Shown here in pieces: positions 1 through 11,461 of a stretch of 11,461 nt of DNA. This stretch comes from a virus. Its lineage: Duplodnaviria; Heunggongvirae; Uroviricota; Caudoviricetes. Location of the stretch: the IMG/VR virus record IMGVR_UViG_3300027151_000220; one strand, 5' to 3'. The notes beneath the pieces were generated by a model. It made no database searches. It was not told the DNA's origin and saw only the letters and a list, made by a program, of their open reading frames with translations. Every line of letters starts with the position of its first letter. The stretch's first letter is position 1. The position numbers were made by a program, and so were the translations under genes.

Positions 1-6
1 TTTACA

Positions 7-1479
7 ATGAGTTTATATAAGCTGGTTCTTAAAGGAGCCAATGATGTTGAGCAGGTTTTAGTTTATGACCCAATGACATCTGAGATGTTTTGGGAAGAAA
101 CAAAAGAAAAACCATCGCTGAGCCACATTTCTAATGGTTTGGAGTACCAAATTAATGCAAAAGTTTGGACTCCTGCCAAAGTAACAAACCCTCACGATCC
201 AGAACTCCACGGAAGAAAATCCAGAAAACCAACAACACTTAAGATTACTATGGGTCTTAAGTGTAATTATGCTTGCTCTTACTGCAATCAAGCACATCAA
301 CCTCATGATCCAGTAGGCGGACCAGATGACGCAGAAGATCTAGTTCGAAAAATGAAAGAAAATTTTCAGTTCGGAACTTATGATAGATTCCGTCTTGAAT
401 TTTGGGGTGGTGAACCAATGGTATATTGGAAGACCCTAAAACCTTTAGCTGAAAAGGTTAGAAAAGTTTATCCCAATGCACAGTTTATGATGGTAACCAA
501 TGGTTCTTTATTGGATAGAGAAAAGATTGATTGGTTTAATCGAATGGGATTTTCAATCGGTATGTCGCATGATGGACCATTACATGCTCAAAATCGTGGA
601 CCAGATCCACTTGATGAACCAAGAGCAAAAGATGCTGTAGTATATGCATTAAAAACTATGGGACAGGGAAGATTTACATTTAACTGTGTATTGACACGTG
701 AGAATGTATCAATACCAGCTGTTCGAGATTTTATTTGCGACAAGTTAAACAGAAAAGATTTTGGATATGAATATACTGAAATTTCTCAGATGGAACTGCA
801 AGTTACAACTGAAGAATTAATGTTACCGTATGATGATTCTGGAATGGCGCATTCTTTGCAAACCCCAGACGAGAAGAAAGAAATTCTACACAATTTATTC
901 TGGGAAACTATTCAAGGACAAAACCAGTTTAGCTGGACAGTCAATACAAAGATTACTGGATTTTTTGAATCGTTAGTTTATCAGAGACCAGCAGAAGTAG
1001 TTGGTCAAAAGTGCGGTATGGACAAAGAAGATAATATTGCCATCGATATGAAAGGTAATGTTACTACTTGCCAAAACACCTCTTCATTGACTAAACATAA
1101 TCTTGGTAATATTGAAGATTTTGATAATATTCGTTTGACCAATTCTTATCACTGGTCGACCAGAGCAGAGTGTCCTAGTTGTCCAGTAGTTCAACTGTGT
1201 CAGGGTGCTTGTTTATTCTTAGAAGATCAGTACTGGACTCAAGCGTGTGAGAATTTATTCTATTATAATCTTGCTATTCTTGCAGGTGCTCTATTCATTA
1301 TGACTGATGGATTAGTTTTGACGAGAATTGAAGGAGATAAGATTAGATTTAATGATGTTAAAACACTTGATGTTATTGATATTAATTTCGTCAAATCTAG
1401 CGGAACTCAAAAATCATGGAAAGTTCGTAAACCTCTGAACATTCCTGTGGTTACTGTTCCAGCAATGCCAGTAGTATAA
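7..1479 (+). CDS. Radical SAM protein with C-terminal SPASM domain (peptide/protein maturase-like)
   Basis: CNYACSYC = CxxxCxxC (C86/C90/C93, nt 262-285); FWGGEP SAM-binding motif; VTNGSLL and IGMSHDGP core motifs; seven SPASM cysteines C336, C355, C389, C392, C398, C402, C414 including Cx2Cx5Cx3C. The frame is open to the left edge (TTT ACA ATG), so the start at 7 is likely but not proven. Confidence 0.92.
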   Translation: MSLYKLVLKGANDVEQVLVYDPMTSEMFWEETKEKPSLSHISNGLEYQINAKVWTPAKVTNPHDPELHGRKSRKPTTLKITMGLKCNYACSYCNQAHQPHDPVGGPDDAEDLVRKMKENFQFGTYDRFRLEFWGGEPMVYWKTLKPLAEKVRKVYPNAQFMMVTNGSLLDREKIDWFNRMGFSIGMSHDGPLHAQNRGPDPLDEPRAKDAVVYALKTMGQGRFTFNCVLTRENVSIPAVRDFICDKLNRKDFGYEYTEISQMELQVTTEELMLPYDDSGMAHSLQTPDEKKEILHNLFWETIQGQNQFSWTVNTKITGFFESLVYQRPAEVVGQKCGMDKEDNIAIDMKGNVTTCQNTSSLTKHNLGNIEDFDNIRLTNSYHWSTRAECPSCPVVQLCQGACLFLEDQYWTQACENLFYYNLAILAGALFIMTDGLVLTRIEGDKIRFNDVKTLDVIDINFVKSSGTQKSWKVRKPLNIPVVTVPAMPVV

Positions 1480-1793
1480 TGGCGTTTCTTGATTGTATGA
1501 TTTGGGAACTGAATAAATTCCCAAGATATGGAAGATATAGAAATGGCTACACAATAGCCAATATCTTCCATTACTGTTCAGACACCAAGGAATACCAGAA
1601 TAATAATGTAAATATTCAAATTCCTGAATTTGAACTAATTGCAACACCAGAACAACTGCAATTTGTTTATAAATACAAAGAGCAGATTATTGATAACAAG
1701 ATTCCAGTAATACTGAATTCTATAAATAATGGTATAGAGACTTGGTCGGTAGACCTATTCAAAGCAAAATTTTTACAATACCTTAAAAGGTAA
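1479..1793 (+). CDS. Hypothetical protein (104 aa), translationally coupled to the radical SAM gene
   Basis: TAATG stop/start overlap at 1477-1481; fills the gap to the next RBS exactly; no family recognised. Confidence 0.75.
   Translation: MAFLDCMIWELNKFPRYGRYRNGYTIANIFHYCSDTKEYQNNNVNIQIPEFELIATPEQLQFVYKYKEQIIDNKIPVILNSINNGIETWSVDLFKAKFLQYLKR
1668..1675 (+). promoter_or_regulatory. T4-type late promoter consensus TATAAATA (upstream of dctP-like gene)
   Basis: Exact match inside the 104-aa ORF, about 130 nt before ATG 1807. Confidence 0.5.
1721..1728 (+). promoter_or_regulatory. T4-type late promoter consensus TATAAATA (upstream of dctP-like gene)
   Basis: Exact match, about 80 nt before ATG 1807. 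Confidence 0.6.
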
Positions 1794-1797
1794 GGAG
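1792..1797 (+). promoter_or_regulatory. Shine-Dalgarno AAGGAG for ORF 1807
   Basis: AAGGAG 9 nt upstream of the ATG. Confidence 0.8.
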
Positions 1798-1806
1798 AAC
1801 CAAAAA

Positions 1807-2754
1807 ATGAGTAAAAAGCACGTAAAATGGGTTATCGCCCACGAGCCAATCGGGCTATTTCTTAAGGTAGCTGAGTCGTTCGCTAAAGAAGTTAATGAGA
1901 AAACTAATGGTCAATTTGATATCGAAGTTCTTTCTCTAACTGCTTATGCTGAGAAATATAACGCTGGCAAGAAAATTAGCAAGAACGATTTAATGCAGAT
2001 GATTAATGATGGCACTATCGAAATGAGCCACATTTACACTACTTGGTTGGCAGACTACAACAAAGATCTAAACGCATTAGATCTACCATTCTTGTTCCGT
2101 GACCACGATCACGCTGACGCAGTTTTAGAAGGTGAAATTGGAACTCAACTATTGGCTGATGTAAGCAAGAATTCTAACATTCACGCTATGTCTTTCACTT
2201 ACTCTGGTGGTTATCGTGTTGTTCCAGCAAACTTTAAAGCTGACAGCGTAGACGCATGGAAGTTTAAGAAAGTTCGTACTAGCCGTTCTCCAGTTGCAAT
2301 CGATACTTTCAAGTTACTTGGTGCAAACACTTATCCAGGTATCGAACTTGAGCAAATGAATTCAGCTGCTAAAGAGGGTGTTATTAACGCAGGTGAATCA
2401 ACTTACGTTCGTATTTTCCCATTACAGCAAAACGAAGCATTTAAGTATGTTAACGACACTGCTCATAGCTTGTTCTTAACTTCTATTATCGTTAATAAAG
2501 ACTGGATGGCTCAGTTCGACGCAGAAACTAAAGAGATTATCTCTACTGCAGCATTTAATGCAGCACGTAAAGAGCGTCGTGAGTCTGTTGCTGACATTCC
2601 AAACATCCTTGCAGAGTGCGAAGCAAAAGGTGTTAAGGTTGTTAAGATGTCTGAGAAAGAAGAACAGAAATTTAAACAAGTTACTGCTAAAGTATATGAC
2701 ATGTACGCTGACTACTTTACTCCAGGTCTAGTAGAAAAAATCAAGCTACAGTAA
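1807..2754 (+). CDS. dctP: TRAP transporter substrate-binding protein (DctP family), lacking a signal peptide
   Basis: DctP-like segments FAKEVNEKTNGQFDIEV, GTIEM, LDLPFLFRDHDHA, SGGYR, KKVRT (conserved carboxylate-binding Arg position, R157), GESTY, TAHSLF and C-terminal VKVVKMSEKEEQKFK. Strong RBS; terminator follows. Confidence 0.88.
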   Translation: MSKKHVKWVIAHEPIGLFLKVAESFAKEVNEKTNGQFDIEVLSLTAYAEKYNAGKKISKNDLMQMINDGTIEMSHIYTTWLADYNKDLNALDLPFLFRDHDHADAVLEGEIGTQLLADVSKNSNIHAMSFTYSGGYRVVPANFKADSVDAWKFKKVRTSRSPVAIDTFKLLGANTYPGIELEQMNSAAKEGVINAGESTYVRIFPLQQNEAFKYVNDTAHSLFLTSIIVNKDWMAQFDAETKEIISTAAFNAARKERRESVADIPNILAECEAKGVKVVKMSEKEEQKFKQVTAKVYDMYADYFTPGLVEKIKLQ

Positions 2755-2760
2755 TACTGT

Positions 2761-2767
2761 CTAAATA
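2761..2767 (+). promoter_or_regulatory. Possible late promoter variant CTAAATA
   Basis: One mismatch to ATAAATA; intergenic, upstream of ORF 2817; the same heptamer recurs at 7812 and on the minus strand at 4547-4553. Confidence 0.45.
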
Positions 2768-2775
2768 CATTATGT

Positions 2776-2802
2776 AAGGGGATGTTTAGGCATCCCCTTT
2801 TT
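2776..2802 (+). terminator. Rho-independent terminator after dctP-like gene
   Basis: Stem AAGGGGATG (2776-2784) / CATCCCCTT (2791-2799), loop TTTAGG, T-run 2798-2802. Confidence 0.8.
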
Positions 2803-2816
2803 CATTTGGGGATTAT

Positions 2817-3896
2817 ATGAAGCAAATTTTATTTTACAATGTTGGATTCGTTAAACAAGTTGTTGACCAGCAACCTGAGATTTTAGATGGTTATCTTTTA
2901 GACAGAGATTTATTTTATTTTTATGACAAACATAAAATGAATCTTAATAATGTTTATGATAGAACAGGATCTATTCCACATTACCTAAACATTAAACCTG
3001 GACTATTGCAAATACCGAGTGTAGAGGGTTTTAACAAGTCATTTGCTCAATGTGTAGAAGAACGATGTAAACAACTTTTATCATTGGGTAAACGTATAAA
3101 TGTCGTTTGGAGTGGAGGTATTGATAGCACTTTAGTTCTCTGTGCGTTACTGCATTTTGCCAACGATCCAAAACAAATTGCTGTTTATGGAACATATACT
3201 TCCATACTAGAGTCTGGGGATTTTTTAGAGAAAAGAATTATCCCTAAAGGTGTAGATTTAAAAATTAAAGTTTCTTCGAATAGAGATTTTGATGATTGTT
3301 CAGAAAATGAGATATTTGTTACTGGGTTCTTTGGTAATCAGCTATTTGGACCAACTGATAATTTCTCAGTTAATCCTGCAGTAAAAACAAACATATCCTT
3401 TTTTCATCATCAATTTAATGGACCAGATCCATTGGACGACTATACGAAGTACATCGATCCAGAATTGCATGAGTTTATGTTACCATGCATTAATGCTAGT
3501 CCAAAGAAAATTGAAACCTTAAGAGATTTACGTTGGTGGTTTATTTTTAACTTGGATTGGTATACTGCTGAGTTTGCAACAAGAGTTAGTACAAGTCAGC
3601 AAGACAATCAATTTCACTTCTTTAATACAGACGACTTTCAGCGTTATGTGATTACAACTAAAGAACCATTCACTAAAGAAGTTGGAAACCCATTGACTCA
3701 TCGTTGGGTTATGAGGGAGTTAATCGAGGAGTGGAGTGGCGATAGCCATTATGCTTGGCAAAAACCAAAAGGGGTTTCCAATTTAGGAAACCCCGATCCG
3801 ACATGGCTACTTCTATTGGAAGATTATAGTGTGATTAAGTTACCACCCACATCTTTTGTAAACCAAACTAGAATTAACGTCCGAAACCAACCTTAA
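2817..3896 (+). CDS. Asparagine-synthase-like N-type ATP pyrophosphatase (adenine nucleotide alpha hydrolase), synthetase domain only
   Basis: PP-loop VVWSGGIDST (nt 3111-3128); FVTGFFGNQLFG (3321-3350) echoes the AsnB SGEGADELFG motif; no N-terminal Cys glutaminase domain; no QueC-type Zn cysteine cluster; GGGG RBS at 2808-2811. Confidence 0.75.
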   Translation: MKQILFYNVGFVKQVVDQQPEILDGYLLDRDLFYFYDKHKMNLNNVYDRTGSIPHYLNIKPGLLQIPSVEGFNKSFAQCVEERCKQLLSLGKRINVVWSGGIDSTLVLCALLHFANDPKQIAVYGTYTSILESGDFLEKRIIPKGVDLKIKVSSNRDFDDCSENEIFVTGFFGNQLFGPTDNFSVNPAVKTNISFFHHQFNGPDPLDDYTKYIDPELHEFMLPCINASPKKIETLRDLRWWFIFNLDWYTAEFATRVSTSQQDNQFHFFNTDDFQRYVITTKEPFTKEVGNPLTHRWVMRELIEEWSGDSHYAWQKPKGVSNLGNPDPTWLLLLEDYSVIKLPPTSFVNQTRINVRNQP

Positions 3897-4488
3897 TATT
3901 TAAAGTGACATAAGATTGGGTGTCTAGATTAGTTTCTGTATAACGCATCAAATGTCCAGGAGTTACATAAACTTCTCCAAATCTACCTTTGATTTGAAAT
4001 GAAGTTGCAACCAAATTCTGTGCAGCCAATTGACGTGTTGTAGTTACGCCACCACGAGGATCGGCGAAATATGTTGGTGGTGTATATTCGCCAGTGTGCA
4101 GAACAAACGTAAATACCAAAGGAACGTGTTCGTAACAATGTAGTGGAATGTGTTCTAATTTTTGTTGGAATAGAGCATTGGATCCAATAATAACAGGTGT
4201 ATATTGCATCTCATTGTTAAATTCTGGAAGATCTTGGCAAATAGTATAGACAATCTCTTTGAGTTTTTCTACATATTTGTTATCTTCTGTGAACATTAAA
4301 TCTGTAGTTACATTTGTTGAGCATGAATTGACCAAGTCAATAAAATCTTGATCGCTAAAGGTCAAATCATCCATCATTGTGGGATTTATGTCAAAACTCC
4401 GAAATTGTGTTGAGAATAATTCTTTTGCGAAAGATTCTGTTACCAGTTTATTGACTTGAATTTCGGGGGTGTTTTGGGTTGTTTCCAT
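3874..4488 (-). CDS. 2OG-Fe(II) oxygenase-fold protein (TIGR02466/PF13759-like) with non-canonical ligands
   Basis: YFADPRGG (4048-4068) and GEVYVTPGHL..Y.ETN match the family's FxDPR and GxxxxFPSWLxHxVxPN segments; the H-x-H/D site reads HCYEH. GGAGA RBS at 4493-4497 on the minus strand. Confidence 0.65.
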   Translation of the reverse strand: METTQNTPEIQVNKLVTESFAKELFSTQFRSFDINPTMMDDLTFSDQDFIDLVNSCSTNVTTDLMFTEDNKYVEKLKEIVYTICQDLPEFNNEMQYTPVIIGSNALFQQKLEHIPLHCYEHVPLVFTFVLHTGEYTPPTYFADPRGGVTTTRQLAAQNLVATSFQIKGRFGEVYVTPGHLMRYTETNLDTQSYVTLNIKVGFGR

Positions 4489-4532
4489 GTTATCTCCATG
4501 AGTTAAAAAATAATCGCTTCGCAGCTAAAAAG

Positions 4533-4540
4533 TATTTATA
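4533..4540 (-). promoter_or_regulatory. T4-type late promoter TATAAATA driving the minus-strand ORF
   Basis: Plus strand reads TATTTATA (exact reverse complement), intergenic, about 45 nt upstream of the start at 4488. Confidence 0.7.
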
Positions 4541-4546
4541 CAACTG

Positions 4547-4553
4547 TATTTAG
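4547..4553 (-). promoter_or_regulatory. Second possible late promoter CTAAATA (minus strand)
   Basis: Plus strand TATTTAG, in tandem with the 4533-4540 box. Confidence 0.4.
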
Positions 4554-4566
4554 CGTTTCCAAATAT

Positions 4567-4574
4567 GATAAATA
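4567..4574 (+). promoter_or_regulatory. Late promoter GATAAATA for the structural operon
   Basis: ATAAATA core 30 nt upstream of ATG 4605; AGGA RBS at 4593-4596. Confidence 0.65.
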
Positions 4575-4604
4575 ATTGAAGAAAAGCAATTTAGGATCCC
4601 TAGG

Positions 4605-4937
4605 ATGGCAACTGTTAGCAACCTTTTTGTAGACGCTGGAGCTGACTACAGTACAATTATTACTGTGGCTGCTACTAACGGACAACCATTGAATCTGACT
4701 GGGTATAGCGTGGCTTCTCAGATGAGAAAATCTTACTCATCTTCCACTGTATACAATTTTACAACATCACTTTATGACGCTGCGCAAGGCAAGGTTCGTC
4801 TTCAGTTAAACAACGCACAATCTTCAGCTATCCCAGCTGGGAGATGGCTGTATGACGTAGAAATAACATCACCATCAGGAACTAAAACAAGGGTCATAGA
4901 AGGAATCGTAACAGTAACCCCAGAAATAACGAGATAA
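4605..4937 (+). CDS. Virion structural protein, small beta-sandwich (BppU/LtfC-like) typical of T4-like fibre loci
   Basis: Motif pattern NLFVDAGADY...LNLTGY...QMRKSY...GKVRLQL...AGRWLYDVEITSPSGTKTRVIEGIVTVTPEITR, recognised from structural proteins of cyanophage-like T4 relatives. Confidence 0.75.
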   Translation: MATVSNLFVDAGADYSTIITVAATNGQPLNLTGYSVASQMRKSYSSSTVYNFTTSLYDAAQGKVRLQLNNAQSSAIPAGRWLYDVEITSPSGTKTRVIEGIVTVTPEITR

Positions 4938-4939
4938 TA

Positions 4940-5191
4940 ATGGCAGATACAGTAGCAATAGTTCAGCCCGAAGAATCGTTACAAGTTGCAGTATCAGAAG
5001 GAACAATAGTTCTTTCTAATACCAACTTGGCTAACCCAGCTGTAGTAGAATCAATGTCTAATATTGCAGACGTTGATGTTACAACGAATGGAAAAACAAC
5101 TGGGTCAATATTGATTTACAGAGAAGCAACTCAAAAATGGACCGCCTCAACTACCTTAGATGCGCAAAACATGGAAGGTGGCTATTATTAA
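4940..5191 (+). CDS. Small virion/fibre adaptor-like protein ending in EGGYY
   Basis: TAATAATG junction with the previous gene; IADVDV...GSILIY...KW motif seen in phage fibre proteins; C-terminal EGGYY. Confidence 0.7.
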   Translation: MADTVAIVQPEESLQVAVSEGTIVLSNTNLANPAVVESMSNIADVDVTTNGKTTGSILIYREATQKWTASTTLDAQNMEGGYY

Positions 5192-5205
5192 ATGGAGAAT
5201 AACAG

Positions 5206-7815
5206 ATGGCATCAATAATCAGAATTAAGCGTTCGAGTGGAAGTTCCGCTCCAGCCACACTGGGTGATGGTGAGTTAGCCTACTCATCTGGCTCAGGTAA
5301 ATTATACATTGGTTTCGGTACTGAGGTATCGGGCAGTGCACCTCAACAAATCATCGGTGGTAAATTCTACACCGACCTATTATCTGGAACTGCAGGATCT
5401 TGGTCAACGCTAAGTGGTAAAGCAGTTATTCTTGATAACACAGGTAAGATTGACAAATTCCTAGTTGGTGGTTTAGCGTTTGGTGATGTAGCACCTAATA
5501 CAATTAGTGCAGTAAGTGGCGATATTACAATCGCTCCTAACTCTTCTACAGCAATCGTAAGAATCGCTGGTACAAACCAGATGATGATTCCTGCTGGTAC
5601 TACAGCACAAAGAACTACTCCTGCTTACGCTGGTGCAATTCGTTTCAATACAGATCAAAGTTCTTTTGAAGGATACTCAGGTTCCAACTGGTCATCACTA
5701 GGTGGTGTTCGTTCTGTTGATGGATTAACATACATTACTGCAGAATCTTCTCCAGGTGCTTCTGATGACACTCTAAGATTCTATACAGATGGCACTCTTG
5801 CCATGGCTCTAGACACAGATAGTCTAGACATTGAATCTAAAATTGCAACAGTTAATATTAATGCGACTACTGCTTCTTCTAGCACCGCTACAGGTGCATT
5901 AGTTGTTGATGGTGGTGTTGGTATTGCTGGCGATGTGTATATTGGTGGAAATTTAAGTATCGCTGGTACTGACTTAAATATCGGTAGCGTACAGTTTAAT
6001 CAAGGTTTAACTCTATCTGGTTCAACAACTCCTGCAACTGAATACTTCCGCATCACTGATGGTGCTGCAACACCAGTAACCAAGTTCTTAGTTGATACTG
6101 CAAACGGTAATACTTCTATTACTGGAACATTATCTGCAGGTGCTTCTACTCTTTCATCAGCAACTATTAGCAACAATGCTTCTGTTGGTGGAACTCTAGT
6201 AGTCACTGGCAATACAACACTTAATGGATCTTTAGCAGCTGGCGCATCGACTCTTGCTTCTGCTTCTGTAACAGGTAACGCAACTGTTGGTGGAACATTC
6301 GGTGTAACAGGTGCTACAACTCTAGCAGCATTAAGTGCTACAACTGGTTCTTTCTCTAGCACCCTATCATCTACTGGCGACTTCGCTGTCAATACAAACA
6401 AGTTTACTGTTACTGCAGCTTCTGGAAACACTTCTGTTGCAGGAACTTTAGCCGTAACTGGTGCTACAAACTTAAGTAATACTTTAGGTGTTACTGGAGC
6501 GACTACATTAGGTTCAACTCTTGGTGTAACTGGTGCTGCCACTTTCGCAAGTACTGCCAATGTTGATGGCAACTTCTCTATTGCAACTAATAAGTTTACA
6601 GTAGCTGCCACATCAGGTAATACAGCGATTGCTGGAACTCTTGGTGTTTCTGGAGTATCCAATCTTGCTGCATTAAATGCTACAGCAGGTAATTTCTCTA
6701 CAACTCTTGATGTAACTGGTGCTGCTACTTTCTCTAGCACAGTTTCTTCACTAGGAAACTTTGACGTTGGTACTAATAAGTTTACTGTCAATGCTACATC
6801 AGGTAATGCTCAAATTGCTGGTACATTAGGTTTAACTGGCGACTTAGCAATTAACGTAAACAAGTTTACAGTAGCTGCAACATCAGGTAATACAGCGATT
6901 GCTGGCACATTAACTGTATCTGGAGCTACTACGCTAAGTTCTAACTTAGCAATGAGTGGTAATACTATTACTGGTCTTGCTGATCCAGTAAACCCTCAAG
7001 ACGCTGCAACTAAGAACTATGTTGATGCTGCTCGTTCTGGTCTTGATGTTAAACAGTCAGTTCGTGTAACAACTACAGGAAATATTACTCTTTCTGGAAC
7101 TCAGACGATTGATGGAATCGCTGTTGTTTCTGGTGATCGTGTTCTTGTTAAAGACCAAACTACTGCTTCTCAAAACGGTATTTACGTTGTTGCGAACGGA
7201 TCTTGGTCTCGTGCATCAGATGCAGACGCAAACGCTGAAGTTACTTCTGGTTTATTTACTTTCGTTGAAGAAGGTAATACTCAAGCAGCAACTGGATGGG
7301 TATTAACTTCAACTGGAACACTAACAGTTGGAACTTCTCCATTAACATTCGGTTTATTCTCAATCACCAACAATATTGCTGCTGGTGCTGGTCTTATCAA
7401 GAATGGTAACCAATTTGACGTACAAGTTGGAACTGGTATCGCAATCGTTGCAGACACTGTAACTCTAGCTTCTACTGTTGCTGGTGCTGGTTTAACATTC
7501 ACTGGTGGTGTTGTTGATGTAGTTGGAACTGCAAACAGAATTACTGTCAATGCTGATAGTATTGACATCGCATCAACTTATATTGGTCAATCTTCTATTA
7601 CAACTTTAGGTACTATTACCACTGGTGTTTGGAATGGAACTACTATTGGTGCAGGGTATGGTGGTACTGGCGTATCAAGTTACTCTGTTGGTGATTTGTT
7701 GGTTGCTTCTGGTGCTTCTACTCTAAGTAAATTAAGTGTTGGTGTTTCAGGTAAAGTTCTACAGTCAAATGGAACTACTTTAGTCTACGGCGACGTAGAT
7801 GGCGGAACATACTAA
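5206..7815 (+). CDS. Tail/virion fibre protein (869 aa) with N-terminal IRIKRS..P..L..GELAY domain and internal repeats
   Basis: GGAGA RBS at 5194-5198; G/S/T/A-rich with no Cys or His seen; GTTAQR...GAIRFNT...FEGY..W motif; NKFTV repeats; GLADPVNPQDAATKNYVD and GDRVLVKDQ...QNGIYV fibre motifs; ends DGGTY. Confidence 0.85.
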   Translation: MASIIRIKRSSGSSAPATLGDGELAYSSGSGKLYIGFGTEVSGSAPQQIIGGKFYTDLLSGTAGSWSTLSGKAVILDNTGKIDKFLVGGLAFGDVAPNTISAVSGDITIAPNSSTAIVRIAGTNQMMIPAGTTAQRTTPAYAGAIRFNTDQSSFEGYSGSNWSSLGGVRSVDGLTYITAESSPGASDDTLRFYTDGTLAMALDTDSLDIESKIATVNINATTASSSTATGALVVDGGVGIAGDVYIGGNLSIAGTDLNIGSVQFNQGLTLSGSTTPATEYFRITDGAATPVTKFLVDTANGNTSITGTLSAGASTLSSATISNNASVGGTLVVTGNTTLNGSLAAGASTLASASVTGNATVGGTFGVTGATTLAALSATTGSFSSTLSSTGDFAVNTNKFTVTAASGNTSVAGTLAVTGATNLSNTLGVTGATTLGSTLGVTGAATFASTANVDGNFSIATNKFTVAATSGNTAIAGTLGVSGVSNLAALNATAGNFSTTLDVTGAATFSSTVSSLGNFDVGTNKFTVNATSGNAQIAGTLGLTGDLAINVNKFTVAATSGNTAIAGTLTVSGATTLSSNLAMSGNTITGLADPVNPQDAATKNYVDAARSGLDVKQSVRVTTTGNITLSGTQTIDGIAVVSGDRVLVKDQTTASQNGIYVVANGSWSRASDADANAEVTSGLFTFVEEGNTQAATGWVLTSTGTLTVGTSPLTFGLFSITNNIAAGAGLIKNGNQFDVQVGTGIAIVADTVTLASTVAGAGLTFTGGVVDVVGTANRITVNADSIDIASTYIGQSSITTLGTITTGVWNGTTIGAGYGGTGVSSYSVGDLLVASGASTLSKLSVGVSGKVLQSNGTTLVYGDVDGGTY
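6397..6905 (+). repeat. Four intragenic NKFTVxAxSGNxxI/VAGTL repeats, including a 44-nt near-perfect direct repeat
   Basis: Units start at 6397, 6589, 6775, 6859. Nt 6592-6635 and 6862-6905 match at 43/44 positions. A degenerate copy (TKFLVDTANGNTSITGTL) lies near 6080. Confidence 0.9.
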
Positions 7816-7818
7816 ATA
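7812..7818 (+). promoter_or_regulatory. Possible late promoter variant CTAAATA overlapping the stop codon
   Basis: Same heptamer and similar position relative to a downstream hairpin as at 2761. Confidence 0.45.
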
Positions 7819-7829
7819 GCATAAAGAAC

Positions 7830-7851
7830 AGAGGGATTTTTATCCCTCTTT
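7830..7851 (+). terminator. Stem-loop, probable terminator or processing hairpin
   Basis: AGAGGGAT (7830-7837), loop TTTT, ATCCCTCT (7842-7849); only a short T tail. Confidence 0.6.
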
Positions 7852-7883
7852 CAAAATTGAGTTGTCCTTTTTTAAGGTAAATA

Positions 7884-8558
7884 ATGGCCAATACGGTTAA
7901 GTTAAAAAAGTCTTCCGTACTAGGAAAGATCCCACAATCTGCAGATTTAGATTATGGCGAGTTAGCACTTAACTACGCCGATGGGAAACTGTATTTCAAA
8001 GATTCATCAAACGTAATACAGTTGTTTGGTGCATCTTCTGCCACAGATACCTTAACAAACAAAACACTAACTGATAGCACAGTTAATAATACGCCAATTG
8101 GTGGTACTACTCCATCAACTGGCGCATTTACATCTTTATCCGCTACAGGTAATGTTACAGCAGGGCAAAACTTAGTAAGCAATTTCTCCTCGGGTGACGA
8201 GGGTGGTGAGATTACCCTAAACAAACCTGCAACGAATACAACAATTTCCACAAGTGTCACAATTGACGTGTGGCAAAATAAGGTTCGTATTTTTGAAAGT
8301 GGTGGATCAAATCGTGGTGCATTTATTGATTTATCTGCTGCAGTCGGTGGAGTTGGATCAAACCTTTTAACAGGTGGGTCGCAGGGAACCACATTACCAT
8401 CTCAAACTGGGAATGCAGGAAAATATTTAACAACCGATGGATCGGTACTATCTTGGGCAGCTGTTGCTGGTAGTGGTGGGTTTCCAGTTGTTGATGCAGG
8501 ATTAATTACAGAGTCTATAAATATGTCTGCAATGGTAGATGCGGGAACTATAGCGTAA
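7884..8558 (+). CDS. Short fibre/adaptor protein (224 aa) with N-terminal VKLKKS..P...L..GELALN domain
   Basis: N-terminus similar to that of ORF 5206 (GELA...GKLY); TLTNKTL and LPSQTGNAGKYLTTDGSVLSW fibre motifs; ends with two D-A-G-x-I motifs; AAGG RBS. Confidence 0.8.
   Translation: MANTVKLKKSSVLGKIPQSADLDYGELALNYADGKLYFKDSSNVIQLFGASSATDTLTNKTLTDSTVNNTPIGGTTPSTGAFTSLSATGNVTAGQNLVSNFSSGDEGGEITLNKPATNTTISTSVTIDVWQNKVRIFESGGSNRGAFIDLSAAVGGVGSNLLTGGSQGTTLPSQTGNAGKYLTTDGSVLSWAAVAGSGGFPVVDAGLITESINMSAMVDAGTIA
8516..8523 (+). promoter_or_regulatory. T4-type late promoter TATAAATA embedded in the 3' end of ORF 7884
   Basis: Exact match about 45 nt upstream of ATG 8569. Confidence 0.65.
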
Positions 8559-8568
8559 AAGGTAAAGA

Positions 8569-11461
8569 ATGGCACTCCAAATACAATTAAGACGTGGTAC
8601 ACATAGCCAACATAGTACATTCACAGGTGTCCTTGGTGAAGTAACAGTCAATACCACAAATAACTCTTTACATATGCATGATGGCACCAGTCCTGGTGGC
8701 CATGAATTAGCAAAAGTAAATTTCAGTAACGTAGCTTCTGGCGCAATCGCCAACTCTAAGCTAGCGAACTCAACAATTTCTGGTGTTGCTCTTGGCTCAA
8801 ACTTAGCAACATTAACTATCGGCACTGGTTTAACTGGTGCTGCTTATAATGGTTCATCTGCATCTACAGTTTCTCTAGCAGCTTCTGGCGTAACTGCTGG
8901 TTCTTATGGTTCTTCAACAGCAGTTCCTGTTTTAACCATCGATACATATGGTCGTGTAACTTTAGCAGGTACTGCTGCAATCTCAGGTGCTTTAACATTT
9001 ACTGGGGATGTTTCTGGTTCTGGAACAACTGGAACAACTACAACACTAACTCTTGCTACAGTTAATTCAAATGTAGGAACATTCACCAAACTAACAGTAA
9101 ACGGTAAGGGTCTTGTAACTGCAGCTTCAAATGCTACTACTGCAGATATTGCAGAGAGTGGTAATCTATATTACACTCAAGCCAGATTTGATTCTGCTTT
9201 TGCTGCCAAGTCAACAACTAATTTGGCAGAAGGAACAAATCTTTACTATACTCAAAATAGATTTGATGCTGCTCTTGGCGCAAAGACTACAGATAATTTA
9301 ACTGAAGGTTCGTCAAATCTATATTTCACTACTTCTCGTGCACGTGCTTCAGTTTCAGCAGGAACTGGAATTACATACAGTAATACTACTGGTGTAATTT
9401 CCACTGCACAAGATATTTCTACTACTTCTTCTCCAGTATTTGCTGCTATCACGTCAACAGGAGCAATAACTGCTGGAAGTTTAACTGTAAGTGGCGATTT
9501 AACTGTTAACGGAACGACTACTACTGTTAACTCTACTACACTAACAGTAGACGATAAAAATATTGAATTGGGTTCTGTTGCAAGTCCTTCTAATGCTACT
9601 GCTGATGGTGGTGGTATTACTCTTAAAGGTACTACTGACAAAACATTTAACTGGGTATCGGCAAGTGCAGCTTGGACTTCATCTGAACACTTAGCTTTAG
9701 CAGCAGGAAAAACTTTACTACTGAATGGTTCTACATCAGGAACTGTTACTGTTCAAGTTCCTGCAGCAGCTGGCGCAACAACCATCACTCTACCAGCTAC
9801 TACTGGTACTGTTGTTACAACAGGTGACACAGGAACTGTAACCAATGCAATGTTGGCTGGTTCAATCGCCAACGCAAAACTATCAAATAGTTCTGTAACA
9901 ATTAATGGTCAAACAGTATCTCTTGGTGGATCTACCACTGTTACAGCAACTGCTACAAACGCATTAACTATTGGAACTGGATTAACAGGAACATCTTATA
10001 ATGGATCATCTGCAGTAACTATCGGTATTGATTCAACTGTTGTTACTTTAACTGGAACACAGACTTTATCAAATAAGTCCTTATCTGATAGCACAACATA
10101 TTTTGTTGATGAAACAGATGCAACTAAAAAGATGCAAATTCAAGTATCAGGTATTACATCTGGTACTACACGAGTATTAACAGCACCAAACGTAGATGGT
10201 ACTATCGTCACAACTGGCGATACAGGAACTGTTACATCAGCAATGATTGCCAATGGCACTATTGTTAATGATGACATTAGTGCAACTGCAGCAATCGCAT
10301 CATCTAAGATTGCAGGTCTCGCTGCTTCCGCTACAACTGATACAACAAATGCATCAAATATTTCTTCAGGAACATTGGCAGCTGGAAGATTACCAGCATT
10401 CACTGGAGATGCAACTTCAAGTGCAGGATCTTCTGCTTTAACACTATCAGCATCTGGCGTTACTGCAGGAACTTATGGTTCTTCTACCGCAGTTCCTGTA
10501 TTGACTGTAGATGCTAAAGGTAGAATCACTGTTGCTTCTACCGCATCAATTTCTGGTGCAATTACTTTAAGTGGTGATGTTTCTGGAACTGGCACAACAG
10601 GTTCGACAACTAACGTCACTTTAGCAACAGTAAACTCAAATGTAGGAACATTTGGTTCTTCAACAGCGATTCCAACTATCACTGTAAATGCTAAAGGTTT
10701 GGTAACTGGTGTTTCTACAACTGCAGTATTCATTCCTTCAAGTTCTATTGCTGTTACTGGTGGCGATTTAACATTATCTGGAACCACTGGCGCAGATATA
10801 ACTAATGCGACTCTGGCAGCAACTGGTATCGGTGCTGGAACTTACACCAAGATTACTGTTGATACTAAAGGTCGTGCTACAGTAGGTGCACAAGCTACTA
10901 CTTCAGATATTGCTGAGGGAAGCAATCTTTATTATACAGATGCTCGTGCAAGAGCTGCTCATTCAGCTGGAACTGGTATTTCATATAACAGTGGCACTGG
11001 TGCGATTGCTGTAGATACATCCACTATCGCAACACAAACTTATGTTAATACAAAGGTAGCAGACTTAGTAGGTTCTACTCCTGCTACATTAGATACTTTA
11101 CAAGAGTTAGCGACAGCAATTGGCAACGATCCAAACTATGCTTCTACGCTAACTACTTTAGTTGGTACCAAATTAAATACTGCAGATTTTACTTCTACAG
11201 CAAATACTTGGCTTGGAACTAAGTCAACTACAAACTTAGCTGAAGGAACTAATCTTTATTTCACTAATGCGAGAGCAAGAAGTGCTATTAGTGCCAGTGG
11301 CAACTTATCTTATAACTCAACTACTGGTGTAATTAGTTATAGTAATCCAACTACAGATAGTGTTACAGAAGGTTCTACTAACCTTTATTTCACTACCACT
11401 AGAGCTAATACTGCATTTGATAATCGTTTAGGATCAAAATCTACTTCAGACCTCTCTGAAG
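8569..11461 (+). CDS. Long fibre protein, 3'-truncated (>964 aa), with Mtd N-terminal-like domain; absent from the ORF track
   Basis: Translated by hand: MALQIQLRRGTHSQHSTFTGVLGEVTVNTTNNSLHMHDGTSPGGHELAK..., no stop codon to the window end. The N-terminus resembles the Bordetella phage Mtd N-terminal domain (QFRGGT..QH..FTG..REITV...HDG.T.GG). Contains the PATLDTLQELATAIGNDPNYA fibre motif (about 11080-11142). AAGG RBS at 8559-8562. Confidence 0.9.
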   Translation, partial: MALQIQLRRGTHSQHSTFTGVLGEVTVNTTNNSLHMHDGTSPGGHELAKVNFSNVASGAIANSKLANSTISGVALGSNLATLTIGTGLTGAAYNGSSASTVSLAASGVTAGSYGSSTAVPVLTIDTYGRVTLAGTAAISGALTFTGDVSGSGTTGTTTTLTLATVNSNVGTFTKLTVNGKGLVTAASNATTADIAESGNLYYTQARFDSAFAAKSTTNLAEGTNLYYTQNRFDAALGAKTTDNLTEGSSNLYFTTSRARASVSAGTGITYSNTTGVISTAQDISTTSSPVFAAITSTGAITAGSLTVSGDLTVNGTTTTVNSTTLTVDDKNIELGSVASPSNATADGGGITLKGTTDKTFNWVSASAAWTSSEHLALAAGKTLLLNGSTSGTVTVQVPAAAGATTITLPATTGTVVTTGDTGTVTNAMLAGSIANAKLSNSSVTINGQTVSLGGSTTVTATATNALTIGTGLTGTSYNGSSAVTIGIDSTVVTLTGTQTLSNKSLSDSTTYFVDETDATKKMQIQVSGITSGTTRVLTAPNVDGTIVTTGDTGTVTSAMIANGTIVNDDISATAAIASSKIAGLAASATTDTTNASNISSGTLAAGRLPAFTGDATSSAGSSALTLSASGVTAGTYGSSTAVPVLTVDAKGRITVASTASISGAITLSGDVSGTGTTGSTTNVTLATVNSNVGTFGSSTAIPTITVNAKGLVTGVSTTAVFIPSSSIAVTGGDLTLSGTTGADITNATLAATGIGAGTYTKITVDTKGRATVGAQATTSDIAEGSNLYYTDARARAAHSAGTGISYNSGTGAIAVDTSTIATQTYVNTKVADLVGSTPATLDTLQELATAIGNDPNYASTLTTLVGTKLNTADFTSTANTWLGTKSTTNLAEGTNLYFTNARARSAISASGNLSYNSTTGVISYSNPTTDSVTEGSTNLYFTTTRANTAFDNRLGSKSTSDLSE
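8881..10653 (+). repeat. Duplicated 68-aa block inside the last fibre gene
   Basis: 8881-9084 vs 10450-10653 align without gaps, 53/68 aa identical by manual count. Confidence 0.9.
9148..11461 (+). repeat. Dispersed (I/L/V)xEG/SxxNLY(Y/F)TxxR repeats
   Basis: Copies start at 9148, 9223, 9298, 10909, 11236, 11362, plus a truncated one at 11452. Confidence 0.85.

Follow-up and report, generated by a model that had tools for sequence, protein, structure and literature searches.

DctP proteins are normally exported and are paired with DctQM. Class-B AsnB-like enzymes first adenylate a carboxylate at the expense of ATP and go on to make an amide or a lactam; to our knowledge, no characterised enzyme of this class has been reported to use a solute-binding protein as a partner. 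A review reports that an arginine on a domain-2 strand is conserved in 96.8% of TRAP binding proteins, and describes, in Bordetella and its relatives, 'orphan' members of the TTT/Bug (TctC) family of binding proteins, which are exported and thought to feed transporters encoded elsewhere (PMC5812351). A phage precedent is the PstS protein of cyanophages, a phosphate-binding protein that integrates into the PstCAB uptake system of the host (bioRxiv 10.1101/2021.07.20.453049). The searchable literature yielded no account of a phage DctP protein that lacks a leader, and the pelagimyophage paper PMC7029224 mentions neither TRAP nor DctP.

The locus described here lies on a stretch of 11,461 nucleotides, hereafter the window, which comes from an uncultured aquatic T4-like phage. 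An earlier note on this DNA had identified in it an orphan DctP gene whose product, lacking a signal peptide, would have been repurposed by the phage as a cytoplasmic ligand sensor or sink, as a substrate carrier for neighbouring enzymes, or as a virion-packaged protein.

The DctP-family gene, its N-terminus and its expression signals

The gene occupies positions 1807-2754 of the plus strand and encodes a protein of 315 amino acids (P0001). The protein matches Pfam family PF03480 (E 1.2e-43; 150 bits; cut-off 23.4) and NCBIfam model NF037995, TRAP_S1 (121 bits; cut-off 50), and scores 114.6 with TIGR00787, under the cut-off of 175. Its sole PHROG match is phrog_31178, a family of 'unknown function'; no PHROG structural family recognised it. 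The AF2 model (pLDDT 97.4) adopts a two-domain type II binding-protein fold with a long spanning helix, and Foldseek aligned it to more than 50 TRAP binding-protein structures, IseP, 4p8b, 4pak and SiaP among them (TM 0.85-0.88, E 1e-24 to 1e-26). The binding fold makes up the entire chain, with no further or attachment domain.

Residue R157 aligns with the arginine of the K-I-R strand in structures 4xfe, 4p47 and 4ovr and is invariant in all 62 distinct phage orthologues. Judging from the motif and the review cited above (PMC5812351), it is the likely equivalent of R147 of SiaP. Among 132 representatives of the wider clade, 60 retain the canonical arginine, hence carboxylate binding is not universal across this clade. 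For the phage protein, we infer that the ligand class is that of organic acids. A special metal site at the invariant residues H12, H100, H102 and H220 was considered and rejected, since the FRDHDH motif is also found in ordinary TRAP proteins such as 4xfe. The gene is under purifying selection, the median dN/dS ratio being 0.10 over 297 pairs.

As translated, the protein begins with MSKKHVKWVIAHEP, and the first strand of the AF2 model already spans residues 4-10. The VKW sequence, which the earlier note placed at residue 5, actually starts at residue 6. The highest Kyte-Doolittle value for any 10 residues within the first 40 is 1.29, as against 2.0-3.6 for leader-bearing relatives, whose sequences contain 20-35 extra residues when aligned to the phage protein. 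In the HMMER alignment, residue 20 of the latter corresponds to residue 19 of mature SiaP. Thus, the absence of a hydrophobic leader was confirmed. The same applies to the proposal that an in-frame TAG codon at 1750-1752 precludes an upstream signal peptide. No ATG, GTG, TTG, CTG or ATN codon is found in frame between this TAG and the ATG of the gene, and the 18 codons separating the two are hydrophilic. Moreover, the 330 nt upstream of the ORF contain ten more in-frame stops, of all three kinds, and the resulting total of 11 leaves no room for a leader. Phage orthologues behave alike: in 79/79 the start lies 3-8 residues ahead of WVIAHEP, and none has a leader. On the basis of hydrophobicity and in-frame stops, a Sec, Tat or lipoprotein signal is not possible at the N-terminus of the phage protein or of any of its 79 orthologues. 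TctC-type binding proteins of a related phage (L004) carry classical signal peptides, indicating that this phage lineage uses leaders where export is wanted. We infer that the phage DctP protein is cytoplasmic.

Two exact copies of the T4-type late-promoter box TATAAATA precede the gene on the plus strand. The distal copy (1668-1675) lies within the 3' part of the preceding ORF (1479-1793) and the proximal one (1721-1728) is 78 nt ahead of the ATG. A Shine-Dalgarno sequence, AAGGAG, can be read at 1792-1797 (plus strand), 9 nt ahead of the ATG. Downstream, a terminator scan and folding identified an intrinsic terminator at 2776-2804 (plus strand), formed by a 10-bp stem (2776-2799) with a 4-nt loop followed by a T run (MFE -16.8 kcal/mol, z -2.3). 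All of these elements had been noticed before and were found as described, with similar signals in about 80 phage loci: ATAAATA occurs within 200 nt upstream of the DctP orthologue in 72 of 79 loci, GGAG or GGA-type sites are present at the equivalent position, and a hairpin plus T run follows the orthologue in 64 of 78. The window contains four copies of TATAAATA, where 0.81 would be expected, all four upstream of a gene start and correctly oriented. In the whole contig, NATAAATA occurs ten times, and in nine instances a gene starts no more than 100 nt downstream of it; the sheath, scaffold, fibre, radical SAM (rSAM) and 2OG genes are among those preceded by this sequence.

The codon usage of the gene (CAI 0.739, Nc 34.8; CGT, ACT and CCA each at 100%) is on par with that of the sheath (CAI 0.736) and tube (0.725) genes, whereas the rSAM (0.654), PP-loop (0.598) and 2OG (0.595) genes score lower. 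Across loci, the median fraction of C-ending codons is 0.45 for DctP versus 0.26-0.32 for the enzyme neighbours. These data agree with the earlier assertion that the codons are of the highly expressed type. As for the idea that the gene constitutes its own strongly expressed late unit, its own boxes, ribosome-binding site, terminator and virion-like codon bias are all in place, and it is from the motifs and codons that lateness and strength are deduced: the protein is probably made late and in large amounts. High expression would also suit a structural protein or a sponge, not a carrier alone, and in this respect counts against the enzyme-coupled role considered below.

Transporter subunits and bacterial relatives

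The statement that no dctQ or dctM gene accompanies DctP was borne out on a larger scale. DctM was not found in the 30-kb contig, nor was DctM or DctQ found in four complete relatives of 170-174 kb. The phage protein falls in a clade characterised by a WV(I/L)AHEP start, whose bacterial members occur mainly in Bdellovibrionota, with DctQM not adjacent. Of five bacterial genomes carrying clade members, four are devoid of any DctM, and the fifth has DctM on another contig. Twenty polytopic membrane proteins encoded near bacterial clade members were scanned. Fourteen of them were assigned to other families (MFS, MBOAT, ABC permease, Kup, CDF, MgtE and fatty-acid hydroxylase) and six to no family; none of the 20 matched DctM or DctQ. 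The clade constitutes a branch of the DctP family that is independent of DctQM and had gone unrecognised. That the phage DctP protein is not a transporter subunit is the best explanation.

The leaderless members, bacterial and phage, form a single clade. Exported members adjoin Dlt-like AMP-ligase/carrier/MBOAT and ABC genes. When the leader state of the bacterial rows was assigned by reading N-termini (three rows being left unassigned), AsnB-like neighbours were found with leaderless copies in 7/7 loci and MFS neighbours likewise in 5/5, versus 11/11 loci in which Dlt/ABC-like neighbours go with exported copies. One leaderless DctP and AsnB-like pair resides on a 242-kb Pseudobdellovibrio contig, together with BKACE, SDR and AMP-ligase genes. 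Thus, describing the protein as repurposed by the phage proved too narrow, since the clade lacks DctQM in bacteria as well and a leaderless copy is carried by this bacterial contig.

At least 458 IMG/VR contigs carry a member of the family. A megablast search of the window against GenBank phages gave no match, and tblastn with the DctP protein returned no sequence above 25% identity, its hits lying in mis-labelled bacterial fragments; consequently, neither a cultured relative nor a virion proteome is available for comparison.

The adjacent PP-loop gene and the role of the pair

The gene following DctP (2817-3896, plus strand) encodes a 359-amino acid AsnB-like PP-loop ATP pyrophosphatase, the proposed partner, assigned from motif, profile and fold matches. 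Its SGGIDS motif (S99, G100, G101, D103, S104) is invariant in 52 homologues. In searches of the PDB, the family profile matches LarE, nitrile synthetase, NAD synthase and AsnB through the motif region. The structural model (pLDDT 89.5) has carbapenam synthetase, AsnB, beta-lactam synthetase and McjC as best Foldseek matches; these are weak (TM 0.3-0.45, E 1e-4 to 1e-5) and cover the C-terminal synthetase halves, for example residues 224-449 of CarA. All of these closest folds belong to carboxylate-adenylating enzymes. Pfam (including Asn_synthase, PF00733) and NCBIfam searches gave no match, and the neighbouring clusters in the ESM Atlas carry the name 'asparagine synthase family'. With only about 90 residues ahead of the PP-loop, the protein has no N-terminal Ntn glutaminase domain. 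A QueC/7-deazaguanine role was discarded, because the weak phrog_1550 match is limited to the 23-residue PP-loop and the folds favour the AsnB class.

In 56 of 66 phage loci, DctP is accompanied by the PP-loop gene or by a paralogue of it with 25% identity. In 47 of the 66 this gene is the immediate neighbour of DctP, which it follows in one gene order and precedes in another. This linkage makes the substrate carrier the most supported of the three roles initially envisaged, with respect to the PP-loop gene only: the notion probably does not extend to the rSAM enzyme. On balance, we favour the interpretation that the phage protein is a cytoplasmic DctP-fold carboxylate binder, produced late and in near-stoichiometric amounts, that works with the adjacent AsnB-like enzyme. 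The soluble, Venus-flytrap protein would stay in the cytoplasm of the infected cell, where it would act with the PP-loop enzyme rather than as a transporter subunit. The enzyme would use ATP to adenylate a carboxylate and then form an amide or a lactam; DctP would capture, hold or present the organic-acid substrate of this reaction, or else sequester its product. A functional or physical coupling of the two proteins is thereby implied. The presence in the window of a promoter and a terminator proper to DctP means that there is no obvious co-transcription with the PP-loop gene, which counts against coupling. The predicted complex of the two proteins scored 0.20 (mark, 0.32) and weighs neither way on binding.

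A more specific proposal seems to us possible though doubtful. DctP might be a subunit dedicated to capturing the substrate of a soluble ATP-dependent amidoligase, which would make the latter a 'binding-protein-dependent enzyme' by analogy with binding-protein-dependent transporters. The pair might derive from the exported, Dlt-associated orphan DctP clade of predatory Bdellovibrionota and be spreading through hundreds of aquatic T4-like phages, making or trapping a modified organic acid late in infection.

The protein could instead be a free-standing cytoplasmic sponge that sequesters a host metabolite or small signalling acid, re-routing metabolism or blunting a host response independently of the neighbouring enzyme. 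The intact binding fold with its invariant arginine speaks for this possibility, and a stoichiometric role would fit the gene's own promoter and terminator and its very high codon adaptation. In addition, 10 of the 66 phage loci have no PP-loop gene within 6 kb of DctP, and the homologue of a distant phage (L008) has structural genes on one side and replication genes on the other, neither a PP-loop nor an asparagine-synthase gene being called in the stretch annotated. A sponge, however, leaves unexplained the linkage to the PP-loop gene irrespective of order (47/66 adjacent), as well as the occurrence of the same pair on the bacterial contig, and late-type boxes are a poor fit to the countering of an early host response. 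We judge this alternative unlikely.

The rSAM gene (7-1479, plus strand; PF04055) encodes a radical SAM/SPASM maturase-like enzyme that matches PapB/DynA-type RiPP maturase models below their cut-offs, and is present in 44 of 80 loci. The ORF before it (369 amino acids; positions 278-1387, minus strand, of locus L003) ends in NCNCNCACNCNCACNCNC, and the enzyme probably serves a different substrate, namely this upstream fibre protein ending in Asn-Cys repeats. Between the rSAM and DctP genes is a conserved 104-amino acid ORF of no known family (1479-1793, plus strand), which holds both promoter boxes. It has no match in Pfam, PHROG or NCBIfam, and in 24 of 80 loci a homologue sharing 30-76% identity with it is found at the equivalent position. 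On the other side, a 2OG-Fe(II) oxygenase-like gene (3874-4488, minus strand; phrog_81, E 7e-6) is convergent with the PP-loop gene, has its own TATAAATA box at 4533-4540 and is present in 17 of 80 loci.

The location of DctP in the window, between the putative fibre-maturation rSAM gene and fibre genes, raises the possibility that its binding fold is placed on or with the tail fibres, for instance to recognise acidic host-surface sugars, or helps in fibre maturation. Such a function would account for late, strong expression within the fibre region and for promoter boxes and codon bias like those of sheath, tube and fibre genes; besides, some DctP proteins bind sugars of the sialic-acid type, SiaP being among the matches. 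Nevertheless, the protein offers a binding fold with no attachment domain and no match to any PHROG structural family. In other phages, it is methyltransferase, desaturase, NMO-like and 2OG genes that surround the DctP/PP-loop pair instead of fibre genes, and on the bacterial contig the same pair is found among metabolic enzymes. The suggestion of a virion-packaged protein is weakened accordingly, and we hold it to be slightly less plausible still than the sponge. Finally, it is very improbable that DctP is an auxiliary nutrient-uptake protein that enters the periplasm in some non-classical way to supply a host TRAP transporter: family and fold, the precedent of a phage binding protein using host membrane parts (bioRxiv 10.1101/2021.07.20.453049) and the fact that a phage could use host DctQM without needing its own would all allow it, but none of the 79 orthologues can have a Sec, Tat or lipoprotein signal while the TctC proteins of the related phage keep their leaders, and the clade is unlinked to DctQM even in bacteria, most carrier genomes tested having no DctM.

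Implications and comparison with known systems

With no export signal, no transporter and an AsnB-like companion, binding of a small acid inside the cell is a likelier function for DctP than nutrient uptake. In databases, such proteins go by the name 'TRAP-type C4-dicarboxylate transport system substrate-binding protein', a designation that would lead viral-ecology surveys to count the family among nutrient-uptake auxiliary genes. This reading is probably wrong for the DctP family of the 458 or more IMG/VR contigs. Enzyme-coupled DctP, if real, would clearly exemplify how a transporter receptor can be recruited to the cytoplasm to work with an enzyme, and would be a new use of the binding-protein fold. 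It would also provide a handle on a widespread, uncharacterised phage pathway comprising the AsnB-like enzyme with or without BKACE, SDR and AMP-ligase genes. Also of interest is the wider clade, whose exported members accompany Dlt-like envelope-modification genes in Bdellovibrionota.

The PP-loop protein shares with AsnB, beta-lactam synthetase, carbapenam synthetase and McjC the SGGxDS motif and has its best fold matches in this class; it differs from the class in having no glutaminase domain, no Pfam Asn_synthase match and TM values confined to 0.3-0.45. Cyanophage PstS and the phage DctP protein are both phage homologues of a bacterial periplasmic binding protein, encoded without membrane subunits. 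Unlike PstS, DctP has no route to the periplasm, belongs to a clade without transporter linkage and represents another family with another class of ligand. Bug orphans resemble it in binding carboxylates, in having no membrane partners nearby and in lying, at times, beside genes for carboxylate enzymes; they are exported TctC proteins, whereas the phage protein is leaderless and of the DctP family. The closest relatives remain the DctP-type TRAP proteins themselves (SiaP 2cex/3b50, IseP 8t9t and the EFI structures 4xfe, 4p8b and 4pak), with which it has in common the full-length two-domain fold and the strand arginine. In contrast to these proteins, the phage DctP has neither a signal peptide nor DctQ/DctM, and its conserved neighbour is a cytoplasmic ATP-dependent enzyme.

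Leaderless DctP homologue of a T4-like phage

The window corresponds to 16778-28238, minus strand, in a 30,276-bp IMG/VR viral contig (16% complete according to CheckV) whose remaining genes specify neck, terminase, sheath, tube, portal, prohead protease and scaffold proteins of T4 type. The portal shares no more than 56% identity with that of any GenBank phage; its best matches come from Methylophilales phage Melnitz and Pelagibacter phage Mosig, and identity to cyanomyovirus portals reaches about 49%. Because of the T4-type gene set and the divergence of the portal, we take the source virus to be an uncultured aquatic T4-like myovirus. Several related contigs were drawn from freshwater MAG sets.

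The DctP homologue (1807-2754, plus strand; 315 aa, N-terminus MSKKHVKWVIAHEP) is preceded by a 104-aa ORF (1479-1793, plus strand). It matches PF03480 with an E value of 1e-43, and its model shows the TRAP binding-protein fold in full (TM scores of 0.85-0.88 against IseP, 4p8b, 4pak and SiaP). Arginine R157 lines up with the strand arginine seen in TRAP binding proteins of known structure, the hallmark carboxylate ligand, kept in 96.8% of that family (PMC5812351). This residue is among the 54 positions that are invariant in 62 distinct phage orthologues, for which the median pairwise dN/dS is 0.10. The family comprises 2,233 matches in 90% clusters, the closest nearly all of about 315 aa, and is found in at least 458 IMG/VR contigs. 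By these measures the protein is a real binding protein.

All of the sequence elements listed around this gene in the earlier note were present. The in-frame TAG at 1750 is separated from the ATG by neither canonical nor near-cognate start codons, and the 330 nt upstream of the ORF contain ten further in-frame stops of all three kinds. The absence of a hydrophobic leader was confirmed by a Kyte-Doolittle maximum of 1.29 at the N-terminus, against 2.0-3.6 in leader-bearing relatives. Residue 20 pairs with residue 19 of mature SiaP in the HMMER alignment and residues 4-10 form the first strand of the AF2 model (pLDDT 97.4). In every orthologue from 79 related phage loci, the start lies 3-8 residues ahead of the WVIAHEP motif.

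The TATAAATA box occurs four times in the window (0.81 expected), always upstream of a gene and in the right orientation, and two of these copies precede the DctP homologue. Across the contig, nine of ten copies of NATAAATA lie no more than 100 nt upstream of gene starts, including those of sheath, scaffold and fibre genes, a distribution that would be expected for T4-type late promoters. An AAGGAG ribosome binding site is found 9 nt 5' of the ATG, and a 10-bp GC-rich hairpin with a T run 3' of the stop codon. Comparison with virion genes bore out the codon bias: the gene (CAI 0.739, Nc 34.8; CGT, ACT and CCA each at 100%) resembles sheath and tube genes, unlike its enzyme neighbours. Neither these features nor the leaderless start are confined to this contig. 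ATAAATA lies within 200 nt upstream in 72 of the 79 related phage loci, a hairpin and T run follow in 64 of 78, and the median fraction of C-ending codons is 0.45 in the orthologues versus 0.26-0.32 in the rSAM, PP-loop and 2OG genes. The motifs and codon bias claimed for a strongly expressed late unit thus stand, late timing and high expression being predicted from them.

Companions of the DctP gene

Among 80 phage loci, the commonest companion of the DctP gene encodes either the 359-aa AsnB-like PP-loop protein (2817-3896, plus strand, in the window) or its 25%-identical, 415-440-aa paralogue. One or the other is present in 56, and directly adjacent in 47, of the 66 loci in which the DctP gene is flanked on each side by 1.5 kb or more. 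The PP-loop gene lies downstream of DctP in one gene order (rSAM, small ORF, DctP, PP-loop, fibre genes) and upstream in another (260-aa protein, PP-loop, DctP), where the surroundings are metabolic (FkbM methyltransferase, fatty-acid desaturase, NMO-like protein, 2OG oxygenase) rather than fibre genes. A 242-kb Pseudobdellovibrio contig carries, in order, genes for an AMP-ligase, an SDR, a BKACE (beta-keto acid cleavage enzyme), a 254-aa protein, the PP-loop protein and a leaderless DctP, adjoined by MBOAT and PLP-enzyme genes. This block recurs in phages L004 and L082 and in part in L105 and L150; its AMP-ligase/short-chain dehydrogenase/BKACE portion ahead of the PP-loop and DctP pair is at 92-3064 in L004, a related 206-kb phage contig, and at 1-3008 in the Pseudobdellovibrio locus L153. 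This portion of the block hints that the DctP ligand may be either a beta-hydroxy or a beta-keto acid.

The SGGIDS motif of the PP-loop protein is invariant, and the protein's profile matches PP-loop enzymes in the PDB. The best matches of its model (pLDDT 89.5) are carbapenam synthetase, AsnB, beta-lactam synthetase and the lasso cyclase McjC, and its ESM Atlas neighbours bear the automatic name "asparagine synthase family". Since the protein has no glutaminase domain and no Pfam match, membership in this family is only probable. All four enzymes adenylate a carboxylate, a chemistry that would fit a carboxylate-binding partner. The 3' end of the PP-loop gene has a 23-nt convergent overlap (3874-3896) with the 2OG-oxygenase-like gene (3874-4488, minus strand), which has its own TATAAATA box (4533-4540).

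The radical SAM/SPASM enzyme (7-1479, plus strand) gave sub-cut-off matches to ranthipeptide (PapB-type) and other RiPP maturase models. Just upstream of the window and ahead of this gene, a 369-aa ORF (L003:278-1387, minus strand) ends in the repeat NCNCNCACNCNCACNCNC; the two have the look of an enzyme and its substrate within the fibre region. In the window, tail-fibre-like genes run from 4605 onward (plus strand). Because of this ORF, and because rSAM and DctP genes co-occur in only 44 of the 80 phage loci, the enzyme probably acts in maturation of the 369-aa protein of the fibre cluster, with no tie to the DctP binder. The tailoring-enzyme region of L004 is unusually rich for a T4-like phage, with a B12-binding radical SAM protein and a carbamoyltransferase at 11863-13293 and 16531-17904; the former weakly matches the PhpK-type P-methyltransferase model (77 bits, cut-off 600).

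Transporter partners and bacterial relatives

No DctM was found in the 30,276-bp contig, a result of little weight for what is only a fragment. Four relatives of 170-174 kb, all 100% complete according to CheckV and three with terminal repeats, each carry a DctP orthologue of 76-79% identity, and neither DctM nor DctQ was found in these whole genomes. L004 offers a useful internal control: its DctP homologue has no signal peptide, unlike its three TctC/Bug-family binding proteins (5099-6004, 6001-6894 and 9610-10536), which start with classical ones (MKKFLATLLLATTAFVAHA, MIKKLIIGVLGALAISANA and MNLKPLVAALVTAFTLQVGIANA). No TctA or TctB was seen near these three genes, whose products may be genuine exported receptors feeding host transporters.

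An exhaustive profile-free search returned 5,510 relatives. The nearest fall in a clade whose hallmark is W-V-(I/L)-A-H-E-P on the first strand; of its listed representatives, many carry a typical leader and many others lack one. In species-representative genomes the clade occurs mainly in Bdellovibrionota, also in Elusimicrobiota, Myxococcota and a few Pseudomonadota MAGs. Of 20 polytopic membrane proteins encoded near clade genes, 14 match MFS, MBOAT, ABC permease, Kup, CDF, MgtE or fatty-acid hydroxylase families, six match none, and none is DctM or DctQ. DctM is wholly absent from four of five carrier genomes and lies on another contig in the fifth. On these grounds the clade does not depend on DctQM, even in cells.

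Gene neighbourhood and leader state go cleanly together. In 11 of 11 assigned loci, exported copies adjoin genes for an AMP-ligase, a 72-aa carrier-like protein, an MBOAT protein and an NMT1-type ABC system. The arrangement is Dlt-like and points to a function in modifying the envelope, not in TRAP uptake. Clusters of this kind, with DltA-like AMP-ligase and DltB-like MBOAT genes, were seen in Bdellovibrionota loci L007, L019, L022, L023, L033, L036, L039, L041 and L043. Leaderless copies adjoin the AsnB-like PP-loop gene (7/7) or an MFS gene (5/5); in a leaderless bacterial sub-clade (L014, L016, L020, L021, L024, L048) an MFS transporter gene lies 0.6 kb upstream. In a quick maximum-likelihood tree of 71 sequences, midpoint-rooted, with leader states set by hand and relatives sharing labels, every phage copy groups with most of the leaderless bacterial ones in a single clade (SH-aLRT 88) nested among exported Bdellovibrionota copies, and two changes of leader state suffice. 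Two 71%-identical leaderless copies nested inside the phage clade (L009 and L010, binned as Saccharibacteria and Nomurabacteria MAGs) are probably from phage contigs mis-binned into candidate-phyla-radiation MAGs.

Proposed role of the binder

We lean towards reading the DctP homologue as an organic-acid binder, abundant and cytoplasmic, that acts together with the AsnB-like enzyme, whose substrate it would capture or present, or whose product it would hold. The interpretation in the earlier note is partly upheld: the protein is leaderless and DctQM-free, and of the note's three options a substrate carrier for neighbouring enzymes fares best, though for the AsnB-like neighbour only and not for the rSAM enzyme, while packaging in the virion is weakened. 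That the protein acts instead as a free-standing metabolite sponge seems unlikely. Less likely still is association with the virion or fibres, as the DctP homologue has no extra domain and its pairing with the PP-loop gene also occurs where the neighbours are not fibre genes, and on a bacterial contig. A PstS-like uptake helper, somehow exported, is very improbable: by analogy with cyanophage PstS, which uses host PstCA (bioRxiv 10.1101/2021.07.20.453049), a phage might in theory rely on the DctQM of its host, but this would require export, for which no route is visible.

We found no description of a leaderless phage DctP family in the searchable literature, and viral auxiliary-gene surveys that rely on its database name would be misled. 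If the proposed role is true, a binding protein in the service of an enzyme would put the binding-protein fold to a new use.

Follow-up and report, generated by a model that had tools for sequence, protein, structure and literature searches.

Organization of the fibre gene cluster

The window examined in this study (the whole stretch of 11,461 nucleotides) is a fragment of the genome of an uncultured T4-like myovirus; a nucleotide search of phage records returned short patches only, and no close cultured relative was found. We refer here to the conserved C-terminal ends of its fibre proteins as tails and to their small N-terminal domains as heads. The following features were identified:

4605..4937, plus strand: ORF 4605, 110-aa Ig-like protein, LtfC (p132) fold (phrog_3304, phrog_1084, and Foldseek)
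4940..5191, plus strand: ORF 4940, 83 aa, putative small adaptor, always a gene of its own, with a set of homologues
5156..5188, plus strand: tail 1, LDAQNMEGGYY, ORF 4940 residues 73-83, the docking strand in the predicted complex
5206..7815, plus strand: ORF 5206, 869-aa fibre segment, K1 head of gp37 type over residues 1 to ~45, tail 2 at the C-terminus
5206..5280, plus strand: contact region of head 1, ORF 5206 residues 1-10, 16-18, 22, and 25 (MASIIRIKRS..), from the predicted interface
7798..7812, plus strand: tail 2, DGGTY, C-terminus of ORF 5206, of the class of the T4 gp36 end DFGYY
7830..7849, no strand: palindromic hairpin in the 68 nt that separate ORF 5206 from ORF 7884
7884..8558, plus strand: ORF 7884, 224-aa connector or short segment of the fibre, K2 head of gp37 type over residues 1 to ~45
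8493..8555, plus strand: tail 3, double-motif module DAGLITESINMSAMVDAGTIA, ORF 7884 residues 204-224, common to related loci
8569..11461, plus strand, open at the window end: ORF 8569, with an Mtd_N head at residues 5-41 (8581-8691)

In the full record, ORF 8569 encodes 1107 aa and ends in SIIFGF at window-equivalent position 11892. The C-terminus of ORF 4940 reads ..NMEGGYY (EGGYY at 5174-5188), ORF 5206 begins with MASIIRIKRSSGSSAPATLGDGELAY and ends in ..VDGGTY (7798-7812), ORF 7884 begins with MANTVKLKKSSVLGKIPQSADLDYGELAL and has DAGLI starting at 8493 and DAGTIA at 8538, and ORF 8569 begins with MALQIQLRRGTHSQHSTFTGVLGEVTV. All residues and coordinates quoted for these tails and heads in an earlier sequence-only reading of the window were correct. 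The gaps from the tail to the next start codon are 14, 68, and 10 nt at joints 1, 2, and 3, respectively. The fibre cluster showed no homologues of gp34 or gp35. Additionally, the same genome contains an Mtd_N gene at 14792, which is preceded by a gene with an EAQA end.

Putative collar protein and adaptor

ORF 4605 matched phrog_3304 ('L-shaped tail fiber protein assembly', 9e-23) and phrog_1084 (2.4e-29). With its AlphaFold2 model (pLDDT 88.9), the best Foldseek matches were 8hqz_T/Q and 7qg9_J/L (E 2e-7 to 8e-7, TMq 0.69-0.72, 25% identity; individually, 8hqz_T at E 2.3e-7 and TMq 0.72, and 7qg9_J at 5.5e-7). This LtfC/p132 collar fold supports the earlier view of ORF 4605 as a collar protein, and the modelled structure points to a probable fibre anchor. 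In DT57C, LtfC/p132 grips the N-terminal strands of the fibre through beta-augmentation (PMC10713586); by analogy with that phage, ORF 4605 might assemble into a dodecameric ring holding the N-terminal strands of the fibre in a clamp.

A total of 673 homologues of ORF 4940, 45-146 aa in length, were identified, and in an alignment of 52 sequences G80 and G81 were invariant and the last residue was Y or F. None of the homologues was fused to a fibre protein ('Rosetta stone'), the sole longer match being an N-terminally extended call. Neither ORF 4940 nor ORF 5206 matched a Pfam family at E <= 0.1, including the gp36 family Phage_T4_gp36 (PF03903).

Two types of N-terminal heads

The first 60 residues of ORF 7884 matched annotated gp37 N-termini in tblastn at E 6e-5 to 1e-3, including those of Yersinia TG1 (8e-5), Acinetobacter Ac42 (6e-5), Klebsiella Metamorpho (6e-5), and E. 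coli EcS1 (1e-4), and hhalign aligned the K2 head of ORF 7884 with the K1 head of ORF 5206 at a probability of 86.8% (E 4e-6). Judged by sequence comparison, the N-termini of ORF 5206 and ORF 7884 are T4-type gp37 N-terminal domains. Their upstream tails fit this assignment: T4 gp36 ends in QDFGYY and is followed by gp37 with the N-terminus MATLKQIQFKRS, the gp36 proteins of the T4-like phages TG1, Ac42, and EcS1 end in EIDFGAY, LDYGTY, and EIDFGTY, and EGGYY and DGGTY of the window belong to the same class as DFGYY, DFGAY, DYGTY, and DFGTY.

ORF 8569 carries a genuine Mtd_N domain, scoring 47.8 bits against Pfam PF18454 (cut-off 26.3) at residues 5-41 and matching Mtd in PDB 1YU0 at E 8.5e-10. 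The sequence-only reading had described all three heads as Mtd_N-like, which holds for ORF 8569 and does not extend to the KR/KK heads of ORF 5206 and ORF 7884. Only ORF 8569 among the three belonged to Pfam Mtd_N; ORF 5206 and ORF 7884 were not members, with ORF 5206 at 14.4 bits, under the cut-off. The K2 and Mtd_N heads were aligned by hhalign at a probability of 0.9%, sequence searches returned no solved structure related to the gp37-type head or to ORF 7884, and a Foldseek search with a monomer model of the gp37-type head (60 aa, pLDDT 84; a weak test) gave no PDB match at E < 0.2, with Mtd absent from the top 50. Thus, with no Pfam match, an hhalign probability this low, and no fold match to Mtd, homology of the gp37-type heads to Mtd_N is not demonstrable.

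Conserved tails and their strict terminal position

In 744 distinct proteins from 80 related loci, the motif [DENT]GGx[YF] stood at the extreme C-terminus in 108 cases. It occurred internally 33 times in 277,190 residues, from which ~0.2 terminal cases would be expected, these rows being related and non-independent; the terminal pattern is not due to chance. All 97 distinct cases of the gp37-type head motif were N-terminal; two further cases lay behind a 17-residue extension, and none was truly internal. The acidic-Gly motif proposed earlier was confirmed, with the correction that its acidic residue is not invariant, T, N, and S being seen as well (e.g., VTGGQY, NGGTF, and ESGQY). Tail 2 caps at least two unrelated C-terminal contexts in related loci and many more in the loci selected by their heads, and in one locus (L037) the carrier protein has been replaced while the tail still accompanies the next head.

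Pairing of tails and heads across phages

For a junction sample from IMG/VR, loci were picked by the head alone, giving 54 gp37-type heads and 63 Mtd_N heads. An end of the form [DE][GA]Gx[YF] preceded 51 of the 54 gp37-type heads, on many unrelated C-terminal bodies. Before the Mtd_N heads, the ends were aliphatic in 40 cases, aromatic (GGx[YF]) in 10, and of neither class in 13. In the eight cultured phages sampled, BPP-1 included, the gene upstream of the Mtd_N head always ended in x-G-x-[ILV], as in BPP-1 Bbp9 (..ADLGGIA), HTVC008M (..VDLGSVA), and S-TIP37 (..IDFGTL). The pairing is kept across T4-like, T7-like, BPP-1-like, and Zobellviridae phages, and nothing else is conserved in these genes. 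Cultured relatives that carry the cassette of the window are Methylophilales phage Melnitz, Prochlorococcus phage P-HM2, Limnohabitans phage DC31, and Ralstonia phage PY059. Co-occurrence within a close family is largely non-independent because adjacent genes are co-inherited.

What the sequences show is the motifs themselves, how strictly they keep to the protein ends, how well they are conserved, and that they occur together in different phage families. They support the view that the products of consecutive genes are joined through these tails and heads. The co-variation of tail class with head class across genomes, which the sequence-only reading had named as a check, proved to be a predominant pairing and not a strict code. 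Aromatic tails stand before 10 of the 63 Mtd_N heads and therefore class does not fully determine the partner; together with the 13 ends of neither class and the gene at 14792 after its EAQA end, these cases rule out a strict class code.

The double motif of ORF 7884 had been read as a possible branch point. A double motif of the form DYGLIT..DYGSI was found at 24 of the 63 junctions before Mtd_N heads, and Vibrio phages 1.021.A, D69, and K437b, like related loci, have the two-part module ahead of such heads. The duplication is family-wide, and the branch-point reading was rejected for this reason.

Predicted complex of joint 1

Three copies of ORF 4940 and three copies of ORF 5206(1-80), the cognate pair of joint 1, were modelled together. 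This complex reached an ipSAE of 0.86, against 0.00 for the best of three controls, in line with the docking expected of the cognate pair. In calibration, 58 of the 80 solved complexes attained the ipSAE mark, compared with 2 of the 110 mismatched pairs; given the custom alignments and multi-copy chains of joint 1, these counts apply to it only approximately. The contacts agreed at 100% over three runs, and the partner pLDDT was at least 82. The predicted interface comprises residues 54 and 73-83 of ORF 4940 and residues 1-10, 16-18, 22, and 25 of ORF 5206, and the contact pairs 76-4, 78-6, 80-8, and 82-10 (ORF 4940-ORF 5206) correspond to parallel strand pairing. The model supports, and does not by itself show, binding of the ORF 4940 tail to the first strand of ORF 5206.

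Proposed assembly and alternative explanations

The cluster probably encodes the segments of one head-to-tail fibre in gene order, or of a small number of such fibres, and plug-and-socket docking of consecutive proteins by matched short motifs is the most likely explanation of the data. Docking in gene order, the core of the earlier proposal, is supported by homology to the T4 and BPP-1 joints, by the loci selected by their heads, and by the predicted complex of joint 1. Each upstream protein would have a short, free strand at its C-terminus, with the pattern hydrophobic-D/E-x-G-x-hydrophobic-COOH. In the trimer, this terminal peptide would itself be the contact, pairing with the basic beta-strand that opens the small N-terminal domain of the protein after it. 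The aromatic ends (EGGYY and DGGTY) would dock to gp37-type heads (I-x-I/L-K-R/K-S-S ... GELA), as homologues of the T4 gp36-gp37 joint, and the duplicated aliphatic end (DAGLI..DAGTIA) to the Mtd_N head, as a homologue of the BPP-1 Bbp9-Mtd joint. We infer a chain that would run from an LtfC-like collar or anchor (ORF 4605), through its putative link to the adaptor (ORF 4940), to the 869-aa, 224-aa, and 1107-aa segments.

Another explanation is that the members of a class are interchangeable, which would give mixed or branched fibres and no single fixed chain in gene order. Joints 1 and 2 share their tail and head class, Mtd_N heads also follow aromatic tails, S-B05 has four tails for two heads, and tails outnumber heads in Vibrio 1.293.O; moreover, close cousins of the true partner often pass the complex test, and DT57C has branched fibres. 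Nevertheless, each joint is distinct and highly conserved within the family, MEGGEF pairing with MASIIRIKRSS and IDGGTY with xNKxxLKKSS, and the double motif of ORF 7884 is general to its tail type and present also where one gene follows. Such interchangeability seems unlikely as an account of this cluster.

Alternatively, each head might attach alone to a baseplate or collar site, with the C-terminal motifs capping their own trimers and the association reflecting co-inheritance only. Several observations would suit independent fibres of this kind: gp37-type heads with no tail gene next to them (in ACG-2014f, S-CAM9, S-PRM1, P-SSM2, S-SKS1, and RsoM2USA, several cyanophages among them), one locus (L076) with three tandem small Mtd_N genes and neither tail class, the EAQA end before the Mtd_N gene at 14792, and the several fibre sets of many phages, e.g., P7-1 (PMC13338283). 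The fibres of Pakpunavirus P7-1 attach to triplex loops, which is uninformative on the tail-head joint (PMC13338283). However, the same tail occurs on a body-less 83-aa protein and on many unrelated bodies, always immediately upstream of a head, and the pairing persists in T4-like, T7-like, BPP-1-like, and Zobellviridae phages. In addition, T4 gp36-gp37, with the same motifs, is a serial joint already known, and the tail takes part in the predicted interface. On balance, we consider independent attachment quite improbable.

Every tail codon showed synonymous variation with the residues unchanged, and therefore selection acts at the protein level. A DNA-level signal, such as a ribosome-binding site or promoter, was rejected as the cause of the motifs on account of this codon variation, the gaps of 14, 68, and 10 nt, and the hairpin after tail 2; the 68-nt gap means that tail 2 cannot belong to the ribosome-binding site of ORF 7884. 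That the gene ends are conserved mainly as homology for fibre cassette swaps would suit the mosaic boundaries at heads and the variation from the third gene onward among otherwise similar loci, but it is very improbable given the fixed residues, the sharing of the motifs by phages without DNA similarity, and their restriction to protein termini; recombination at the joints may be a by-product.

Implications of the proposed head-to-tail docking

Beyond this cluster, we propose tentatively, and with less than even confidence, that head-to-tail docking relies on a short, portable plug-and-socket pair, in which a C-terminal strand left free acts as the plug and the opening strand of an N-terminal domain of ~45 aa as the socket. 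Such pairs would fall into two or more partly orthogonal classes (gp37-type heads with x-G-x-aromatic plugs, Mtd_N heads with x-G-x-aliphatic plugs) and would amount to a general assembly rule across T4-like, T7-like, BPP-1-like, and Zobellviridae phages. If so, the system would include mini-adaptors consisting of little beyond head and tail, and the segment order of a fibre could be deduced from its sequence and also re-programmed. Should the actual joint consist of the terminal strand and the N-terminal domain, the fibre clusters of uncultured phages would be readable as assembly diagrams, defined joints would allow receptor-binding segments to be swapped, and C-terminal tags would be expected to break assembly. 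One recurrent junction would also link the fibres of T4 (gp36-gp37), BPP-1 (Bbp9-Mtd), and marine cyanophages and pelagiphages, which have been studied separately.

Comparison with known fibre systems

At the top of the cluster, ORF 4605 resembles LtfC of T5 and DT57C (PDB 8HQZ and 7QG9) in its single Ig-like domain with the LtfC fold and in its position, heading the fibre cluster as the collar gene heads the lateral-fibre genes. In DT57C, the N-terminus of LtfA is attached to LtfC by donated beta-strands, whereas the putative partner here is ORF 4940; the virus is a T4-like myovirus and not a siphovirus, and the identity is only 25%.

The closest parallel to joints 1 and 2 is the T4 gp36-gp37 joint, in which the gp36 trimer is known to bind gp37 at its N-terminal region (PMC3004832). 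In both systems, the upstream protein has the C-terminus D-[FYG]-G-x-[YF]-COOH and the next gene begins with I-x-F/L/I-K-R/K-S ... GELA-x-N..D..L; in T4, and as proposed for the window, fibre order follows gene order. In contrast to T4, the window uses the joint twice in series, and its first tail belongs to the 83-aa adaptor after an LtfC-like protein rather than to a gp36 homologue; with no Pfam gp36 match, the upstream proteins of the window share the terminal motif only. The literature searched did not describe the terminal peptide as the contact, and in a recent T4 cryo-EM preprint the distal rod was of low resolution and modelled from predictions, without an atomic joint.

Joint 3 corresponds to Bbp9-Mtd of BPP-1, sharing a true Mtd_N domain downstream and the end D-x-G-x-I-A upstream (DAGTIA here and DLGGIA in Bbp9). 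Mtd sits at the distal end of BPP-1 fibres (PMC10743442). Its attachment there is presumably via the N-terminal beta-prism. Unlike in BPP-1, the downstream protein of the window is a 1107-aa fibre segment and not a C-type-lectin tip, a diversity-generating retroelement is lacking here, and the motif is duplicated in the tail.

In T-even phages, subtypes of the gp37 C-terminus invariably go with subtypes of the gp38 N-terminus, which has been read as a lock-and-key contact (Trojet et al. 2011, PMC3157838). There, as in the window, the end subtype of one fibre product is tied to the start subtype of the next, although the domains and sequences are different and the T-even joint attaches a tip adhesin and not a fibre segment. 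Serial fibre assembly via conserved ends is already known, and therefore the gain is one of detail and generality and not of kind: the joint of the window is the same as that of T4 gp36-gp37 and BPP-1 Bbp9-Mtd, a known design extended and not a new one.

Fibre gene cluster and its source

The window corresponds to positions 16778-28238, read on the minus strand, of a 30.3-kb IMG/VR virus record estimated to be 16% complete. Genes 3' of the fibre genes (window orientation) encode T4-type neck proteins, large terminase, sheath, tube, portal, prohead protease, and scaffold, marking the source as a fragment of a T4-like myovirus. Similarity to cultured phages is patchy; the nearest come from marine and fresh waters, e.g., Methylophilales phage Melnitz.

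Genes of the fibre cluster (coordinates above 11461 lie past the window and refer to the full record in window-equivalent numbering)
4605-4937, + strand, ORF 4605, 110 aa
4940-5191, + strand, ORF 4940, 83 aa
5206-7815, + strand, ORF 5206, 869 aa
7884-8558, + strand, ORF 7884, 224 aa
8569-11892, + strand, ORF 8569, 1107 aa, extending beyond the window end
11903-14764, fibre-cluster gene, 953 aa
14792-16567 (G000:C1:11672-13447), gene at the T4 wac (fibritin) position, immediately before gp13, 591 aa

The predicted fold of ORF 4605 was confident (pLDDT 88.9), and its best structural matches were the LtfC/p132 collar chains of DT57C and T5 (8hqz_T, E 2.3e-7, TMq 0.72; 7qg9_J), in agreement with its PHROG assignment. 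In DT57C, the N-terminal strands of the lateral fibre are clamped by a dodecameric LtfC ring through beta-augmentation (PMC10713586); by analogy, we infer that ORF 4605 may anchor the N-terminal half of the 83-aa ORF 4940. The latter had 673 small homologues, and no fused form was found, which fits a free-standing adaptor requiring a free C-terminus. The gene at 14792 carries an Mtd_N head and, in many relatives, a coiled-coil end (..LKAKLGE); because the upstream gene ends in EAQA without a tail motif, its product may sit on the neck rather than on a fibre.

Two further features were noted. A 122-aa protein with a C-terminal Cys-Asn/Cys-Ala repeat run (..NCNCNCACNCNCACNCNC) is encoded shortly before the window start (-1527 to -1159 in window-equivalent numbering; L005:3534-3902), two genes upstream of a SPASM radical SAM gene (window 7-1479), and other loci (L008:6265-7353) encode a 362-403-aa fibre-like protein (MASITAPS..LTNAEVDxNF) with the C-terminus CNCNCNC; both types are candidate substrates of the radical SAM enzyme. 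Additionally, the end ..[AIL][IL]ALG(+0-2) recurs on fibre proteins of Melnitz (L004, genes 172 and 187), S-CAM9, P-SSM2, S-SKS1, and some IMG/VR loci (L093-L095, L099, and L057 among the loci with this end), followed by a 114-aa protein or the neck gene gp13.

Predicted docking of C-terminal tails on N-terminal heads

The sequence-only reading proposed that the acidic-Gly motif closing each protein (tail) docks on the N-terminal domain (head) of the next, and all residues and coordinates quoted for it were correct. Prediction of the first joint, with three copies of ORF 4940 and three of ORF 5206 residues 1-80 (52-row alignment for each), supported this docking for the cognate pair, giving an ipSAE of 0.86 (runs 0.84, 0.86, and 0.88) against 0.00 for the best of three controls. 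In the calibration, 58 of 80 solved complexes passed the mark, as did 2 of 110 mismatched pairs; these figures are only a rough guide here (own alignments, multi-copy chains). Contacts agreed 100% between runs, and partner pLDDT was at least 82. The predicted interface comprised the C-terminal tail of ORF 4940 (residues 73-83, LDAQNMEGGYY) with residue 54, and residues 1-10 (MASIIRIKRS), 16-18, 22, and 25 of ORF 5206, in the register 76-4, 78-6, 80-8, and 82-10, which indicates parallel strand pairing. Since no solved structure related to the head turned up in sequence searches, a score arising from a memorised structure is unlikely. The model supports, but does not demonstrate, binding of the ORF 4940 tail to the ORF 5206 head.

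In 744 distinct proteins of 80 related loci, [DENT]GGx[YF] stood at the extreme C-terminus 108 times and internally 33 times in 277,190 residues; as only ~0.2 terminal cases would be expected (rows being related, not independent), the tail motifs are not due to chance. All 97 distinct occurrences of the KR/KK head motif were N-terminal, two more lay behind a 17-residue extension, and none was truly internal. A DNA signal as the source of the constraint was ruled out: the residues of the tail I/V-D-G-G-T-Y are constant while each codon takes two or three synonymous forms, and the gaps from tail gene to next start are 14, 68, and 10 nt, so the constraint acts on the protein.

The 68-nt gap, between ORF 5206 and ORF 7884, contains a GC-rich palindromic hairpin (7830-7849; AGAGGGAT-loop-ATCCCTCT) that may be an attenuating terminator within the fibre operon.

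Generality of the tail-head pairing

Across the 80 IMG/VR loci found through ORF 4940, the first junction (..MEGG[EY][FY] or ..VTGGQY, then MASIIRIKRSS) and the second (..[IV]DGGTY, then x-N-x-[IV]-x-LKKSS) were near-invariant, and gene content was variable from the third gene onward. In these loci, two unrelated C-terminal contexts finish with DGGTY, and at L037 this end stands on a protein with a different N-terminus, still directly 5' of the LKKSS gene. The four-gene cassette (an Ig-like protein, a small adaptor ending GGx[YF], and two genes with gp37-type heads) was found in Melnitz, Prochlorococcus P-HM2, Synechococcus S-B05, Limnohabitans DC31, and Ralstonia PY059, and the joints are also present in the podovirus Vibrio phage 1.293.O (Zobellviridae).

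Tail class had been proposed to follow head class. Among loci fetched by the head alone, this held for gp37-type heads, where the upstream end was [DE][GA]Gx[YF] in 51 of 54 distinct junctions, on many unrelated bodies, and an aliphatic tail in none of the 54. It held in part for Mtd_N heads: 40 of 63 distinct junctions had [DNE]xGx[ILV], but 10 had GGx[YF] and 13 neither; in the cultured phages sampled, the upstream gene ended x-G-x-[ILV] in 8/8. Additionally, gp37-type heads lack a neighbouring tail gene in ACG-2014f, S-CAM9, S-PRM1, P-SSM2, S-SKS1, and RsoM2USA, and tandem small Mtd_N genes without tails are found in some loci.

The double motif of ORF 7884 (DAGLI..DAGTIA), suggested to mark a branch point, is not unique to the source phage. 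Equivalents of this two-part module (YDFGYITET..DHGSIV, IDFGSVVES..DFGTL, DYGLVTSAVGDELDYGSVA, and DYGLVTEN..DDGGLS) precede Mtd_N heads in 24 of the 63 junctions; several cultured Vibrio phages have them too, and at some sites just one gene follows. The best interpretation of the pair is a single conserved C-terminal module of ~21 residues, not a branch mark.

Some loci show variations on these arrangements. At L079:10250-10900, L083, and L084, a 225-aa gene (MRKTWKVENFKM..) separates the IIRIKRSS fibre gene from that of the small adaptor; the two are no longer adjacent, but both motifs are intact. Mini-proteins of 67-68 aa, little beyond an Mtd_N head (L112, L116, L120, L124, and others; about 3001-3205), and small 66-84-aa proteins ending DGGTY(TT) directly before Mtd_N fibre genes (upstream of L114:1100) look like bare adaptor links between joints.

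Proposed fibre assembly

Taken together, we propose a serial fibre in which ORF 4605 (collar/anchor) would be followed by ORF 4940 (adaptor), the 869-aa segment, the 224-aa connector, and the 1107-aa segment. Every joint would be a trimer-on-trimer contact, the last ~10 residues of the upstream chains extending the sheet of the downstream N-terminal domain. From the predicted contact list, the conserved KR, KK, or RR pair is plausibly faced by a conserved acidic residue and the terminal carboxylate. The 953-aa protein may come next, through a further conserved pair, SIIFGF then MARxLxEKYIF, which co-varies across loci.

This pair forms a fourth conserved junction, where ORF 8569 meets its downstream neighbour (window-equivalent 11875-11950; L005:16936-17010), and may represent an additional kind of joint. 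The end ..DY[IL][AG]YSIIFGF is shared there by proteins with four distinct N-termini, and every ..SIIFGF protein precedes a 953-960-aa protein starting MARxLxEKYIF (phrog_5838).

Comparison with known fibre systems

T4 fibres are assembled serially in gene order. For gp37-gp38, the end of the first gene covaries with the start of the second, a relationship described as lock and key (PMC3157838), and multi-gene fibres with gp36 likeness have been noted in Zobellviridae-like podoviruses (PMC4819975). In the literature searched, a partial collection, we found no description of an extreme C-terminal x-G-x-hydrophobic strand as a joint element, or of its recurrence with gp37-type and Mtd_N heads across phage families; this absence does not prove the element new.

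The heads had all been regarded as Mtd_N-like. ORF 8569 has a true Mtd_N domain (Pfam 47.8 bits, cut-off 26.3; PDB 1YU0, E 8.5e-10), but membership of Mtd_N could not be demonstrated for the ORF 5206 and ORF 7884 heads: a Pfam search gave no match, hhalign against Mtd_N heads a probability of 0.9%, and a fold search with the gp37-type head did not return Mtd among its matches. The two heads do show relatedness to one another (hhalign 86.8%, E 4e-6), and that of ORF 7884 matches N-termini of proteins annotated as gp37 (distal subunit of the long tail fibre) in Yersinia TG1, Acinetobacter Ac42, Klebsiella Metamorpho, E. coli EcS1, and others, where the upstream gene is gp36 with the C-terminus EIDFGAY, LDYGTY, or EIDFGTY.

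T4 gp36 has the C-terminus SVQDFGYY, and T4 gp37 starts MATLKQIQFKRSKIAGTRP..AEGELAINLKD; the window shows the same tail/head pair, with EGGYY or DGGTY before IIRIKRSS or VKLKKSS. The gp37 N-terminal region is bound by trimeric gp36, which is proximal to gp37 in the distal half-fibre (PMC3004832). The third junction (ORF 7884/8569) parallels BPP-1, in which Bbp9, a tail-fibre protein, has the C-terminus ..NIGLADLGGIA and its gene is followed directly by that of Mtd. Mtd occupies the distal fibre ends, presumably via its N-terminal beta-prism (PMC10743442).
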